From Candidatus Peregrinibacteria bacterium RIFOXYA2_FULL_41_18 (GTDB lineage: Bacteria; Patescibacteriota; Gracilibacteria; UBA1369; UBA12470), in the NCBI GenBank assembly GCA_001788795.1, contig MFXH01000004.1, forward strand, positions 6,831-70,830: a stretch of DNA of 64,000 nucleotides, written 5' to 3'. Under the pieces are notes generated by a model. That model was not told the origin of the DNA and did no database searches. It saw only the letters and a program-made list of their open reading frames with translations. The position numbers and the translations under genes were made by a program. How positions within the stretch are numbered: the first letter of the stretch is position 1; every line of letters begins with the position of its first letter. Positions 1 to 64,000 of the stretch are shown one piece after another.

Positions 1-1
1 G

Positions 2-2302
2 CACAGCTTGCCTTCTCTCAAAAATGCAGTTACGAAAAATACTACCGCCTGTTTCGAGCCTGCGCTCGACTATCTGGCTCTCAAAATCCCAAGATGGGAT
101 CTTAATAAATTCAGAAAGGTTTCAAAAGAAATCACGAGTGAGATGAAGTCTGTCGGCGAGATTATGGCGCTTGGAAGAAATTTCGAGGAATGCCTGCAAA
201 AAGGGCTTCGAATGCTTCAAGTCGGACTTACCGGACTTACCGGTAATGAGGCTCTCGGGATACAAGCAGAAAAACTTGCCCATGAAATTTCCGTACCTAC
301 GCCAAAAAGAATTCTTGCCGTTGTAGAGGCTTTGCAAAAAGGATGGAGTCCTGAAAAAATAAATCGTCTAAGCGGAATCGACAAGTGGTTTCTCGATAAA
401 ATAAAAAATGTGGTTAAAACTGAGCGAGAAATAAAAAAATCAAACGGTGATCTTTCCGCCGATATGATGTTGAAAGCAAAACGCCTAGGATTTTCCGACT
501 ATCAAATAGGCCGAGTTATCGGAAAAAACGAGATGGAAGTTCGCGCGATCCGCAAGAAAATTGGTGTCATGCCGTCCATAAAACAAATCGACACAATGGC
601 TGCCGAATGGCCAGCTAATACAAACTATCTTTATGTTACTTATCACGGCTCAAAAAATGACACACAAAGAACTGCAAAAAAGAAGGCGATAGTTCTTGGG
701 TCCGGACCTTATTGCATCGGCTCATCTGTCGAATTCGATTGGTGCTGCGTAAATGCCGTCCGAACTCTTGAAAAAGAGGGATATGAAACAATTATGATCA
801 ATTATAATCCTGAGACCGTTTCGACGGATTATGATATTTGTGACAAATTGTATTTTGACGAATTGTCGCTTGAACGCGTTTTGGATATTTATGAATTTGA
901 ACGGCCAAACGGCGTGATCATCTCCACAGGCGGACAGGTCCCGAATAATTTGGCACTAAAATTACACAAATGCGGAGTGAAAATTCTAGGTACTTCGCCT
1001 GTAGACATAGATCGTGCCGAAAATAGACACAAGTTTTCAGGACTTATGGATAAAATAGGTGTCGTTCAGCCGAAATGGAAAGATTTTTCACAAGTCGAAG
1101 ATGCTTACAGGTTCGCGCGTGATGTTGAATATCCGGTATTGGTGCGTCCATCTTATGTGCTTTCCGGTGCTGCAATGAATGTTGCTCAAAACGAAGAAGA
1201 CTTAAGAGCTTATTTGTCTAAGGCTGCCAAAATTTCGACAGATGCGCCGGTAGTAATAAGCAAGTTCGAAAAAGGTGCAAAAGAAATAGAGGTTGATGCT
1301 GTCGCAACCCACGGTGAAGTTGTAATTTGGGCGATTGCCGAGCACGTTGAAAATGCCGGCGTACATTCCGGCGATGCAACCATTGTCTTGCCGCCGCAAA
1401 AACTTTACTTGGAAACAATAAAAAGAATTCGCCAAATCACCAAGCAAGTGGCGAAAGAGCTTAATATAACAGGACCTTTCAATATTCAATTCCTTGCCAA
1501 GAGTAATGAAATAAAAGTAATCGAATGTAATTTGCGCGCCAGCAGAAGCTTCCCTTTCAGTTCAAAAGTTACAGGATATAACTTCATAGAAATCGCAACG
1601 CGTGCCATGCTCGGCAAAGGAGCTAAGGCTCTCAAGAAAGGTCACTATCGAACTCTTGATCTCGATCATGTGGGAGTAAAAGTTCCTCAATTCAGCTTCT
1701 CGCGATTGAAAGGCGCCGATCCCGTTCTTGGAGTCGAGATGGCTTCGACCGGTGAGGTTGCTTGTTTCGGTGAAAATATAGAGGAAGCTTTTTTGAAGGC
1801 TATGATTTCCGTAGGATTTGAAGTTCCGAAAAAAAATATCCTGCTCAGTATCGGACGTTTGCAAGACAAGGTGGACTTCTTGAGTTCGGCGAAGAGATTG
1901 AAAGGCATGGGTTTCACTATTTTCGCAACAGACGGTACGGGACATTTCTTGAAAGAACATGGAGTCGAAGCTCATATACTGCATAAAATCGGCGACGGGC
2001 GAAGTCCAAATTTAGACGAATATTTACGCGATAAATGCATAGATCTTGTCATAAATATTCCTACCAATTACAGTCACGAGGAGATGACCGCCGGCTACCA
2101 TATAAGAAGGAGAACTATTGATCTCAACATACCGTTAATAACAAACCTTCAAGTTGCAAGATTGATTGCAAGAACTATTGAGAAATACAAAGTTGAGGAC
2201 TTGAAGATAAGGAGTTGGGATGAGGAGGTGGGTGGTAGATTGCAGGTTGCAGATGGCAGAGGAAAAAATGGAAAACAAAGACGAAAGAGAATAGGAAGCT
2301 AA
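2..2302 (+). CDS. carB: carbamoyl-phosphate synthase large subunit, C-terminal part (5' end lies outside the window)
   Basis: The reading frame is open to the window edge. It shows CarB-type motifs (FEP..DY...KIPRW, MKSVGEIMALGR), a second ATP-grasp module (YPVLVRPSYVLSGAAMNV) and an MGS-like C-terminal domain. The last ~25 aa (EEVGGRLQVADGRGKNGKQRRKRIGS) are read through a heptamer repeat. Confidence 0.92.
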   Translation, partial: HSLPSLKNAVTKNTTACFEPALDYLALKIPRWDLNKFRKVSKEITSEMKSVGEIMALGRNFEECLQKGLRMLQVGLTGLTGNEALGIQAEKLAHEISVPTPKRILAVVEALQKGWSPEKINRLSGIDKWFLDKIKNVVKTEREIKKSNGDLSADMMLKAKRLGFSDYQIGRVIGKNEMEVRAIRKKIGVMPSIKQIDTMAAEWPANTNYLYVTYHGSKNDTQRTAKKKAIVLGSGPYCIGSSVEFDWCCVNAVRTLEKEGYETIMINYNPETVSTDYDICDKLYFDELSLERVLDIYEFERPNGVIISTGGQVPNNLALKLHKCGVKILGTSPVDIDRAENRHKFSGLMDKIGVVQPKWKDFSQVEDAYRFARDVEYPVLVRPSYVLSGAAMNVAQNEEDLRAYLSKAAKISTDAPVVISKFEKGAKEIEVDAVATHGEVVIWAIAEHVENAGVHSGDATIVLPPQKLYLETIKRIRQITKQVAKELNITGPFNIQFLAKSNEIKVIECNLRASRSFPFSSKVTGYNFIEIATRAMLGKGAKALKKGHYRTLDLDHVGVKVPQFSFSRLKGADPVLGVEMASTGEVACFGENIEEAFLKAMISVGFEVPKKNILLSIGRLQDKVDFLSSAKRLKGMGFTIFATDGTGHFLKEHGVEAHILHKIGDGRSPNLDEYLRDKCIDLVINIPTNYSHEEMTAGYHIRRRTIDLNIPLITNLQVARLIARTIEKYKVEDLKIRSWDEEVGGRLQVADGRGKNGKQRRKRIGS
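2232..2259 (+). repeat. tandem heptamer repeat (gtggtag attgcag gttgcag atggcag), family B
   Basis: Four consecutive 7-nt units of form RTKGCAG were read directly. They lie inside the 3' tail of carB. The same architecture occurs at 9689-9723 and 57506-57560. Confidence 0.8.
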
Positions 2303-3999
2303 GCGGCTTTTGCCGATTCCCATCTTTCAACTACAGCTTTGACCGAATCTTTTAATTCGAGTCTTGTAACTTCAAGCTGCCATGATTCAAGTTTGGTTAT
2401 ATATGTGTGATCGCAATCTTCAATTTTGTCCGGACATTCCGCTGAAAACGCCCTGTATCTCTCCAGCGTTGCATCTATCAATCTCGGTAGGGCGTTAAAC
2501 ATTTTATCTTTTTCCGCCAGTCCGGCAGGTATTAATCTTGTAACAGTTTCCCTAAGCGTCTTGAGCCTGCTTACTATTTTTTTCGCATGCAAATCTTTCA
2601 TGTTATCGGCCCTGTCTTCCAGTTTTATCTGAAGGGCTACTTGCCTATTTTCCTCATCATCACTATTAATTGCGTCCATGCGGACCAAAAAACTGTCCAT
2701 TTTTAAGCTATGAGGTGGCATTTGTCTGAAAATTTCTGACTGAGGTTCTTCACTTATTGCTTCCCATGCCAAGTCGTTTTTTACGCAAAATGCTTTTTCA
2801 GCTTCTTCACCCTGAATTCCGATTATCGCAAAACTCCTAGCTCTTCCGGCTAAATTTCTTTCAACAACTTTCTTTTTGAGACCCATGCTCATATCTTTCT
2901 CTGTTCCATTTGTAAGAGCCAGAAGCACTCTTCTTATCCTCCTGCGCATATTGGTTGTAACTATATTGAGCGTTTGACGTTTTATCCTACCGCTTCCTTC
3001 CTTGTCACCCTTTTTTCTGTCCAATTCTGTAACGAAACCTGATCCGAAATTAAGCTGGCTGTCGTAAGTATCAACATGACCTTCTATAAACCCAATCGTA
3101 GATTCCACAGAGGCATTTGTATCTTCCGGACAGTCATGCACGGGCGGAATCAACCCTATGTTTTCAGGCGTATAATTTACGGTTTCCTCTTCCAAGACAT
3201 ACGGTAAGATATCGTAAGCCATTGCCAATGCTACCCTCTCCGGATGCACATAATAAGGTTCTTTTTTTGTATCCCTAAGCCGACTGTTTTTTTGCTTATA
3301 ATGATAAGCTTTTGCTGTTGATAACCCTTGATGAAGTGAATCTACGAATCTTAGCTTTCTTATCCTCAATGCTATTGCTTGACGCTTCTCGTGATCGGGC
3401 GGCAAAACCGACTTGCCGTCATCCGTATGTTCTATAAGCAAGTCGAAGTACACTCTTTGAGCGGCAAGGTAGTTTTTATCTGCATGGTAAAAAAATCTTC
3501 TCAATGATTTTTCTTGGGTTTTCCATTGTGCGAGAGAGCGAGCATGCTCGTTCTGACTTTCCGTAGTTACATCCGGATAACCTATTATTCCCTTTACCGC
3601 CTTCTGCAATTCCGGTCTGAATTTGAAAGATACCCATTGCAAAATCTCTTCAGATTCCGGGTCGCATTCCGCCGGAGCGTTTTCCCAACAATCCTTCAGT
3701 GTATTTCCGGTATCCACCCACTCCCTGCGATACCGCATCACCGTTTTCCACACATTGCCGATTCTGTCTCTATGCTCTTCCGGAATGGCGTGCGCGATCT
3801 GCTCAAACCGCAAATCTTCCGGAATATTCATACACTCCTCTTCGAGAGCCCATACATACGCACTTTCTTTCGACGAACAATTCCCTATGTCATTCCCTTT
3901 TCCTGGAAGATATCTTTCTTGGACGAAACTCCAGAAATGTCCTGCTTTTGTTATACCTCTCTCTTGTTCCGGCGTGATTTTTCCGCTTTCAATAGCCAT
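2299..3999 (-). CDS. orphan 566-aa protein with a divergent, split SpoT/Mesh1-type HD (alarmone-hydrolase-like) core
   Basis: Motifs AYHYKQKNSRLRDTKKEPYYVHPERVA, VHDCPEDT and IKLEDRADNMKDL are collinear with HPVGTAMILAE, LHDTVEDT and IKLADRLHNMRTL of the Rel protein at 61170-63092. The flanking domains are not recognised. Confidence 0.6.
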   Translation of the reverse strand: MAIESGKITPEQERGITKAGHFWSFVQERYLPGKGNDIGNCSSKESAYVWALEEECMNIPEDLRFEQIAHAIPEEHRDRIGNVWKTVMRYRREWVDTGNTLKDCWENAPAECDPESEEILQWVSFKFRPELQKAVKGIIGYPDVTTESQNEHARSLAQWKTQEKSLRRFFYHADKNYLAAQRVYFDLLIEHTDDGKSVLPPDHEKRQAIALRIRKLRFVDSLHQGLSTAKAYHYKQKNSRLRDTKKEPYYVHPERVALAMAYDILPYVLEEETVNYTPENIGLIPPVHDCPEDTNASVESTIGFIEGHVDTYDSQLNFGSGFVTELDRKKGDKEGSGRIKRQTLNIVTTNMRRRIRRVLLALTNGTEKDMSMGLKKKVVERNLAGRARSFAIIGIQGEEAEKAFCVKNDLAWEAISEEPQSEIFRQMPPHSLKMDSFLVRMDAINSDDEENRQVALQIKLEDRADNMKDLHAKKIVSRLKTLRETVTRLIPAGLAEKDKMFNALPRLIDATLERYRAFSAECPDKIEDCDHTYITKLESWQLEVTRLELKDSVKAVVERWESAKAA

Positions 4000-4200
4000 A
4001 ATTTAGGCTTAAGGTTGTATATTAAAGGCTTGTTTCAAACCTATGTCAAACAAAGTACGACCGTAAACCCTGCCGCCAAGCATGTTTTGTGCAAATGTAT
4101 TGACACAATTAGTGGTTTTTGAGCGGAAATGATCGCGCTTTTACAGGTTTAAAGCTGTACTTTTACAAATCCCCATTTTTGACGTTCTTGCCAAAGGGGC

Positions 4201-4229
4201 TTGACAAGGCGTCAATTATGTCCTAATAT
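4201..4229 (+). promoter_or_regulatory. sigma70-type promoter (TTGACA-17 nt-TAATAT) for the short TrmB-like gene
   Basis: TTGACA is at 4201-4206, followed by a 17-nt spacer and TAATAT at 4224-4229. The -35 lies inside the inverted repeat TTGAC-N5-GTCAA. Confidence 0.6.
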
Positions 4230-4260
4230 CTCGCCCTACCATTTGACCAAAAAATACACC

Positions 4261-4563
4261 ATGCTGTCCGAGATTTTTCAAATCTTGGGATTAAGGGGTA
4301 AGGATATACGTATATATCTTTCCTCGCTACGGCTTGGACCACAGCCCGCGAGCGTAATTGCACGCAAAACCGGATTGAAGCGAGTCGATACGTATAACCA
4401 CCTCATTAAGCTATGCGGTATAGGTGTCTTCCGCATACAAAAACGAGGAAAAGTTGCTTTTTTCAGCACATGCGCTCCCGAGCAACTCTCTGATTTGATA
4501 AAAATCAAAAAATCACTAATCGTAGAGGCGGAACGTGGCCTTGAACGAATATCGAATATTTAG
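4261..4563 (+). CDS. short TrmB-family winged-helix transcription regulator (HTH domain only)
   Basis: MLSEIFQILGLRGKDIRIYLSSLRLGPQPASVIARKTGLKRVDTYNHLIKL parallels the N-terminus of the longer TrmB-like gene at 63417. The start was moved to the ATG at 4261, downstream of the promoter. Confidence 0.65.
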   Translation: MLSEIFQILGLRGKDIRIYLSSLRLGPQPASVIARKTGLKRVDTYNHLIKLCGIGVFRIQKRGKVAFFSTCAPEQLSDLIKIKKSLIVEAERGLERISNI

Positions 4564-4593
4564 GGAACCTCTGAAAAATGCCCTCATGACTGT

Positions 4594-4695
4594 AAATGTT
4601 ACAATTTGGCTGCAAACGACTCAGACCTCCTCGCTGGATCTTCTCCTGATACAGCTTCGTCGGTCTTTGCCGTTTTCGCTCGAATTGTAACATTT
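4594..4695 (+). promoter_or_regulatory. long imperfect hairpin in the pdxS leader (possible cis-regulatory RNA)
   Basis: A perfect 13-nt inverted repeat, AAATGTTACAATT (4594-4606) and AATTGTAACATTT (4683-4695), encloses 76 nt. Inner pairings are AAACG/CGTTT and AGACC/GGTCT. Confidence 0.4.
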
Positions 4696-4799
4696 TCGTT
4701 ACCATGACAGCATTTTTCAGAGATTCCTTAAACATAGCGTCTGGCGTAAAAGGTTTTCTTGAAGTAAAATCCCGTACGCTAAAAATAATATTATTTTTT

Positions 4800-5678
4800 A
4801 TGGTTAAGAAAAACACTCCGAAATTGAAAAAGGGACTTGCGCAGATGCTTAAAGGTGGCGTCATCATGGATGTCGTAAATGCAGAGCAGGCCATACTTGC
4901 GGAAAAGGCCGGCGCAGTTGCCGTTATGGCGCTAGAAAGAGTTCCGTCCGATATTCGAAAAGATGGCGGAGTCGCAAGAATGAGTGATCCAAAAATGATT
5001 CGCGAAATAATGAAGGCTGTTACTATCCCCGTAATGGCGAAAGTAAGAATCGGTCATTTTGTTGAAGCCCAAATTCTTGAATCTATCGGAATCGATTACA
5101 TAGATGAAAGCGAAGTTCTTACACCTGCGGATCCGGAATCTCATGTCGATAAATCTCAATTCAAAGTACCTTTTGTATGCGGTGCGACAGGATTGGGGGA
5201 GGCGCTAAGACGAATTAATGAAGGCGCTGCTATGATAAGGACAAAAGGTGAGGCGGGAACCGGCAATGTGATTGAAGCTGTTAGACATTGGAAAAAAATT
5301 CTTCGTGAAATGGAGGCTCTGAAAAAAATGTCAAAGACCGAAATGGCTAAGGCCGCAAAGGAAATGAGAGTCCCTCTTGAAATAGTTGAAGGAGTTGCCA
5401 AGACCGGTCGCCTGCCCGTTGTAAATTTCGCCGCCGGCGGAATCGCAACTCCGGCTGACGCCGCGATGATGATGCAGCTTGGATGCGATGGAGTTTTTGT
5501 CGGAAGTGGAATTTTCAAATCTTCAAATCCTGCAAAAAGGGCTCGAGCGATTGTAGAAGCTGTCATGCATTTCAATGATCCTGCTCGAATCGCCAAGGTC
5601 TCCGAAGGGCTGGGCGAGGCGATGGAAAGTCAGGAGATTTCTAAGCTTGCGGATAGATATGCGGAGAGGGGATGGTAG
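4800..5678 (+). CDS. pdxS: pyridoxal 5'-phosphate synthase, lyase subunit
   Basis: Near full-length colinearity with PdxS ([22 protein letters not shown] ... [34 protein letters not shown] ... ERGW). The start was set at ATG 4800 to match the family N-terminus. Confidence 0.95.
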
Positions 5679-5732
5679 GGGAGGGGGAAGTAGGGGAAGT
5701 GACATAGTGACATAGTGACATAGTGACATAGT
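5663..5732 (+). repeat. composite purine-rich repeat, family A: G-rich 9-mers followed by 4 x GACATAGT
   Basis: The sequence reads ...gaggggatggtaggggagggggaagtaggggaagt followed by gacatagt x4 (5701-5732). It overlaps the pdxS stop codon and ends 6 nt before the pdxT ATG. Confidence 0.9.
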
Positions 5733-5738
5733 AAAATT

Positions 5739-6386
5739 ATGAAAATTGGAATACTTGCAATTCAGGGGTCGGTGATTGAGCATGCGCGAGCAATTGACAA
5801 CGCTGGGGCTCAAGCTGTAGAGGTGCGAACTTGCCGCGATCTCGAAGGTATTCGCGGTCTTGTAATGCCCGGTGGAGAAAGTACGACTATCGGCAAACTG
5901 CTTAAGCTCGAAGGGCTGGATGTCGAGATTGCCAAGAGGGTAAAAAAAGGGATGGGTGTTTACGGCACGTGCGCCGGAGCAATTTTGCTTGCAAAAGAAA
6001 TCGTTGGCGGTCAAAAAGCGTTGAATCTCGGACTGATGAATATTCAAATACAAAGAAATGCTTACGGGAGGCAACTTGATAGTTTTGAAACCGAACTGGA
6101 CATCCCTGCTTTGGGCAAGAGCCCAGTCCCTGCGGTTTTCATAAGAGCTCCGAAAATCGTTTCGACTGGCGCAGGGGTTGAAATTTTAGCAGAATGTAAT
6201 GGCGAGATCGTTATGTGCCAAGAGAACAATATATTGGTAACGACATTTCACCCTGAGATGACTGACGATTTGCGCGTCCATAAATACTTCATAAATATCG
6301 CGAAGGGAACTGCTGGTTCCCCTCACGCACTCCCCTCCGAACTGTTGTTCTCAAAACAGCTTTCGCGGAAGCTCGCGAAATGTTAA
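5739..6386 (+). CDS. pdxT: pyridoxal 5'-phosphate synthase, glutaminase subunit
   Basis: [15 protein letters not shown]..., PGGESTT, GTCAG and FHPE motifs are present. About 20 extra C-terminal residues are read through a hairpin cluster. Confidence 0.93.
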
Positions 6387-6420
6387 TTTGGGACCCAGCG
6401 AGACCCAAACCAACATTTCG
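6305..6420 (+). other. cluster of 4-5 consecutive hairpins spanning the pdxT 3' tail and the pdxT-folE spacer
   Basis: The arms are GGGAAC/GTTCCC (6305-6321), CTGTT/AACAG, TTTCGCG/CGCGAAA, and CGAAATGTT/AACATTTCG (6376-6420) enclosing TTTGGG/CCCAAA. Confidence 0.5.
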
Positions 6421-6469
6421 CTACGCGTGCTCAATCTGTTTTGTTCACCTTTTAAATAAATATCGCGAG

Positions 6470-7018
6470 ATGAAAAATCTAGAAAAAGGCCTTAGGGATT
6501 TTTTCAAATCAATAGGAGAGGATCCTTCGAGAGAAGGGTTGCGCGAAACTCCAAAGAGAGTTGCCAAAATGGTTGAGAAAGTTTTTGGCGGATACGGGCA
6601 AGATCCGAGAAAAATCGCTAAGACTTTTGACGGCGAAAAATATGACGAGATGATTGTCGTGAAAGACATTGAGTTCTTTTCGACGTGCGAACACCACATG
6701 ATGCCTTTTTTCGGACGTGTACATATCGGATATATTCCGAACGGTAAGATTCTGGGCTTGAGCAAATTCCCAAGAATTGTGGAAATTTTTGCTCGAAGAC
6801 TTCAGAATCAAGAGAGGTTAACACATCAAATAGCTGATGCTATTGAAGACGTTTTGCATCCACGCGGAGTCGCTGTAATTATTGAAGCGAAGCATTTGTG
6901 CATGATGGCAAGAGGGGTTGAGAAACAGGCGAGTAATGTTACGACTTCAGCATTGAGAGGACTTTTCAAAAAGAAGGTGAATACCCGCAATGAATTTTTG
7001 ACGCTTGTGAAAAACTAA
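6470..7018 (+). CDS. folE: GTP cyclohydrolase I
   Basis: [38 protein letters not shown] and [12 protein letters not shown] motifs are present. The start was set at ATG 6470. Confidence 0.93.
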
Positions 7019-7020
7019 AT

Positions 7021-7626
7021 ATGACCAAGTACCTTCCGAAAAACATAGAAAACTTAATAAACGAATTTAATCGTCTGCCCGGCATCGGGCCGAAAACGGC
7101 GCAGAGATTGGCTTTTTATTTATTGAAAAGTTCTGAAACGCGCTCGCGCGAATTGGCTGATGCGCTTGTGAATGTTAAGACTGGGATTCGGATGTGCAAC
7201 AAGTGTTTTACTTTAACGACAGAAGAGATTTGTGACATCTGCTCCGATTCGGTCCGCAAGCAGGAAGTGGTTTGCGTGGTTGAAGATTCAACAGATTTAA
7301 TTGCGATTGAAAAAACCGGTGAATTCCACGGCGTTTACCATGTCCTGCACGGGAAAATCGCGCCACTTGATGGAGTTGGACCTGATGACATCAAGCTGAA
7401 GGAGTTGGTTGCGAGAGTTGCTTGTGGTGAAATCAAAGAAGTAATCGTTGCAACAAATCCAAATCTGGAAGGGGAGGCGACTGCACTTTATATTTCAAAA
7501 ATACTTGCACCTTATAACAATGTGCGTGTTACGAGAATCGCACGCGGATTACCTTCAGGCGGAGACCTCGAATATGCCGACCTCACTACTATCGGGAGGG
7601 CGATTAGCGGGAGAGGGGAGATTTGA
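7021..7626 (+). CDS. recR: recombination protein RecR
   Basis: LPGIGPKTAQRLAF helix-hairpin-helix, a C4 zinc finger (CNKCFTLTTEEICDIC), a Toprim region and a GGDLEYAD tail. Confidence 0.93.
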   Translation: MTKYLPKNIENLINEFNRLPGIGPKTAQRLAFYLLKSSETRSRELADALVNVKTGIRMCNKCFTLTTEEICDICSDSVRKQEVVCVVEDSTDLIAIEKTGEFHGVYHVLHGKIAPLDGVGPDDIKLKELVARVACGEIKEVIVATNPNLEGEATALYISKILAPYNNVRVTRIARGLPSGGDLEYADLTTIGRAISGRGEI

Positions 7627-8613
7627 TTTATTAGCGCGACTTAGATCAAAAATCGCCGATCTAGATTCAAGTATTCTATCAAGCAATCCGAAATCCACTC
7701 TTCCATTTGCACAGTCTCCTCGTGCTTTCGAAAGTTTTTCCCCTTCTGTTGTAATCAACGGACCGACTACATGATTAATTCTGCCTTTTGCAAAACCGGA
7801 CGCTTCTATTACAGCGCTGACTCTTTCGCTTTTCGACGCTCCGTTAACTTGTTGTACTCTTGGATTGTATGTCATCTGACGAGCCCATTCGGTACCATAA
7901 TCTCCTCCGAAAAATTCTAGGACCGCTTTGTCTCCATATCTCGACACCAATATATTCATGAGAGAAACCAGTACGTAAAAAACTGTCCAATGATCATCTC
8001 CGTCTTTAACCGATATTTCGTATTCATCCGTTTCGCAAGATGGATTCTTGCAGGTCGCTATAATCGTACCATTTCGTTTTATTTCTTTTCTGCCTTTCTT
8101 CGGATCTGATGGCTGAGTACCCTGAAGACAGTCGGGACAAATCGGTACGACCGAATTTCTATCGGCGAGTCGAAGTTTCATAAAAGCTTCTCCTATGTAA
8201 GGCGCACATCTAAGCAAAACTTCAAGGAAATCATGACCCATAAAGCCATGATTGATACCGGCCATTTTGAAAAACGTTGACATCCTCACCACGTCAATCC
8301 TTTTTTGAAAATCGCTATCCCCCAAATGTTTACCTGCTTCTACGACCATCCTGTTAATACATCCTATTAAATTTGCGGTGGCTTCTTCCGATGGCAATTT
8401 GGGCGCTCCTCTAAGGGTAAACTCCCTGTCGTCAACAAACAAAAGTCCCCTTGCTGAATTCGTAGCGTTTAGTGCTTGAAGAAGATTAAAGAGTGTTACC
8501 TGATGTCCAAGGTGTAACATGCCGCTACCCGATGGCGTAATACCCATAGTTAATATATCGGCGTCTTGCGCCAATTCAATGGGATTCGATCCTGTCGAAT
8601 GTCGATGTAGCAT
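7555..8613 (-). CDS. truncated class-I aminoacyl-tRNA-synthetase-like protein (LysRS-I-like catalytic core, no anticodon-binding domain)
   Basis: A HIGH-like motif (ITPSGSGMLHLGH), a KMSKS-like motif (GEKLSKARG) and a Cys cluster (CPDC...CKNPSC) are present. At 352 aa it is too short for a full class-I LysRS. Its 3' end overlaps recR by 72 nt. Confidence 0.5.
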   Translation of the reverse strand: MLHRHSTGSNPIELAQDADILTMGITPSGSGMLHLGHQVTLFNLLQALNATNSARGLLFVDDREFTLRGAPKLPSEEATANLIGCINRMVVEAGKHLGDSDFQKRIDVVRMSTFFKMAGINHGFMGHDFLEVLLRCAPYIGEAFMKLRLADRNSVVPICPDCLQGTQPSDPKKGRKEIKRNGTIIATCKNPSCETDEYEISVKDGDDHWTVFYVLVSLMNILVSRYGDKAVLEFFGGDYGTEWARQMTYNPRVQQVNGASKSERVSAVIEASGFAKGRINHVVGPLITTEGEKLSKARGDCANGRVDFGLLDRILESRSAIFDLSRANKSNLPSPANRPPDSSEVGIFEVSA

Positions 8614-8615
8614 TT

Positions 8616-9575
8616 TTACTGATTAGGAGGATCGATATATTCTTCTTCGTCCTCTTCAGTACCGGACTCCCATTCATCAAGCTGTTCGACAACAGAATCT
8701 ATTTTCGGATATGAATATCCGCCATAATTTGATGACTGCATCGAGTACTCAAACGCCTCTTCGAAATCCGTCATGTCGCCCGAAGCCCGATACCCAACTT
8801 CCGGATATATTTTCACCTTTTGTCCGTTTTGCAATTTAACTTCCACGCCGATTGAATCGATTGGCTCATACTCAAACCCTTGTTCTTCCAAAACCTGCGT
8901 TAACGCCTCCGCCATTTTTTTAAAATCATAGCCGAACCTGTTCGGCTGATAATCTATTGCGCATTGAATGGCTGTAAGTCCGGCGCATAAGTCATCATCA
9001 TCAATCTCGATTGCACCTCTTATTTGGCGCTGTACGTCTTCGCATATCGTACTCGCGATATCATCAGAGTATTCCGCATCTTGCAAGCTTAACGAATAAT
9101 CATAGTCATCAGGTATTTTATTTGGATCTCCGGCATTAGCTGAAACATTGAAATAACCATCGCGTGAATTCATCCCCAAGAAAGCAAACATAGGGGAACT
9201 GTCCTTGAGGTAGATCGCTTCGCTATAAGCACCTTCTTCCCCCGTAACGCATTTCATCATTGCCGGACCGTATTGTTGTGTACATATTATGTCTCCATCT
9301 CTTGCGATACATTTACCGATAGCGCTTAAGACCCCCGGCTTTATTTCGCCTGATGCGAGTCGAGTGAGTCCAACCCTTTTAGACCCCTCGGTTGATGTTT
9401 CGGGGATTTCCGGATCGCCCTGATTTTCAGCCTGAATTTCTTCTTTGACCTCTTGTCTGGCCTCATATGCAGAACCTATCGACTCATCTCCGATTCCTCT
9501 CGGCACCAATAAAGCCGCACCTACTATTAAAGTCCTTCCAATTGATGACCTGCCTATGTCAGGAGAAGATTTCAT
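8616..9575 (-). CDS. hypothetical acidic exported or membrane-anchored protein
   Basis: A 319-aa ORF with one N-terminal hydrophobic segment (TLIVGAALLV) and a very acidic C-terminus. It has its own consensus promoter. No family was recognised. Confidence 0.5.
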   Translation of the reverse strand: MKSSPDIGRSSIGRTLIVGAALLVPRGIGDESIGSAYEARQEVKEEIQAENQGDPEIPETSTEGSKRVGLTRLASGEIKPGVLSAIGKCIARDGDIICTQQYGPAMMKCVTGEEGAYSEAIYLKDSSPMFAFLGMNSRDGYFNVSANAGDPNKIPDDYDYSLSLQDAEYSDDIASTICEDVQRQIRGAIEIDDDDLCAGLTAIQCAIDYQPNRFGYDFKKMAEALTQVLEEQGFEYEPIDSIGVEVKLQNGQKVKIYPEVGYRASGDMTDFEEAFEYSMQSSNYGGYSYPKIDSVVEQLDEWESGTEEDEEEYIDPPNQ

Positions 9576-9597
9576 GTTTTTAGATTAAAGAGCGCGT

Positions 9598-9625
9598 ATT
9601 ATAACACCGACTTGCAAGAAGTCAA
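9598..9625 (-). promoter_or_regulatory. sigma70-type promoter (TTGACT-16 nt-TATAAT) on the minus strand
   Basis: The reverse complement reads TTGACTtcttgcaagtcggtgtTATAAT. The -35 is embedded in the palindrome GACTT-CTTGC-AAGTC. Confidence 0.6.
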
Positions 9626-9651
9626 TAGCGCGAAAATCCTCGTGTTTAACA

Positions 9652-10377
9652 TCAGGTCAATTTAAACCGTGTCGGACCTGAACCTGAGAGAGTAGATGGC
9701 AGGTTGCAGGTGGCAGATGGCAGAAGATCGAAGTCGTTATGGAGATTTTCTATAACGCCCTGGAGGTTGTTTTCTTGCAAGGCGCGGATAAGATTTTCCG
9801 TTTTTTTGCGGTTTTGGCCGGCTGGCATTGTGTCGATTTTTTTATACATGTCGGCTGTCGATTTTTTCTCCCCGGGGAGAAAAATCAATTTCGGCTTTAG
9901 AACAAGGTCGGTTTTTATCGGCTCGATTATTTCGCCATAGTGCGTTGCGCGTGCGATACCGCCCGTAATGAAAAATGGCGCATCCATTGAAATTTTTGCG
10001 GCGAGAATGCGGAGCGCATGAACATCCAAGCCGAGAGCGAGTTGGTGATTCAGCTCTTTTAAAACTGCTGCTGCGTTGCTCGATCCACCGCCGAGACCGG
10101 AGCGGAGTGGGATGTTTTTTTTGATCGTTATTTTTACAGACGAATCGCCGGCAAGAAGTTTTGCGGCTTTGTAAGCTGTGTTTTTTTTGGGCGTTTCGTT
10201 TAGTTCTTTATTGTCCGTCGAGATTTCTATTCGAGACTTCCCGTCGCGAATAACCGCAACCTCAATTTCATCAAATAAATCCGCAACTTCGCACATCACC
10301 GTATCGATCAAATGATATCCGTTTTCACGACCCATTATGTCGATTGTGAGATTTATTTTTGCGTAGGACTTGAGCAT
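9652..10377 (-). CDS. ispE: 4-diphosphocytidyl-2-C-methyl-D-erythritol kinase (short form)
   Basis: YAKINL N-terminus and GHMP motif PLRSGLGGGSSNAAAV are present. The C-terminal SGSGPT motif is preceded by repeat-encoded LLPSATCNLPST. The start was set at ATG 10377. Confidence 0.85.
   Translation of the reverse strand: MLKSYAKINLTIDIMGRENGYHLIDTVMCEVADLFDEIEVAVIRDGKSRIEISTDNKELNETPKKNTAYKAAKLLAGDSSVKITIKKNIPLRSGLGGGSSNAAAVLKELNHQLALGLDVHALRILAAKISMDAPFFITGGIARATHYGEIIEPIKTDLVLKPKLIFLPGEKKSTADMYKKIDTMPAGQNRKKTENLIRALQENNLQGVIENLHNDFDLLPSATCNLPSTLSGSGPTRFKLT
9689..9723 (+). repeat. tandem heptamer repeat (agagtag atggcag gttgcag gtggcag atggcag), family B
   Basis: Five 7-nt units in plus orientation lie inside the 3' part of minus-strand ispE and are translated in-frame on the opposite strand. 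Confidence 0.8.
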
Positions 10378-10388
10378 TGCGGAAAAAT

Positions 10389-11570
10389 TTAAGGGAGCCA
10401 AAGCCTCTGCATCATCACCAAGCATTGGCATTTCAAGCCTTCGCCTTTTCCAAAAGCTGTCAGCCCTTCGCCCGTATGAGCCGCGATTGTAATGTATTGG
10501 CTCGGTACACCAAGAAGATTTGAAATTGATTTTATCAATCTGGTTTTTAGCGGATCGATTTTTGGCTTCAAACCTTCAAAAATAAAATTTATTTTTTCAA
10601 TACCCCAGTTTTCTTTATTCAAAAGGGCTATCGCTTCTTCCAAATATATCTTGCTGTCCTTAACGCCTTTTTTATAAAGGCTGTCTGTTAATTCGCCGAG
10701 AGAACCTATGTTAAGTCCTTGTAATAACGCAGTCACCAAGGCGTGAATCATGACGTCGCCGTCCGAGTCGGCCTCAAGTTTTTTATATTTTTTAAATTCA
10801 ACCCCACCCAAAATCAAGTTACCCTCTTTGCCAAAAGCGTGACTGTCTTCACCGAACCCGACAGTGAATTCTCTTTTTGATGACATTATATCTTCCAGCA
10901 TCTCCAAATCTCCGGCGTCTGTCACCTTGAAGTTATATGGCGTACATGGAATGATTTTCGGCTTAATCCCTTGTATTTCCGCAAGCTCCAAGTCGTCCGT
11001 AGGCTCATGCTTCATTTCTGCAATTCCTTTGTTAAGAACTTCGTATCTCAAGCCTTGCGGCGTCTGCATTCGCCATAAGTTGTCCCTAGAAATGGTTTCG
11101 GTTTTTTTTACATCTATTCGCCTCAGCGTATCGTACATCGGCATAGCAACTCCGGCAGCGGCGTACCTTTCGAGCATATTCGCGACCTGATTTATTTCGG
11201 CTACCGACACGAGCGGGTTTGCGACGTTGTGGATTATTATATTCGCATTTTTCAATTGGGCCGGAGTGAAATATCTAGACAAGGCTTTGTGCGCTTTTCG
11301 CAAAGATTCAAAGCGTGTTTTTCCACCGCTTATCTGTATAATCCCTTTTTCATTATCGCTCGACTCTTCCAGTTGGTTTATAAGATCCTTGAATTTTTCA
11401 TTTGAAACTTCCGGCAGGACGACCACCATTTCATCAATCGATTCCGCATCCAAAAATGCCAACATCGAGTACCAAACAAGCGATCGCCCATGCAGTTCAA
11501 CGTAAGCTTTTTTTGTTCCGGCATGCAGTCGCCAACCGCTTCCTGCGCCGAGAATTATTCCTATATTCAT
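10389..11570 (-). CDS. ispDF: bifunctional MEP cytidylyltransferase / MEcPP synthase
   Basis: The N-terminal half is IspD-like (ILGAGSGWRL). The C-terminal half is IspF-like (GFGEDSHAF, SDGDVMIHAL). Confidence 0.9.
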   Translation of the reverse strand: MNIGIILGAGSGWRLHAGTKKAYVELHGRSLVWYSMLAFLDAESIDEMVVVLPEVSNEKFKDLINQLEESSDNEKGIIQISGGKTRFESLRKAHKALSRYFTPAQLKNANIIIHNVANPLVSVAEINQVANMLERYAAAGVAMPMYDTLRRIDVKKTETISRDNLWRMQTPQGLRYEVLNKGIAEMKHEPTDDLELAEIQGIKPKIIPCTPYNFKVTDAGDLEMLEDIMSSKREFTVGFGEDSHAFGKEGNLILGGVEFKKYKKLEADSDGDVMIHALVTALLQGLNIGSLGELTDSLYKKGVKDSKIYLEEAIALLNKENWGIEKINFIFEGLKPKIDPLKTRLIKSISNLLGVPSQYITIAAHTGEGLTAFGKGEGLKCQCLVMMQRLWLP

Positions 11571-12532
11571 TTTTTGAGTTCTTTTTTTATAAGATCATAA
11601 ATCTCCAAAAACTTGATTTCCCCGGCAAGAAATTTTTCAACTGCTGTGTCGTTCGCACGCACCAACTCTTCTCCGCGGGAGCTGTATTTTAACGCAATTT
11701 TTATGCCTTCGAAAGTCTTATGGTCCACCGGATAATATTTCGGAGTTTTAACAGATTCATTCACCTGCGCACCGTCAGGATAATTCAACGCATACTCGAT
11801 AGGGACTCTCATGTCCGGCTTATACGCTCTTGTCTCGGTCGACCCGTCCTCGAATTCAACCATCCCATGAACCATACTCTGCGGATGAATCAATACTTCT
11901 ATTTTCTTGTAGGGCGTATTGAAAAGATGGTGAGCCTCTATTATTTCAAACCCTTTATTCATCAATGTCGCCGAGTCTATGGAAATTTTTTTTCCCATCT
12001 TCCATGTAGGATGGGCGAGGGCTTGCGCGACTGTAACGCCTTTGAGCTCGACGCGTGTGCGTCCAAAAAACGGACCGCCCGAGCAAGTGAGAATTATTTT
12101 CTTCACTGACTTGCGGTTGCGCCCTTCAAGGCATTGGAAAATCGCCGAGTGTTCTGAGTCTATCGGTATTATGCGAACTTTGTGTTTGCGCGCGAGCGAC
12201 ATGATGCGAGCGCCTGCCGCAACGATGGACTCTTTGTTTGCGATTGCCAAATCGTTGCCGGACTTGATGGCGGCGATAGCGGGGGATAGGCCGGCAAGTC
12301 CGGTTATCGCGTTGACGACGAGATCGCATTTTTGGGATGCGAGCGCGCGGGCTTCCGACTCGCCGAGAGCCATATGTGCAACGTGAAATTCACGCGCCTG
12401 TGCGGCTAGAAGTTCGCGATTGGAATTTGCGCTCAGGCCGATTATCTGGAATTTATCGCTGGATTTTCTTATAACATCAAGCGTTTGCCGGCCGATCGAA
12501 CCTGTTGAGCCTAAGACGATTATTCTTTTCAT
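11567..12532 (-). CDS. dxr: 1-deoxy-D-xylulose 5-phosphate reductoisomerase (short form)
   Basis: VLGSTGSIGRQTLDV, ANKESIV, IPIDSEHSAIFQC, HPTWKMGKKISIDSATLMNKG motifs. It overlaps ispDF by 4 nt. Confidence 0.9.
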   Translation of the reverse strand: MKRIIVLGSTGSIGRQTLDVIRKSSDKFQIIGLSANSNRELLAAQAREFHVAHMALGESEARALASQKCDLVVNAITGLAGLSPAIAAIKSGNDLAIANKESIVAAGARIMSLARKHKVRIIPIDSEHSAIFQCLEGRNRKSVKKIILTCSGGPFFGRTRVELKGVTVAQALAHPTWKMGKKISIDSATLMNKGFEIIEAHHLFNTPYKKIEVLIHPQSMVHGMVEFEDGSTETRAYKPDMRVPIEYALNYPDGAQVNESVKTPKYYPVDHKTFEGIKIALKYSSRGEELVRANDTAVEKFLAGEIKFLEIYDLIKKELKK

Positions 12533-15126
12533 CAGTCTTTAATTTTGTAAAAAACATAATCTCCTCTGGCCACAAGCGCCTCCATATTTTCTGCACAAAA
12601 ACTAAGAAGATCCTCCATCCTTTGCTTGTATATGCTTGACGATTCAGCCTTAAGAATTTGAGTGTAGTCGATTGCAAAATATTTTATATCAAAACTCTTA
12701 AACACCTCTATCAATTCATCGTCCGAATATTTTGAAGCAAGACACGCATATGTATCCAGCGCTTCGTCAGATACGAAATCTGCACCGGTATTTATCAAGT
12801 AATAAGGGGTTGCGCCGCCGACTTTGTAAATATGGATGACATCCTCGCGACCGACCGATTCTTGACTGAGAATTTCCGCCGTTTCCAAGACCCCCGGATT
12901 TCTGACGTTTATATAATCTTTGTCGTCAAGCAGACCTCCCAAATAAGCCAACTGATCGATGTCGCCAAAAAGCCCTATTTTTACAAAAACTGTCATGACC
13001 GCAACAATTCCAAGTGCCGTTTTCACGATAACACTTAGCATTTTTTCATCCTTCCAGTCGCTTTGTTCATATATTTCCAGCATTACGCCGATTATCGCCA
13101 ACAAAACCACCAAGCCTATAAAGGCATACCATCCGATTCCACCTAGAAAATTAGCTATCAAAACGAAATAAAACGCCGCAAATACAAATAGCAATTTTAT
13201 GTGTTTTTTGTTTCCGTGATCAAGCATTCCCCATAAAATAAAAGGTACCATGCCAAGAAACAAGAAGCTTATGTCCACATGCAGTCCGTTAACTCCTTCA
13301 TTCATAGTCATTTGCCATGGAGTTTTTATCAAGTCCCATGGAGAAATCGCTTGATCAATAGCGGCGCCCGTTATGTATGTCGCAAATTCGTTCCCAAGAG
13401 TCGGCATATCTCCGCAATCCGCCAATTCGTCCCCGAAATCAATACCGGCATCGTTCAGATTCATCGCCACATACGTTCCGACATTCAAAGGCAAGCCATC
13501 TATTATGTGATTTTTTATAGCCCAAGGTGACATTGCCGCAATCACTGCAATCAAAAAAATTGCGCCCTCTTTTACTAAATTCCTCTTTAATGCTTTTCGA
13601 GCAATTATCATTCCGGCTATACCTCCGATTATGATCGCTACCCCTGTAATCCACATTGCTCTTTCTGGGAAATTAAACATGTTATCACTTGAAAAATCCA
13701 TGAGCAATAATCCGAATATCGCCAACGCCACTCCTGCGGCTCCTATCCTTCCCCATGCCTTCACCGCCAATAAAACAATCAAGGCCAATAACGCCACTCC
13801 AGCTGTAATTTTTATACCCAAGCTTATTCCGATTAACACGCCTGCCATGTAAAGCCATGACCTTCCATTTTCCTCGTGTTCAAGCCATTTCACAACTCCG
13901 ATCACGGATAGCGATATGAAAAACAATAGCGCAAGATCTGTTTTTAAATCGGTTGACGACTGAAAAACCACGAGTGGCAGCATGTAAAAAATCGCCGACA
14001 GCATCGTTGCCGTTTTTTTTGTAACAAAACGGCTTAGCAACAAATAAACCCCTGCGACTGCGAGCATTCCGCCCCAAAAATTTATGAACAATTGATAAAT
14101 CGCTGAGTTGAAATAGGCGCCGGTAAGATTTATCAATTCCCAGTTGTAAATTCCTCCCGTACTTCCAAACAATCCGCCTTCAAGAGAGAGTCTTTCTGGG
14201 ATGTATAGATATGCGCTTGCGTCGTCCCATCCGACCGGAATCGGTCTTATTATATCTATCAAGTTATACATAAAAACCATCATCGCCGCAGATATCACCC
14301 AGAATTCAAATGTTTTTAACGCACTGAATTCGATTTCCTTTTCGATTGAGAAAATTTTCTTAATAAGCCCTTCAGCCTCTCTCCAACTTATCGCCGTAAA
14401 TATTAAGTAACAACCGACAACAGCCCACCATTGCAGCAGAGATAACGCCCCTAAAATAAAAAACAAAAGCATATATGCACCCAGTCCGGCCGCGATACTG
14501 AAAAGCGTTCGTTCCAAGCCTTCCGCTTTGAGCTTGAAGAATTTTAAAATCTTATCTCCGAGAGAGAAAACGGCAATCGTCATCAGCAATACAAAGCCCA
14601 GTCCCATAAATATGTTTTTTTCTGCAAAAAGCACTCCTTCTATAATATTTACGTGGTCAAAATTTTCCTGTAGCTCTTCTGGTAAAAGTTCAATTAAGGT
14701 GTTCGCATCTCCGCCGTACAACTGTCCATCGACAAATATTTCCTCCATCCCTTCTTCAAGTTCGGCTCCTTCTTGCAGCATCCCCCATGACTCCGCGTCC
14801 TTGAAAATCGTTCCTCCATGATACATCGAAAGCCCTCCGTTTAGTTCCGCTATGGTTATCGCGACTGATGTCGCGACTGCAATCGTCGCGGCCGCAAGCA
14901 CGAATGTAATCGTTATTTTGTTCGCATTTTCTGGCTTCCTTATTTTCTTCCATGCGTACTGCAGTCCAAGCACTACTGCAATAGACAACATAAATCCTCC
15001 TACGCTCATAAATATCTTTGGCAAAAAAGCCAGACTCTCTTGGTAATAAGTATGATTTTTTATAAAAAAATACAATATTGTCATCGTCCATACAGACCCG
15101 ATTATTACCTTAAGCATATTTTTCAT
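12532..15126 (-). CDS. 864-aa polytopic membrane protein with a GT-C-like (ArnT/PMT-type) signature
   Basis: It has more than 15 hydrophobic segments, a loop motif RPIPVGWDDASAYLYIP and a soluble C-terminal domain. It is translationally coupled to ispG (4-nt overlap) and dxr (1-nt overlap). Confidence 0.45.
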   Translation of the reverse strand: MKNMLKVIIGSVWTMTILYFFIKNHTYYQESLAFLPKIFMSVGGFMLSIAVVLGLQYAWKKIRKPENANKITITFVLAAATIAVATSVAITIAELNGGLSMYHGGTIFKDAESWGMLQEGAELEEGMEEIFVDGQLYGGDANTLIELLPEELQENFDHVNIIEGVLFAEKNIFMGLGFVLLMTIAVFSLGDKILKFFKLKAEGLERTLFSIAAGLGAYMLLFFILGALSLLQWWAVVGCYLIFTAISWREAEGLIKKIFSIEKEIEFSALKTFEFWVISAAMMVFMYNLIDIIRPIPVGWDDASAYLYIPERLSLEGGLFGSTGGIYNWELINLTGAYFNSAIYQLFINFWGGMLAVAGVYLLLSRFVTKKTATMLSAIFYMLPLVVFQSSTDLKTDLALLFFISLSVIGVVKWLEHEENGRSWLYMAGVLIGISLGIKITAGVALLALIVLLAVKAWGRIGAAGVALAIFGLLLMDFSSDNMFNFPERAMWITGVAIIIGGIAGMIIARKALKRNLVKEGAIFLIAVIAAMSPWAIKNHIIDGLPLNVGTYVAMNLNDAGIDFGDELADCGDMPTLGNEFATYITGAAIDQAISPWDLIKTPWQMTMNEGVNGLHVDISFLFLGMVPFILWGMLDHGNKKHIKLLFVFAAFYFVLIANFLGGIGWYAFIGLVVLLAIIGVMLEIYEQSDWKDEKMLSVIVKTALGIVAVMTVFVKIGLFGDIDQLAYLGGLLDDKDYINVRNPGVLETAEILSQESVGREDVIHIYKVGGATPYYLINTGADFVSDEALDTYACLASKYSDDELIEVFKSFDIKYFAIDYTQILKAESSSIYKQRMEDLLSFCAENMEALVARGDYVFYKIKD

Positions 15127-16157
15127 GAGTTTTCTTTTTTAAGGAAATTGATTATTTGTTGTTTTGGCTTGTTCTTCAGTACCGGCCTGTTTTTTCTAAA
15201 AAGAGTAAAGTTGTCGCCTTCCGCCGGAATTATCGCGTAGTCGGCAGATTGGGATTCGCCTTTCACATTCACTCCACATCCCAGCACCGCAATCGTGAGC
15301 GGTTTTTTCGGCTTGAGCGACGATTCTATTTCGCGCGCCAAGCTTGGCACATCAGATTTTGTCCTCCCACAAGTCGGACACGCGATCACCCTCAAAGGTA
15401 ACTTGATTATATCGAGAGCGTCTAAGATTTTTTTCGCCACTCGTATCTCCTCGATCGGATCCGCAGACAAAGAAACCCTGATCGTCGAGCCGATTCCGTC
15501 CGCCAAAAGAGTGCCTATACCTATTGCGCTTTTTATAGTGCCCGTTTCCACCGTGCCCGCCTCCGTAACTCCAAGATGAATCGGATAGTCGCATTTTTCA
15601 TCAAGGATTCTGTTCGCTTTTATTGTCGTTAGAACGTCGCTACTTTTCACAGAGATTACGATTTTTTTGAATTTATTTTTTTCAAAAAATTCAACCCACC
15701 TTAATGCCGAAATAGCCAATGCTTCACCCGAATGAGGTCCATATGTCTCCATCAAGTCCTGCTCGAGAGAACCTTCGTTAACCCCGATTCTTATCGCCAC
15801 TTTTTTTTGAACAGCAAGTGCGATTATTTCTTTAAGAGCTTTTTTATCGGCAATATTCCCCGGATTAATCCTGATCTTATCCGCTCCGTTTTTTATCGCC
15901 GCAATCGCAAGCTCCGGATTGAAATGAATGTCTGCTATGAGCGGGATTTTTATTCGTTTCTTGATTTTACTCAAAGCCTTCGCCGATGCCATTGTCGGGA
16001 CCGCAACTCTTATAAGTTCGCAACCCTCTTTTTGTAACGCGCGGATTTGAGCGACTGTCGCACTTACGTTCTCCGTATCCGTATTGCACATGGATTGGAT
16101 TTTCACGCGATGTGCGCCACCAAGATGAACCGAACCTATTGTTACTTGATGAGACAT
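15123..16157 (-). CDS. ispG: HMBPP synthase
   Basis: VKIQSMCNTDT, a TIM-barrel half and the C-terminal 4Fe-4S motif ACPTCGR are present. Confidence 0.92.
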   Translation of the reverse strand: MSHQVTIGSVHLGGAHRVKIQSMCNTDTENVSATVAQIRALQKEGCELIRVAVPTMASAKALSKIKKRIKIPLIADIHFNPELAIAAIKNGADKIRINPGNIADKKALKEIIALAVQKKVAIRIGVNEGSLEQDLMETYGPHSGEALAISALRWVEFFEKNKFKKIVISVKSSDVLTTIKANRILDEKCDYPIHLGVTEAGTVETGTIKSAIGIGTLLADGIGSTIRVSLSADPIEEIRVAKKILDALDIIKLPLRVIACPTCGRTKSDVPSLAREIESSLKPKKPLTIAVLGCGVNVKGESQSADYAIIPAEGDNFTLFRKNRPVLKNKPKQQIINFLKKENS

Positions 16158-16335
16158 AATGACTGGTGAAGAGTGTGAATAAAGTATGCGAACGGCTTAT
16201 ACAAGGCGTCGCTTAAGCTTCGCAAATATACCCTTTTATAAGGAGATTGCATACGCAATCATACTTGATAATATTGCGCTCGTGAAGGCTTCGCCTCCCG
16301 AGCGCCTCTTGACTAAAGTAAACAATTCCCATAAG

Positions 16336-16884
16336 ATGGCGTGGCTTTTTGTTAAATCCATAATTTTTATTGCCATCGTCAAACATTTACGAGTCAATCG
16401 TCAGATTAATTCTCCAACAGTTCGACTTATTTCGGACGACCAAGAACAGGTTGGAATAATGGGTCTGGACAAGGCTCTAGCGCTGGCTCACGAAAAAAAT
16501 CTTGATCTTATCGAAGTTTCCCCAAAAGCCAATCCTCCGGTATGCAAGATCATGGATTACGGAAAGTATTTATATCAATTGAAGAAAGCCGAACAGAAGC
16601 AGAAGAAAGGCATGAAAAAAACTGAGATCAAGGGAATAAGGCTCTCTCTAAGGACGGATGTCGGAGATCTCAATATCAAGATCAATAAGGCGAAACAATT
16701 TCTTGCAGACGGGAATATCGTAAAGGTCCAATTGATGTTCAAGGGAAGGGAAATCATACATAGCGAATTGGGATTGGCAAAAATTATTACATTCAGGGAT
16801 GCCCTTAAGGAAGTTGCCAAAATCGATTTGGAACCGAAAATGCAGGGACACATGATGAATATGATGCTAAGCCCTCTCAAATAA
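16336..16884 (+). CDS. infC: translation initiation factor IF-3 (start codon uncertain)
   Basis: RVNRQINSPTVRLISDDQEQVGIM..., NPPVCKIMDYGKY, and C-terminal domain IKGIRLSLRTDVGDL. Either ATG 16336 or an in-frame ATT/ATA near 16363-16371 could be the real start. Confidence 0.88.
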   Translation: MAWLFVKSIIFIAIVKHLRVNRQINSPTVRLISDDQEQVGIMGLDKALALAHEKNLDLIEVSPKANPPVCKIMDYGKYLYQLKKAEQKQKKGMKKTEIKGIRLSLRTDVGDLNIKINKAKQFLADGNIVKVQLMFKGREIIHSELGLAKIITFRDALKEVAKIDLEPKMQGHMMNMMLSPLK

Positions 16885-16908
16885 TTCAAATATTAATCTC
16901 AATATAAA

Positions 16909-17103
16909 ATGGTTAAGCAAAAATCTCACAGCGGTGCAAAGAAACGAATAAAGAAAACCGGATCCGGCAAATTCAGGATGGAAAAAGCTGCAAAAAGACA
17001 TTTGCTCGCAAATAAATCTCATAGACAAAAAAAGCTTGGAGGCAAGAAAATCGTAGTAAATCCATCGAACGTCAGGTCTCTACAACAGATGTTCATCAAG
17101 TAA
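16909..17103 (+). CDS. rpmI: ribosomal protein L35
   Basis: A 64-aa basic protein (KSHSGAKKRIKKTGSGKF) in infC-rpmI-rplT order. Confidence 0.93.
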   Translation: MVKQKSHSGAKKRIKKTGSGKFRMEKAAKRHLLANKSHRQKKLGGKKIVVNPSNVRSLQQMFIK

Positions 17104-17130
17104 TTTTATAAATTTTAATCATTAAATAAG

Positions 17131-17481
17131 ATGACCAGAGTAAAACGAAGCGTCACGGTAAGAAGGCGCCATAAAAAAATGCTTAAGCTTACAAAAGGCT
17201 ACCGAGGAGGAAGGAAAAACCTCTTCACGATGGCCAAGAATGCCGCTGCAAAAGCCGGTGTTCATGCTTATGAAGACAGGAGATTAAAGAGAAGAAATTT
17301 CAGGAGCTTATGGATTATGAGAATCAATGCAGCTCTTCGAGCTCAAGGGTTTATGTACAGCAGATTTATCAAGGCTATGGCTGAAAAGAAAATTATTGTC
17401 GATCGAAAAATGCTTGCTGAATTGGCAGTCAAAGAGCCTGCGGTGTTCAATAAGATCGTCGAGGCGGCAATGGCGAAGTAA
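17131..17481 (+). CDS. rplT: ribosomal protein L20
   Basis: MTRVKRSVTVRRRHKKMLKLTKGYRGG... is a typical L20. Confidence 0.95.
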   Translation: MTRVKRSVTVRRRHKKMLKLTKGYRGGRKNLFTMAKNAAAKAGVHAYEDRRLKRRNFRSLWIMRINAALRAQGFMYSRFIKAMAEKKIIVDRKMLAELAVKEPAVFNKIVEAAMAK

Positions 17482-17482
17482 T

Positions 17483-17526
17483 TGAAGAAGTAGGGGAAGT
17501 TGGGGAAGTATGGGAAGTGACGTAGT
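17483..17526 (+). repeat. family A composite repeat (4 x NGGGGAAGT-type 9-mers + GACGTAGT)
   Basis: Units are tgaagaagt aggggaagt tggggaagt atgggaagt gacgtagt. The element starts 2 nt after the rplT stop. Confidence 0.9.
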
Positions 17527-17536
17527 TAAAATTCAA

Positions 17537-17570
17537 GAGCCCTTCGGCGGAAACCGGAGGGCTTTTTTTG
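17537..17570 (+). terminator. rho-independent terminator after rplT
   Basis: AGCCCTTCGG-cggaaa-CCGGAGGGCT stem (one mismatch) followed by a T7 run. Confidence 0.75.
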
Positions 17571-17581
17571 TTGCACATGCC

Positions 17582-17854
17582 CTAGTGCTTGATCGAGAAA
17601 TCAACAATTGATGCGTCAGGGGTGGCTGCAGATTTTGATATCGATTTTACCTCCGCCAAATCAGGACCTTTTCCGAGTAACTTAATAAGACTGTCTAGAT
17701 TTTCCCCATCTCCCTGAATAAATGCCGAAACCGTTCCTTCAGGATCGTTTTTCACCCAGCCGGTAATTCCAAAGCTTAGTGCTGCATCTATCGTAAACTG
17801 ACGAAACCAAACACCTTGGACATGGCCCGCAATTGTCAGTTTGTATGCAATCAT
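17582..17854 (-). CDS. acyP: acylphosphatase
   Basis: A 90-aa protein with the GHVQGVWFRQ signature and GWVKNDPEGTV. Confidence 0.88.
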   Translation of the reverse strand: MIAYKLTIAGHVQGVWFRQFTIDAALSFGITGWVKNDPEGTVSAFIQGDGENLDSLIKLLGKGPDLAEVKSISKSAATPDASIVDFSIKH

Positions 17855-17874
17855 ATGAGCTACGCTATAGAATA

Positions 17875-19326
17875 ATGATTTTGGAAGACGAATTCATCAT
17901 GTGGATTCTTGGCTTACGCGAGTGGTTTTTTAACTTTTCTATCTGGCTGAATTATGGTAGTATTTTTTGCCAAGGTCAATTTAACAATCTGGATTTTCGC
18001 TATCATTTCGAGCAATATTATCATATGAATTTTGGCAGTAAAATTAAAAGCAGGGGAAAGGCGTTCGTTTTTTGGTATTTGATGAAACTTGCTAAATACA
18101 GGCTCGGTCATCTGAAGGCTGATATAATTGGCGTTACCGGATCTGTGGGCAAGACCAGTACAAAAGATGCTATTTATTGCGTACTCTCTCGCAGAAATCA
18201 CGTTCTTCGTAATCAGAAAAGTTACAATACCGAGTTCGGCGTTTTGCTTGCTTTGCTTGAACAGGAATCGGGATTTTCTTCACCTTACCTTTGGATTGAG
18301 ACGCTTTTTCAAGCTTTTAAAACAGCATTTTTCGGCAAAAAAGATTATTCAAAAATTGTTATTGAAATGGGCGTCGATAAACCCGGCGACATGGATGTTT
18401 TGCTCAAGATTATCAAGCCTTCAATCGGCGTTTTAACAGCAATCAAACCTGTTCATTTGGCCGAAGGGCAGTTCTCAAATCTCGAAGAAATTCTCAATGA
18501 AAAAGCGAAAATGGTTAAGCGCATGGGGAAAAACGAATGGGCCATATTGAATATAGACGACCATTATTTAAGCCTGCTTGCGAATTCGCTCGATGCAAAT
18601 GTAATTACTTATGGAACGGGCGAGAAGGCGAATATACGCGCGACCGACTTGGAAAGTTCTGATGACGGATTACGTTTTAATTTGTCTTTTGACGACAAGA
18701 CGTTCCCCGTACATCTACCAAATTTAATAGGCAAGCATCACGTTTATGTTGTTTTGCCCGCCATTGCAGTCGGGTTTTTGACAGGGTTTAAATGGGAAAC
18801 CATTAAGGCGGGACTTGATGATTTCAGACTTCCTCCCGGCAGATTTGGATTGATCGCAGGCATGAATAAAAGCACTATTATTGATGCTTCTTACAATGCA
18901 TCTCCCGAAACAATGCTGGCATCTCTTGATGTTCTCAAGGACATGCGGCCGAAAGGGATAGGGAAGAGGATTGCGGTGCTCGGCAACATGAATGAACTCG
19001 GAGATTTAACAGATAGCGAGCATCGAAAAGTCGGTATGGTTGTTCCTAAATGTGCAGAGATGCTTATTACTGTCGGTGAATCCGCCAAGCTGTATGCCGA
19101 AGAGGCTATTAAGGGCGGAATGGACAAGGGCTTGGTGTTTAGCTTCGACGATGCGAAAATTGCCGGAGAATTTCTGAAAGCAAAAATCAAAGTTGGAGAT
19201 GTTATACTCGTCAAAGGATCTCAAAACAAAGTAAGGCTCGAAAGATTGGTAAAAGAAATTATGGCGGAGCCGGAAAAGGCTAGGGAATTACTTGTAAGAC
19301 AGGATGGAATTTGGGATGGAATTTGA
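17875..19326 (+). CDS. murF: UDP-MurNAc-tripeptide--D-alanyl-D-alanine ligase (Mur ligase family)
   Basis: GVTGSVGKTSTKD P-loop, NTEFGVLLALL, EMGVDKPGDM. The start is uncertain (17833, 17875 or 17899). The earliest candidate overlaps acyP. Confidence 0.8.
   Translation: MILEDEFIMWILGLREWFFNFSIWLNYGSIFCQGQFNNLDFRYHFEQYYHMNFGSKIKSRGKAFVFWYLMKLAKYRLGHLKADIIGVTGSVGKTSTKDAIYCVLSRRNHVLRNQKSYNTEFGVLLALLEQESGFSSPYLWIETLFQAFKTAFFGKKDYSKIVIEMGVDKPGDMDVLLKIIKPSIGVLTAIKPVHLAEGQFSNLEEILNEKAKMVKRMGKNEWAILNIDDHYLSLLANSLDANVITYGTGEKANIRATDLESSDDGLRFNLSFDDKTFPVHLPNLIGKHHVYVVLPAIAVGFLTGFKWETIKAGLDDFRLPPGRFGLIAGMNKSTIIDASYNASPETMLASLDVLKDMRPKGIGKRIAVLGNMNELGDLTDSEHRKVGMVVPKCAEMLITVGESAKLYAEEAIKGGMDKGLVFSFDDAKIAGEFLKAKIKVGDVILVKGSQNKVRLERLVKEIMAEPEKARELLVRQDGIWDGI
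19302..19325 (+). repeat. perfect 12-nt tandem duplication (ggatggaatttg x2) at the murF stop
   Basis: Read directly. It encodes the terminal DGIWDGI, and the stop codon lies in the second copy. Confidence 0.85.
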
Positions 19327-19422
19327 TTTTCATCTCTCGCTAGTCCTCGGTCGAAATAAAAACAAATTCCATAAACATCGAAAGTCTTCTATAATCGGGT
19401 TGATTTTATAAAAAACAAAAAC

Positions 19423-19797
19423 ATGAAAAAAATTGCGATTATTTTCGTTCTATCTTTGATTCAAATTGTTTTTTTCGGCTGTGGCGAAAAAGCAGAAACC
19501 GTAATCCCAACTGCGTCTATTGATGCTCCGACTTCTGACAATACCGGTGCGCAGTCTTACTCCGTAAATATATCAGGCTATGCATTTGATCCGGCCGAAT
19601 TAACCATAGTGGCCGGTGACAGCGTTACGTGGACCAATCTTGATAGCGTCGCGCATTCTATCGTGGCGGACAGTTTTTCCTCCGATAATTTCTCAACAAA
19701 TGAATCTTTTACATATACTTTTGATGCTACCGGAGTTTATGAATATTTCTGCGGTCCACATCCAAATATGACAGGAATAATAACTGTTACGAAATGA
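19423..19797 (+). CDS. lipoprotein-type blue copper protein (cupredoxin, plastocyanin/amicyanin-like)
   Basis: Signal peptide plus lipobox (VFFGC). Type-1 Cu ligand pattern H (VAHS) ... C-GPH-PNM (YFCGPHPNMTG). Confidence 0.8.
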   Translation: MKKIAIIFVLSLIQIVFFGCGEKAETVIPTASIDAPTSDNTGAQSYSVNISGYAFDPAELTIVAGDSVTWTNLDSVAHSIVADSFSSDNFSTNESFTYTFDATGVYEYFCGPHPNMTGIITVTK

Positions 19798-20648
19798 ACA
19801 AATTGAATGCTGAAAAAATTCGCGAACAGACAATAAAAGAGGCTGCCTCTCTGGAAAGCGGTCACAAAGATATTAAGGCGATTGGCATTTCCGGATCAGC
19901 CAGAGACGAGTCCGACATGGCTCTTGAGGACAGCAATTCTGAATTTCTGCTCAATTGCACGCTTGATGAGCTGAAGAAACTCGGCGCGAAAACAGAGCTT
20001 TTGCAATTAAGAAAATATGATATCAAGCCTTGCAAAGCTTGTTACTCAACTACAAATGCGCATTGTCACTTCCCATGCTCTTGCTATCCAAAAGGTACGC
20101 CGAAAGGGGATGATATGAGCAATGTTTTATACGAAAAAGTTTTGGATGCCGATATTATTATCTTTGCGACACCCGTTAATAATTTCAAGGTGTCATCGCT
20201 CATGGCGCTGTTTTTGGACAGATGTATAAGTCTTGACGGAAGCCTTTCGCCGGTGAATCCAGACGCCCCAAAGGATAAAGCATTGAATATCGAACATTCC
20301 AAATTCATATCCGCACATGCCGATCAGTCTGTGTATGGAAGCGGATTTCTTCGAAGATTTGCGGGAAAGGTCGGTGGCATTATCGTAACCGGACATGAGG
20401 CTGGAGCGGCCATGACGATTTCGCAAATGTTTATGACATTAAGTCATTTCGGAATGGCGTTCCCTCCTTTTTCAAACATGTACGCAATGGCATCAATTGA
20501 AAACGGAACTTATAACGACAAGGCCGTTGTTACCGGTTCTGTTTATATAAAAGATGCAAAATTGTTGGCTGCAAATGTTATGACAATGACCAAGTCTTTG
20601 AAGAAAATAAAACCTTCGCAGTGGGCTTATGACTATTCGGTGAATTGA
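19794..20648 (+). CDS. flavodoxin-fold NAD(P)H-dependent FMN reductase-like protein with a Cys cluster (iron-sulfur flavoprotein-like)
   Basis: IGISGSAR..., ADIIIFATPVNNF and the Cys-rich insert CKACYSTTNAHCHFPCSC. It overlaps the cupredoxin gene by 4 nt (ATGA). Confidence 0.6.
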   Translation: MNKLNAEKIREQTIKEAASLESGHKDIKAIGISGSARDESDMALEDSNSEFLLNCTLDELKKLGAKTELLQLRKYDIKPCKACYSTTNAHCHFPCSCYPKGTPKGDDMSNVLYEKVLDADIIIFATPVNNFKVSSLMALFLDRCISLDGSLSPVNPDAPKDKALNIEHSKFISAHADQSVYGSGFLRRFAGKVGGIIVTGHEAGAAMTISQMFMTLSHFGMAFPPFSNMYAMASIENGTYNDKAVVTGSVYIKDAKLLAANVMTMTKSLKKIKPSQWAYDYSVN

Positions 20649-20719
20649 TATGATACGGCATAACAAGTATGTTTTTTCGATGTTTTCTGCTATGATTTTT
20701 CCCTATATTATTTTATTTC

Positions 20720-21703
20720 ATGCTATACAAGTGGCCGATAATCGGACATGAACAACAGGTTTCCAAGCTCGAAAATGATTTGAGCGGCGGAAATCTTAGT
20801 CATGCTTATTTGTTTGTCGGGCCGGATAAGGTGGGTAAGTTTTTGGTCGCCAAAACGCTTGCCGGAATTTTGCAATGTTCGAATAATTATTGCCGAAGGT
20901 GTCCTACTTGCATACAGATAGAAAAAGGGGCTCATATCGATACGATCGAAATTCGCGATAATGGCGAGTCTATAAAGATTGAGGAAGTTAGAACTCTTGT
21001 CGGAACGTTGCAGATGACTGCGCAGAGCAATTATAAAATCGTTCTCATCGACAACATTGGTCGCATGACTCCGGATGCGATCGGCAGTTTCCTTAAAACG
21101 CTTGAGGAGCCGACCAGTAAAACTCTTTTTTTGATGACTGCGAATAATCTTCTTGAACTCCCTTCGACGATTGTTTCGCGAGCCCGAGTCATGAAATTCC
21201 CATCTTTATCGGATAAAAAACTTAGGCTGAAAATTGACGAAATGAAGGCGGATTTGAAGATAGAATCCGGACAAGAAATGATAGAAAAAGCTTCCATGTT
21301 GTCGCTTGGCAGACCCGGAAAAGCGATTGAACTTCTGAGAGACCGCGATGCCATGACGGAATATTTGAGATTTTATAACGATATTCGATCCTTTTTTCGA
21401 GACAAAGATTTAACAAAAAGATTTTTATATGTTCAAGGACTTGCACAGTCGATAGCCGATGACGAAGAGGAAGATAATGATGATTTGGATGTTTTTTTGG
21501 AAATTTTCGTGCATATTGCAAGAAGTTTACTGAATGCAAAAATCGAGTCCCCAAGCGGAGAAAACGAGGATTATCCGGAAGTCATGAGATTTTCAAAACA
21601 GGCGCTTCTCAATTTGATTCACAAAATCGACGAAACGCGCTATCTTATTGCGCGCAATGTTAACACCAAGTTGGCATTGGAGAACTTAATGCTTTCGTTT
21701 TAA
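20720..21703 (+). CDS. holB: DNA polymerase III delta' subunit
   Basis: HAYLFVGPDKVGK, Zn module C..CRRCPTC, KTLEEP, SRAR sensor motif. Confidence 0.85.
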   Translation: MLYKWPIIGHEQQVSKLENDLSGGNLSHAYLFVGPDKVGKFLVAKTLAGILQCSNNYCRRCPTCIQIEKGAHIDTIEIRDNGESIKIEEVRTLVGTLQMTAQSNYKIVLIDNIGRMTPDAIGSFLKTLEEPTSKTLFLMTANNLLELPSTIVSRARVMKFPSLSDKKLRLKIDEMKADLKIESGQEMIEKASMLSLGRPGKAIELLRDRDAMTEYLRFYNDIRSFFRDKDLTKRFLYVQGLAQSIADDEEEDNDDLDVFLEIFVHIARSLLNAKIESPSGENEDYPEVMRFSKQALLNLIHKIDETRYLIARNVNTKLALENLMLSF

Positions 21704-21712
21704 CAAATCAGT

Positions 21713-22573
21713 ATGTCCAAGAAAAATCTTGCTCACGGAATATCTTCTTTTTTTCATTATAAAACTGTGTATGTCCCCGCTCTCAGCGGCGACGAGTACG
21801 CCAAAGGTGATATGGTTGTTTTCAGCGATGATGAGGGCAAGAACGAAATAGGCGAAATTATCATTGCAAACGCCGATGTCTCAAAAGACGATTTGTCGCC
21901 GACCGCAGAGATTTTGAGAAAGGCGACTCAAAACGACCTTCAGAAAATGCACGCAAATAAAGAGCTTTCCGGCGAAGCGAATGAGGCTTGCAAAGATTTG
22001 ATTGGCAAGTTTTCTCTCAGCATGACGCTTATCGATACCGTTATATCTTTGGATGGCAGCAGAATGAATTTTATTTTTACCTCCGAGGACAGAGTGGATT
22101 TCCGCGAACTTGTTAAGGAATTGGCGAAAAAGTTTCAAAAACAAATTCATCTTCAGCAGATAGGGCCGCGTGATAAGGCAAGGTTCGTACGCGGATATGG
22201 TAAGTGCGGTCGAATGCTCTGTTGCGGTCAAACCATCGGAAAATTACGAAGTATTACAATGGACATGGTGCGCGTGCAGGGCATGTCGAATAAAGGGAGC
22301 GATAAGCTGTCTGGAGTATGCGGGAAACTGATGTGCTGTTTGTCGCACGAGGTTGCGGAATATGACGAGCTCCGCAAGAACATTCCTCCTTTTTTGAGCC
22401 ATGTTGTTTTGAAAGATGGCAAGAGTGGAATACTTAGGGGTATGGATATCTTGAATCAAAAAATGCGATTGGATGGCGAGAAAGAGTCTTTTATGGCTAA
22501 CGTTGCCGATATTAAAAAATTCACACCTCCGAAAGGCGAAGGCCATTCCGAGAGCGAAAATTCTTTAATGTAA
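21713..22573 (+). CDS. PSP1 domain protein (YaaT/RicT-like)
   Basis: PSP1 C-terminal domain (FIFTSEDRVDFRELVKELAKKF...LQQIGPRD) and Cys-rich tail (GKCGRMLCC ... CGKLMCC). Conserved position after holB. Confidence 0.8.
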   Translation: MSKKNLAHGISSFFHYKTVYVPALSGDEYAKGDMVVFSDDEGKNEIGEIIIANADVSKDDLSPTAEILRKATQNDLQKMHANKELSGEANEACKDLIGKFSLSMTLIDTVISLDGSRMNFIFTSEDRVDFRELVKELAKKFQKQIHLQQIGPRDKARFVRGYGKCGRMLCCGQTIGKLRSITMDMVRVQGMSNKGSDKLSGVCGKLMCCLSHEVAEYDELRKNIPPFLSHVVLKDGKSGILRGMDILNQKMRLDGEKESFMANVADIKKFTPPKGEGHSESENSLM

Positions 22574-22577
22574 AAAT

Positions 22578-23348
22578 ATGTTTGTTGTTAAACTTCTTAT
22601 TTTAATCGGAGGGTTCGTGTTTTTAAGCGTCATATTCGTTAGAAGATTATTTCTTATACTCACTGAGAATAAGATGCAGACCAAGCTGAAGCGCGAACTA
22701 GATCTTGATATGCGCAGGCAAAAGGCTTCTCAGCCTGACGTTATTGCTCAAATGGCTGCCGCCGCACCTGCCGAATCAAAAAAAGCATGCAAATCCGGAA
22801 ATGTTCGAAGTTTGTTTAAAAAAGGCGAGATGAAGTTTGCCAAAAACGATCTGGAGGAAGCGGAAAGATGTTTTGTCCAAATTGTTTCTCTAGAAGATAC
22901 GCATTTGGAGGCGAATTTATACCTCGGACTTATTTATCTTAAACAAAAGAACTTTCCGAAAGCGGAATTCTTTTTCCATAAACTTGTAAATCTCAAGAAA
23001 GATCCCGTTTATTACAGCAACTTGGGATTGGCATTGTATCAGCAGGGGAGGTTGCTTGAAGCAGCAGAAGCTTATGAAAGCGCTGTTGTTCTCGATGACA
23101 AACGCGCCGCTCGTTTCGCAAGCTTGGCGCAAGTGTATCGCGAACTTTCCAATGACGAAAAAGCTCTTATCAACTTCGAGCGCGCCAGTCAAAAATCCCC
23201 TCGAAATCTCGACTATCTATGGGCTACTCTTGAATACTACCAAAAACTCTCCAGAGCCGATGATGTGGCAGCAACTGCCGACAGAATCCTCGATCTCGAT
23301 CCTTATAACGAAGACGCCAAACGGATTAGGGATGGCAACAAGGCTTGA
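22578..23348 (+). CDS. membrane-anchored TPR-repeat protein
   Basis: An N-terminal TM segment and several 34-aa TPR-like units (LEEAERCF, ANLYLGLIYLKQKNFPKAEFFF, NLGLALYQQGRLLEAAEAYE). Confidence 0.7.
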   Translation: MFVVKLLILIGGFVFLSVIFVRRLFLILTENKMQTKLKRELDLDMRRQKASQPDVIAQMAAAAPAESKKACKSGNVRSLFKKGEMKFAKNDLEEAERCFVQIVSLEDTHLEANLYLGLIYLKQKNFPKAEFFFHKLVNLKKDPVYYSNLGLALYQQGRLLEAAEAYESAVVLDDKRAARFASLAQVYRELSNDEKALINFERASQKSPRNLDYLWATLEYYQKLSRADDVAATADRILDLDPYNEDAKRIRDGNKA

Positions 23349-23431
23349 CTTTTTTCGAAGTTATGGCGGCATGGCCATTTGACCTCTTTACTTGCTTGTT
23401 TTTAGGATTACAATTGCTTCATAGGTTTCAT

Positions 23432-23461
23432 CTTGACATTATGTCAAGAACCTATTAGGAT
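23432..23461 (+). promoter_or_regulatory. promoter (TTGACA-17 nt-TAGGAT) whose -35 lies in a perfect 17-bp palindrome
   Basis: CTTGACAT-T-ATGTCAAG (23432-23448) is perfectly palindromic. The TAGGAT -10 is at 23456-23461. Confidence 0.5.
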
Positions 23462-23482
23462 TACAGCCTTTTAAAGTCACAC

Positions 23483-24898
23483 ATGGGTTCTCCTTCAGGG
23501 AATAAACTAGCGCCAGCCAATAGACCTTCTCCTTCTGTAGATAACGATATGTTGTCGCCGGAGGGTGATGTCGCAGGTTCCGATGACGCCTGTTCTTCTC
23601 CCGCTCCCGCAGAAAATGAAGATTTAATGACCGGACCTGACATAGACGGTATTAGTCCAGAGCCGTGTAATGATGTCGATGATGTCAGATTGATTTCTGA
23701 TACTGTTTCGGATGCTGCTTCCGGTGCTGTTGAAACCGCAGAAGAAAAAAAAGAGAGGTTCAACAGGGAAAGTGCAAGAAGGTTCGGAGAGTTGCCGGAT
23801 TACGTTGATAGAAAACTAAAGGAAGACCGAGAGTTCCCTATAAAAGGAAATCTTTGTGTTGCCGAATATGTACGCATGTACTTGGAATTCTTGGTTAAAA
23901 AACATTTGATATACTCTTTTTTGACAGAAGAAGAAAAAGATAGGATTTTCAGCGACGAGAATAATCCGATTTCGACTTCCAACGGTACCGCAGGAAAAAA
24001 ACGAATCAACTCTATAGCAAAATATTTTAGAGATCCATGCGCCAGCTTGAGTTATCTTGCTGAATTTTCTCAACATCCAGATCCTGACGACATAACAGGT
24101 GAATCACCAAGTATTCCTTCTGCGGGAATGATAGGCCAAAGGGGAAATGAAATTGCAGACTCAATGCGTATTGAAAGCGGTCTCAACGACATAAGGGATC
24201 GTATTACTACTGAACATGCATCTTTCTTTAAGAGAATACCCGAATTCAAACTTATTGATGTCGGACCTGCCATCGGAGCCATATCGACAATGCTCGCGCT
24301 AAAAGTACTTGATTCTTATGGACTGCTTTCGCGAACCAAGATAACGCTTGTTGATATTTCACAAAGAGTGCTGGAGAAGAATAAGCGTGGTGAATACGAT
24401 ATTGCAAACGAAAAATTTGTGGCAAGATCTTTTGGTTCGAGAGATTATTTCAGAATGCTGAAACACCATGTAGTAATGGCTTCCGATACGCTTTGTTGCG
24501 CCGTTGAAGACGGAATGCCGACCCTTGAAGATGACTCTTTTGATTTAGCACTTATGTGTTTCTTCGGCCATCACGTCCCCGATGAATACAAGCAAGCAGC
24601 TTTTGACGCCGTAACGCGAGTTACCGGAGGCGCAATATGTTTAGCCGATGAAACTAAAGAAGCTCATGAAGCTTTTTTGAGAGCCAGAGCAAAAGATGAG
24701 CCTACCGATCCCGCGCCGGAAGAGCCGGAAACACTGGAAATTTCCAGAGGAAGATTCCCTAATACAACCGAAAGAACTTGCACTTTTGCCCCTGGAAATC
24801 TCTGGTATGCACATTGGCGCGTAAAACATCCGGCCGATGATTACGGTCAACACTTCAATCTTAATCCCGAAGAAGAAGAGGATGGCGGCGAAGAATAA
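23483..24898 (+). CDS. orphan protein: acidic/Pro-Ser-rich N-terminus plus a Rossmann-type SAM-methyltransferase-like C-terminal half
   Basis: Motif-I-like LIDVGPAIGAIS, motif-II-like ITLVDIS, FDLALMCFFGHHV, GGAICLADE. No specific family was recognised. Confidence 0.45.
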   Translation: MGSPSGNKLAPANRPSPSVDNDMLSPEGDVAGSDDACSSPAPAENEDLMTGPDIDGISPEPCNDVDDVRLISDTVSDAASGAVETAEEKKERFNRESARRFGELPDYVDRKLKEDREFPIKGNLCVAEYVRMYLEFLVKKHLIYSFLTEEEKDRIFSDENNPISTSNGTAGKKRINSIAKYFRDPCASLSYLAEFSQHPDPDDITGESPSIPSAGMIGQRGNEIADSMRIESGLNDIRDRITTEHASFFKRIPEFKLIDVGPAIGAISTMLALKVLDSYGLLSRTKITLVDISQRVLEKNKRGEYDIANEKFVARSFGSRDYFRMLKHHVVMASDTLCCAVEDGMPTLEDDSFDLALMCFFGHHVPDEYKQAAFDAVTRVTGGAICLADETKEAHEAFLRARAKDEPTDPAPEEPETLEISRGRFPNTTERTCTFAPGNLWYAHWRVKHPADDYGQHFNLNPEEEEDGGEE

Positions 24899-24904
24899 AG
24901 TGTT

Positions 24905-25978
24905 TTAGAAAGGATTTACCCATTCCGCTCCCGTCACGTATCTAATGCATAACAACAATAGCAACGGAACGGCTATTACAAGATATCCTGCTCGCAATAG
25001 GTTGTTTTTTATTGTCCCTAGAATCATAAACATCGGAAAGGCGACTAATAAATATCGCGAATAGCCTTCAAGATTTGACGAGCAGAGCGGCGGCAAAAGA
25101 ACGGCAAGGCAGTATAATAAATATTGTTTTGGCAGACGTTTGTAAACTTGCCATGTCAAAATTGCTGTAAATAAAAAGCATGCGAGATTCCATGCGTTAT
25201 AGATGCTCAGTCCGCTTATTGCGTTAATTATCGGCACGTAGGGAAGCGACAAAGTCTTCCCGAACCCTTCATGTTGTTTCAAGAAAATTAGCGGATCTCC
25301 CGATGTGACTGCATAAATCAATAAAACCGCCAAGACACCGAGAATAGGGGAGAGTATCGCCAAGATTTTTTTCAACTTATTACTCTTAAAATCTTGAAGT
25401 GCCACATATGCGATTGGCAGAATGAGCATGCCTCCGACTTCGCGCGTCATCGCAGCAAAAAATGCGGCAACCGCAACGGCAAGCCAGTTTTTCCCCCGCA
25501 AAAAATACATAACCGCAATCCCCAAAAATAAAAACATCCCTTCGGTATAAATCGCCGTAAAGAAAAATGCGGTCGGGAAAAAGAATAAAAATACATTCGC
25601 CCACAAACCAATCTTCTCGTCCTTAAACTCCTCTTTGCAAATCTTGAAAAGCAAGTAGGCGGCTGCGAAAGAAAATCCTAAATTGAGCAATAAGCCGGCA
25701 AGGGCGTAATTGCCGAGCGTTAAATAAGATGCCAATTTCAACACTATCGGGTAAAGCGGGAAATATGCAAAATATCTGCCGAAATATCCGTCACGCGCTA
25801 TTTGAATATAAGAATTTGCATCCCAGAGCGACCACTGATTCAGAAACTCTAAACCGCTATCGTAAGTCTGAATGTTTTCATAATAAATAGTCCCCAATGG
25901 CAAAAACATTCCAGCAACAAGCGCAGTAATAAAAAGAGTTATCTTGTTTCCGATCAATAATGTGAGAAGTTTCTTCAT
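24905..25978 (-). CDS. polytopic membrane protein, PIG-V/GT-C mannosyltransferase-like
   Basis: Signature WDANSYIQIARDGY...FAYFPLYP and about 9 TM segments. The start was set at ATG 25978. Confidence 0.55.
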   Translation of the reverse strand: MKKLLTLLIGNKITLFITALVAGMFLPLGTIYYENIQTYDSGLEFLNQWSLWDANSYIQIARDGYFGRYFAYFPLYPIVLKLASYLTLGNYALAGLLLNLGFSFAAAYLLFKICKEEFKDEKIGLWANVFLFFFPTAFFFTAIYTEGMFLFLGIAVMYFLRGKNWLAVAVAAFFAAMTREVGGMLILPIAYVALQDFKSNKLKKILAILSPILGVLAVLLIYAVTSGDPLIFLKQHEGFGKTLSLPYVPIINAISGLSIYNAWNLACFLFTAILTWQVYKRLPKQYLLYCLAVLLPPLCSSNLEGYSRYLLVAFPMFMILGTIKNNLLRAGYLVIAVPLLLLLCIRYVTGAEWVNPF

Positions 25979-25988
25979 CGGTATTTTT

Positions 25989-27827
25989 TTATTGAACCGT
26001 TGTTCCACTGCCGGACTCTCCTTCCGCTATACCAACAAGATATTTTGCCGGCCATGCTTGGTAATGACTGAATATCGTCTCGGTTTCCTCGGTTCCATCA
26101 CTCCCAATTATAGTCCTGTACCAAGTCGCATCAAATCCGTTGTGAGCACTATCTTTTTTTTGAGTTTCCCCCGCCGCAAGCTCGGTAGTGTAAACAATTA
26201 TATCGGCAGGCGCACCGACTCTGTTTGAATAATAAGGGCCGTCCATAATCACAGTTCTGCCGTCATCCGTACCATAGAATTTGAAGTACGCGCTTGTGCC
26301 CTCCGAATAAGATTGGATCAAAATATAAGAGCCTGTATCGTTTGTGAATTTAAGGTCCGGAGCCGGCTGATAAATCGTAGCGTCCAACCCATAACCCGAT
26401 GGATATGCGTAATAAGAAACCGCATAAGAATGTTCCGTTCTGGCCACAACCGGTAATCCGCCATAAAGCACAGCTCTATACATAGTTGATGAAACTTGGC
26501 ACAATCCTCCGCCATACTCCGGCTTGGTTTCATTGTTTGTAATTACAAGCTCTTTATAATATCCGCTTGCCGCATCCACTGCGCCCAAGTTATCCAAGAA
26601 TGAGAATGTTTCCCCCGGCTCTACAAGCAGTCCGTTGAACTTGCTCAGTCCGACTCCGACGTTAAGGATTCTATTATAAGGCGAGCCTGTAAAATCCGTA
26701 TAGCCGACAGATATCAATTCTTTTATTCCAAGATCCGCAAGGTTCTGAGAGACATTCACCTCAGAGGACAGCGTTTTTACCGGCAGGTCTATTGCGTCAA
26801 CGCCACTTTCGAGCGACAGCTCGATCATGTCTTTCAGCACTTCCGTGTTCACCTCGATGCCGTCTTTTGCCGAACCTTCAAATGTTATCACCCCAGCATC
26901 ATCCATAGTTATAGAAACGTTTTCCGCAGGCGATTCCACTTCCGTGGCAATAAAATCTTGCACGTATTTGCCCAGCCCTCCTTCGTCTATAACCACGTCT
27001 ATCCCTGTTTCGACGAGTGAATTTTCTTTTGCATTTTCGTTTTGTTCGCCATCGCTCCATGTTATTCCAAAATCTTCGGCAAACGTGCTTTTTGTTCCAA
27101 AAGATAAAAGATATGAGTAATCGCTTGCCGAGAATATCCATTCGTCCGAATCGTAAGAAATTGTTATTTTTTTTGTTAGAATATTTCCTGCTTGATCCAT
27201 AAACGGCTCAATATCCGCGGATATTATCGCCGGCTCTATTTCAAATAAATTTATAGTTATAGAATCTTCCGAAAGGTCTTCGAATTTCTTATTCAAGTCC
27301 TGCTGAAAAGACTCCCTGTCCATCTTAATTCCTGACGATTCTGCGTTCAAAATAACCTCTTTCGAGACGGGATCGAGCGACAAATAAGCGTTCTGTGCAT
27401 CAAACTCGAGATTTAAAATTGATATAGTTGAAAATAATTTTTCTTCATCTATTACAACCGATGGGACGATCTCTTGCCCCGAAACAAACAGATAAACCCC
27501 TCTCAAAATTCCACTTAAGCTCCGCATTGTTGGCAAAGAGTTTTTCGTTTTTTCGTAATCGAAACCTATCCCCAAGTCCGCAGGTAAAAATTCCGCCACT
27601 TGGTCGCTCGCCAAAATTACAACTTTTTTCTCCAGAAATATCGATAACTCTGCTTCTATCTGGGTCATCGCGTCGTCTATGTTTTTCCCTCCGGCATCAA
27701 CACCTGCAATGTTAGCTCCCGCAAGAACTGTGCTTTCGTATTTCCGCATCAAAAAAAACATTCCGACAATTATCGTCGTTATGATTGCGATAGCGATTAT
27801 CAGAAGAATGTATGCTTTTTTTCTCAT
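25989..27827 (-). CDS. VanW/YoaR-family protein with N-terminal membrane anchor
   Basis: VanW core GGGLCQVSSTMYRAVLYGGLPVVARTEHSY, with an N-terminal TM segment. Confidence 0.8.
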   Translation of the reverse strand: MRKKAYILLIIAIAIITTIIVGMFFLMRKYESTVLAGANIAGVDAGGKNIDDAMTQIEAELSIFLEKKVVILASDQVAEFLPADLGIGFDYEKTKNSLPTMRSLSGILRGVYLFVSGQEIVPSVVIDEEKLFSTISILNLEFDAQNAYLSLDPVSKEVILNAESSGIKMDRESFQQDLNKKFEDLSEDSITINLFEIEPAIISADIEPFMDQAGNILTKKITISYDSDEWIFSASDYSYLLSFGTKSTFAEDFGITWSDGEQNENAKENSLVETGIDVVIDEGGLGKYVQDFIATEVESPAENVSITMDDAGVITFEGSAKDGIEVNTEVLKDMIELSLESGVDAIDLPVKTLSSEVNVSQNLADLGIKELISVGYTDFTGSPYNRILNVGVGLSKFNGLLVEPGETFSFLDNLGAVDAASGYYKELVITNNETKPEYGGGLCQVSSTMYRAVLYGGLPVVARTEHSYAVSYYAYPSGYGLDATIYQPAPDLKFTNDTGSYILIQSYSEGTSAYFKFYGTDDGRTVIMDGPYYSNRVGAPADIIVYTTELAAGETQKKDSAHNGFDATWYRTIIGSDGTEETETIFSHYQAWPAKYLVGIAEGESGSGTTVQ

Positions 27828-27850
27828 TTGTTATTATCGAGCGGTCTTTA

Positions 27851-28126
27851 TTATTTCTTTTTTGGATTCACCGCGTTTCTGATAAGTCTGAGTACTCCTA
27901 TTGCCGTTTCTTTTGCCAATTTTTTTGCCGTGCCTATTTCCGCCTCATGTTTATCAAGAAAAGATTTCGAAGCCGAAGCTATGTTTTTTCGGGTTTCTTT
28001 TCCGTCTTTTGGAGCAAGTGTCAGGCCTACGACTGAACCAATCGCGGTTCCTATAATCGCCCCGACAATCAGCTTGTCCATTTTTCCTATAACGCCATTA
28101 TTTTTTTCATCTTGCTGGTCTGCCAT
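27851..28126 (-). CDS. YtxH-like small membrane/stress protein
   Basis: GAIIGTAIGSVVGLTLAPKDGKETRKNI matches the YtxH pattern. Confidence 0.7.
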   Translation of the reverse strand: MADQQDEKNNGVIGKMDKLIVGAIIGTAIGSVVGLTLAPKDGKETRKNIASASKSFLDKHEAEIGTAKKLAKETAIGVLRLIRNAVNPKKK

Positions 28127-28138
28127 TTTTTATTGATT

Positions 28139-29671
28139 TTATTTAGCGTAATCAATTGCTTCAGTTCTTCTAATTACGTTCACTTTTATCTTGCCCGGAT
28201 ATGTTAAGTCTTCTTCTATCTTGTGAGCAGCTTTTTGAGCAATTTCTTTTATATTTTCATCGGTAACCCTTTCTTCATCGACTATAATCCTCAACTCTCT
28301 TCCTGCCGATATTGCAAAAGCTTTCTTGACTCCATCGAAGCCTTTTGCCGTCTCTTCGAGCTTCAAAATCCTATCAAGATAACTGGTAAGAGATTCTTGT
28401 CTTGCTCCGGGGCGACCTGCCGATATTGCGTCAGCCGCTTTCACCAGCATCGCTTCCGGCGTCCTTGCCGGTTCGGCATCGTGATGAGCGTAGGCTGCGT
28501 GAACTATATCTGCTTCGAATCCGTATTTTTCAAGAATTTCCTTGCTCAATTGGTCGTGACTGCCACCAACTTCATGATCTATGGCCTTGCCGATATCATG
28601 GAAAAACGCAGCTATCTTGGCCTTCTCCGGATTAATATTCAATTCGGAAGCAAGCATTGTCGCCATTGCAGCCATTTCTATCGAGTGCTGCAGTACGTTC
28701 TGACCGAAGCTTGTTCTGAACTTCAACCTTCCGACTATTTTCACTAAATCCGGATGAACTTTTATGGTTAGTTTTGCCGTTCTGATCGCTTCTTCGCCAA
28801 TTTTTTTCAAACTCTCGTCCATCTCTCTTTTTGCTGTCTCGATCGCTCTCTTGATCGTGTTTTGATCGAAGTCCTTCTTCTCTCTCTCGAGTTTTTCGAT
28901 CGCGTTTTTTGCGATATTTCTGTTTACCAAGTTCAATCCTCCTACATAAATCATATTAGGCTCCAGATTGAAAATGACGCTTATATCCCTGAACTGGCTT
29001 TCGAAAAATTCAATGTTTTTACCGCGCGCACCTATCAGCAAACCCTTAAATCTATCTTTTTTTATAGTCACTCCGGTTGAGTTTTTATCAACTGAACTTG
29101 GCGATGTGATTCTTTGGATTATTCCTTTCAGCATGTTTTTCGCAATACTTGTCGCATCTTCATTAGCACTTTCTTCGGTTTTTTGAATCAAGCTGGCTCG
29201 CTTAATATCAAACTCCTTGTCGAAATTTTCGATTATCACTTTTTTTGCCGAGTCCGAATCTAATCCTGTTTTTTTCTTCAAAAGCTCAACTATTTCTTTT
29301 TCGGCGTTTTCTATGCTCTCGCCCAATACGTCAGTTTCTTTCTTGGCTTGATTAATCGTCATTGTAATGGCTGCATTTCTTTGCTCTCTTTTTTCGAGGA
29401 TCTTACCCTTGAATTCCAACGTCTTTTTCAGTGTGTTCATTTGCTCTTCCATTCTTCTATTCTCTTCCTGAGCGGCTTCTTTTATCTCCTGAGCTCGCGA
29501 TGTCATTGTTTCGACAAGACTCTTGGCGTCCGCCATTGCTCGATCGAGTATTTCTTTTTTTGCCTTTTCCAAATCCTGCTTGTAATGCTTGTTCACCCTA
29601 ACAAGTGCGATGCTTAATCCCGCTCCGAGCAGCGCTCCGGTGATTACCAGTATTGCCCCTATATTTTCCAT
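28139..29671 (-). CDS. rny: ribonuclease Y
   Basis: An N-terminal TM segment, a long coiled coil, a KH domain (GLLIGARGKNI) and an HD domain (FFHDIGKAIDHE...). Confidence 0.92.
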   Translation of the reverse strand: MENIGAILVITGALLGAGLSIALVRVNKHYKQDLEKAKKEILDRAMADAKSLVETMTSRAQEIKEAAQEENRRMEEQMNTLKKTLEFKGKILEKREQRNAAITMTINQAKKETDVLGESIENAEKEIVELLKKKTGLDSDSAKKVIIENFDKEFDIKRASLIQKTEESANEDATSIAKNMLKGIIQRITSPSSVDKNSTGVTIKKDRFKGLLIGARGKNIEFFESQFRDISVIFNLEPNMIYVGGLNLVNRNIAKNAIEKLEREKKDFDQNTIKRAIETAKREMDESLKKIGEEAIRTAKLTIKVHPDLVKIVGRLKFRTSFGQNVLQHSIEMAAMATMLASELNINPEKAKIAAFFHDIGKAIDHEVGGSHDQLSKEILEKYGFEADIVHAAYAHHDAEPARTPEAMLVKAADAISAGRPGARQESLTSYLDRILKLEETAKGFDGVKKAFAISAGRELRIIVDEERVTDENIKEIAQKAAHKIEEDLTYPGKIKVNVIRRTEAIDYAK

Positions 29672-29683
29672 TGAGTCGATTGG

Positions 29684-30052
29684 TTATTTTTTCTTTAATT
29701 TATCCATGTGCTTCTTGAGCTGAGCTATCAGTCTGTCTGTTGTATCATCAAGTCCTTTTGTAATCGCATGCGCCGATTCATCTGCGATGATTGTTTCAGA
29801 AGGTATCGCTAGCTTCAAAACCACTTTGTATGCAGTATGTTTTTCGAATTTCTCAATTGAAGCTGTTAGAAGGACCGAGTCTTCAGAAAAATGTTTTACG
29901 AGTCTTGCTATTCTTGTCTCTTTTTTCAAGAGATAATCCGTGAACTGCTTTTTCTCCCAGTCTGTCAGATTTTTCGCGATAACATTTGTTGGAAGTGATT
30001 TTACCGGTTCTTTTTTTGCTTTTACCGTTTTTGTTTTTTTAATTTCAGCCAT
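29684..30052 (-). CDS. hpf: ribosome hibernation promoting factor / RaiA family
   Basis: S30EA-type pattern (KNLTDWEKKQFTDYLLKK ... DDTTDRLIAQLKKHMDKLKK). Confidence 0.75.
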   Translation of the reverse strand: MAEIKKTKTVKAKKEPVKSLPTNVIAKNLTDWEKKQFTDYLLKKETRIARLVKHFSEDSVLLTASIEKFEKHTAYKVVLKLAIPSETIIADESAHAITKGLDDTTDRLIAQLKKHMDKLKKK

Positions 30053-30131
30053 AGTTTTTAGTTAGTTGGTTTTATGCCTGTCTTTCTTCGCTTATAATAA
30101 GAGAGGTTCTTATTGTAGTAAAGAAGTTCGT

Positions 30132-31004
30132 ATGCAAAATTTCTCCGAAGTTCTCAGTGTCGCCATGTCGTCAGGCTTTGATCTTGGCGGCGTTGCCAAA
30201 CATGTTGTTGACAAATCCGAATGGGAATTTTTCAATAAATGGCTTGCCGACGGATGTGCGGCCGGCATGAAGGAGTGGATGGAACGAGGATCTTCCAAGC
30301 GTGCCGATCCGAGTTTAATTCTCGAAGATGTAAAAAGTGTTATTTGCCTCGCGGTAAATTATTATCCCGGCGATCACAAGTCCGATACCGGACTTGTCGC
30401 ACGTTACGCGTGGGGCGATAATTATCATGAAGTTATCGGAAGTATGTGCAAGAAAGTTTGCGATTTTCTGATTAAAAATTATGGAGACAGCCCAAAGTGC
30501 TATACCGATACCGGTGCGATATTGGAAAGATATTTTGCCGTTAAATCCGGTCTTGGATTTATAGGTAAAAACACCTGCCTTATCACCCCCGAATTCGGTT
30601 CTTGGGTTTTTCTCTCTGTAATTTTTTCCAAAATAGAATTCGAGCCGACTTCTCATGTTGCAACCGGTAAGTGCGGACCATGTGAAAGATGCATCAAGGC
30701 TTGCCCAACCGGTGCCTTAAGTGAAAAACGTGTCGACGCCAGAAAATGCATTTCTTATTTAACGATTGAAAAAAGAGGACCTTTCTCCGACGAAGAGCGC
30801 TCGATGGTCACCGGACAAAATTTCTGTTTCGGATGTGATATTTGTCAAAGCGTTTGCCCTCATAACGTTAGAGCAAAAAAAACTGGCAAATTTAATCCTC
30901 GAGTCGAAAGTTTATCGACCGGTCAGCTCGATACGCTGGATTTGAAAAAAAGTCCTCTTGGAAGGGCTAAGAGAGAAGGGCTTGAGAGGAATCTGGGGAA
31001 GTAG
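30132..31004 (+). CDS. queG: epoxyqueuosine reductase
   Basis: ARYAWGDNYHEV, GLGFIGKNTCLI and two ferredoxin motifs (CGPCERCIKACP, CFGCDICQSVCP). The start was set at ATG 30132. Confidence 0.88.
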   Translation: MQNFSEVLSVAMSSGFDLGGVAKHVVDKSEWEFFNKWLADGCAAGMKEWMERGSSKRADPSLILEDVKSVICLAVNYYPGDHKSDTGLVARYAWGDNYHEVIGSMCKKVCDFLIKNYGDSPKCYTDTGAILERYFAVKSGLGFIGKNTCLITPEFGSWVFLSVIFSKIEFEPTSHVATGKCGPCERCIKACPTGALSEKRVDARKCISYLTIEKRGPFSDEERSMVTGQNFCFGCDICQSVCPHNVRAKKTGKFNPRVESLSTGQLDTLDLKKSPLGRAKREGLERNLGK

Positions 31005-31044
31005 GGGAAGTTGAAGAAGTGACGTAGTGACGTAGTGACATAGT
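30994..31044 (+). repeat. family A composite repeat (3 x 9-mer + GACGTAGT x2 + GACATAGT)
   Basis: tggggaagt aggggaagt tgaagaagt gacgtagt gacgtagt gacatagt. The queG stop codon is the TAG inside the first units. Confidence 0.9.
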
Positions 31045-31136
31045 GGAGATGAGGATATGAGTGACCCCCATGTGTGCTCTATTGCCTTTATGATATGATA
31101 TCGTTAATATTCATAAGCTTTTTTAATTTTTCAAAA

Positions 31137-32288
31137 ATGAAAATCGGCATAGATGCAAGAATGTATGGTACCGGATTCACGGGAATAGGCCGATATGTAA
31201 ACGAGCTGATTACCAATCTTTTGGAAATCGATAATAAAAACGAATACGTGCTTTTCATGAATAGTCCGGAATACGAAGCTTTTGATATCCCATGGAAAAA
31301 CGCAAAAAAGGTGTTGGTAAATGCAAGGCATTATTCTTTTGCCGAACAATTCAGGTTTCTTAGCTTGTTGAAAAAAGAGAAATTGGACATTATGCATTTT
31401 ACGCATTTCAATGCTCCGATTTTTTACAAAGGCAAATCCATTGTAACGATTCACGACCTGACGCTCCATTTCTATCCCGGTAAAAAAATGACGGCTGCGC
31501 ATAGGCGCTTGGCTTATCAGCTCGTTATAAGGTCTGTCACCAGACATGCTAAAAAAATAGTTGCTGTTTCCGAAAATACGAAGAGTGATCTTGTTGAAAT
31601 TTTAAAAGTTCCTTCAGACAAGATTTCGGTCATTTACGAAGGTGTTGATAAGCATTTCAAGGAGATTGCCGACGAATCCGTAAAGAAGGAAGTTGCTAAA
31701 AAATATGGCGTGATTAAGCCGTTTTTGCTCTATACCGGAGTCTGGAGATCTCATAAGAATTTGGTGAATTTGATAAAAGCTTTTTCGTATTTGAAGAAAA
31801 ATAAAGACTTTGAAGGGCAGCTCGTTATTACCGGAAAAGAAGACCCTCTTTATGCGGAAATTCGGGCTACAATAAAAGACCTCGGTCTTGAAAGCGATAT
31901 AGTATTCCCCGGGATGGTTCCCGACGAGGATTTGCCGGCGCTTTATAACGCCGCAAAGGTTTACGTCTTCCCGTCTTTATATGAAGGCTTTGGATTACCA
32001 CCCCTAGAAGCAATGGCGTGCGGGACTCCGGTCGCAGCTTCAAAGGCTGCGTGCATTCCGGAAGTATGCGGACAAGATAATGCCGTGTTTTTTGATCCAT
32101 ACGACCCTGTTGATATAAGTGATGCTATTCTGAAGATATGGCTTAACGATGAGCTCAGGCAGAAACTTATAGCAAACGGCAAGGTTCGTGTTAAAGATTT
32201 CAGTTGGAAAAAAATGGCTAAAGAAATTTTGGAGAAGTATGAAGAGGTAGGTGGAAGGGATGAGGCAGAAGGCATGAGTAAAAAATAA
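31137..32288 (+). CDS. GT4-family (GT-B fold) glycosyltransferase
   Basis: MKIGIDAR...GIGRY N-terminus and the EGFGLPPLEAMACGTPV motif. The purine-rich 3' tail (gaggcagaaggcat) resembles family B. Confidence 0.85.
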   Translation: MKIGIDARMYGTGFTGIGRYVNELITNLLEIDNKNEYVLFMNSPEYEAFDIPWKNAKKVLVNARHYSFAEQFRFLSLLKKEKLDIMHFTHFNAPIFYKGKSIVTIHDLTLHFYPGKKMTAAHRRLAYQLVIRSVTRHAKKIVAVSENTKSDLVEILKVPSDKISVIYEGVDKHFKEIADESVKKEVAKKYGVIKPFLLYTGVWRSHKNLVNLIKAFSYLKKNKDFEGQLVITGKEDPLYAEIRATIKDLGLESDIVFPGMVPDEDLPALYNAAKVYVFPSLYEGFGLPPLEAMACGTPVAASKAACIPEVCGQDNAVFFDPYDPVDISDAILKIWLNDELRQKLIANGKVRVKDFSWKKMAKEILEKYEEVGGRDEAEGMSKK

Positions 32289-32290
32289 TT

Positions 32291-32599
32291 ATGAACTACG
32301 GTTTTTTACAATTGAAAGATCTTTTGCCCAAGGCTGTCGGTTCATACGGCATGACGCGAGAAGTTCGTGCCGCACTTGTTCGCGATCGCGCCAGAAAGGC
32401 CGTTCGTAATTTATGGGGAGACGATATCACGGAAATCAAGCCCATGTTTTTCAAAGATGGAATTCTTATGATTGAATGCAGCGATTCCGCTTGGGGACAA
32501 GAGGTCTTCATGAAAAAACAAAAGCTAATCGAGCTAATAGAGGAAAATGTCACGCTCAAGGGATCTGTGAAGGATGTGAAAACACGGATAAAAGGGTGA
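32291..32599 (+). CDS. DUF721 / DciA-like small protein
   Basis: A 102-aa protein with the pattern W...VG......T.P..FKDGIL.I...DS.W..E. typical of DUF721. Confidence 0.6.
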   Translation: MNYGFLQLKDLLPKAVGSYGMTREVRAALVRDRARKAVRNLWGDDITEIKPMFFKDGILMIECSDSAWGQEVFMKKQKLIELIEENVTLKGSVKDVKTRIKG

Positions 32600-32673
32600 T
32601 TTTTGCTTGACTTAAGCCCGCTTACGGCTAAACTATTTGAGCAATTTCGCAATTATTTTTTAATTTTATCTAA

Positions 32674-33024
32674 GTGTTAAGAATCAGACTCACCCGTATG
32701 GGTAAAAGAAATCGACCTCATTATAGAATCGTTGTTGCAGAACATTCTGCTCCTGTTAAGGGTAAAATTATTGAAGCTTTTGGATTCTACAATCCGTTAG
32801 TCGAACCTAAGTTGTTAGAAGTTAAACAAGATCGCTTGCAATATTGGATATCAAAAGGTGCAAAACCTAGCGATACCGCAGCTTCTCTCCTTAAACAACA
32901 CGGAATTCAAGGAATGGACGACTACATAGCTCCGAGAAACAAGAAAAAGAAAGGAAAAGGCGAAGAGGCACCTGCGGCGGCAGCTCCGGTAGCGGCACCT
33001 GTTGCTGAAGAGAAGAAGGCATAA
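32674..33024 (+). CDS. rpsP: ribosomal protein S16 (GTG start) with an Ala/Lys-rich tail
   Basis: MLRIRLTRMGKRNRPHYRIVV... Confidence 0.93.
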   Translation: MLRIRLTRMGKRNRPHYRIVVAEHSAPVKGKIIEAFGFYNPLVEPKLLEVKQDRLQYWISKGAKPSDTAASLLKQHGIQGMDDYIAPRNKKKKGKGEEAPAAAAPVAAPVAEEKKA

Positions 33025-33087
33025 TGTTTTAGGGCGCACGTTATTTTTATAGGCGAGACATATTTTCTCGATATGCTGTTTTGCCAT

Positions 33088-33107
33088 TTTTGCACAGGTT
33101 TTCCACA
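33088..33107 (+). promoter_or_regulatory. two adjacent DnaA-box-like 9-mers (TTTTGCACA gg TTTTCCACA)
   Basis: Both fit TTWTNCACA exactly. They lie about 10-30 bp upstream of a putative promoter (TTGCTG ... TGTATAAT) for the KH-domain gene. Confidence 0.4.
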
Positions 33108-33173
33108 GAAAAGTATTTGCTGAAGTCAAATATGGTGTATAATATAAAGTGATTATCCTTTAATATTCCGGAA

Positions 33174-33470
33174 ATGAATGCAACTACCACAAGCTACTCT
33201 GACGGACCTGACAAGGATTTTATCCTTTATTTCGTTAGTCAGGTCGTCGAAAATCCAGACGCTGTTTCCGTAGAACGTACTGTTGACGAACTCGGGGTTT
33301 TGATCACCCTGAAGGTGGGCAAGGATGACATGGGCAAGGTCATCGGAAAACATGGTCAAACTGCAAAGGCTCTTAGAACTCTTCTGAGAGTTATTGGCTC
33401 TAAGCACAATGCAAGAGTCAATCTGAAGATCGTTGAACCTGATGGAGCTGAGATTATGATTGAGGGGTAA
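33174..33470 (+). CDS. khpA: KH-domain RNA-binding protein (KhpA/YlqC-like)
   Basis: VGKDDMGKVIGKHGQTAKALRTLL is a GXXG KH motif. Conserved position after rpsP. Confidence 0.8.
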   Translation: MNATTTSYSDGPDKDFILYFVSQVVENPDAVSVERTVDELGVLITLKVGKDDMGKVIGKHGQTAKALRTLLRVIGSKHNARVNLKIVEPDGAEIMIEG

Positions 33471-33513
33471 GGGGAAGTATGAGAAGTTGGGGAAGTATGA
33501 GAAGTGACATAGT
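33462..33513 (+). repeat. family A composite repeat
   Basis: gaggggtaa ggggaagt atgagaagt tggggaagt atgagaagt gacatagt. It overlaps the stop codon of the KH gene. Confidence 0.9.
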
Positions 33514-33618
33514 AATGGAGCAATTGAAGAGAGTTTGTTTTTGCAAGGCGAAGATGTTGCCGTTTTTTTACTTGTCGTTTAAAATTGATTTTAGTTTTAA
33601 AATTTAACTTATTTATTT

Positions 33619-33972
33619 ATGGCTAGCGCGACAATAATGGATGCTGCACAAGATTATGATGTTGTTGAAATTATAAATCGCGGCATTGCTTATGCGATCA
33701 TTATCGCCGGCTTCTTGTCCATAGTGTTTATATTTTTCGGAGGTATATCTTTTATCCTATCCGGCGGACAGGAAGACAAAATCAAACAGGCGGTAAGCAC
33801 TATCCGCTATGCAATCATAGGCCTTGTCGTGACTATTTTATCTGTCGTAATTGTGAATTTTGTCGGTAAAGCGATGGGGCTTGATATCATCAAGTATATC
33901 AATCTTGGAGATATTATCGATACCGTCAGTAACATATCGCAAACCAGTTCGAGCGAGGACAGCTTGAATTAG
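33619..33972 (+). CDS. small two-TM protein resembling CPR-type T4SS (TrbC/VirB2-like) pilin
   Basis: Two hydrophobic helices flank the pattern FFGGISFILSGGQEDKIKQAVSTIRYAIIGLVV. Confidence 0.45.
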   Translation: MASATIMDAAQDYDVVEIINRGIAYAIIIAGFLSIVFIFFGGISFILSGGQEDKIKQAVSTIRYAIIGLVVTILSVVIVNFVGKAMGLDIIKYINLGDIIDTVSNISQTSSSEDSLN

Positions 33973-33973
33973 T

Positions 33974-34016
33974 AGAAGAAGTTGGAGAAGTTAAAGAAGT
34001 GACATAGTAACATAGC
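33974..34016 (+). repeat. family A composite repeat (A-rich variant)
   Basis: agaagaagt tggagaagt taaagaagt gacatagt aacatagc. It starts 2 nt after the upstream stop and ends 7 nt before the next ATG. Confidence 0.85.
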
Positions 34017-34023
34017 GAAGAGT

Positions 34024-34962
34024 ATGAGTAAGAAATTTGTAATTATTGACGGGAACGCTTTAATCCATAGAGGGTTTCATGCGATTCGACCGCTTTTTAC
34101 GAAATCCGGAGAGATGACAAACGCAGTTTACGGATTCACGACCGTTCTTCTTGGCGTGCTTAAAAAAGAGAAGCCGGATTATATTGCTGTCACTTTTGAT
34201 AAAAAAGGCCCCACCCATAGACATGTTGCGTTTAAAGATTATAAAGCAACTAGAGTAAAAGCTCCTGACGAACTCTATAGTCAAATTCCCAGAATAAAGT
34301 CTATCGTCGAGGCTCTAAATATGCCGATTTTCGAGCTTGATGGGTTTGAAGCTGATGACGTAATTGCCGCGCTTGTTCAGAAAACCAACGGCCTAGATTT
34401 GGATATAGTTATAGTAACCGGTGATAAGGATACCTTTCAGCTCGTATCCGATCGCGTAACCGTTGCAACTCCCATAAAAGGATATAACGAGGTTTTTTAT
34501 TACACTCCCGCGCTTGTGAAAGAAAAGCTTGGGGTTACACCCAGTCAAGTTGTGGATTACAAGGCTCTTTGCGGAGACCCGAGCGATAACATACCTGGGG
34601 TTCAAGGAGTAGGTCCAAAAACCTGCACCGAACTTCTTGGAACCTATAAAACCCTTGAGGGTATTTACGAACATCTTTCGGAAATATCCGGTAAGGTTAG
34701 GGATCGACTAGAGAAAAACCGCGACTCCGCTTTTTTGAGCAAAAGACTTGCCACGTTGGTACCTGACGTTGCTATAAATTTTGACCTAAGCAAGTGTCAG
34801 ACTGGGCGATTTTCAAATGAAAAAATTCTTGATATTTTTAACGAGCTTGAATTCACAAGCCTGTCTAAAAGAATTACCGAATTGGACAATCACTCCCCTC
34901 ATCCTTCGCAAACAAAACCCACGAAAGACGACTGCGATTCCCAAATGCGCTTGATTTTCTAG
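34024..34962 (+). CDS. stand-alone 5'-3' exonuclease (Pol I N-terminal/FEN-like domain)
   Basis: IIDGNALIHRGFHA, VTGDKDTFQLV, and H3TH motif GDPSDNIPGVQGVGPKT. No polymerase domain follows. Confidence 0.88.
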   Translation: MSKKFVIIDGNALIHRGFHAIRPLFTKSGEMTNAVYGFTTVLLGVLKKEKPDYIAVTFDKKGPTHRHVAFKDYKATRVKAPDELYSQIPRIKSIVEALNMPIFELDGFEADDVIAALVQKTNGLDLDIVIVTGDKDTFQLVSDRVTVATPIKGYNEVFYYTPALVKEKLGVTPSQVVDYKALCGDPSDNIPGVQGVGPKTCTELLGTYKTLEGIYEHLSEISGKVRDRLEKNRDSAFLSKRLATLVPDVAINFDLSKCQTGRFSNEKILDIFNELEFTSLSKRITELDNHSPHPSQTKPTKDDCDSQMRLIF

Positions 34963-35154
34963 TGATTTTATTTCTAAGTAATATTTCCCCCGTTGGAATT
35001 CCCGTTTTCAGGCTTGCCCAAGCCCTGAAATCGGCTTTTGCACAGCCGGTGCACTTTTACACAAGCTTTACGTATTTTCAACTTCCGGCATTACCACGTC
35101 GACCTTTTTAAATTCGCGCATTTCGGCTTGTACGCGCCCTGCGTTCCGACACGT

Positions 35155-35201
35155 GTATAAAAAAATTATACTCATCTTTTGCCCGTATAAAAAATTTATA
35201 C
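35155..35201 (+). promoter_or_regulatory. two 17-bp A/T palindromes (GTATAAAAAAATTATAC and GTATAAAAAATTTATAC) 30 bp apart
   Basis: Read directly at 35155-35171 and 35185-35201, inside a 490-bp ORF-free region upstream of ftsA. Confidence 0.45.
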
Positions 35202-35453
35202 TCCAATGCCCGAATTTCGGCTGCTTCTTTTTGGTCTTTTTTGGCTTTTAACAGCCTTTTTAAGCCACTTCGTTTGTTGCGCTTTTTACCGCCTTATATG
35301 ATTCAAACCCTGTGTAAAAAAATTGTACAGTTGGCTTGCGTAAGCCAATCCCTAACAGAAAGACCTGTTTATACCCTTGCGGTTGGTTTTGATTTTTTAT
35401 TATATTCCTTCTAGACTACCAATACCCTTTTTCGATTTAACTAAAAACAAAAT

Positions 35454-36698
35454 ATGTCTAAAAGCAGATTGATCGCCGGACTTGATATTGGATCTTCGAG
35501 GATTCGAACTGTTGTTGCCACTTTGGACGAGAAAAGTTCCGTTCCGAATATTATTGGCGTTGGAGTCGCTCCCTCTTTTGGACTTAGAAAAGGTGGCGTC
35601 ATTGATGTTGAAGAAACGATAAATAGCATTTCGTCTTCCCTTGAGGACGCGGAAAGAATGGCGGGCGAGCCTATTAACCATGTTTTTCTTGGTATAGGTG
35701 GCACTCATCTTGCTTCTCAGGACAGCAAGGGTGTCATTGCTATTTCGCATTCCGGCAATGAAATAGCAGAAGATGACGTTGATCGAGTTCTTGAAGCCGC
35801 TCAAGCCGTTTCAATACCGAACAACAGAAGAATTCTCAGAATCATACCTAAATCTTTTATTGTTGATGAACAGAAGGGGATCAAGTATCCGGTTGGAATG
35901 ACGGGTATCAGACTTGAGGTTGAAGCCCATCTTATTACCGGACTCGCTCCTGCGGTTAAGAACATTGAAAAATGTGTACATCAGGCGGGTGTTGATATCG
36001 ACGACATTATTCCTTCCGGACTTGCTTCGGCTGAAGCTGTTTTGTCAAAAAGACAAAAAGAGCTTGGCGTTGTCGTCATTGACGTTGGATGTGGTGGTAC
36101 GTCTATCTCTGTTTTCGAAGAAGGTACGACTCTTTATACCGCTGTCATTCCGGTCGGTGGAGAGAACGTGACCAATGATATCGCAATAGGGCTACGAACA
36201 TCTATCGATACCGCCGAGAAGATTAAGATTGAGTATGGATCATGCATACCTGAAGATATTAACGACAGGGAAACTATCGATCTTTCCTTGCTGAGCAAAA
36301 TCGATACGCAAACCGTTTCCAAGAAACAACTATCCGAGATTATACAGGCCAGATATCATGAGATTTTTGTTCTTGTAAAAGATCATTTGGCAAAAATTAA
36401 CCGTGACGGAATGCTTCCTGCTGGAGCAATTTTGACAGGTGCAGGAGTTAAGACTCCCGGAACTGTTGATTTGGCCAGAGATACGTTGAATCTGCCTGTC
36501 CAAATAGGATTCCCCCAGAATTTCGAAGGAGTTGTTGATAAGATTGATGATCCGGCTTATGCGACCGCGATAGGTCTTGCGCTTTGGGGTGCGAGATTTG
36601 AAGGCAGGTCTACCGGATACGGATTTGATCTTAAGGGCGTGAAATTCGACAAGCTGATCAGCGGCGTGAAAGGATGGATCAAGGGACTTTTACCGTAA
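35454..36698 (+). CDS. ftsA: cell division protein FtsA
   Basis: Actin-fold motifs (GLDIGSSRIR, VIDVGCGGTSISVF) immediately upstream of ftsZ. Confidence 0.93.
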   Translation: MSKSRLIAGLDIGSSRIRTVVATLDEKSSVPNIIGVGVAPSFGLRKGGVIDVEETINSISSSLEDAERMAGEPINHVFLGIGGTHLASQDSKGVIAISHSGNEIAEDDVDRVLEAAQAVSIPNNRRILRIIPKSFIVDEQKGIKYPVGMTGIRLEVEAHLITGLAPAVKNIEKCVHQAGVDIDDIIPSGLASAEAVLSKRQKELGVVVIDVGCGGTSISVFEEGTTLYTAVIPVGGENVTNDIAIGLRTSIDTAEKIKIEYGSCIPEDINDRETIDLSLLSKIDTQTVSKKQLSEIIQARYHEIFVLVKDHLAKINRDGMLPAGAILTGAGVKTPGTVDLARDTLNLPVQIGFPQNFEGVVDKIDDPAYATAIGLALWGARFEGRSTGYGFDLKGVKFDKLISGVKGWIKGLLP

Positions 36699-36789
36699 TA
36701 TTCAAGTTTAATTTTAAAATTCAGGGCCAAGTTTTTTAACTAACTGCAAAATCTATTTAAATCTATTTGTCTCCTAAACCAAATTTACC

Positions 36790-37962
36790 ATGGCTACAAT
36801 GGCAAATGACGACGCAACACAAAAACAAAAAACAAAAAATGACGATTCTTTGAGGACTCTTTTTTCAGGGTCTGCCGGGACAAAAAGAAAAAATCTTGAA
36901 ATCACCCCGGACATAACTCCAGTCGCTTCAATCAAGGTTATTGGCGTCGGTGGCGGTGGCGGTAACGCGATCAACCGAATGATTAAGTCAAACGTTCGCG
37001 GCATAGATTTCATTGCCGTAAACACTGACGCTCAGGCGCTTTATCATTCCGAAGCTCCTGTGAAAATCAATATCGGCAAGGCTACAACTCGCGGTCTTGG
37101 CGCAGGCAGCCATCCTGAAATCGGCAAGCAATCTGCGGAAGAAAGTTCAGAAGAAATAAAGCAGACTCTTGAAGGCGCAGATATGGTCTTCATTACTTGC
37201 GGTCTTGGAGGCGGAACCGGTACGGGTGGATCTCCTGTTATTGCCGAGGTTGCGAAAGAACTTGGCATTTTGACAGTTGCAGTTGTTACTAAGCCTTTCT
37301 CTTTTGAAGGACACCGAAGACGTGTTCAGGCCGAAGAAGGTCTTGAGAATTTGAAAAACAAGGTTGATACAATGATCGTCATTCCAAATGACAAAATTTT
37401 ATCCCTTATAGATAAAAAAACTCCTCTTACCGAGGCGTTCACAGTTGTTGATGACGTTTTGAGGCAGGGCGTACAGGGTATTTCCGATTTGATCACCGTT
37501 CATGGAATGATCAACGTGGATTTCGCAGATGTTCGCGCAATTATGGAAAATGCCGGATCAGCTCTTATGGGCGTAGGCTATGGCACCGGCGAGAATCGCG
37601 CTGTTGAGGCTGCAAGGGCTGCCATCGACAGTCCTCTTCTCGAGATGGATATCGGTGGGGCAAAAGGCATCTTGTTCAATATCACCGGCGGAAACGACTT
37701 GTCTATGTTTGAAGTCGATGAAGCTGCAAGAATTATTACAGAAGCTTCCGATCCTGATGCAAATATCATCTTCGGTGCTGTCATCAATGATTCTTATACA
37801 GGTGAAATCAAGATTACGGTTGTTGCTACCGGATTCGATTCGGCGAAGAAAACCGTTTCCACGATGCACCATACAACCTCTGTTCCCGATATGTCTTCGA
37901 TGAAGAACGTCGAGAGCGAGTACGATATACCGGCGTTTATAAGGCAGAAGATGGGGAACTGA
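36790..37962 (+). CDS. ftsZ: cell division protein FtsZ
   Basis: [35 protein letters not shown]. Confidence 0.97.
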
Positions 37963-38073
37963 TTTTTTGATTATGATTCTCGTTAGTCCTCGCTTACTGA
38001 TTTCTCTCGAGCATGCATGATGCTCTCGAAGAAATCAGTAGCGCTGCGGAAGCGCTCGAATCATAACAAAAAA
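37963..38073 (+). other. 111-nt nested-palindrome element (three-way-junction-like) immediately after the ftsZ stop
   Basis: The outer arms are TTTTTTGATTATGATTC and GAATCATAACAAAAAA. Inner hairpins are CTGATTTCT...AGAAATCAG (37997-38038) and AGCGC-tgcggaa-GCGCT (38040-38056). The 5' junction motif CTCGYTAGTCCTCG recurs at about 19337. Confidence 0.55.
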
Positions 38074-38131
38074 TCTTATGTTCTTAAGGGAGTTTTTCGG
38101 AATCGTTCAGGATATATTCGAGGCACTAATT

Positions 38132-38165
38132 AAAAACCCCCTGCGTTGCCGCAAGGGGTTTTTTG
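38132..38165. terminator. bidirectional rho-independent terminator between ftsZ and the SLH gene
   Basis: AAAAA-CCCCCTGCG-ttgc-CGCAAGGGG-TTTTTT. The stem has one mismatch, with A-run and T-run flanks. Confidence 0.75.
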
Positions 38166-38175
38166 TTTTTCACTT

Positions 38176-40629
38176 TTAGTCCAATAAAACTTCGCCTATT
38201 TCTTCCATCGTATTTAAGTCGTTAACCTTAACCGCATATTCGCTGACTGTGTAAAGATTGTCTCCGATGTACAGGGCTCGCGAAACCTCTTTTTCGTTAT
38301 CATACCAGTCTCCGCTATATTCTCCGTCTGCATAATGACTGACCGTACCCTTCAGCGTGAATCCTGTTTCCAAATCAAGACTGTAAACATACTCGCCCTG
38401 ATAAACGTATTCGCCATAAGTGTCGGCAGCAGCAGTTTCGTCTGCGAGTTCTGCTAACGTGACTGGGAAGGCAAGAAGGTTTTTTGCAGCATCAAACAGT
38501 AACGCCTTGTGGTCATAAAGAAGCTCGCTGTCCGTACCTCTATCTCCTATGCCGATACTGTATTCCTGAACCGGATTGGCAGGATCGGTCACGTCGAACA
38601 ATGAGACTTTCAAGCCCTGATACCATGCGAAATCCAGCCCTCGCGCAGCCTCTTCCTCAACGGAGGCTTCTTCCGCATCTTTGCCGAAACCGATTATATG
38701 ATTCTCGTCGTAAGGATGAAGGTAGTCGCTGAATCCCGGTATTTTCAATTCGCCCAATACTGTCGGACTTGTCGGATCGGAAAGATCTACGACAAAAAGC
38801 GGATCGACTTTTTTGAAAGTCACCAAGTATCCTCTGTCGCCAATAAAGCGAGTGGAATAAAGCTCTTCGCCTGCGGCAAGACCCTCGACAGATCCTACGG
38901 TATTCATATCCGAATCAAGCACGTATAGATTGTTTGTGGACGGCGTTGAGACGTCCCAGAAATCGCCTTTTGTCGTTGCTATCCTGAAGTAGTTGTCGTG
39001 CTCGTCCATGCTAAACTGATTGAGGATCGTTCCTTGTACTTTTCCGGAGGAGCCGTATTCGATTTCGCCGGAGGTTAAAGAAAATTTATGTACTAATGTT
39101 TTTGCATTATTCCAATCGTAATAATAATCATCACTGTCGTAATTTGTTGATGCAACATACAGGTTATCCGTCGATGAGTAGATATTTTCGCTGTCGCCAA
39201 CTATAACTTCCTTGTCGATTTCCCCGTTTGGATCGGCAAGAGGAATTGCAACCGCAATCAAATAATTCCAATCGCGTGTTTGCGGCATATAGCTGATGTC
39301 CGTACATTGGGCGAGTATTTGTTCTTCGCCAGAGTCGCCCGCATTCGAATCGTAATAACGCGGCAGAAGTTCTTCAACTTCTAGTGTTTCTGGGTCGTAG
39401 CTGTAATCGAAATCAAACTTGTTCATTACCAAATACAGAGTGTTATCCACTTTTCTTGAATCGCTGTAATCACCGTCAAAAGATAATGCTCTTGTAAGCG
39501 TCGGGCTTGTTCTGTCCGAAATATCATAAGTATAAACAACCGTTCTGGATGAATGGTAGTACGGATAGTAAATGTCGAAACCGTAGTCATATGTGTAGTC
39601 GTATGTATATGCGTAACCGATAACCGTTAGCTGGTCGCCATCCAGATACATTTCGTAGGGATTGAACAAGTCCGGATCGAATGTGATTTTGGAAACTTCA
39701 GTCAGCTCGTCCGACGGATAAGCATGAATGATCCGCACCGAGTAGTCATATGAATATTCATAAGTTTCATAATCGTAGTCATAACTGTCTTTCAATACGT
39801 AAATATACTCACCGTCGTTCTTAACAATATCAGCTTCGTCAACTCCACTGACTTGAACATTTGTTGTCGAATACTCTACGCTCTCGGAATCGCTTGAACC
39901 TGATGAATCAGCGCTGGAAACATCCATTTCGTCTTCGGCATAGTAAATAATTTCTGGCGGATTACTCAGAAAAAGAGTTTTTAGTTCGTCGCAAGATGAA
40001 ACTTTTAAGACCTCTCCTTCAAGCTCTTCATATTTTAATGACGCCAAGTCTGCTGGCTGCTCTTCTATTCTCCAGATCACCTCCGCCATTTCTCCGCGAG
40101 CGATTTCTTTATCAAGATCGCTTATTGATGTCGGGATCGCTTCGGCTTCCGCTATCGGCTCTACGTACTGTTTATACCAAGGATCGGATTCCGTTATCGT
40201 TGTCGGCTCGAGACCAAGTGCATTAGTTATAATCTTACTTGCCTCTGCGAAATTTATTTCGTTTGCCGGCTTGAAAGTTCCATCGTCGTATCCGTCAATC
40301 ATGTCCATTTCCTTGCCGTAACATACGTATTTCGCGAACCATTCGTCCGCCACGTCGAGAAAACAGTTTGAGCCTGCGGCCTCATCTGTTATCGACTCCA
40401 CTACTATTTTCATGAATTCCGCGCGGTTGATCTTGTTAAGCGATTGAAAAGTGCCGTCTTGATACCCTTCGACTATTCCGTTTTCTCTCATCCATTCGAT
40501 AGCTTCGATGCTTGGATCGTCGCTCGAAAGGTCGGAGAAAGAATCGTCCGATGTCACTACCGCAAATGCCGATGTCGGAATTTGCCATAATGTTAAAACC
40601 GCCAGTATCCAAATAATTGTTTTTTTCAT
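38176..40629 (-). CDS. secreted SLH-domain protein with a C-terminal beta-propeller domain
   Basis: A signal peptide and SLH-like repeats (GYQDGTFQSLNKINRAEFMKI, GYDDGTFKPANEINFAEASKI). The C-terminal region matches the Beta_propel pattern (YSTRFIGDRGYLVTFKKVDPLFVVDLSDPTSP). Confidence 0.7.
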   Translation of the reverse strand: MKKTIIWILAVLTLWQIPTSAFAVVTSDDSFSDLSSDDPSIEAIEWMRENGIVEGYQDGTFQSLNKINRAEFMKIVVESITDEAAGSNCFLDVADEWFAKYVCYGKEMDMIDGYDDGTFKPANEINFAEASKIITNALGLEPTTITESDPWYKQYVEPIAEAEAIPTSISDLDKEIARGEMAEVIWRIEEQPADLASLKYEELEGEVLKVSSCDELKTLFLSNPPEIIYYAEDEMDVSSADSSGSSDSESVEYSTTNVQVSGVDEADIVKNDGEYIYVLKDSYDYDYETYEYSYDYSVRIIHAYPSDELTEVSKITFDPDLFNPYEMYLDGDQLTVIGYAYTYDYTYDYGFDIYYPYYHSSRTVVYTYDISDRTSPTLTRALSFDGDYSDSRKVDNTLYLVMNKFDFDYSYDPETLEVEELLPRYYDSNAGDSGEEQILAQCTDISYMPQTRDWNYLIAVAIPLADPNGEIDKEVIVGDSENIYSSTDNLYVASTNYDSDDYYYDWNNAKTLVHKFSLTSGEIEYGSSGKVQGTILNQFSMDEHDNYFRIATTKGDFWDVSTPSTNNLYVLDSDMNTVGSVEGLAAGEELYSTRFIGDRGYLVTFKKVDPLFVVDLSDPTSPTVLGELKIPGFSDYLHPYDENHIIGFGKDAEEASVEEEAARGLDFAWYQGLKVSLFDVTDPANPVQEYSIGIGDRGTDSELLYDHKALLFDAAKNLLAFPVTLAELADETAAADTYGEYVYQGEYVYSLDLETGFTLKGTVSHYADGEYSGDWYDNEKEVSRALYIGDNLYTVSEYAVKVNDLNTMEEIGEVLLD

Positions 40630-40756
40630 TTTTTATTGATTAAGAATTGTTTACACAAATATTAACGCTAATTTCTCGATGTTTATTACCATATGCCGTT
40701 GACTAGACCTTGCTTGTGTGGCAAAATGTCATTCTTGTATTTAACTTTATTGTGTT

Positions 40757-41188
40757 ATGGATTTAGATTCGACTCGAGAAAGAAGATTACTAATCGTGGA
40801 CGACGAAGCGGGATTGAGAAGGTCTTTTGTTCGACTTGCGCAAGCGCGTGCTCGCCGTAAGGAAATGGGCATTGTCGTAACAGAAGCTTCCGATGGTCAA
40901 GAAGGGCTTGAAATTCTTAAATCTGTCATATCCGGCGCAAGGGAAAGATTCGACCTTGTCTTAACCGATAACAATATGCCGGCGCTTGACGGTTCAGATA
41001 TGCTTCGACGAGTGGCGGCGCTGTCCGAGGATGGTCTTCGCGGTGTTGCGAATCATACGGTAATAGCAACGGGTATGATTAGCGGTGTCAATCAATCGAC
41101 TCTCCCGTCAGGCGTTGAAGAGGTGGTTGAGAAGCCTGTCGATAAAGCGGTTTTCGATCGAATGCTCGATGATTATCTTTTCGCATAG
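40757..41188 (+). CDS. stand-alone response-regulator receiver (CheY-like) protein
   Basis: LLIVDDE, acceptor DLVLTDNNMP and EKP lysine motif are present. There is no output domain and no kinase in the window. Confidence 0.75.
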   Translation: MDLDSTRERRLLIVDDEAGLRRSFVRLAQARARRKEMGIVVTEASDGQEGLEILKSVISGARERFDLVLTDNNMPALDGSDMLRRVAALSEDGLRGVANHTVIATGMISGVNQSTLPSGVEEVVEKPVDKAVFDRMLDDYLFA

Positions 41189-41239
41189 GTGATGCCTATT
41201 CAATATGATAAAATTTTTTAGGTTTTTTATTTATTTATT

Positions 41240-42196
41240 ATGCTCACGTTTTCTCAAATTTCGGCTGAAGAGCTTGATGGGTTTTCCCTTAACAATCCCC
41301 TTGGAAATATCCATCAGACCGGCGACTGGGCGAGGTTCCAAGAGTCCGTTCTCGGGCGCGGTAAGACGATTATGTGCGGCGTAAAGGATGGCGGCTTATT
41401 GAAAGCTGCCGGGTTGTTTGTTCGGCAGAAGCTCCCTATGGGAATGTGTTGGTATTTTTGTCCCAGAGGACCTATGTGCAATTCGCAAGAAGAACTTACC
41501 TGCATGATTGACGGACTGACGCCGATTTTGAAGAAAGAAAAATGTATTTTTTTGAGAGTCGAATCTGAAATGCCGATTCCTTATTTAGGAAGAGCTGCTC
41601 ATGCGCATTATTTTCCCCAGAGCACCGTTGTCGTTGATTTATCGGGTTCCGAAGAGGAAATTTCACGACAAATGAAGCCTAAAGGAAGATATAACATCAA
41701 GGTTGCGCGCAGTAACGGGGTTCGCGTGAAAGAATCGAAAGACGCTAGAGCGTTTCACCGATTATTTATGGAGACGACCAGTCGCGATGGGTTTTCCGGA
41801 CATGAAGTTTCTTATTACGAAAATATGCTAAAAATACTTGGCGACAATGCCAAGATGTATCTTGCTGAACTGGACGGGGAGGTAATTGCCGGAATTATTG
41901 TTACTTTTTATAAAGACACTGCTATTTATTATTTCGGCGCCAGCTCAAACAAGCACCGAAATATGATGGCACCTTACTTGCTTCAATGGACGGCTATGCT
42001 TGATGCCAAGTCGCGCGGATGCAAGTCGTACGATCTGTTTGGTATCGCTCCCGAGGGATCGAAAAACCATCCGTGGCAGGGGATTACGGATTTTAAGCTG
42101 AAATTCGGCGGTCGACGTATCAATTATCCGGAGGCAAGGGAGGTGGTTTTGAAACCCTTGTGGTATTGGGCGGTAAGAATTGCCAAGATGTTTTAA
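41240..42196 (+). CDS. FemAB-family peptidoglycan interpeptide-bridge aminoacyltransferase
   Basis: KGRYNIKVA, TSRDGFSGHEVSYYENM, IYYFGASSNKHRNMMAPYLLQW, YDLFGI. Confidence 0.85.
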   Translation: MLTFSQISAEELDGFSLNNPLGNIHQTGDWARFQESVLGRGKTIMCGVKDGGLLKAAGLFVRQKLPMGMCWYFCPRGPMCNSQEELTCMIDGLTPILKKEKCIFLRVESEMPIPYLGRAAHAHYFPQSTVVVDLSGSEEEISRQMKPKGRYNIKVARSNGVRVKESKDARAFHRLFMETTSRDGFSGHEVSYYENMLKILGDNAKMYLAELDGEVIAGIIVTFYKDTAIYYFGASSNKHRNMMAPYLLQWTAMLDAKSRGCKSYDLFGIAPEGSKNHPWQGITDFKLKFGGRRINYPEAREVVLKPLWYWAVRIAKMF

Positions 42197-42687
42197 GCCG
42201 CTTGCGTTTCTTCGGTCTCTTTTTTCTTGTGTAAATTTTTCGCCTTATCCGCAAAAAGCACGCCGTCTAGATGGTCAACCTCGTGCTGAATTATTTTGGC
42301 GTTAAAGTCTGATAACTTGAGGGTCATCGGAGAGGCCTTTTCTGTCAAAAATCTTACTATTATTTCTTTTGATCGCACTACGTCGCCCCAAAGATCCGGA
42401 AGGCTCAAGCAACCTTCTTCGCACTCGACTTTTTCATCTGAAAAATAAACTATTTCCGGATTTATCATACTAACTATGATTTCATTTTCCGTTCCGACGT
42501 TCATTCGCGCAACAATCACCCTCGTTGAACTTGCGACTTGTGGCGCGGCGAGGCCAACGCCGTTTTTTTCCAGCATCACTTTCACCATTTCTTTTATTAA
42601 TTTTTTTACAGAGGCGTCGATTTTTTTCACTGGATCCGCTTTGCCGCGTAATATCTTGTTGGATTTTCCGGTTTGGATTTGTAGCAT
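42193..42687 (-). CDS. def: peptide deformylase
   Basis: GVGLAAPQV, EGCLSLP, HEVDHLDG. Confidence 0.95.
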   Translation of the reverse strand: MLQIQTGKSNKILRGKADPVKKIDASVKKLIKEMVKVMLEKNGVGLAAPQVASSTRVIVARMNVGTENEIIVSMINPEIVYFSDEKVECEEGCLSLPDLWGDVVRSKEIIVRFLTEKASPMTLKLSDFNAKIIQHEVDHLDGVLFADKAKNLHKKKETEETQAA

Positions 42688-42708
42688 GTGGGAGTGGGTA
42701 GTGGGTGA
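42688..42708 (+). repeat. three G-rich heptamers (gtgggag tgggtag tgggtga) exactly filling the prfB-def spacer
   Basis: Read directly. The units are in plus orientation although both flanking genes are on the minus strand. Confidence 0.6.
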
Positions 42709-43803
42709 TTATTTCTTGTGGGATTGGCGCAAGGACGCTTCGATAAAATCGTCGAGGTCACCGTCGAGAACGTCGTCAACCTGCGACGTTTCGTAATCCG
42801 TTCTATGGTCTTTTACCATTTTATATGGGTGCAAAACGTATGAACGAATTTGGTTGCCCCAAGAATGCTGAACATGTTCGCCTTTCAAATCGCTGATTTC
42901 TTTAAGGTCGTGTTTTTCACGGAGTGCGATAAGTTTTGATTTCAAAATTCTCATCGCGGTTTGCTTGTTTTGCAATTGAGATCTTTCGTTCTGGCATTTT
43001 ACGACAAGACCTGTCGGCTTGTGGGTAAGCCTTACCGCCGAATCTGTTTTGTTTACATGCTGGCCGCCTGCGCCACCCGATCTGAATGTATCAATTTCAA
43101 GGTCGGATTCGTTTATTTCAACATCATCCGTTTCGTGAATTATCGGTGTTACTTCTACAAGCGCAAAAGATGTTTCGCGCGTGCCGCCCGAATTGAACGG
43201 GCTCATGCGTACGAGTCTGTGAACCCCGTGTTCTTCTTTCAACATGCCATATGCGAACGGACCTTTTACCGAAATTTCCGCGCTTTTTATACCGGCTTCT
43301 TCGGCTGCAGTTTTTTCAACAAGCTCAACCTGCCATTCTTTTTTCTCCGCGTATCTCAAGTACATGCGAAGCAGCATTTCCGCCCAGTCCTGCGCGTCAA
43401 CGCCTCCCGTTCCGGAGTGTATCGAGACTATCGCGTCGCTATTGTCATATCTGCCGCCGAGGTAAAGTTGGATTGATAATTTATCGAGTTTTTTCTGAAA
43501 TTCTTCTGCTGATTTTTCGAGCTCGCGGAATGTTTTGTGGTCGGTTACTGGATCCGTTATCTCGGCGAGTTCGAGCGTATCCTCTATTTCTTTTTGAAAA
43601 CCCTCCCATTGTTCAAGAATTTTTCTTATGCGTCCCGCCTCTTCGGATATTTTTTTCGCGTGCGTTGCGTCATCCCAAAAACCCTTTGAGTTCATTTCGA
43701 GATCGTGTTCATGGAGACGTTCTTTGAGTTGCGGAAATTCCAGAAAGCCTTGGGCGGAGGAAACTTCTTTGATTAAGTGAGCTAGATGTTCTTTGAGATC
43801 CAT
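42709..43803 (-). CDS. prfB: peptide chain release factor 2 (single frame, no programmed frameshift)
   Basis: SPF tripeptide (RMSPFNSGG) and GGQ ([20 protein letters not shown]). The start was moved to MDLKEH (ATG 43803). The upstream 27 codons of the track ORF are the antisense of a family A repeat. Confidence 0.92.
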
Positions 43804-43811
43804 TGGGTAGT

Positions 43812-43846
43812 ATAAGAAGTATGAGAAGTAGGGGAAGTGACATAGT
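43812..43846 (+). repeat. family A composite repeat
   Basis: ataagaagt atgagaagt aggggaagt gacatagt, located in the divergent prfB/flippase intergenic region. Confidence 0.9.
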
Positions 43847-43953
43847 AACGGGGGAATAATATATTGCCGGATGGATTGAGGCAAATTCGAATTACGGATT
43901 GCAGATTTTTAATGTCGAAGCTATAGTTTTTTGGCTTAAAAAAGTTTCTCCTT

Positions 43954-45441
43954 ATGTCCACCGCTCGAAAAGTTCTTGGCAATACCGCTGTTCAAGTTGC
44001 AGGAAGATTTGTTATGGCCTTCATGAGTATAATAATCGTTAAGCTTATAACGAGTTATCTAGGACTTGAGGGATATGGAAAGTATTCGGCCATATATGAA
44101 TTCTTGGCGTTTTTCGGTGTTGCGGCGGATCTCGGCTTGTTTACGATATCCGTTCGAGAGATGGCGAAAGAAGATACTCAGGAAGCTCGTGAGCATATCT
44201 TGTCAAACATCATTACAATGCGATCGCTTTTATGCATCGCCACTATGACCGTCGCGATTATTGCGGCATATTTCGTTCCTCAATATAAGGCGATTCATCT
44301 TGGAATCATAATTGCTTCAGCTGCGGTTTTCTTGTCCACGTTGCAGAGTGCGGTCGCGAGCTTGCTTCAGTTCAATCTCAAAATGCAGTATGCGACAATC
44401 GCGCAAGTTGCCGGCAAGGCGGCAAGTCTTGCATATATCGCTTACACAATTTATTACGGTTTTACCGAGCCGTCTTCGGCAGGCTTTTACAATCTTATAG
44501 TTGCCGGTGTTGTTGGCAATATTGTGCTTCTCGGCGTCACTTATTTTTTCGCTCGCAGATACGGGCGGATATTTTTTGGAACGGACTGGAATTTCATAAG
44601 AAAAGTTTTATTAAAATCTGTTCCGTATGGAATTGCGCTTGTATTGAACATGATTTATTTCCGAGTCGGATCGATTATGCTTTTGCTTATGAAGGGACCG
44701 ACTGAGGTTGGGATTTATGCCGTGCCGATGAGGGTTCTCGAAATCTTGTCGCTAATCCCTGTGTTCTTCATGAATAGCGTCTTGCCGGTTTTGACGAGGC
44801 ACGTTTACGAGAAGACTGAGCGAGTAAAAGATATTTTGAAATACAGCTTTGATTTTTTGTTTATGGCGGGCGTGCCGCTTGTTGCGGGAACGCAGGTTCT
44901 TGCCTATGGCATTGTCGGCGCGATTTCGACTCCCGAATTTCTGAGCAGGATTGACGATGGATTTTACGGGTCGGATAGCGTCATTAAATTCTTGATGATT
45001 GCGATGATGGTCGCCTTTATCAACAGCTTATTTATTTATTCTATTATTGCTTCCAGTCATCAAAACAGGCTTCTGTGGTTAAATGGCGGATGCGCGATTT
45101 TCAATGTCGTTCTTAATTTATTTATGATTCCGTGGCTTGGTGCAAGAGGTGCGGCGATCACAAGCATCGCGACCGAAACTTTACTTTTGGTTCTGGCCTA
45201 TCTGGTTGCGAGAAAAGACATGCCGTTTACTTTCAGCTTTGGAACTCTGTGGAAAACCCTTTTTGCCGGCGTATTGATGGCGGTTGTTGTTTGGGGCATG
45301 AGGGATTTCAGTTTTGAATATTTAAAAAATTATAACATCGTTGTTCTTGTTCCTATCGGAGCGGTTGTTTACGGAGGAGTGCTGTTTGGTACCAAGGCGG
45401 TGACGAAGGACATATTGGATGGGATTAGGCAGAAGGCATAA
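43954..45441 (+). CDS. MOP-superfamily flippase (Wzx/MurJ/polysaccharide biosynthesis protein family)
   Basis: A 495-aa protein with about 14 TM segments and a typical N-terminus (KVLGNTAVQVAGRFVMAFMSIIIVKLITSYLGLEGYG). Confidence 0.75.
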   Translation: MSTARKVLGNTAVQVAGRFVMAFMSIIIVKLITSYLGLEGYGKYSAIYEFLAFFGVAADLGLFTISVREMAKEDTQEAREHILSNIITMRSLLCIATMTVAIIAAYFVPQYKAIHLGIIIASAAVFLSTLQSAVASLLQFNLKMQYATIAQVAGKAASLAYIAYTIYYGFTEPSSAGFYNLIVAGVVGNIVLLGVTYFFARRYGRIFFGTDWNFIRKVLLKSVPYGIALVLNMIYFRVGSIMLLLMKGPTEVGIYAVPMRVLEILSLIPVFFMNSVLPVLTRHVYEKTERVKDILKYSFDFLFMAGVPLVAGTQVLAYGIVGAISTPEFLSRIDDGFYGSDSVIKFLMIAMMVAFINSLFIYSIIASSHQNRLLWLNGGCAIFNVVLNLFMIPWLGARGAAITSIATETLLLVLAYLVARKDMPFTFSFGTLWKTLFAGVLMAVVVWGMRDFSFEYLKNYNIVVLVPIGAVVYGGVLFGTKAVTKDILDGIRQKA

Positions 45442-45453
45442 GGCATAAGGGTG
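45426..45453 (+). repeat. heptamer repeat (taggcag aaggcat aaggcat aagggtg), family B variant
   Basis: It contains the flippase stop codon. It shares the 13-mer aggcagaaggcat with the GT4 gene tail at about 32262. Confidence 0.65.
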
Positions 45454-45529
45454 GTTTTGGGGCTTGTGCGATTTTCGCAAACCATAATCTATTTGCTTTG
45501 CTGTCTATTTTCATGTAAAGTATGATTCT

Positions 45530-46825
45530 ATGTTTACAAGAAATGTACAAAAAGGTGCTCAATCGATACCTCCACGCTCAGCGTCCGGACAAGGCGGCTT
45601 CCGAAATAGGTCTCGCCGTCATCGTCATAATGGCCCTAGCGCCGGTGGTGCTTCGCGTCCAAATCCTGTTCGCAAGAGTGGAAATCGCGGTCAAGGAAAC
45701 CGAGGCGGAAGAGGCGCGTCAACCCTTGATCCTTCGCTTTTTATAAAAAAAGCTGTTCTAACTAAGCCTGAAGAGGTATATATCCCTTCTTTCACTTATC
45801 CGAACCTAACCGTTCATCCCGGACTTAAGGCTAATATTTCGAAAAAAGGCTATAAAAACCCGACTCCTATTCAGGACAAAACCATCGCACATATACTTGC
45901 AGGTAAAGATATTCTTGGCATCGCCAACACCGGTACCGGCAAGACTGCGGCCTTCTTGATCCCTTTGATCGATAAGGTTTTGCTTCAACCTAAGCACCGA
46001 GTTCTCATATTGGTTCCTACTAGAGAAATCGCGACTCAAATACGAGATGAACTTTTTTCACTATCTCAATCTCTTCGTATTTGGTCTGTCGTTTGCGTAG
46101 GCGGACTTCCAATTAGATACCAGATGTCGGATTTAAGAAGAGACCCCCATTTCCTTATCGCAACTCCCGGTAGATTAAAGGACCTAATCGCAAGGCGTGC
46201 CGTGAACCTGACAAGGTTCGATCATGTTGTATTGGACGAAGCAGACAGGATGGTTGATATGGGATTCATAAATGATATCCGCGAAATCCTTGGATTGCTT
46301 GCAAAAGACAGGCAATCTCTTTTCTTTTCCGCAACGCTTCCGACAGAGGTTAAAAATTTAATAAATTCTTTTCTTAAAAACCCGATTACCGTTTCGGTTA
46401 AAAAACAGGAGACCGCGGCGAATGTCGATCAGGATGTGGTAAGGGTGGGCAGGGGTCAAAATAAGATTGAAATACTATGCGGACTTCTTAGAAATGCGGC
46501 GGTTTTCAACAAGGTTCTTATTTTCGCGAGAACGAAAAGATTTGTTGATAGACTCACGATTGCTCTTCAGGAAAAAGGTTTCAAAGTCGAATCGATTCAC
46601 GGAGATAAGGTGCAGTCGAAAAGACAAAAGGCTCTCGACTTGTTCAAGCAAAATCATGTTCATATTCTTGTTGCAACAGATGTTGCCGCAAGAGGACTCG
46701 ATATACCGAACGTCAGCCATGTTATTAATTTTGATCCGCCTCATACTTATGAAGATTACATTCATAGAATCGGGAGGACCGGTAGGATTGATAAAAAGGG
46801 TAAGGCTTTGACTTTTATCGAGTAG
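45530..46825 (+). CDS. DEAD-box RNA helicase with an Arg/Gly-rich N-terminal extension
   Basis: Q motif (PTPIQ), AxTGTGKT, DEAD (VLDEADRM), SAT, HRIGRTGR. Confidence 0.93.
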   Translation: MFTRNVQKGAQSIPPRSASGQGGFRNRSRRHRHNGPSAGGASRPNPVRKSGNRGQGNRGGRGASTLDPSLFIKKAVLTKPEEVYIPSFTYPNLTVHPGLKANISKKGYKNPTPIQDKTIAHILAGKDILGIANTGTGKTAAFLIPLIDKVLLQPKHRVLILVPTREIATQIRDELFSLSQSLRIWSVVCVGGLPIRYQMSDLRRDPHFLIATPGRLKDLIARRAVNLTRFDHVVLDEADRMVDMGFINDIREILGLLAKDRQSLFFSATLPTEVKNLINSFLKNPITVSVKKQETAANVDQDVVRVGRGQNKIEILCGLLRNAAVFNKVLIFARTKRFVDRLTIALQEKGFKVESIHGDKVQSKRQKALDLFKQNHVHILVATDVAARGLDIPNVSHVINFDPPHTYEDYIHRIGRTGRIDKKGKALTFIE

Positions 46826-46839
46826 CTTTTGTCCGACCC

Positions 46840-46867
46840 TTGATTTATCAAGCTTCGTCTTTATAAT
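46840..46867 (+). promoter_or_regulatory. sigma70-type promoter (TTGATT-16 nt-TATAAT); the -35 lies in the palindrome CTTGAT-TT-ATCAAG
   Basis: Read directly. The palindrome spans 46839-46852. Confidence 0.55.
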
Positions 46868-46890
46868 TGGACAACTTAACGTATAGACTT

Positions 46891-47808
46891 ATGACTTCAC
46901 GCATTGAAACTGGGATTGATGACGGTCACGAACACGACGATCATGCTCCTGTAGAGGGGGCGGCAATTGCGAAAAAAGTTGCCATGTTGCGTCCGGAAGC
47001 CGATGCTTTTGTTGAGCGCAATCAGTTCGAAATACCGGAAGGACAGATAGAGTCTCGCTGCGTTGACGGTCGATATGAGGCTGCGGCTGCGAGAAAAGCT
47101 CCACTGTCCGTTCCCGGAGCTGACGCCGGATATGTTCTCGTTGCGTTTGCCGCTCTTAGAGAGCTCGGTATTCACGATGCAAGCGAGCAAGATGTTTGGT
47201 CGGCCGTCGTACGTGCCGCCGGCGGGCCAAGTAATTTCCGTTTTCATACCGATACTCACGCCAATCATGATCATAAGGGCGCGGGTAGGGGCTGTGGCCA
47301 TCTCGCTCTTGCCGCAAATCAAGAAAAAGGCGGGTTTGAGAAATATGGTGTTAGTGATCGGGAGATGGAGTTTTTGTTTCGGCAGCTTGATGAGTTAGCG
47401 GATTGGCATCCAAGAAATCAGGTTGTTTTGGACGGAGATCATCTGGAAAGAGCTGTATTGGTCGTTGAGTCTGAAACACATGGTGTCGTGCCTATGGAAC
47501 ACGCTGGAAGCCCGGGCGGGCGTCCTAATCAAGTTTTCGTGTTTCAAAAAACGCTGCACGAGAATCGCATGGGCGAGCTGTGCTCGATACTTATGTCAAT
47601 TCCAGCTGTTTCTCGTGCTACAACCCCTGAAAGACTTGCTGCCGCTATGGATGAGGTGTTTAACAAACAGCTTAGTGCCACGCTGGGCGAGTTGGCGCCC
47701 GGAGATCCCGTACATCAAATTTCGATTGTTCGTGGAAAGGTTGCCGGAGTTTCTGATTTTGTCGGTACATATGAGGATGCTGATGATACAGATGAGGCGT
47801 TTCTTTAG
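46891..47808 (+). CDS. orphan protein with a C-x-D-x-R motif and a His/Cys-rich cluster (putative metal site)
   Basis: A long ORF containing RCVDGR ... FHTDTHANHDHKGAGRGCGH. The start was moved to ATG 46891 because the TTG at 46867 overlaps the -10 box. No family was recognised. Confidence 0.5.
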   Translation: MTSRIETGIDDGHEHDDHAPVEGAAIAKKVAMLRPEADAFVERNQFEIPEGQIESRCVDGRYEAAAARKAPLSVPGADAGYVLVAFAALRELGIHDASEQDVWSAVVRAAGGPSNFRFHTDTHANHDHKGAGRGCGHLALAANQEKGGFEKYGVSDREMEFLFRQLDELADWHPRNQVVLDGDHLERAVLVVESETHGVVPMEHAGSPGGRPNQVFVFQKTLHENRMGELCSILMSIPAVSRATTPERLAAAMDEVFNKQLSATLGELAPGDPVHQISIVRGKVAGVSDFVGTYEDADDTDEAFL

Positions 47809-47895
47809 AACTCTTGGGTTATTATTTGGTTTTATTGCAAATACATCGGGTGCCAAAGCCTATGTTTTTACATATCCAGACATTACCCACCACCC

Positions 47896-47924
47896 TTGAC
47901 CCATCCCCAACCTTATGCTTTAAT
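47896..47924 (+). promoter_or_regulatory. sigma70-type promoter (TTGACC-17 nt-TTTAAT)
   Basis: Read directly upstream of the 47948 ORF. Confidence 0.45.
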
Positions 47925-47947
47925 AAACGCCTATTTAAAAATTTTAT

Positions 47948-48727
47948 ATGGTTTTAAGTATGCGCTCTTCTGATCTTTCGTCTTCGTCAGAGGGTCTATC
48001 CGACCCTTTAGACCGAATGCTACAAAAGCGAGCCGAGCTATATGCTCGCGCGAAGGATGTTGAATCGCCAGATGGCAATAATCCGCTTTGGGACGCTTTT
48101 ATACACAATGTTACCGTACAAGATCATGCATGCCCTTATATTCAATTTAGAGGGATTTTTGCCGATATAAGGTCTTGCGTGGAACAATTCGCCGTCAAGC
48201 CCCAGCATTCTCTTGACGTGTTGGCCAAAAGTCTGACCGATATTTGGATTTACCTTGGCGAGATACGAGAGCGCCCATTTATCACCGGAGACTCTGTTAC
48301 TCCGCAGCTTGGGCATAGGTTTTGGTCTCCGCCCCAAATGCATGGTGGACAACCTGTTCCTGGTTCTTCCATTCTGACTGATGTTTTCCAGCATGGCCAC
48401 AATTTTCAATACGGAGCACCTCCTACTGTTAGGACTTGTCCTATTTGGGATTTTTTGAAAAGGGCCAGTGAAGGCAAGACTGCCATGTTTGAAGCTACGG
48501 TTGGCAACTCTAACTGCTGGCTTCAGGTGGTTTATAAAGGTGGTCAAACTACGCTTCATTTACGCCAAACACAACGAGGCGACCCGGTAGAGTTTGAATT
48601 TTTCCAAAATAGGCTCGAATGCTTAACCCCCGAGTGGCAAGACCGAAACGTTTTGCCCGCCGAAGGAGGGATTGACATATCTAATGCCGATGGGGGGGGT
48701 AACTTTTTTACCTATCCCGCAAGATAA
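47948..48727 (+). CDS. orphan hypothetical protein (259 aa)
   Basis: A long ORF with its own promoter and no recognisable motifs. Its composition (W, H, P, Q-rich) differs from the neighbouring genes. Confidence 0.45.
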   Translation: MVLSMRSSDLSSSSEGLSDPLDRMLQKRAELYARAKDVESPDGNNPLWDAFIHNVTVQDHACPYIQFRGIFADIRSCVEQFAVKPQHSLDVLAKSLTDIWIYLGEIRERPFITGDSVTPQLGHRFWSPPQMHGGQPVPGSSILTDVFQHGHNFQYGAPPTVRTCPIWDFLKRASEGKTAMFEATVGNSNCWLQVVYKGGQTTLHLRQTQRGDPVEFEFFQNRLECLTPEWQDRNVLPAEGGIDISNADGGGNFFTYPAR

Positions 48728-48862
48728 GGTTGCCGCTATGAAGATTGGCGATTGTGTAAGTATTTATCCGCAAGCCTAACAAGTATCCATCTGTAAATTC
48801 GCTTTTTTTCATCCTTTGTGGTATAATTATTTTGAATTAAGAGTTTATCATTAACAAAAATT

Positions 48863-50941
48863 ATGCAAAAAGATGAATTCCGTGGAAGAGGCAAGCCTTA
48901 TGAGAATAAAGCTGATGTACTGGACAAGTGGATAACACAAATCGTTGAAGACGGTCATGCCAGCAAAATCGTACCGCAAAAGGCGGTAACGCCTGTTTCA
49001 CAAAAAAACACTACCGCTGAAGTGAAAGTTCCAGCAAAAAACAATAATGCTAACCGCAATCGCGACTGGCAAAAAAAGGCTAATCACCCAAGGCCAAGCA
49101 CGTCAAACGCGCTACGTCCTTCGACAGGAGCGAACGGCCTTCCTCAAAGGCAAAACGGGTCTCGTTTTGTTTCTCAGGACAACTTCACGACTCCTCAAAA
49201 GATGTTTTCAGGACGTGCGAAGCCTGAAAACGCCCCAGTGCCTTATGCCAAGCACGCGCGCTCTAATAAGCTTAGAGCGATTCCGCTCGGCGGACTTGAA
49301 GAGGTTGGCAAGAACTCAATGATTTTTGAGTATGGCGACGACATCGTGGCTATAGACATGGGTCTCCAGTTTCCGGATGAAGATATGTTCGGCATAGATT
49401 ATGTAATTCCCGACACGACTTACCTTGAAGAAAGGCGCAAGTTTGTCAGAGGAATTATTATTACACATGGACATTTGGATCACATAGGCGCTCTATCTTA
49501 TGTATTGCCGAAACTCGGATTTCCTCCTGTTTTCGCCACCAAGCTGACTCTTGGACTTATCAAGAAACAACTCGAGGAGTTCGGACTGCTTAAACAGGCT
49601 GATCTGCGAGAGATAACGACCGAGTCGGTTCTGACTCTTGGGAGTTTTCAGGCGAAATTTTTCAGAATAAACCATTCGATACCCGACGGTGTCGCTGTTG
49701 TGCTTAAATGTCCCGTTGGAAATATTGTTTTCACGGGTGACTTCAAGTTCGACAACAACCCTGCCGACGACAAGCCTGCGGAAATCAATAAGATGAAGGC
49801 TATCGGCAACGCGACCGGAAACGACAGAATTTCTGCGCTGTTTTCAGACAGCACAAACGCGCTTGTTCCCGGAAAAACCGTTTCGGAAAGCGTAATTGGC
49901 GCGTCTCTGGACAAGCTGATAGGTCAAACGCAAGGACGTGTTATTATCGCCGCTTTTTCTTCTCTTATAGGAAGGATTCAGCAAATCTTGCGATCGGCTC
50001 ATAAACATGGTCGTTATGTTGGAATCAGCGGCAGAAGTATGGAAAACAATATAGGAATCGCTCGTGAGCTTGGATATATAAAGGTTCCGCAAGGCCTTAT
50101 AAAGCCAATTGCTGAAATCTCTAAGTTGCCGCCAGATAAAGTTCTTATATTGACAACCGGCAGTCAGGGTGAGGCTATGTCGGCTTTAACAAGAATGTCT
50201 ATAAACGACCACAAGCACGTCAAAATAACAAAAGGGGACACGGTTGTTATTTCCGCTAATCCAATTATCGGAAACGAGAAGGCTGTCGCCACTGTTATTA
50301 ATAACCTATGCAAGCTCGGTGCGGATATTGTGAATAATGATATTATGGATGTTCATACATCCGGTCATGGACGGCAAGACGACCTTGAACAGATGATTAG
50401 GCTTATTAAACCGAATGTTTTGGTTCCCGTTCATGGTGATCTTTATATGAGAACCGCTCATTCCAAAATAGGTAAGAAGTGCGGCCTCAAGCCTGAAAAT
50501 ATCTTCCTTTTTGAAGGAAACGGCGGCGTTCTTGAAATAGATCACGCCGGTGCAAAAGTGAAAGACGAAACCGTTCCTTCTAATTATATAGTCGTTGACG
50601 GGCTTGGAACTGGCGATATTGGTTCTCAGGTACTTTTGGACCGTGAGGCTATGGCGCATAATGGCATTTTGGTGGTTGTGTTTAGAGTGAAAAAGAAGGC
50701 GAAACAGCTTCTTGAAAAACCGCTTATTCTTACGCGCGGATTTGTTTATATAAATGAATCGGATGAGGTTATTAAGAAAATGCGTGATGAAGCAGAGAAG
50801 GCTTATAACCACATTACAACAAAAGATCCAAAGGCAAACACTTGGGATGTGTGCAATTATGTTAAGAGGGTTTTGGACGGCGTTGCACATAAAAGGCTGG
50901 CGAGGAGACCGCTTGTGGTGCCATGGATAGTGAATGTTTAA
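48863..50941 (+). CDS. rnj: ribonuclease J with a ~130-aa low-complexity N-terminal extension
   Basis: Metallo-beta-lactamase/beta-CASP motifs (ITHGHLDHIGAL, GDFKFD, HTSGHG) and the RNase J N-terminus IPLGGLEEVGKNSMIFEY. Confidence 0.9.
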   Translation: MQKDEFRGRGKPYENKADVLDKWITQIVEDGHASKIVPQKAVTPVSQKNTTAEVKVPAKNNNANRNRDWQKKANHPRPSTSNALRPSTGANGLPQRQNGSRFVSQDNFTTPQKMFSGRAKPENAPVPYAKHARSNKLRAIPLGGLEEVGKNSMIFEYGDDIVAIDMGLQFPDEDMFGIDYVIPDTTYLEERRKFVRGIIITHGHLDHIGALSYVLPKLGFPPVFATKLTLGLIKKQLEEFGLLKQADLREITTESVLTLGSFQAKFFRINHSIPDGVAVVLKCPVGNIVFTGDFKFDNNPADDKPAEINKMKAIGNATGNDRISALFSDSTNALVPGKTVSESVIGASLDKLIGQTQGRVIIAAFSSLIGRIQQILRSAHKHGRYVGISGRSMENNIGIARELGYIKVPQGLIKPIAEISKLPPDKVLILTTGSQGEAMSALTRMSINDHKHVKITKGDTVVISANPIIGNEKAVATVINNLCKLGADIVNNDIMDVHTSGHGRQDDLEQMIRLIKPNVLVPVHGDLYMRTAHSKIGKKCGLKPENIFLFEGNGGVLEIDHAGAKVKDETVPSNYIVVDGLGTGDIGSQVLLDREAMAHNGILVVVFRVKKKAKQLLEKPLILTRGFVYINESDEVIKKMRDEAEKAYNHITTKDPKANTWDVCNYVKRVLDGVAHKRLARRPLVVPWIVNV

Positions 50942-50942
50942 C

Positions 50943-51242
50943 GTGTTTTGCGCGAGTTTTGCACAATTGTTTTTGAGTTTTAAAGGTGAATTATTTTATT
51001 CACCTTTTTCTTGGCTTACCACCGCCGTTTTAAGGCCGTTTAGTTTTGCACAAGTTTTGAAACTTACAGTGACGTATTTATAGTTTAAATAGTATATATT
51101 GTAATGTTTTTTTATTTTTGTGAAGTGCTCACTATCTACGACTATTTTAATTATATATATAATTTCTTGATTCTTAATTAAGAATGGCAATTCAATTTTG
51201 TGTAAAAGTTTTTCATAAAATTTTATATAAAGTATAATTGGT
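50943..51242. other. candidate oriC-like region upstream of dnaN (DnaA-box-like 9-mers plus an AT-rich tract)
   Basis: TTTTGCACA occurs at 50957-50965 and 51044-51052, and the reverse box TGTGTAAAA at 51199-51207. An AT-rich tract (ttaattatatatataatttcttgattcttaattaagaat) lies at about 51144-51186. Confidence 0.35.
50982..51010 (+). terminator. rho-independent terminator after rnj
   Basis: AAAGGTGAAT-tatttt-ATTCACCTTT followed by a T-run. Confidence 0.8.
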
Positions 51243-51272
51243 TTGCCAAGAAATTTTTTTAAACAAAAACAT

Positions 51273-52376
51273 ATGAAAGTAAAATGTTCTCAACGCGCAC
51301 TTGCCAATGCGCTTAATATTGCAAACAAGGCTGTTAGCCCAAACAACACCCTTCCGGTTTTGAACAATATTTTATTGAGTGCCGAGGGTAAAAAACTATT
51401 TTTATCTTCGACAAATCTAGAGATTGCAATCAAGACTGTTATAGACGCCGAGGTGTTTAACGAAGGAAGTATAACGATCCCGGCAAAACTTCTTACCGGA
51501 TATATTGGTCTTTTGAAAGACGGAGACGTTGAGCTTAAACTTGAAGATGGTGCAACGCTTTTTATTAAAGCCAGCCATTCCGATACAAAGATAAAGGGTA
51601 TTTCCCCGGAAGAATTTCCATTACTGCCGAAAATAGAGGCGTCTTCCACCTTTGAGATATCCAGCTCTGACTTAAAAGATGCAATATCTCAAGTTTCTTT
51701 TGCGGCATCGTTTAACATGGTTCGTCCGGTTTTAACAGGTATCCTTTTTAGATTTATCAAGGACGAGTTAAAAATGGTTTCAACAGACAGCTACAGGCTT
51801 TCCGAAAAAACAATCAAACTCCCAACAAGCGTTAAAACAGACATCGACTGTATAATTCCGGCAAAGACTGTAATAGAACTTGGAAAAATAATATCACCCT
51901 CCAAAGACCCGGTAGAGATCAATATCGCAAGCAATCAGGTTTTGTTTAAGTCAGGAGATACCGTTTTGATATCAAGACTTATAGAAGGAAGGTTTCCCGA
52001 ATACGAGAAGCACATGCCAAAAGATTCAAAAACAAAATGCGAAGTTAACTCGCAAGACTTGGTTGTTGCTGTTAAAAAAGTAAGCCTTTTTGTTACAGAA
52101 ACTAATAACAACATTAAACTTTCAATCACAAACGACGGCAAAATGGTTCTAAACACAGACGAAACACAGGTTGGTGAAGGAAGGGCAGATGTTGACGCAA
52201 AAGTTTCAGGAGAAAATAACAAGATAGCACTTAATTCTCAGTACATACTTGATGTTTTATCCAATATCCAAGACGACACGGTTTTGGTTGAGGTTGTTGA
52301 TAAAACAAGTCCTGTTACGATAAAACCCTTGAAGAAAAAAGACTTTGTGCATATAATCATGCCGCTTAAGCTGTAA
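51273..52376 (+). CDS. dnaN: DNA polymerase III beta sliding clamp
   Basis: MKVKCSQRALANAL..VS..NTLPVLNNILL... with a three-domain length. The start was set at ATG 51273. Confidence 0.92.
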   Translation: MKVKCSQRALANALNIANKAVSPNNTLPVLNNILLSAEGKKLFLSSTNLEIAIKTVIDAEVFNEGSITIPAKLLTGYIGLLKDGDVELKLEDGATLFIKASHSDTKIKGISPEEFPLLPKIEASSTFEISSSDLKDAISQVSFAASFNMVRPVLTGILFRFIKDELKMVSTDSYRLSEKTIKLPTSVKTDIDCIIPAKTVIELGKIISPSKDPVEINIASNQVLFKSGDTVLISRLIEGRFPEYEKHMPKDSKTKCEVNSQDLVVAVKKVSLFVTETNNNIKLSITNDGKMVLNTDETQVGEGRADVDAKVSGENNKIALNSQYILDVLSNIQDDTVLVEVVDKTSPVTIKPLKKKDFVHIIMPLKL

Positions 52377-52444
52377 AAAGCTTTAAAAGCTTTACCGACA
52401 CAAGAGGTCTTTCGTATCGGTGACCGTTTTTTTAAGGTCATTTT

Positions 52445-55400
52445 ATGAGCAGTAATTTAATTCGGCTCTTCTCCGATGTTTCGGACAAGGAGGTTTGCGA
52501 ACAGTTTAATTCCGACGGTGTTACTACAATTTCCGGAGGTGGCAATTTTTCGTCAAAAGCTTTTTTTCTATCTCAAATAATTAATTCAAAAAAAGACGCA
52601 CATAAAATATTATGGATTGTTTCCAATTATCAAGAAAGAGATCAGGTCATCTTGGCAATGCGAATGTGGAGTGGCTTCCACGTAGAGCCACTAGTTCTAG
52701 AGAGAAACGAAACGAGAAATGACGACATAGAAAGATTGAACAAGATAAAAACAACAGCCTTTTTATCAAAAGCGCTTTCTAAGCAAAATAATGTTTTTGT
52801 AATCGAATATACGGACGCCCTTCAGTTTTACCCAAAACCCGAGGATTTAGAAATGGGCGTTGTTAAGGTTTCTACGGGTCAAAAAACAGATGCGGTTGCT
52901 TTTTTCAACAGCCTTATAGCCGCCGGCTATGAAGTCTCTGGTGATAAATTTATTACAAAAGGTCAGTATTATCGATCCGGTGATTTAATTACGATTTTTC
53001 CTGTCAATACAGACCTCCCTGTTGTTATAAATATCGGTTTTGATACGGTTGATAAGGTTTGTTTTTACAACCAAGAGACGGGAACAAATATGGCAGATGT
53101 CGATAGTGTTTCGATATATCCAGTTGCATGTGCTTTAAATTCCGTTTCAATCTTTGATTATTTCGGAAAAGGTTCGGTTATAGTTGATGACGACGTCGAG
53201 GTTCCCGATATAGACATGCCAAAATACGAAGAGTTTTTGAAAAAAGCCGATCACCAAGCTTTTCGTGTTAACTTCACGTCTTTTATGGAGGAGTCTTCTT
53301 ACCATCACCACCTTCATTACCTTTCTGTTTTAAAATACCAAAATATTTTAGATTTCATTTCGGACGTAAAGGAGAAGATCACCACAGAGTGGAAAATTTT
53401 ACTTTTTACCAAAAATACCGACGAGTATACCGGTGTTTTTGAAGACAAAACTGTTAAATATGAAACTATTTCCGGCGAGAAACCACTTACTCCGTTCAGG
53501 GTTAATATAATCCATGTTAAAAAAGACGACGTTTTTCCAATAGCCTTTCAAAACCCAAAATTAAAAGTATTTGTGGTTACAGACAGGGAGGTTATAGATT
53601 TAAACGAAAAGAAAAAAGCGGACGATGCCAAGTACAGAGTTTTTTCAGACTTTTTGACGGGTCTTAAGGTCAATGATTATGTTGTTCATACAGATCATGG
53701 GATTGGTATTTTTATGGGGCTTTATAAAATGACCGTTGATGGAGTTACGCGCGAGTATTTAAAAATAGGATATGCTGAAAATGACAAACTTTTTGTCCCG
53801 ATAGATCAGGCCGATAGGGTTAGTAAATTCATTGGTTCAGCAGACCAGCCGCCTCGTTTAACAAGGCTTGGATCCGCGGAATGGGATACAATTACCGAGA
53901 AGGTTAAAAAGGAAACAGAAAAAATCGCAAAAGAATTATTAGATCTTTATGCAAGACGTGAGAGCGCCAAAGGTTTTGCCTTCAGTGGTGATGACAAATT
54001 GTTGGAAAAATTCAGCGAGACTTTTCCATACGAAGAAACCCCCGGTCAGTTGCGTGCAATATCAGATGTTTTATCCGACATGGAAAAAGATAAACCAATG
54101 GATAGGCTTGTTTGCGGAGATGTCGGTTTTGGAAAAACCGAAGTTGCGATGAGGGCGGCATTTAAAGCGGTTATGTCCGGAAAACAAGTTGCTTTAATTT
54201 CACCAATTACGATTTTAACAGATCAGCATTACAAGAGCTTCAAAAGGAGAATGGACGATTTTCACATACGAATTGAGATGCTGAGCAGGTTTCGATCACA
54301 AGCGGAACAGAAAAAAATATTAAAAGGGTTGAAAGATGGTACGGTTGACGTGGTTATTGGAACGCACAGACTTTTACAGTCCGATATTGAGTTTAAGAAT
54401 CTCGGGCTTGTAATTGTTGATGAAGAGCAGAGGTTTGGCGTGAAACAAAAAGAGGCACTAAAGTCGTTACGAACCGAAGTTGATATTTTAACATTAACCG
54501 CGACGCCAATCCCAAGAACTTTAAATATAAGTCTTCATGGTCTTCGAGACATTACCACGATTACGACGCCTCCTCCCGGCAGGCAGCCGATTATTACAGA
54601 GGTAAGAAGGTTTAGCTATAACCTGATAAGAAACTCGATACTTCTTGAAATTGAAAGAAAGGGGCAGGTTTATTTCTTGCACAACCGAGTTCAGACAATT
54701 GACGACATGGCTAGTAAATTAAAGTCCCTTGTGCCTGAGGCGAAGTTTGTCGTGACGCACGGCAAGTTAAGCAGCTCGGAGCTCGAGAAGCGCATAATGG
54801 CCTTCAAAGACGGCGAATTTGACGTGCTTGTAAGCTCGACGATCATTGAAAATGGAATCGACCTTCCAAATGCAAACACATTGATTGTTAATAACGCCGA
54901 GAAGTTCGGACTTGCTCAGCTGTATCAATTGCGCGGTCGGGTCGGCCGAGGACGCAAGCAGGCTTATGCATATTTCTTGTATACGCAACAAAGGTTGCAG
55001 ATAGACGCCAAGAAGAGATTGCGTGCCATCGTTGAAGCGTCAGAACTTGGAAGTGGATTCCAAATCGCCATGAAGGATCTCGAGATTAGAGGTGCGGGCG
55101 ACATCTTGGGGGCTAATCAGCATGGTTCTATAAACATTGTCGGTGTTAGCCATTTCGTGCGAATGTTAAATCAGGCCGTTGAAGAGTTGAAGAGCGGCGG
55201 TAGCGTTAAGGCGGAAGAAAAACCGATAGAAGTTTCTATAGAATTGCCAATACCTGCGTTGATTCCAGACGATTATATTGCGAACTTCAAAGATAAAATC
55301 AACGTTTACCAGAAACTTGCGAGTGCTGATAATTTCAAGTTCTTGTCTGAGTTGCGTGCGGAAATCGAAGAGGATTTTGGCGCGATTCCTAATGAGGTTG

Positions 55401-55696
55401 GGAATTTGTTTAGGATTCTTGAGTTGAAATTGCTCGCAAAAGCGGCAAACCTTACGAATGTTAAGGCTGAAAATGTTCATAGCGATGTTGATAGGCAAAT
55501 CATTCTTACTATGTCTGACAAGGTGAAGCCTGAAAATATTATGAATATGCTTGAGTACAATCCGAAATGGATTATTTCGGGCACGAAATTAAAATGTAAA
55601 TTTAATGATCTTGGCGTGCATTGGGTGGATGAGTTAGCAGAGTGCTTGAAGAAACTTCATGGGAAGGTTGAGAGGGGGAAGTGGATAAGAGAGTAA
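52445..55696 (+). CDS. mfd: transcription-repair coupling factor
   Basis: CarD/TRCF-RID region (YVVHTDHGIGIF), SF2 helicase motifs (GDVGFGKTEVA, DEEQRFGV, TATPIPRT) and a TRCF C-terminal domain. Confidence 0.93.
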   Translation: MSSNLIRLFSDVSDKEVCEQFNSDGVTTISGGGNFSSKAFFLSQIINSKKDAHKILWIVSNYQERDQVILAMRMWSGFHVEPLVLERNETRNDDIERLNKIKTTAFLSKALSKQNNVFVIEYTDALQFYPKPEDLEMGVVKVSTGQKTDAVAFFNSLIAAGYEVSGDKFITKGQYYRSGDLITIFPVNTDLPVVINIGFDTVDKVCFYNQETGTNMADVDSVSIYPVACALNSVSIFDYFGKGSVIVDDDVEVPDIDMPKYEEFLKKADHQAFRVNFTSFMEESSYHHHLHYLSVLKYQNILDFISDVKEKITTEWKILLFTKNTDEYTGVFEDKTVKYETISGEKPLTPFRVNIIHVKKDDVFPIAFQNPKLKVFVVTDREVIDLNEKKKADDAKYRVFSDFLTGLKVNDYVVHTDHGIGIFMGLYKMTVDGVTREYLKIGYAENDKLFVPIDQADRVSKFIGSADQPPRLTRLGSAEWDTITEKVKKETEKIAKELLDLYARRESAKGFAFSGDDKLLEKFSETFPYEETPGQLRAISDVLSDMEKDKPMDRLVCGDVGFGKTEVAMRAAFKAVMSGKQVALISPITILTDQHYKSFKRRMDDFHIRIEMLSRFRSQAEQKKILKGLKDGTVDVVIGTHRLLQSDIEFKNLGLVIVDEEQRFGVKQKEALKSLRTEVDILTLTATPIPRTLNISLHGLRDITTITTPPPGRQPIITEVRRFSYNLIRNSILLEIERKGQVYFLHNRVQTIDDMASKLKSLVPEAKFVVTHGKLSSSELEKRIMAFKDGEFDVLVSSTIIENGIDLPNANTLIVNNAEKFGLAQLYQLRGRVGRGRKQAYAYFLYTQQRLQIDAKKRLRAIVEASELGSGFQIAMKDLEIRGAGDILGANQHGSINIVGVSHFVRMLNQAVEELKSGGSVKAEEKPIEVSIELPIPALIPDDYIANFKDKINVYQKLASADNFKFLSELRAEIEEDFGAIPNEVGNLFRILELKLLAKAANLTNVKAENVHSDVDRQIILTMSDKVKPENIMNMLEYNPKWIISGTKLKCKFNDLGVHWVDELAECLKKLHGKVERGKWIRE

Positions 55697-55760
55697 GGAG
55701 CAAGACACAAGACACAGATAGTATATGGGGGAGGCGGGAGGTTGTGAGTTGGCTTGAGAT
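55661..55760 (+). repeat. degenerate purine-rich repeat tract at the mfd 3' end
   Basis: gggaaggttgagagggggaagtggataagagagtaaggagcaagacacaagacacagatagt... contains family-A-like units (ggggaagt, gatagt) and aagacac x2. Confidence 0.45.
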
Positions 55761-55791
55761 ATGGTAAGAAGATCTCCTATAACTTTTCACA

Positions 55792-57066
55792 ATGGGCGTT
55801 GCGATTATTTCAATGAATGATGTTGAGGATTTGAAAGGGAGTGGTCATTCAATACAAAATAGAACCGCTCTTTTGGAATGTGTTCACGATGCTGTTGACC
55901 ATCCTGTTCGTGGAAAAATAATTTCAGACGTGTTTATGGGTGCTGATCCCGATGACGTTTCTGTTTTTCCTTATGACGGTACGGCGGTTGGTATTGGCGG
56001 GCTAAAGGCTCCATTCGGTCCGATGGTCAAAAGGCAACTTGTTGGCCTACTGGCTTCCTCTAGAGCAACTGGGGCGCGCGGAATAACCGAATCCGTTTTG
56101 AATTTCAGTGATGATAGAATGAGGTTTGGGCCCAGAATCGTTGTCCAGGGTGGGCATAGAATTAATAGAATCGAATACGCATTCGTTTCTCATCTTTTTC
56201 GCGAGATAGCCAAGAGGGTTCGAGAGGGCGTTGTTATTACCGGTTGTGGAGATGGCGCGATGCAGGCGCCGTTTGAAGGCATTGAACAAGAGCTGGCGGA
56301 TCGCGATTTTAAGGATGCGCATCGTTACGTGAGAGTTGGACTTACGGAGGCCGGTATTTTGGCCAAAGAGAGGCCTAATCCGCTAGTCGAAAGATTGGTT
56401 GTGTATCCGGATATAGAGCAAAGGATGGAGTCATTTATAAGGCTGGCCACGTTGATAATTATTGTTCCGGGCGGAGTTGGTACGGCGGAAGAAATTATGC
56501 AATTACTTGAAGTTGTTTTGAGCCCTGAAAACACGGGAAAAGTTCCCAATACTCATTTGATAGAAGGGTCCGGTGGTCAATGGATGAATAATCTTAGGGA
56601 GCTTTTTGATGTTTGTTTTCCCGGACTGCTTGATAAGTCGGAATTCTTGCGAGTTTTAGCCGGAATTGATCCGGCTACTTATGCCTGCGAAGTAAAGCGA
56701 ATGAAAAGGCCGCTATGGAATGAGCCTTGGAATGAAGAAATAACAATGCCTGTGGAATCACAGTTTATACATACAGACGATCCCTCCGAATTTTTTGTGC
56801 AAATGGAAGGAATGAGATTGTCTAGATCTGAAAACGGTACGGAGGCTGAGGTTGCCGGTGTCTTGAGGAGGTTTTTTTCCGCAATGGTTGATCTGACCGT
56901 AAAGCATCCGGAAATTGTGGATGAGTGGAAGGGGCAAGGACAGAAAGTTAGGTTGCGCGGACAGCAAGATGTTATTGTTGCCGTTATGAAGTTTTTAGAC
57001 CTTCTTTATTCGCAGGGGAGGCTTCATCCTACCGCTCCTTCTAGGAAAGACATATTTGTTTGGTGA
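55792..57066 (+). CDS. ppnN: PpnN (YgdH)-family nucleotide 5'-monophosphate nucleosidase (LOG-like)
   Basis: Long colinear similarity to E. coli PpnN as I remember it: GGH.IN..EY, TGCG.GAM.AP, ERPNPLVE.L...PDIE.R.E.F.R, PGGVGTAEE, and C-terminal LRR.FS..V. Confidence 0.8.
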   Translation: MGVAIISMNDVEDLKGSGHSIQNRTALLECVHDAVDHPVRGKIISDVFMGADPDDVSVFPYDGTAVGIGGLKAPFGPMVKRQLVGLLASSRATGARGITESVLNFSDDRMRFGPRIVVQGGHRINRIEYAFVSHLFREIAKRVREGVVITGCGDGAMQAPFEGIEQELADRDFKDAHRYVRVGLTEAGILAKERPNPLVERLVVYPDIEQRMESFIRLATLIIIVPGGVGTAEEIMQLLEVVLSPENTGKVPNTHLIEGSGGQWMNNLRELFDVCFPGLLDKSEFLRVLAGIDPATYACEVKRMKRPLWNEPWNEEITMPVESQFIHTDDPSEFFVQMEGMRLSRSENGTEAEVAGVLRRFFSAMVDLTVKHPEIVDEWKGQGQKVRLRGQQDVIVAVMKFLDLLYSQGRLHPTAPSRKDIFVW

Positions 57067-57100
57067 GAATGTGATATAATCACTAAGCTCTTTGAAATGT

Positions 57101-57505
57101 GGGGATGTACAGGTTTTGACAGAGGATTTCTTCGGTCAGATATCTTAAGCTCGGCGGTTGCACCGTCCCGTCGTTATAAGAGTTCGGTGCAAAACCAAAT
57201 GCAAGCGAAAATCTTGCCGCAACGCTTTACAGAGCTTTTGCTCCTGTCAGAGTAGCTGCGTAGATGTTTCGGCCATCGTGCCGGAACCCGTTCTTTGGCC
57301 CGATGTCTCATGAGGTCAAAAGAATGTCATTTATGGGGCACGGCGTGTAAATTTGGAGTTTTATTTACTCGCTTAAAATTTAAAACCAACCTTTTGCGGT
57401 TTTTGGCCGGTTCTTTATCGCAAATCGTTAAACAGAGCCGGTTATGGCTTTAAACGGTATTTGCCGGACCTTTGGACGCGGGTTCGATTCCCGCCATCTC
57501 CACCA
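57101..57505 (+). ncRNA. ssrA: tmRNA (ssrA)
   Basis: The 5' end is GGGGATGTACAGGTTTTGAC and the 3' end is GGACGCGGGTTCGATTCCCGCCATCTCCACCA (T-arm, acceptor, CCA). An internal tag ORF starts at GCA 57201 and encodes ASENLAATLYRAFAPVRVAA, with stop TAG at 57261-57263. Confidence 0.93.
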
Positions 57506-57560
57506 GAGTAGATTGCAGTTGGCAGATTGCAGATAGTAGGTTGCAGGTTGCAGGTTGCAG
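57506..57560 (+). repeat. tandem heptamer repeat, 8 units, family B, abutting the tmRNA 3' end
   Basis: (a)gagtag attgcag ttggcag attgcag atagtag gttgcag gttgcag gttgcag. Confidence 0.9.
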
Positions 57561-57650
57561 AAAGGAGGAATGCGTTTTTGAGTAGCCAGAAGCGCGGTTT
57601 TGATGTATAAGCTTGGGGCTTGCCATTAACTCGCTGATGTTAAATCCCTT

Positions 57651-59129
57651 ATGTCATTCAGTGAAACATTAATTAGTTTTGATTCTGTCTCGTTCGAATT
57701 CGAGCACAAAAAACCGATACTGGATGCGGTGAGTTTCTCGGTGCGAAGAGATACAAAAATTACGATAATGGGGCAAAACGGTGCCGGTAAAAGTACGATT
57801 CTTAAACTGATTACAGGTGTGATTAAGCCGATAGAGGGATCTGTTAACAAACTGCCAAAGCTTACAGTTGCAACCGCCCATCAGGTAATTCGCATGGAAG
57901 ATCGCGATCTTACCGTGCGAGCTTTTTTCGAGAAGAATTTTAAAGAAAAAATGTACGATATAGACAGAAGAATCGATGAGGTCTTGGAGGTTGTCAATCT
58001 ACATGCGCCTCACGACAGGCTTATTAAAAGTTTTTCCGGAGGGCAACAGGCAAGGCTACTTCTCGCTTCGGCGCTAATTCAAGATGCGGATTTGTTACTT
58101 CTAGATGAGCCGACGAACAATCTCGACAAGGCAGGGATTGAGCATCTTACGATGTTTCTTATAATGTATCCGAAAACGTGTATTGTTATTTCACACGATG
58201 CGGACTTTTTGAATTCGTTTACGGACGGAGTTTTGTATTTGGATTCGCATACTCATAAGGTTGAGCAGTATGCCGGAAACTATTTCGATGTGGTTGAGCA
58301 GATCGCGAAGAGAATTGAAAAAGAAAATATGCAAAATGCACAGGCCGAAAAAATAATTCTTAAGAATAAAGAACAGTCGAATGTCTTCGCACATAAAGGA
58401 GGAAAACTCCGTGATGTTGCGCGAAAAATGAGAGAAAAAGCCGAGGAGATGGAGGAGGCGAAAGTTGAAGTTAGGCGTGAGGATAAGACGATTCGTCCTT
58501 TTGAAATTCCGATTCAAGAAGATATAGGTGGTGTCATACTCAGAATTACAGAGGCTTCCGTTATTCGCAATCATCATGCGTCGATGAAGAAAGTCGATAT
58601 TTCTCTCCAGAAAGATCAGCATCTTCTTCTTACGGGACCAAATGGAATCGGTAAAAGTACGCTTCTTGAGGTTTTGGCCTCCGGCAAATCCAAACACGCG
58701 GTTGTAAAAGAAGGTATTCGAATCGGATATTATCGTCAGGATTTTTCTACTCTTAATTTCGACCATACTGTTCGTGAATCCTTGATGGAGGCGCTTGAAT
58801 CCGCCGGTGGGGAAAACATGGAGGATAAAGTTCCGGAGGAGGAAATGCGCAAGGTCGCGGCCGGTTTTTTAATCACAAAAGAACTTATTAATTCCAAGAT
58901 CGGGTATTTGTCTGAAGGGCAGAAAGGGCTTGTGTCTTTTGCGCGGCTTGTTTTGCAAAGGCCCGGCCTTCTCATTCTTGATGAGCCTACAAATCATATT
59001 AATTTCCGACATCTCCCCGTGATTGCGGAGGCGCTGGATTCTTATGCGGGTGCGATGGTTTTGGTTTCGCACGTTCCGGAATTTGTTGATAAAATTCGTA
59101 TAGACCAGACATTGGATTTGGATAAGTAG
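57651..59129 (+). CDS. ABC-F family ATPase (two ABC domains, no TM; translation-factor type)
   Basis: Two Walker A motifs (GQNGAGKST, GPNGIGKST), two signature motifs (FSGGQQARL, LSEGQKGLV) and a charged linker. Confidence 0.88.
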   Translation: MSFSETLISFDSVSFEFEHKKPILDAVSFSVRRDTKITIMGQNGAGKSTILKLITGVIKPIEGSVNKLPKLTVATAHQVIRMEDRDLTVRAFFEKNFKEKMYDIDRRIDEVLEVVNLHAPHDRLIKSFSGGQQARLLLASALIQDADLLLLDEPTNNLDKAGIEHLTMFLIMYPKTCIVISHDADFLNSFTDGVLYLDSHTHKVEQYAGNYFDVVEQIAKRIEKENMQNAQAEKIILKNKEQSNVFAHKGGKLRDVARKMREKAEEMEEAKVEVRREDKTIRPFEIPIQEDIGGVILRITEASVIRNHHASMKKVDISLQKDQHLLLTGPNGIGKSTLLEVLASGKSKHAVVKEGIRIGYYRQDFSTLNFDHTVRESLMEALESAGGENMEDKVPEEEMRKVAAGFLITKELINSKIGYLSEGQKGLVSFARLVLQRPGLLILDEPTNHINFRHLPVIAEALDSYAGAMVLVSHVPEFVDKIRIDQTLDLDK

Positions 59130-59130
59130 A

Positions 59131-59192
59131 GTTTTGCATTCGCAAAACGACTTGATAATATATGGTGCAAGGAATGCTTTGCGTCCTTGCAC
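59131..59192 (+). repeat. two-hairpin module, copy 1 (intergenic)
   Basis: GTTTTGC-attc-GCAAAAC (59131-59148) and GTGCAAGGA-atgctttgcg-TCCTTGCAC (59165-59192). Confidence 0.85.
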
Positions 59193-59209
59193 TGTTGGAT
59201 AAATAAGAT

Positions 59210-60106
59210 ATGGGTTTTGATAAAGTTAAAATTGCGTGGTTCGGTAAACATTTCGGCGAAGAGCCGCCTTTTTGCGGAGGAGTTGATCAGGGTGCGGGTG
59301 GAATATTTTTTAGCGGGTGTAATTTAAGGTGTGTTTTTTGCCAGAATTATCAGATTTCGCAGGGCGGAGTTTCGCATCCGCGAAACGGCTTAGGTTATGG
59401 CGCAAGGAATGCTTCGCGTCCTAGCGCTGAGGGTGGTATAGGTCGCGAATATAGAGTGGAAGAGCTTGCCGAGATCATGCTTAAACTGCAAAAAGATGGC
59501 GCTGTTAACATCGATCTTGTGACGCCGACAATTTGGTTTAGGCAAATAAAAGACGCAATAAAAATTGCACGAGTGGGCGGATTGAAAATCCCGATTTTGT
59601 GGAATTCCAATGCGTATGAAAAAGTTGAAATGTTGCGAGAAATGGAAGGGCTTGTTGATATTTATTTGCCGGATTTTAAATACGGGATTGACGAGGTCGG
59701 ATTCAGATATTCCGGTGTCGCGAATTATTCTCTTGTTGCGATTCCGGCTATTAAAGAGATGCTTAGACAGGTTGGAAATTTGGTTGTGGCCGGCGATGGA
59801 ATTGCGAGGCAGGGTGTTTCTGTCAGGCACTTAGTCTTGCCCGGTAATTTGGAAAACAGTTTTCAGGCTATCAACAAGCTCGCAGAGATTGATACGGAGA
59901 TGTTTGTAGGGCTGATGAATCAGTATTCACCTATGCATAAGGCTGAAAAATTCCACGAGATAAATCGCATGCTTACAGGCGAGGAGTTTGACAGTGTTTT
60001 TAAATTTTTACTAAAAAAAGGATTTCAAAACGGATGGGTGCAAGATGGTGAAAGCAGGTGCGTAATGATACCGGACTTTACAAAACCGGATCCGTTTAAT
60101 GTATAA
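59210..60106 (+). CDS. radical SAM enzyme (PflX/PFL-activase-like) carrying a ~25-aa repeat-derived insertion
   Basis: CNLRCVFCQNYQIS is a CxxxCxxC motif, followed by NIDLVTPT. The segment GVSHPRNGLGYGARNASRPSAEGGI coincides with module copy 2. Confidence 0.8.
   Translation: MGFDKVKIAWFGKHFGEEPPFCGGVDQGAGGIFFSGCNLRCVFCQNYQISQGGVSHPRNGLGYGARNASRPSAEGGIGREYRVEELAEIMLKLQKDGAVNIDLVTPTIWFRQIKDAIKIARVGGLKIPILWNSNAYEKVEMLREMEGLVDIYLPDFKYGIDEVGFRYSGVANYSLVAIPAIKEMLRQVGNLVVAGDGIARQGVSVRHLVLPGNLENSFQAINKLAEIDTEMFVGLMNQYSPMHKAEKFHEINRMLTGEEFDSVFKFLLKKGFQNGWVQDGESRCVMIPDFTKPDPFNV
59369..59427 (+). repeat. two-hairpin module, copy 2 (inside the radical-SAM CDS)
   Basis: GTTTCGC-atcc-GCGAAAC (59369-59386) and GCGCAAGGA-atgcttcgcg-TCCTAGCGC (59400-59427). 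Base changes relative to copy 1 are compensatory in both stems. Confidence 0.85.
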
Positions 60107-60131
60107 TCTCTTCCGATTTAACAAAAACAAT

Positions 60132-60719
60132 ATGAAAAAAATCAAATCAATTCGTTGCGAGAGGGGTATGTTTAAAGTTTTCACATCTCCGTTATCTTGC
60201 GACGGTATTGATCCTCAAACAAAGGCTCCCGTTGTATTTTTCAAGGCGGGATTTTTCGGTCCGCTTACTGTCTATACAGATAATACAAAATCGGCAGCGA
60301 TTATCACTTGTAAGAGCAAAAGGGGGAAATTCGGTTACGCGACTTGGGATGTTTTTGATTCCGAAAAAGGCGATAAGCTTCTTGGTACAATGAGCTGGGC
60401 TATTATCAAAACCGCATTAGCTTTTGGCGCAGAAAAATGGAGCGTTGTTAAGCCTGACGGAAGCCCGTTTCTTACGCTTGAAACAATGAATAGTTCGATT
60501 GCGAAGAGAATATTGGACGACATGACCAATCTGTATAATCCGACACATCAATACGTGGTGAATAATGCTGCCGGAAAGTCTGTTGCGAGTATTATGGCCA
60601 AAAGGGGTTTTTGGGGAGGGGCTTATAGTGATTTTATTCTTGAAGATGGGGCGTCCGAAGAGGAAACGAAAATGGCGTTGGCTCTTTTTGCAGGGCTTGT
60701 ACTTTTGTACAAAAAATAA
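60132..60719 (+). CDS. hypothetical protein, possibly tubby-C/LURP-one-related (DUF567-like) fold
   Basis: A beta-rich 195-aa protein ending in a hydrophobic helix (MALALFAGLVLLYKK). The assignment is tentative. The start was set at ATG 60132. Confidence 0.3.
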   Translation: MKKIKSIRCERGMFKVFTSPLSCDGIDPQTKAPVVFFKAGFFGPLTVYTDNTKSAAIITCKSKRGKFGYATWDVFDSEKGDKLLGTMSWAIIKTALAFGAEKWSVVKPDGSPFLTLETMNSSIAKRILDDMTNLYNPTHQYVVNNAAGKSVASIMAKRGFWGGAYSDFILEDGASEEETKMALALFAGLVLLYKK

Positions 60720-60721
60720 TC

Positions 60722-61072
60722 GTGCAAGATGTTATCGAAAAATTCATTCGCGGTAGTGGCGCCGGAGGACAGAAGATAAATAAAACTTCCAGCTGTGTTT
60801 GGTTAAAACATTTGCCAACAGGTATCGAAGTGAAGTGCCAGCGGTTTCGCGAACGCGAAAAAAATAGAGAAGAGGCTTATAAACTTCTGCGTTTGAAAAT
60901 AGATCAGGCTGTAAATTGGCGCGAGTCGAAAAAGGCAAAAGAGATTTATAAAATTCGACGTCAAAAGCAGCGGAGGTCGAAGAGGGCGAAAGAAAAAATG
61001 CTTCGTGGAAAAAAAATAAGAAGCGAGGTAAAGAGAAGTAGGGGAAGTAGGGGAAGTGACATAGTGGGATAA
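60722..61072 (+). CDS. arfB: GGQ-domain peptidyl-tRNA hydrolase (ArfB/ICT1-like ribosome rescue factor), GTG start
   Basis: GSGAGGQKINKTSSCVWLKHLPTGIEVKCQRFREREKNREEA (RF domain 3) plus a long Lys/Arg tail. The last ~12 aa are read through a family A repeat. Confidence 0.7.
   Translation: MQDVIEKFIRGSGAGGQKINKTSSCVWLKHLPTGIEVKCQRFREREKNREEAYKLLRLKIDQAVNWRESKKAKEIYKIRRQKQRRSKRAKEKMLRGKKIRSEVKRSRGSRGSDIVG
61031..61065 (+). repeat. family A composite repeat
   Basis: aagagaagt aggggaagt aggggaagt gacatagt, located inside the 3' end of the arfB-like ORF. Confidence 0.9.
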
Positions 61073-61115
61073 AGAAGAGGATGAAGAGGCGAGAAAAATG
61101 CAATTTTTTCCAAGT

Positions 61116-61143
61116 TTGACTCCTGATGTGAACCGAGTATAAT
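61116..61143 (+). promoter_or_regulatory. sigma70-type promoter (TTGACT-16 nt-TATAAT) for rel
   Basis: Read directly, 27 nt upstream of the rel ATG. Confidence 0.6.
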
Positions 61144-61169
61144 TTTCAATCATCCACATAAAGCTTTTT

Positions 61170-63092
61170 ATGTCGTCAATTGGAGCTTTGATTAAGGCGG
61201 TTGAAGATTACGATCCGGATATTAATTCCGATGCTATTAAAGAGGCGTACAAATTTGCAGACGACGCTCATAAAGGTGTCCTTAGAAAATCAGGAGAGCC
61301 TTATATAATTCATCCTGTTGGAACCGCGATGATTTTGGCTGAAATGAAGGCTGATAAACAGATGATTATTGCTGCGCTTTTGCATGATACCGTTGAAGAT
61401 ACAAAAGTTACGCTTGCCGAGATTAAGAGGCGGTTTGGTTCCGAAGTGTCTCTTCTCGTAGACGGACTTACAAAAATTTCGACTGTGCGTTATTCTTTGC
61501 AGTCTACGAGGGGGCAGATTTCTTCTTTGCGTAAAATTTTTCTAAAAATGAGCAAGGATTTGAGAGTGGTTTTGATAAAGCTTGCCGATAGGCTGCATAA
61601 CATGCGAACACTTGAGTTTGTTGTTCCGGAAAAGAGGAAGAGGATAGCCAAAGAAACGCTTGAAATATATGTACCAATGGCAAGGTTACTTGGAGCATGG
61701 GACGTGATGTCCGAGCTTGAGGATTTGTGCTTCAAGCATTTACAGCCAAATGATTATGACTTCATTTACAAAAAACTTTCTTCTGTAAGATCCGGAAATG
61801 TTAGATATGTAAACAAGCTTGTTGCGGAGCTTAAGGCTGCGATGGGTCCGGAGGTTGATGCTGAGATAAAAGGAGAAGAAAAGCATCTTTATCATGTTTA
61901 CAAAGCTTTTACCGAAAAGAGGGGGCTTTTTGATGTTATGACCGATTGTTATTCTATAAAGGTTATAGTTCCCGATACTATGGATTGTTACAAGGCGTTG
62001 GGCGTTGTTCATGGATTGTGGCAGCCGAGGCGCGCCGATTTCCGCGATTACATAGCTGTTCCGAAAGCCAATGGTTATAAAGGGCTTCATACGATGGTTT
62101 TTGGTCCTTATGGAAAAACAGTTGAAGTTCATATAAAGACTCTTGATATGTATGAAGATGCTCATTACGGCATTGCTGCAAGATGGTATCGCCAACGCAT
62201 GAAGTGGAAAAGCGAATCCGTTTCTTACTCTTGGATGTCTCAGGTTAAGGACTTGAGAAGGATGTCTGGAGGGGTTAATGATAAATTTTTGGAGGACCTA
62301 AAAGGAGATGTTTTTGAAGACAGGATATTTGTTTTTACAGATAAAGGGAGGGCTGTTGATCTGCCAAACGGATCGACCGTGGTTGATTTTGCGTATGCCG
62401 TGAATCCGTATTTCGGACATAACTTCGTGAAAGCTTTTGTAAATAAAAGAGTTAGAAATCCCATGACGGTTCTTCGAACCGGCGATGTTGTGGCCGTCGA
62501 GTCGGTGAAAGACTCTAGAGGTCCGGATCTTTATTGGCTTGATCGAGTGAAAACCTCAAAAGCTAGAAATAGCATGAGGAAATGGTTCTCCGCTGATTCA
62601 ACGGCTCTTTGCGTAAAAAGGGGCAAGAGTTTTTTGGATAAAAATCTTAAAATCTTTTTGAACTCATCTTTTAAGGATCAAGATGGGAAAATTTCAGATT
62701 ACGCTCTTGAAAACTGGGGAAGTAGAGGGGTTAACGGCTTGCTTTCCGATATTGGAACGGGGGTTTCGTTAGTGAAAGATGTTTTGAGGGCTGTTTACGG
62801 GGATGATGTTCTTTTGGGTAAAGATGTGCAAATGGGCAAGAGGCAAATTTGCCTTGAAATTATAAGCGCAGACAGAAAAGGACTTCTGAATGATATATCG
62901 AGGCTTATATCGAAAGAAGGTTTAAATATAGTCGGATATAATGCTTTTGTTGATATCAATACTAGAATTGCCGAGCAACAATTTGTCTTGGAGGCGTATA
63001 ATTTCGATCAGCTATACCATCTTTGTGTTGATCTTGGATATGTGAAGGAAATATCCGACGTGCGCGTTGTTAAGTGCAAAAAGCACACTTAA
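61170..63092 (+). CDS. rel: RelA/SpoT-homologue (p)ppGpp synthetase/hydrolase (HD-SYNTH-TGS-ACT)
   Basis: HD motifs (HPVGTA, LHDTVEDT, KLADRLHNMRTL), synthetase region (DYIAVPKANGYKGLHTMVF, EVHIKT), TGS (IFVFTDKGRAVDLPNGSTVVDFAY) and a C-terminal ACT-like domain. Confidence 0.9.
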   Translation: MSSIGALIKAVEDYDPDINSDAIKEAYKFADDAHKGVLRKSGEPYIIHPVGTAMILAEMKADKQMIIAALLHDTVEDTKVTLAEIKRRFGSEVSLLVDGLTKISTVRYSLQSTRGQISSLRKIFLKMSKDLRVVLIKLADRLHNMRTLEFVVPEKRKRIAKETLEIYVPMARLLGAWDVMSELEDLCFKHLQPNDYDFIYKKLSSVRSGNVRYVNKLVAELKAAMGPEVDAEIKGEEKHLYHVYKAFTEKRGLFDVMTDCYSIKVIVPDTMDCYKALGVVHGLWQPRRADFRDYIAVPKANGYKGLHTMVFGPYGKTVEVHIKTLDMYEDAHYGIAARWYRQRMKWKSESVSYSWMSQVKDLRRMSGGVNDKFLEDLKGDVFEDRIFVFTDKGRAVDLPNGSTVVDFAYAVNPYFGHNFVKAFVNKRVRNPMTVLRTGDVVAVESVKDSRGPDLYWLDRVKTSKARNSMRKWFSADSTALCVKRGKSFLDKNLKIFLNSSFKDQDGKISDYALENWGSRGVNGLLSDIGTGVSLVKDVLRAVYGDDVLLGKDVQMGKRQICLEIISADRKGLLNDISRLISKEGLNIVGYNAFVDINTRIAEQQFVLEAYNFDQLYHLCVDLGYVKEISDVRVVKCKKHT

Positions 63093-63204
63093 TTATACAA
63101 TATTTTGCGCGCTTCGTACATGCCTTTTTTGGCTTGTGGAAGGCTGTTTTACAGATAAGAGTCGGTGTCTTTACATGCCGAGCGGTGGTTTTTGTGAAAA
63201 AATC

Positions 63205-63233
63205 TTGACACAAGAATTTTGGTCGTTTATACT
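63205..63233 (+). promoter_or_regulatory. sigma70-type promoter (TTGACA-17 nt-TATACT)
   Basis: Read directly. It would start a ~175-nt leader or sRNA containing the repeat at 63299-63346. Confidence 0.55.
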
Positions 63234-63298
63234 GCGTGCAGAGTGGTCAAATGGTAGAAGGAGAAGGAAGGAGAAATCTTTTCTTCTCTTTGCTGTAT

Positions 63299-63346
63299 GG
63301 GTAGATGGCAGGGAAGAAGTTGGGGAAGTATGAGAAGTGACATAGT
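63299..63346 (+). repeat. composite repeat showing the full order: GGTAG - heptamer (atggcag) - 9-mers - GACATAGT
   Basis: gggtag atggcag ggaagaagt tggggaagt atgagaagt gacatagt. Confidence 0.9.
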
Positions 63347-63416
63347 GAACAGATTGCGTTGCGGTTTTTCAAGGAGGCGACTATAATTTTGACCATATTA
63401 ATTAATCTTTTCTACG

Positions 63417-64000
63417 ATGCTGCAAGAACTGGTTAAGTTTGGCCTTTCCGATAAAGAAGCGAGAATCTATCTTGCGCTTTTGGAGATGGGCCCTTCTTCC
63501 GTTACCGATGTTGCAAAAAAAGCCAAAGTGACAAGGACAAACGCTTATCATCTGCTTAGCGCCCTTGAACTTAGAGGACTGGTTAACTCGCATGAAGAAA
63601 AGAGCAAAATTATTTATTCCGCCGAGAATCCCGCAAGAATAGAGCAGATGCTTAGAGTTGAAATAGAAGAAAAAAAGCGCCAATTGGACGAGGCTGTGAA
63701 AATTATTCCCGAATTGAAAACCCTTTATAATGACCCGGAAGGTAAGTTGAAAGTTCGTTTTTATGAAGGCGTAGAAGGTATTATAAGTGCTTATGAGGAT
63801 ACACTTACCGCCAAGACGCCTATTTTGGGATTTGCCTCGGTTGAACACCAACATGCTTTTTATCCCGGATATTTCCCAGAGTATTACAAGAGAAGGACTC
63901 TGAAAGAAATTCCGGTTAAATGCATGCTCGCTTATACCAAAGAATCTTTTAGGATTAAAAGCTTAGACGCCAAGCAGATCAGAAAAACATACATTATACC
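63417..64000 (+). CDS. TrmB-family transcriptional regulator (3' end outside the window)
   Basis: It is not in the ORF track because it has no stop in the window. My translation from ATG 63417 is MLQELVKFGLSDKEARIYLALLEMGPSSVTDVAKKAKVTRTNAYHLLSALELRGLV... and it stays open to position 64000. This replaces the minus-strand track ORF 63402-63854. Confidence 0.8.
   Translation, partial: MLQELVKFGLSDKEARIYLALLEMGPSSVTDVAKKAKVTRTNAYHLLSALELRGLVNSHEEKSKIIYSAENPARIEQMLRVEIEEKKRQLDEAVKIIPELKTLYNDPEGKLKVRFYEGVEGIISAYEDTLTAKTPILGFASVEHQHAFYPGYFPEYYKRRTLKEIPVKCMLAYTKESFRIKSLDAKQIRKTYII

Follow-up and report, generated by a model that had tools for sequence, protein, structure and literature searches.

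The window analysed here is the whole 64,000-nt stretch of DNA from Candidatus Peregrinibacteria bacterium RIFOXYA2_FULL_41_18. It contains eight copies of a composite, purine-rich tandem array, all on the plus strand, beside pdxS, rplT, queG, a KhpA-type KH gene, a T4SS-pilin-like gene, an RF-1-domain arfB-like gene, prfB and a Polysacc_synt flippase gene. An initial annotation had reported these copies, and we found them at or near the coordinates that it gave and with the neighbours that it named. The features are as follows.

5679–5732, plus strand: copy 1, GGGAGGGGGAAGT AGGGGAAGT followed by four GACATAGT units
17483–17526, plus strand: copy 2, four nonamers and one octamer (GACGTAGT), beginning 1 nt past the rplT TAA
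30994–31044, plus strand: copy 3, three nonamers and three octamers
33470–33513, plus strand: copy 4, four nonamers and one octamer, overlapping the TAA of the KhpA-type KH gene (33174–33470)
33974–34016, plus strand: copy 5, three nonamers, then GACATAGT and AACATAGC
43812–43846, plus strand: copy 6, three nonamers and one octamer, in a divergent spacer
55698–55725, plus strand: accessory module AGCAAGACACAAGACACAGATAGT, of heptamer period, immediately past the mfd stop
61031–61065, plus strand: copy 7, three nonamers and one octamer, inside the arfB-like ORF (60722–61072)
63312–63346, plus strand: copy 8, three nonamers and one octamer

Copy 1 occupies the spacer between pdxS (TAG at 5676–5678) and pdxT (ATG at 5739). 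It had been annotated from 5663, but positions 5663–5678 are the conserved ...ERGW end of pdxS with its stop, common to orthologues without the element, and the array begins at 5679. The last copy, placed from 63299, really starts at about 63312. An intrinsic-terminator hairpin (17535–17566) lies downstream of copy 2, the queG stop is the TAG at the junction of the first and second nonamers of copy 3 (31002–31004), and copy 5 is flanked by the pilin-like gene stop (33972) and the ATG of a 5'-3' exonuclease gene (34024). No gene 3' end adjoins copy 6; its nonamer end lies 8–11 nt from the ATG of minus-strand prfB, and the flippase start is 107 nt downstream. The arfB-like ORF traverses copy 7 in frame, and its last ~12 residues are array-encoded (tail ...KRSRGSRGSDIVG, then the stop). 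Copy 8 lies between the relA/spoT stop, 219 nt away, and the next plus-strand ORF, which begins 70 nt further on. The stop-codon adjacency reported at first holds for copies 1–5. A supposed degenerate tract of the same repeat at 55661–55760 consists largely of the mfd 3' end and of another module, a heptamer (CAAGACA/CAGACAG), which also stands beside composite copies in related genomes (L128, L132, L139, L145, L253, and L266).

Each array consists of 1–8 nonamers (W-G-R-R-GAAGT) followed by 1–6 octamers (GACRTAGT), and the order is invariable. The modal number of nonamers per array is three, AGAAGAAGT and AGGGGAAGT being the most frequent units, and C is nearly absent from the nonamers, variable positions included. 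The two-part architecture and the strand lock were borne out by the nonamer-octamer junction GAAGTGACRTAGT, which has eight exact matches on the plus strand of the 64-kb window and none on the minus strand; a dinucleotide-shuffle control gave a chance expectation of 0.13 matches at up to one mismatch. Three extra copies lie on the same contig just beyond the window, all on the plus strand (L151:528; L262:11491 and 11830). The density is about one array per 7–8 kb (eight in 64 kb; 11 in ~79 kb of the same contig).

Several known kinds of element were considered and rejected. CRISPR repeats are at least 23 nt long with unique spacers, and the array units are contiguous and 8–9 nt long. A G-quadruplex was discarded since the G-runs are not conserved, AGAAGAAGT being as frequent as AGGGGAAGT. 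Folding of six copies gave minimum free energies of 0 to −6 kcal/mol, with z-scores non-significant in five and marginal in one (z = −2.24), and an Rfam search found tmRNA alone; a known RNA family or RNA structure was rejected on these grounds. An intrinsic terminator (GC-rich hairpin and T tract) does not fit the unstructured arrays either, and terminator hairpins, where present, lie downstream of the array. The host genome uses the standard genetic code and has no Shine-Dalgarno sites. A Shine-Dalgarno or translation-enhancer role was rejected because gene leaders are A/T-rich without such sites and the usual distance between the array and the following start is ~65 nt. A recoded genetic code (code 25/4) was rejected: ORFs cover 88% under the standard code, and the genome has prfB. 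A literature search by the sequence words of the repeat returned no relevant match.

The wider sample comprised 115 unique copies. About one in six gene junctions is filled by an array, and occupancy is alike across the four junction types (23/119, 11/76, 8/46, and 8/38; 14–21%). It is the array 5' end that makes tight contact with genes, at stop codons or at divergent ATGs: 72 of 102 copies adjoin or provide the stop of a co-oriented gene (median gap −1 nt), the TAG within GAAGTAG being the gene's stop in 14 copies, and ~30 adjoin the start of a divergent gene, with CAT 0–5 nt from the nonamer end in about half. Downstream, the array 3' end is separated from the next co-oriented start by a median of 65 nt, with no more than 12 nt in just 11% of cases. 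At tandem junctions, 46 copies are sense and 13 antisense, and at operon ends the order is stop, array, terminator hairpin.

Much of this would fit an RNA-level element of 3' UTRs or intercistronic regions, acting in 3'-end definition, in RNA stability, as an array for an mRNA-binding protein or as a three-frame fail-safe stop. The close contact with co-oriented stops, the use of the GAAGTAG stop, the order at operon ends and the sense excess all argue for it, and a post-transcriptional signalling role has been suggested for heptamer repeats in Beggiatoaceae and cyanobacteria (PMC4679880). Those repeats (TAACTGA in Beggiatoaceae, cyanobacteria and Bacteroidetes; cyanobacterial STRR) resemble the arrays in being abundant (>100 sets per genome), unstructured, intergenic tandem repeats of short units, with 2–6 copies per set, stop triplets and a period not divisible by three, and in standing at gene boundaries of genomes without canonical ribosome-binding sites at those spots (PMC4679880; bioRxiv 10.1101/2022.06.06.494920). 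They differ in having a single 7-nt unit in place of a 9-nt then 8-nt composite, and they mostly lie a few nucleotides upstream of starts on the coding strand, where they are thought to be translational signals. The element is not so placed: it adjoins the gene on its origin-proximal side, stop or start alike, and its orientation follows the replication strand.

Other observations run against an RNA-level role. The nonamer end does adjoin a stop in most copies, as the proposed placement at gene 3' boundaries would have it, but 13 copies are antisense to both neighbours and ~30 stand at a divergent ATG. Occupancy is independent of junction type, the sense excess is as expected from the 60:40 gene-strand bias, and the arrays have no RNA structure. 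Closure of all three forward frames, as first described, holds for copies 1, 2, 3, and 5; in copies 4, 6, 7, and 8 two frames are closed, and the claim was wrong for 61031, where an ORF runs through the array. All-frame closure is thus confined to half of the window copies, which counts against a role as all-frame translational stop. The reverse strand is free of stops, as had been stated, in seven of the eight window copies. RNA-level roles are therefore disfavoured, and we regard them as unlikely; of the functions suggested by the initial annotation, that of an array for a DNA-binding protein is a live possibility.

The comparison of orientation with gene direction and GC skew, which had been proposed as a check, was decisive. 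Orientation follows skew: 60 arrays lie on the skew-inferred leading (G/T-rich) strand and eight on the lagging strand, a skew of 0.88 (60/68). All 16 classified copies in convergent or divergent spacers, a further point against an RNA element, and all 23 at tandem leading-gene junctions are on the leading strand, as are the 11 arrays of the window and its surroundings, where AT3/GC3 skew makes the plus strand the leading one. Compositional skew goes with the strand, not with the gene. At one locus, coding-strand GC3 skew was +0.5 to +0.67 for plus-strand genes and about −0.4 for minus-strand genes; pooled on the element strand, GC3 skew was +0.20 for co-oriented and +0.06 for anti-oriented genes, and AT3 skew was −0.21 and −0.15, respectively. 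Five classified copies (13 in all) are antisense to lagging-strand genes, a state that inversion of a gene-locked element cannot yield. The purine-rich strand is on the leading strand whatever the direction of the neighbouring genes, at any junction type. Since orientation goes almost always with replication rather than with the neighbouring genes, a chromosome-direction signal is suggested over a gene 3'-end signal.

About 12% of the copies are on the lagging strand, and some of these are kept across species (L136/L264 and L123/L315). The orientation flip in L264 was considered as a replication origin and rejected, because it is local and lies within a plus-strand gene run (cytidylyltransferase-like, ftsX, recO). 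Neither an origin nor a credible dif was located; the search for dif in the loci examined gave only chance-level matches. With the arrays masked, 461 kb oriented by skew showed no skew for GAAGAAG (108:116) or GACATAGT (5:3); the skew of isolated GGGGAAGT (11:2) and GAAGAAGT (32:15) probably reflects degenerate array remnants. Words of the accessory module fall on the leading versus the other strand 5:0 (AAGACAC) and 5:1 (ACAGCAG).

Outside this genome, a single further MAG out of 185,579 species representatives carries the element, as do several related metagenome lineages; viral contigs (IMG/VR) had no copies. Arrays stand at the same orthologous sites and in the same orientation in species with 75–83% nucleotide identity. 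There, the GAAGT core is 92–100% identical and the variable positions are 30–75% identical, and the 9-nt register is kept. Unit numbers vary between species (four vs. eight nonamers; one vs. three octamers). Orthologous sites are occupied in both species or carry diverged purine-rich relics, with no clean empty sites. Hypervariability by slippage was rejected, since copy 1 does not differ between this assembly and five others from its population, which are 99.65–100% identical.

Based on these data, we tentatively favour, as a possibility short of a probability, the reading of the arrays as a DNA-level, replication-polar chromosome signal, that is, putative FtsK loading sites of an array type resembling KOPS/SRS, and not as an mRNA signal. 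The proven KOPS word of L. lactis is GAAGAAG, and E. coli and B. subtilis use GGGNAGGG and GAGAAGGG; known KOPS have skews of 0.79–0.91 and a density of about one per 12 kb, and FtsK-gamma binds single motifs poorly and three in a row well (PMC3384302). Like KOPS/SRS (a subset of AIMS), the arrays are non-palindromic purine-/G-rich words read 5' to 3' on the leading strand; their skew (0.88) and density are in keeping with the ~0.8–0.9 and about one per 10 kb of KOPS/SRS and with the usual lower bounds of about 0.8 and ~1 per 40 kb, and their heptamers GAAGAAG and GGGGAAG are near the three words above. The polarity of KOPS/SRS switches at the origin and dif, and the winged helix of FtsK gamma recognises them. 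A gamma domain is also encoded in the element's lineage: one element-bearing genome has it (PF09397, E = 8e-25; homologue of PDB 2VE8/2VE9), with an altered recognition helix, GYARASRLID vs. GYNRAARMIE. A search for homologues of this domain gave short fragments only (identity of 70% or less), and the annotated complete genome of Ca. Peribacter riflensis, of the same class and a different genus, lists FtsK and XerD.

In the proposed mechanism, two to four GRRGAAG heptamers with 2-nt spacing would form a high-affinity, direction-giving loading site for a translocase of the FtsK/SpoIIIE type, and such an array-type equivalent of KOPS/SRS would steer DNA pumping to the terminus. The contacts with stop and start codons would be a by-product, because a compacted genome leaves only the array on a gene's origin-proximal side and because the array's own TAG/TGA triplets often terminate the upstream ORF. 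Polarity in this lineage might then be written, in place of dispersed skewed octamers, as ~150 dedicated intergenic cassettes (a GRRGAAG array with a GACRTAGT cap), read by FtsK with an altered gamma helix or by another replication-oriented DNA machine, a proposal that is conceivable and that we hold doubtful. Classical KOPS occur as skewed single motifs scattered over the genome, mostly within genes; here, in contrast, polarity is confined to intergenic tandem arrays that end in an obligatory GACRTAGT tail. Several observations speak against the FtsK model: it assigns no function to the invariant tail or to the fixed order of nonamers and octamers, isolated words are non-polar outside arrays (GAAGAAG, see above), lagging-strand copies occur and are in part maintained across species, other tandem words of the spacers also lean to the leading strand, and the element is limited to a very narrow clade, while FtsK is universal.

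The chief competing explanation is that the arrays are a minisatellite, functionless or selfish, comparable to cyanobacterial STRR. They would arise and grow by a replication-linked process, for example slippage, or templated addition where the lagging-strand template is single-stranded; it would fix their orientation at birth, and they would be kept because they are tolerated in spacers. We consider this explanation possible, with considerable doubt. Many other lineage-specific short tandem words (7–9 nt in the same spacers) occur in the spacers of these and other Peregrinibacteria, and several lean to the leading strand, which hints at a general repeat-generating process. The different unit numbers between species, the narrow-clade distribution, the lack of skew in dispersed words and the long tolerance of copies in the wrong orientation are likewise consistent with a minisatellite. 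It accounts poorly for GAAGT cores and register that stay intact while variable positions and flanks diverge, for adjacent units that differ in their variable parts where slippage would homogenise whole units, and for the near exclusion of C even at variable positions. Moreover, over 100 sites, in a minimum of two or three species, keep the two-module order, unit number is constant among strains at 99.65% identity, and the architecture has no known generating mechanism.

A targeted mobile minisatellite, as the initial annotation had suggested, was not supported, as the element has no inverted ends, target duplication, flank consensus or viral copies. REP/BIME, MITEs and IS200/IS605-type elements are also repeated in intergenic DNA, and those of the IS200/IS605 type are oriented by replication through their use of the lagging-strand template. 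Unlike them, the element has no palindrome, hairpin, terminal inverted repeats or transposase, and its copies are orthologous across species, not recently moved.

Two further readings were considered. If the arrays were polar Rho-loading (rut) sites, head-on transcripts, which include antisense RNA of leading-strand genes, would carry the C-rich, G-free complement (ACUAUGUC)(ACUUCYYCW)n and be terminated. The complement strand is indeed G-poor, C-rich and unstructured, a leading-strand lock would yield exactly such polarity, and the arrays stand at the 3' ends of leading-strand genes, the entry side for antisense RNA polymerase. Yet in lagging-strand operons the rut-like strand lies 0–5 nt before the next ATG and would be polar on essential genes, and the arrays are only 26–50 nt long. 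As weak checks, Rho is not annotated in the complete Ca. Peribacter riflensis genome, and a Rho search of the loci examined matched non-Peregrinibacteria only. We judge this reading highly unlikely. Chi-like hotspots, read by a helicase-nuclease of the RecBCD/AddAB type, would be the least probable of the explanations weighed here. Chi shares with the arrays polarity, G-richness, leading-strand over-representation and directional reading, tandem units would raise the probability of recognition, and skew and over-representation are common to Chi and KOPS (PMC3384302). Known Chi sites, however, are single dispersed 5–8-mers, the dispersed words here are unskewed, and no reader enzyme is apparent for the clade in the one annotation table searched: that of the related genus (Ca. 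Peribacter riflensis) has no RecBCD/AddAB and lists a small RecB-family nuclease alone.

If the arrays are polarity signals, the direction of replication, the position of the terminus and the segregation of the chromosome in uncultured CPR bacteria would become accessible from sequence, and replichores would be readable on fragmentary MAG contigs. Such arrays would also show that KOPS-like guidance can be transferred from genes to compact cassettes, and the array together with the FtsK gamma domain would be a DNA-protein pair open to direct test. The cassette form, if true, would be a new bacterial polarity-signal architecture and the first signal of its kind to be defined in the Candidate Phyla Radiation. 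If they are functionless, they would be a clean natural case of a minisatellite with replication-set orientation. For annotation, the arrays call for caution: they give rise to antisense ORFs free of stops and to spurious N-terminal extensions (prfB), and genes can take their stop codon (queG) or C-terminal tail (the arfB-like gene) from them.

A regular-expression scan of the window for the AAGTGAC[AG]TAGT junction gave eight matches on the plus strand and none on the minus strand, and these were the same eight composite sites, all plus, that the initial annotation had named (arrays, here copies 1 to 8, at 5679, 17483, 30994, 33470, 33974, 43812, 61031, and 63312). With one mismatch allowed, GAAGTGACRTAGT matched 10 times in the window, always on the plus strand, against a chance expectation of 0.13 (dinucleotide shuffles). 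The contig carries three more plus-strand copies immediately outside the window (L151:528; L262:11491 and 11830; L numbers denote our loci, followed by the position in the locus). Given the strand count, the shuffle control, and these extra copies, the repeat is real and far above chance. Some boundaries had to be moved. The site at 5663-5732 reads ...GGATGG TAG GGGAGGGGGAAGT AGGGGAAGT (GACATAGT)x4 AAAATT ATG; 5663-5678, formerly counted as repeat, is the ERGW* end of pdxS, conserved also in element-free orthologues. Copy 8 begins near 63312 and not at 63299, and the "degenerate tract" that follows mfd belongs to another heptamer module. The gene names were upheld by Pfam.

Across 115 non-redundant copies, arrays contain one to eight nonamers (mode three) and then one to six octamers, GAC(A/G)TAGT, with a single octamer in 78%. 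The nonamer consensus is W-G-R-R-G-A-A-G-T, the top forms being AGAAGAAGT (48), AGGGGAAGT (47), TGAAGAAGT (33), TGGGGAAGT (23), and GGAAGAAGT (22), and C is nearly missing from nonamers, variable positions included. The array can also be parsed as GRRGAAG purine heptamers, with T and one other base between them, and a GACRTAG-T cap. No secondary structure was found in the arrays (MFE 0 to -6 kcal/mol); z-scores were non-significant for five of six folded copies and marginal for one (z = -2.24). The sole Rfam match in the window was the tmRNA.

The nonamer (origin-proximal) end contacts the neighbouring gene. From this end the gap to a co-oriented stop has a median of -1 nt (83% within -25 to +12) and that to a divergent ATG 8.5 nt; in 14 cases the TAG of GAAGTAG is the stop of the ORF. 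Octamer-end gaps are looser, with a median of 65 nt before the next start and of 38 nt before a convergent stop, and at operon ends the array is followed by a terminator hairpin. The proposed placement at gene 3' boundaries holds where the nonamer end adjoins a co-oriented stop, but antisense and divergent copies exist as well. We read the stop-codon adjacency as a result of genome compaction and of the array's own stop triplets, not of targeting. Closure of all three forward frames, claimed for the copies traced, was seen in copies 1, 2, 3, and 5 only; copy 7 is read through by the arfB-like ORF (60722-61072). The last ~12 residues of this RF-1-domain protein of 116 aa (KRSRGSRGSDIVG) are encoded by copy 7, an array that has become part of the basic C-terminal tail. 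The suspected false N-terminal extension of prfB was borne out: its longest ORF (42709-43884, minus strand), which opens with a TTG at 43884, is spurious, a product of the lack of stops on the antisense strand of copy 6, and the true start is likely the ATG ~8-11 nt before the array (MDLKEHL...).

Genes were called with a codon-usage model trained on long ORFs of element-bearing loci, which reproduced the window gene map.

Neighbour gene orientation relative to the array (115 copies)
Tandem sense: 46 copies
Tandem antisense: 13 copies
Convergent: 16 copies
Divergent: 9 copies
Remaining copies: context incomplete

Among antisense and divergent copies, about half have CAT, a start codon in reverse complement, within 0-5 nt of their nonamer end, against ~9% by chance. 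These cases are genuine, so gene direction does not fix the orientation of the element. Orientation is nearly uniform per contig: 67 of 75 copies match the leave-one-out majority, as do 10 of the 11 antisense copies.

Third-position skews are very strong in related genomes and belong to the DNA strand, not to the gene, so the leading strand can be inferred for each locus. In L122, GC3 skew on the own coding strand is +0.53 to +0.67 for plus-strand genes and -0.41 to -0.45 for minus-strand genes. Leading-strand genes of the relatives (L122, L256, L264, L241, and others) have GC3 skews of +0.5 to +0.67 and AT skews of ~-0.3 to -0.55, with mirror-image third-position values in lagging-strand genes; in the genome of the window itself, strand asymmetry is far less marked, with AT3 skew dominant. 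The window's leading strand is plus by AT3/GC3 skew and by cumulative GC skew.

When orientation was compared with gene direction and GC skew, as the initial annotation had proposed, arrays followed the leading strand (60 leading, 8 lagging) and not gene direction; gene and strand calls here are simple models built for this analysis, loci were sampled by element presence with a strand-neutral pattern, and some copies are orthologous and hence not independent.

Arrays on the leading strand and junctions occupied, by junction type
Tandem, leading-strand genes: 23/23 arrays on leading strand; 23/119 junctions occupied
Tandem, lagging-strand genes: 5/11 arrays on leading strand; 11/76 junctions occupied
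Convergent: 8/8 arrays on leading strand; 8/46 junctions occupied
Divergent: 8/8 arrays on leading strand; 8/38 junctions occupied

Per-junction occupancy is similar in all four types. At tandem junctions of lagging-strand genes, five arrays are antisense (leading strand) and six sense (lagging strand). The latter represent about three regions, two of them orthologous between species, and old inversions in which gene and array moved as one could account for them; such inversions cannot account for the antisense copies. The orientation data, and the existence of copies in antisense and divergent positions, contradict roles at the RNA level such as the 3'-end definition or RNA stability first suggested, and we consider such roles improbable.

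Copy 1 is identical across six assemblies differing by <=0.35%. A comparison of orthologous loci for presence and unit number, also proposed earlier, showed that species at 75-83% identity share junction and orientation at ~14 sites with differing unit numbers (4 vs 8 nonamers, 1 vs 3 octamers); at ~5 sites the array is replaced in one of the species by a purine-rich relic that has diverged, or by different words. When orthologous arrays were anchored at the nonamer/octamer junction, GAAGT core identity was 92-100% in the second nonamer upstream and 77-92% in the third, and variable positions were 30-75% identical. No flank consensus or target duplication was found around arrays. Together, the shared sites, the better-kept core, and the lack of target duplication indicate vertical inheritance with constraint on core and register; the pattern does not look like recent transposition. 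A replication-oriented minisatellite without function, the main rival and only slightly less probable than the polarity signal proposed below, fits the abundance of other tandem words but accounts poorly for core conservation.

A non-palindromic, conserved word that follows the replication strand and ignores gene arrangement points to a reader moving directionally along the chromosome. Known examples are FtsK/SpoIIIE, which read KOPS/SRS, and RecBCD/AddAB, which read Chi. In favour of FtsK, the genes annotated in one complete genome from the same class include FtsK and XerD, whereas Rho and RecBCD/AddAB are not listed. With no evident reader in that annotation, a polar rut site (Rho) is still less probable than an RNA-level role, and Chi the least probable of these readings. 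Tentatively, we predict that the element works like a KOPS-type polarity signal, without filing it in the KOPS family; the array would be a replication-polar DNA signal read by an FtsK/SpoIIIE-type translocase. Its heptamers GAAGAAG and GGGGAAG resemble Lactococcus lactis KOPS (GAAGAAG), Bacillus subtilis SRS (GAGAAGGG), and Escherichia coli KOPS (GGGNAGGG). Known KOPS have a skew of 0.79-0.91 and a density near 1 per 12 kb, and FtsK-gamma binds a single KOPS weakly and three consecutive motifs well (PMC3384302). A bona fide FtsK gamma domain is encoded in a genome that carries the element. Its recognition helix differs from that of Pseudomonas: where E. coli depends on an Asn to read KOPS, this domain has Ala. 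Against FtsK reading, the heptamer words are unskewed outside arrays, and the octamer cap has no role in it. At L311:12150-12414 (minus strand), a gene whose product ends in an FtsK gamma domain, and of which the last ~90 residues lie within the locus, is followed directly (within ~10 nt of the stop) by a composite array in the same orientation.

A 460-kb scaffold in a groundwater metagenome assembly (ENA ERZ28563708) contains the window without any difference. The nearest pdxS genes are from Peregrinibacteria/Peribacteria MAGs (JBAYGX01 92% identity, others <=83%). The genetic code is standard and Shine-Dalgarno sequences are absent; A/T-rich leaders precede start codons window-wide (e.g., 8616-9575, 19423, 35454), and translation seems to initiate without SD pairing. 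When one genome per species (185,579 species) was scanned with GAAGTNNNRGAAGTGACRTAGT, a single other genome carried the element, the MAG JBAYGX01 (29 loci), whose nucleotide similarity to the window is limited to the repeat and three small patches. Metagenomes yielded at least 107 stretches with the element; the matches listed sort into lineages that share 75-85% identity with each other in flanking DNA. No composite copy occurred in 832 kb around pdxS from 80 other genomes (~35 of them Peregrinibacteria) or in IMG/VR viral contigs; the same spacer in other Peregrinibacteria carries different short tandem words.

Among described repeats, the closest in form are the TAACTGA heptamers found in Beggiatoaceae and cyanobacteria (PMC4679880) and the heptamers of Nostoc, which, unlike the present element, have a single unit and adjoin start codons. 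No description was found in the Peribacteria genome paper or by sequence search of the literature. We regard the element as a new form of either a polar chromosomal motif or an intergenic short tandem repeat, with a fair chance of being a new architecture for polarity signals.

Further lineage-specific 7-9-nt tandem words make up spacers in these and other Peregrinibacteria (GACAGAGT, AGAGTTAC, CTTACGA/CTTATGA, CAGTTAC, AATACCG, GCATACAA, TTTCTGA), as in L292 (groEL 3' flank), L290, L273, L282, L287, L142, and the pdxS-pdxT spacers of L180, L181, L183, and L187; some are inverted blocks forming long hairpins around terminators. Directly after the tmRNA gene (57101-57505; tag ASENLAATLYRAFAPVRVAA), AGATTGC is repeated ~7 times with a 28-nt super-period (57507-57561). 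Upstream of pdxS, an intergenic patch (4563-4669; L137:2278-2384) is 81% conserved in JBAYGX01 between unalignable flanks; Rfam gave no hit to it even at E <= 1, and it could be a non-coding RNA or have a regulatory role. A hairpin of ~115 nt directly follows ftsZ (37961-38076, plus strand), with a partial copy near 19336, an outer stem GATTTTTTGATTATGATTC...GAATCATAACAAAAAATC, and conserved inner boxes CTCGYTAGTCCTCGCTTAC and GTAGCGCTGCGGAAGCGCTCGA (MFE -49.5 kcal/mol, z = -6.9; no Rfam family). It is kept at ~84% in JBAYGX01, recurs at L133:3040-3180 (minus strand), L134:800-920, L158:6921-7030, and L160:6906-7000, has a related version after pdxS in other Peregrinibacteria, and may be a clade-wide structured repeat or non-coding RNA.

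Follow-up and report, generated by a model that had tools for sequence, protein, structure and literature searches.

How does the same pair of hairpins come to lie both between two genes and, in frame, inside the second of them? The question is raised by a short segment of the window, i.e. the whole stretch of 64,000 nucleotides analysed here, in which an ABC-F type ATPase gene is followed by a radical-SAM gene. The original prediction had described a two-hairpin module in duplicate at this place, and the sequences that it quoted are indeed found in the window. The features concerned are the following:

57651-59129 (+ strand): ABC-F type ATPase gene, upstream of copy 1; two Pfam ABC_tran matches
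59128-59198 (+ strand): copy 1, intergenic two-hairpin element; covariance-model match of 84 bits, E = 2e-18
59210-60106 (+ strand): radical-SAM host gene, 298 aa; Pfam PF04055 and homologues
59366-59434 (+ strand): copy 2, 69-nt in-frame insertion in the radical-SAM gene (the element is also listed as 59366-59433); covariance-model match of 92 bits

Copy 1 starts immediately after the stop codon of the ABC-F gene (TAG, 59127-59129) and ends 11 nt upstream of the radical-SAM ATG (59210). Its hairpin 1 (59131-59148) reads GTTTTGC-ATTC-GCAAAAC and its hairpin 2 (59165-59192) GTGCAAGGA-ATGCTTTGCG-TCCTTGCAC; the counterparts in copy 2 are GTTTCGC-ATCC-GCGAAAC (59369-59386) and GCGCAAGGA-ATGCTTCGCG-TCCTAGCGC (59400-59427). 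When aligned, the two copies show 83% column identity and one 3-nt indel in the spacer, and their predicted folds have energies of -26.4 kcal/mol (z = -5.0) for copy 1 and -26.5 kcal/mol (z = -2.4) for copy 2. The window contains exactly two occurrences of a 21-nt core, GCAAGGAATGCTTYGCGTCCT, where none is expected (100 shuffles). The claim that the stem differences are paired holds for one pair in each hairpin (in both cases T-A in copy 1 and C-G in copy 2), but copy 2 carries in addition an unpaired change, TCCTTGC to TCCTAGC, which gives an A.A mismatch in hairpin 2.

The proposed search with a covariance model brought further copies in the window, just beyond it and in relatives. In total, about 21 distinct copies were collected (covariance model R1 plus core matches): three in the window, one just beyond it and about 17 in related groundwater genomes, at least five other assemblies besides the source genome being concerned. 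The exact core is found at five places in one related MAG (JBAYGX01) and in four further distinct metagenome contexts. Comparison of the copies shows that the conserved unit is slightly longer than first delineated, at about 64-67 nt: GGAG, hairpin 1 (7 bp, 4-nt loop), an A/T-rich spacer (CAGCTTATATTATG), hairpin 2 (9 bp plus a small apical stem) and CTG. The trinucleotide GAG immediately precedes hairpin 1 without exception, and the full GGAG is found in 13 of the 20 copies aligned. The remaining copy of the window is a distant one:

16242-16311 (+ strand): copy 3, divergent subfamily; covariance-model match of 37 bits, E = 5e-7, filters off

It lies in the intergenic region between the divergently transcribed ispG (- strand) and infC (+ strand) genes and is oriented like infC. 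Its stems are GATTGC/GCAATC for hairpin 1 and GCGCTCG.../...CGAGCGC for hairpin 2, and independent folding led to the same two hairpins (z = -4.2).

That compensatory change points to selection on structure, as had been argued from the two window copies, turned out to be right, and far better proof than this pair comes from the divergent subfamilies, which keep both hairpins with different stem sequences. Among the 11 close copies, three pairs are altered on both sides; with 20 copies, the number rises to 12 of the 16 pairs, 95% of the cells being paired, and none of 500 shuffles matches this. Nine divergent copies, folded individually, all form the same two hairpins (z ≤ -3.2 in seven), and one orthologous pair of intergenic copies retains hairpin 2 despite 20 differences in 71 positions. 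Compensatory change has preserved the two-hairpin architecture. The element is also conspicuous in metagenome runs: sequencing depth over hairpin 2 goes up 5- to 13-fold in four of the eight groundwater or soil runs examined and about 10-fold in one more (X8), many different flanks surround the element and contigs break at it. A search for RNA-seq evidence found only DNA metagenomes carrying the sequence. At the gathering score, the sole Rfam match in the window is the tmRNA, and a permissive scan of 59100-59460 added only two snoRNA matches at chance level (E about 6). Phage records and viral contig collections contained no copies, and our literature search found no description of a CPR or Peregrinibacteria repeat of this kind.

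The host of copy 2 is a protein of the PflX type (‘putative pyruvate formate-lyase activating enzyme’). Alignment with orthologues bore out the position proposed for the in-frame insert, between the loop of the CxxxCxxC cluster and the EELAEIM helix, and, together with an empty allele described below, reduced its length from the 25 or so residues first estimated to 23 aa, i.e. the 69 nt at 59366-59434, in a register that is ambiguous by 2 nt. The encoded segment, GVSHPRNGLGYGARNASRPSAEG, is shared only by the window protein and the orthologue from the sister lineage (81% identity); 18 of the 20 aligned orthologues are without it, namely the next relative (74% identity) and 17 others, and it was not encountered in unrelated orthologues. 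Of the two outcomes that the original prediction named as refuting it, neither occurred. As to the idea of a surface loop, the AlphaFold2 model goes as far as a disordered one: mean pLDDT is 85.6 for the whole protein and mostly above 90 outside the insert, whereas residues 54-72 of the insert fall below 50 and are modelled as coil with no secondary structure. At the nucleotide level, the element differs from that of the sister orthologue at 5 of 64 positions, the corresponding figures being 22% for the whole gene and 41% for third positions (P = 0.003 and 4e-9), and hairpin 2 forms the longest identical run between the radical-SAM orthologues (36 nt, p about 0.04). Between paralogous copies identity reaches 97%, compared to about 78% between orthologous genes. 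By these sequence comparisons the element evolves more slowly than its host gene, unlike pure junk, which suggests either sequence-specific constraint or gene conversion among copies and leaves room for a function.

The radical-SAM gene is one of at least eight unrelated conserved genes with an element inside, and these insertions are independent. The other hosts are a prepilin (in the leader peptide, which is cleaved off during processing), CarB (in the interdomain linker), a ComF-like protein, a FemAB/GNAT-DUF218 protein, AMMECR1, PabA/TrpG (at the C-terminus) and DprA (in antisense). In the alignments of AMMECR1 and CarB with PDB homologues, the element coincides exactly with a gap, and the alignment of the FemAB-like host with its window paralogue stops at the insertion point. 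Six of the eight genes read the element in the same frame, giving GVSHSRNSLYYGARNASRPSAxG with ten invariant residues (G1, V2, N7, A13, R14, N15, A16, R18, P19 and A21), and sense copies of the main subfamily nearly always use this frame; the PabA/TrpG copy, from a divergent subfamily, uses another open sense frame. Since the DNA of the element is read in different frames and orientations, is found between genes as well, and truncates a C-terminus, protein-level homology does not explain its distribution. A reading in frame 1 (AQGMLCVLAL), in which the hydrophobic stretch would serve as a shared N-terminal membrane anchor of small proteins, was rejected in view of the long ORFs of the hosts and their common hydrophilic frame. 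The start of one called gene falls within a copy. With respect to the host or nearest gene, 15 copies are in sense and 3 in antisense orientation (p = 0.008). For in-gene copies this bias is expected, because the antisense frames hold stop codons (as read from the sequence, TAA in two of them and TAG in the third in most variants). Four of the seven intergenic copies end 0-15 nt upstream of a start codon, and the in-gene copies lie at variable distances from starts, some of them at 3′ ends and some in antisense.

Presence/absence alleles exist for both window copies, and each copy is bracketed by short repeats:

59118-59125 (+ strand): left 8-nt direct repeat TTGGATAA flanking copy 1, from sequence and junction
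59195-59202 (+ strand): right 8-nt direct repeat TTGGATAA flanking copy 1, from sequence and junction
59361-59367 (+ strand): left imperfect direct repeat AGGGYGG flanking copy 2, here AGGGCGG, with its partner AGGGTGG at 59430-59436

At the site of copy 1, the last codons of the ABC-F gene (TTGGATAAG TAG) are repeated imperfectly downstream of the element. In the empty allele the junction goes from 59117 to 59195, 77 nt being skipped with an 8-nt overlap, and one copy of TTGGATAA is kept. This allele is found in runs X7 and X8 at a depth comparable to that of the filled allele, with 3 differences in 84 nt of flank: strains that occur together either carry copy 1 or lack it, and it is dispensable there. 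The empty allele of copy 2, also seen in a metagenome, is an exact 69-nt skip (junction from 59365 to 59435), and the empty sites hold a single copy of the motif, AAGGTGG in a relative (L004) and, as deduced from the junction coordinates, AGGGCGG in the allele of run X17. The prepilin copy is flanked by AAAGGA. At the resolved sites the flanking repeats vary in length (5-10 nt) and register, and no target-site duplication common to the whole family emerges: the longest word shared by own flanks is not significantly longer than with permuted flanks (21 copies, p = 0.67). An earlier proposal of a duplication at every copy was withdrawn, the recurring GGA...GG being part of the element consensus. 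Terminal inverted repeats were not found either (the 5′ end and the reverse complement of the 3′ end match at 7 of 16 positions at most, at any offset), and pairing in the folds is confined to each hairpin and never joins the termini. None of the called genes in about 60 kb of window and flanks belongs to a transposase Pfam family. It is conceivable that the empty alleles are not ancestral states but resulted from precise deletion between the flanking direct repeats.

Which explanation fits best? Chance similarity or a purely local duplication, from 59131 to 59427, is suggested by the fact that the 64-kb window holds just two strong copies and that these are 238 nt apart, but it can be practically dismissed: no match is expected by chance, additional copies are present in the window, elsewhere in the genome and in the other assemblies, and the nearest relatives of copy 2 are not copy 1 (77% identity) but copies located in other genes and genomes (90-94%). 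This last comparison also led to the rejection of copy 1 as a local duplicate of copy 2. A more serious alternative is a functional cis-acting module under selection, such as a protein-binding site, mRNA-stabilising or mRNA-processing hairpins or a promoter-proximal element, whose function would be carried out by the intergenic copies and whose in-gene copies would be by-products or would likewise act on the mRNA. It would account for a nucleotide sequence, hairpin-2 loop included, that is conserved more than the host gene, for the near-identity of paralogous copies, for the orientation bias and for the position of intergenic copies ahead of start codons; a resemblance of the spacer to a -10 box has also been considered. 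We nevertheless judge it improbable, given that copies occur in at least eight unrelated coding regions with variable distance to the start, at 3′ ends and in antisense, that the in-gene sense bias is expected anyway, that copy 1 is dispensable in co-occurring strains and that Rfam has no matching family. A scan of 58900-59500 for promoter and terminator consensus sequences found nothing inside the element, which leaves the -10 box idea unsupported. A cis-acting function is partly compatible with a mobile origin, as a mobile element can be exapted.

Two other explanations take the inserted segment itself as the starting point. According to one of them, GVSH..GARNASRPSA.G would be a protein-level module (a signal, a modification site or an interaction loop) acquired by several proteins, as the single frame in six of the eight host genes and the ten invariant residues might indicate. 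This is largely refuted, and we see very little chance for it, because the same DNA also lies between genes, is read in another frame in PabA/TrpG, runs antisense in DprA and truncates a C-terminus; moreover, conservation is at the nucleotide level, synonymous sites included, the segment is modelled as disordered and the prepilin copy sits in a leader that is removed. A search with the peptide profile (doubled) in 5.8 billion clusters found only 46 proteins sharing even a 5-residue word, and none scored, a result to be taken as a sign of rarity and not as a census. According to the other, the element would be an intervening sequence that is excised from the transcript or the protein, leaving a mature radical-SAM protein without the 23 aa. 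CPR bacteria are known for insertions in their rRNA genes, and the sharp boundaries, conserved ends (GGAG...CTG) and stable structure would agree with such removal. It is hardly to be expected here, since a group I or II intron or an intein would need far more than 69 nt, since keeping the frame and avoiding stops would be needless in a removed sequence, and since we know of no bacterial mechanism for splicing mRNA at paired hairpins.

We therefore consider it likely that the copies belong to a new family of selfish, non-autonomous palindromic elements, similar in behaviour to the Rickettsia palindromic elements (RPEs), which has spread in a groundwater lineage of Peregrinibacteria-like CPR bacteria. 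Copies would arise at new sites, between as well as within genes, and the survivors within genes would be those that keep the frame, contain no stop codon and occupy a tolerant site, i.e. a loop, a linker, a cleaved leader peptide or a protein terminus. Such a survival filter would result in one sense frame in the main subfamily, and the frame so selected would encode a glycine-bracketed, hydrophilic loop of 22-23 aa, rich in Gly, Ser, Arg, Asn and Pro. The hairpins, the GGAG and the conserved hairpin-2 loop may be what a trans-acting copying enzyme recognises. The most plausible candidate for the latter is a hairpin-binding single-strand DNA enzyme of the HUH/Y1 type, as at REP and IS200/IS605 ends, a suggestion that we make with considerable doubt. 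At this point it would be still more speculative, and rather unlikely, to see here a currently active ‘double-hairpin element’ that moves independently of any classical transposase, with a ssDNA or RNA intermediate recognised via the two hairpins and the GGAG foot and with a bias for GGA-containing targets (Gly codons, ATGGA start regions); it would write Gly-bracketed disordered loops into CPR proteins, and its uniformity would be due to gene conversion or to a second, cellular function of the hairpins.

The resemblance to RPEs noticed in the original prediction holds for behaviour: both are palindromic and dispersed, are found in frame in unrelated genes, add a recurrent peptide and end up in loops or linkers. 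The window element is an analogue of the RPEs and not a member. RPEs (Ogata et al. 2000, summarised in PMC10969869) are described as elements of about 100-150 nt in Rickettsia, found between genes and in frame in many unrelated housekeeping genes, where each copy adds a conserved peptide, and, like the present element, they have no obvious transposase and a small, reduced host genome. Both are short dispersed repeats forming stable stem-loops, two hairpins being predicted in every copy here, and both seem to fit the fold of the host protein, as far as can be judged here from the modelled radical-SAM coil, the AMMECR1 and CarB alignment gaps and the prepilin leader. The hosts are of different phyla, however: Peregrinibacteria-like CPR bacteria from groundwater in one case and alphaproteobacteria in the other. 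The size differs too, about 65 nt (64-67) or about half that of an RPE, the distinction being drawn from the description of RPEs and not from their consensus sequences. Finally, an RPE is one long palindrome, whereas here two separate local hairpins are combined with a single-stranded GGAG and an A/T-rich spacer, and the product is a hydrophilic peptide of 22-23 aa modelled as disordered.

Some traits recall the REP/BIME family, REPINs (with their RAYT Y1/HUH enzyme) and IS200/IS605-derived palindromes: short, G+C-rich imperfect palindromes, composite units of two different palindromes, orientation bias, no terminal inverted repeats and no regular target duplication. A partial likeness concerns the 5′ foot of the hairpin: REPs, imperfect palindromes of about 20-40 nt, have the conserved tetranucleotide GTAG there, and the present element has the different tetranucleotide GGAG, of which GAG is invariant. 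But REPs are extragenic by definition, while at least eight copies of the present element are within coding sequences, and a REP doublet is inverted, while the two unlike hairpins are here in direct arrangement; no RAYT or Y1 transposase gene is among the genes called in the window. Bacterial MITEs (ERIC, BOX, Correia, Nezha, QMITE1) are likewise small, non-coding, multi-copy and structured, may form in-frame fusions and show presence/absence polymorphism between strains (PMC10969869, PMC3184786). Classical ones, however, have terminal inverted repeats and a fixed-length target-site duplication from a parent IS, whereas such ends are absent here and the flanking repeats are irregular. Lastly, the mitochondrial double-hairpin elements of Allomyces and the GC clusters of yeast are also tens of nucleotides long, with one or two local hairpins, and are dispersed between genes and sometimes in rRNA or protein genes (PMC2800124, PMC4478555); for the Allomyces elements, the absence of flanking duplications has prompted the proposal of RNA-mediated or unconventional mobility (PMC2800124). 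They reside in eukaryotic organelle genomes. The present element, with which they share no sequence relationship, is carried by a free-standing bacterial genome, where insertion in frame into coding sequence is the rule and not the exception.

Colonisation of housekeeping genes, in frame, by a palindromic repeat has until now been considered peculiar to Rickettsia. That an unrelated CPR lineage with reduced genomes shows it too, with a smaller and differently built element, suggests that small genomes with little intergenic space arrive at it repeatedly. For CPR genomics the consequences are assemblies broken at the element, lineage-specific insertions of 22-23 aa in conserved enzymes and gene callers that are misled, as with the gene called from within a copy. 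The presence/absence alleles in time-series groundwater metagenomes, for their part, constitute a natural system in which the movement of the element can be studied.

Two copies of a two-hairpin element lie at 59 kb, and the sequences quoted for them in the original prediction match the window.

59128-59198: copy 1, intergenic, with the stop of the ABC-F type ATPase gene (57651-59129) on one side and the ATG of the radical-SAM gene (59210-60106) on the other; hairpin 1 at 59131-59148, GTTTTGC-ATTC-GCAAAAC; hairpin 2 at 59165-59192, GTGCAAGGA-ATGCTTTGCG-TCCTTGCAC
59366-59433: copy 2, within the radical-SAM gene; hairpin 1 at 59369-59386, GTTTCGC-ATCC-GCGAAAC; hairpin 2 at 59400-59427, GCGCAAGGA-ATGCTTCGCG-TCCTAGCGC

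Pairwise alignment gives 83% column identity with a single 3-nt indel, in the spacer, and a 21-nt core occurs exactly twice in the 64 kb, for 0 expected. Folding returns two hairpins in each copy. Both paired stem differences that had been claimed are real, but copy 2 carries an additional unpaired change that puts an A.A mismatch into hairpin 2. As a whole, the observation is confirmed and the interpretation put on it is supported.

Scans for the exact core in species-representative genomes and JGI metagenomes revealed it five times in one related MAG, JBAYGX01, spread over different contigs, and in four more distinct contexts from other groundwater assemblies; matches in a gammaproteobacterium and in a Rothia genome were set aside as obvious chance. 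A covariance model built on 11 distinct copies, the kind of search that had been proposed, did bring more copies: a divergent third one in the window (16242-16311, ispG/infC intergenic region; 37 bits, E ~5e-7, filters off), a fourth in the same genome about 2 kb past the window end (L025:17004-17074), and nine more divergent ones in relatives. Contig depth was examined in eight metagenome runs: at hairpin 2 it was 5- to 13-fold that of the flanks in four and about 10-fold in a fifth (X8), with no clear rise in X13, X17 and X19. Dozens of different flanks start at 59366 and end at 59429-59432, where assemblies break, in agreement with a conserved block of 64-67 nt running from GGAG to CTG. An origin of the two 59-kb copies by local duplication is rejected, because copy 2 is 90-94% identical to copies from other genes, versus 77% to copy 1, which diverges most within the main subfamily. 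A tandem arrangement is seen in a relative at L001:18774-18850, where a short divergent copy directly followed by a partial second one (GGAG and hairpin 1) takes the place of 12 nt of orthologous sequence and alters the C-terminus of a Ham1/methyltransferase protein.

The structure is conserved in the family beyond sequence alone. Within the set of 11 close copies, two-sided changes affect three pairs; position 5 of hairpin 1 is C-G in six, U-A in four and mismatched in one. With divergent copies included (20 in all), double changes are seen in 12 of the 16 pairs, and bases pair in 95% of cells, in an alignment that was fitted to the model and thus leans towards structure; in the same alignment, only 36-54% of cells pair when partners are slid by 1-3 columns, and none of 500 shuffles reaches the observed scores. 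As an independent check, nine divergent copies were folded singly: all nine form the same two hairpins, seven with z <= -3.2, and the hairpins are kept even though the hairpin-2 stems have no sequence relationship. L025:17004 and L001:17540, two intergenic copies that are orthologous, both fold in spite of 20 differences over 71 positions, nearly all of them in hairpin 2. Two single-stranded features stay constant: the GGAG that precedes hairpin 1 at its 5′ foot, and the A/T-rich spacer CTTATAWTAT.

The host of copy 2 is a PF04055 radical-SAM enzyme according to Pfam, named 'putative pyruvate formate-lyase activating enzyme' in the records of its homologues. The insertion predicted in this protein is present, at 23 residues rather than about 25. 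In an alignment of 20 orthologues, the segment VSHPRNGLGYGARNASRPSAEGG (or an equivalent register) is shared by just two proteins, that of the window and P0002, which is 81% identical to it and comes from a 'Candidatus Gracilibacteria' MAG; in P0003, the next relative (74%), and 17 others, ISQG is directly followed by GIG, and the DNA of the P0003 contig at the empty site reads CAAGGTGGA|ATTGGC. In one run, a metagenome contig joins 59365 to 59435, with exactly 69 nt missing. An AlphaFold2 model has a mean pLDDT of 85.6, with most blocks above 90; insert residues 54-72 fall below 50 and lack secondary structure. The insert is therefore lineage-specific and in-frame, a loop that is probably disordered and lies after the CxxxCxxC region and before the EELAEIM helix. 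At the same locus (59351-59753), several contigs of groundwater and soil runs X7, X8, X13, X17 and X19 join ~59268-59362 to ~59639-59753; these joins skip 280-401 nt, which are not multiples of the insert, have short sides of 22-53 nt, and may be artefacts of the assembly graph where conserved motifs of radical-SAM genes from other organisms are present.

Translation of long ORFs around the copies, with Pfam and PDB comparisons, revealed further in-frame copies in genes.

Prepilin-type protein: in the leader, directly ahead of the G/STLIE motif
CarB: in the stretch that separates the oligomerisation domain from the second pre-ATP-grasp domain, where the human CPS1 alignment has a gap
ComF-like phosphoribosyltransferase: internal
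FemAB/GNAT-DUF218 protein: the alignment of a window paralogue ends exactly at the insertion point
AMMECR1: 26 query residues opposite 8 in PH0010
PabA/TrpG glutamine amidotransferase: at the C-terminus, a divergent-subfamily copy read in the other sense frame
DprA: in the N-terminal region, inserted antisense

In a Ham1/methyltransferase fusion, the last residues are replaced by one copy. Six of eight host genes use the frame GVSHSRNSLYYGARNASRPSAxG, a bias explained by the other readings of the element: one sense frame is hydrophobic (EFRIRETAYIMAQGMLCVLAL), another is interrupted by TAG in the common TCCTAGC variant, TAA occurs in two of the antisense frames, and the third has TAG except in the TCCTTGC variant, the one found in dprA. 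Since the same DNA also occurs between genes, the unit of inheritance is the DNA, not the peptide. Gene calls are affected as well. At L025:17002-18225, about 2 kb past the window end, the start of the called Ham1/methyltransferase gene is an ATG belonging to the repeat (ATGGAGTTTTGC...), so that the first ~24 codons are probably element sequence and not protein; in the relative L001 the call begins just after the element. The infC (IF3) ORF listed at 16186-16884 begins at an upstream ATG and takes in the repeat copy; conserved IF3 sequence starts near 16370, where the true start, probably non-ATG, would lie. A non-ATG start is usual for infC.

An allele without copy 1 was found in two independent runs (junction 59117->59195, 77 nt skipped, 8-nt overlap TTGGATAA), with depth similar to that of the filled allele, flanks about 96% identical and 3 nt between the ABC-F stop and the radical-SAM ATG. 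In relatives (L001:9240-10000, L004:1-700), an extra gene of 201-217 aa without a Pfam match lies between these two genes; it is absent from the window genome (compare 59130-59209). AGGGYGG is repeated in the flanks of copy 2; over all 21 copies, the repeats shared by a copy's own flanks do not exceed those of permuted flanks (p = 0.67), and at resolved filled/empty sites they differ in length and register. The element has no terminal inverted repeats.

The window also holds other repeats and a tmRNA gene, the sole Rfam or ARAGORN match in the 64 kb, in which neither search found a tRNA gene.

5696, 17514, 31016, 33501, 33996, 43834, 61053, 63334 (all + strand): second, unrelated repeat family
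2221-2263, 9685-9727, 57507-57564: GCAGATT / GCAGGTT / GCAGATG heptamer arrays, the last directly 3′ of the tmRNA gene
57101-57505: tmRNA gene, 405 nt, 110 bits, tag peptide ASENLAATLYRAFAPVRVAA

The second family consists of runs of GGGGAAGTA/GAGAAGT units, then GAAGTGACRTAGT and sometimes more GACATAGT units (10 motif matches, 0.13 expected). It lies in short gaps directly upstream of + strand genes and is possibly a promoter or leader motif, or else one more small repeat.

The radical-SAM insertion is older than the divergence of the window lineage from JBAYGX01. Between the two, the gene diverges by 22% overall and 41% at third positions, versus only 5 differences in the 64-nt element (P = 0.003 relative to the gene mean and 4e-9 relative to third positions); the longest run of identity in the gene is hairpin 2 (36 nt, p ~0.04). 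Paralogous copies in one genome reach 95-97% identity. The slow evolution reflects either direct constraint on the sequence (as a binding site, or as RNA or DNA whose structure requires a particular loop) or homogenisation of the copies by gene conversion. A cellular function of the hairpins is possible and would account for it.

The best-supported reading is that of a selfish, non-autonomous palindromic repeat family. No Rfam family or phage or viral sequence matches the element, no promoter or terminator consensus lies within it, and no transposase Pfam family was found among the genes called in ~60 kb of window and flanks. Among sequencing runs, the sequence turned up in DNA metagenomes and in none from RNA. 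The likeness drawn to Rickettsia palindromic elements holds for behaviour, since both settle in frame in unrelated genes where the insertion is tolerated (PMC10969869), but by host and size the element is not one of them. In size and architecture the element resembles REP-type palindromes, yet it is not extragenic; lacking terminal inverted repeats, it is not a classical MITE. It is similar, too, to mitochondrial hairpin and double-hairpin elements, for which unconventional mobility was proposed because flanking duplications are lacking (PMC2800124). As to its own movement, we infer, with low confidence, that a single-strand-specific enzyme would recognise the hairpins and GGAG. Our literature search brought up no account of an element like this from CPR bacteria: the kind of element is already known, and the lineage is new for it.
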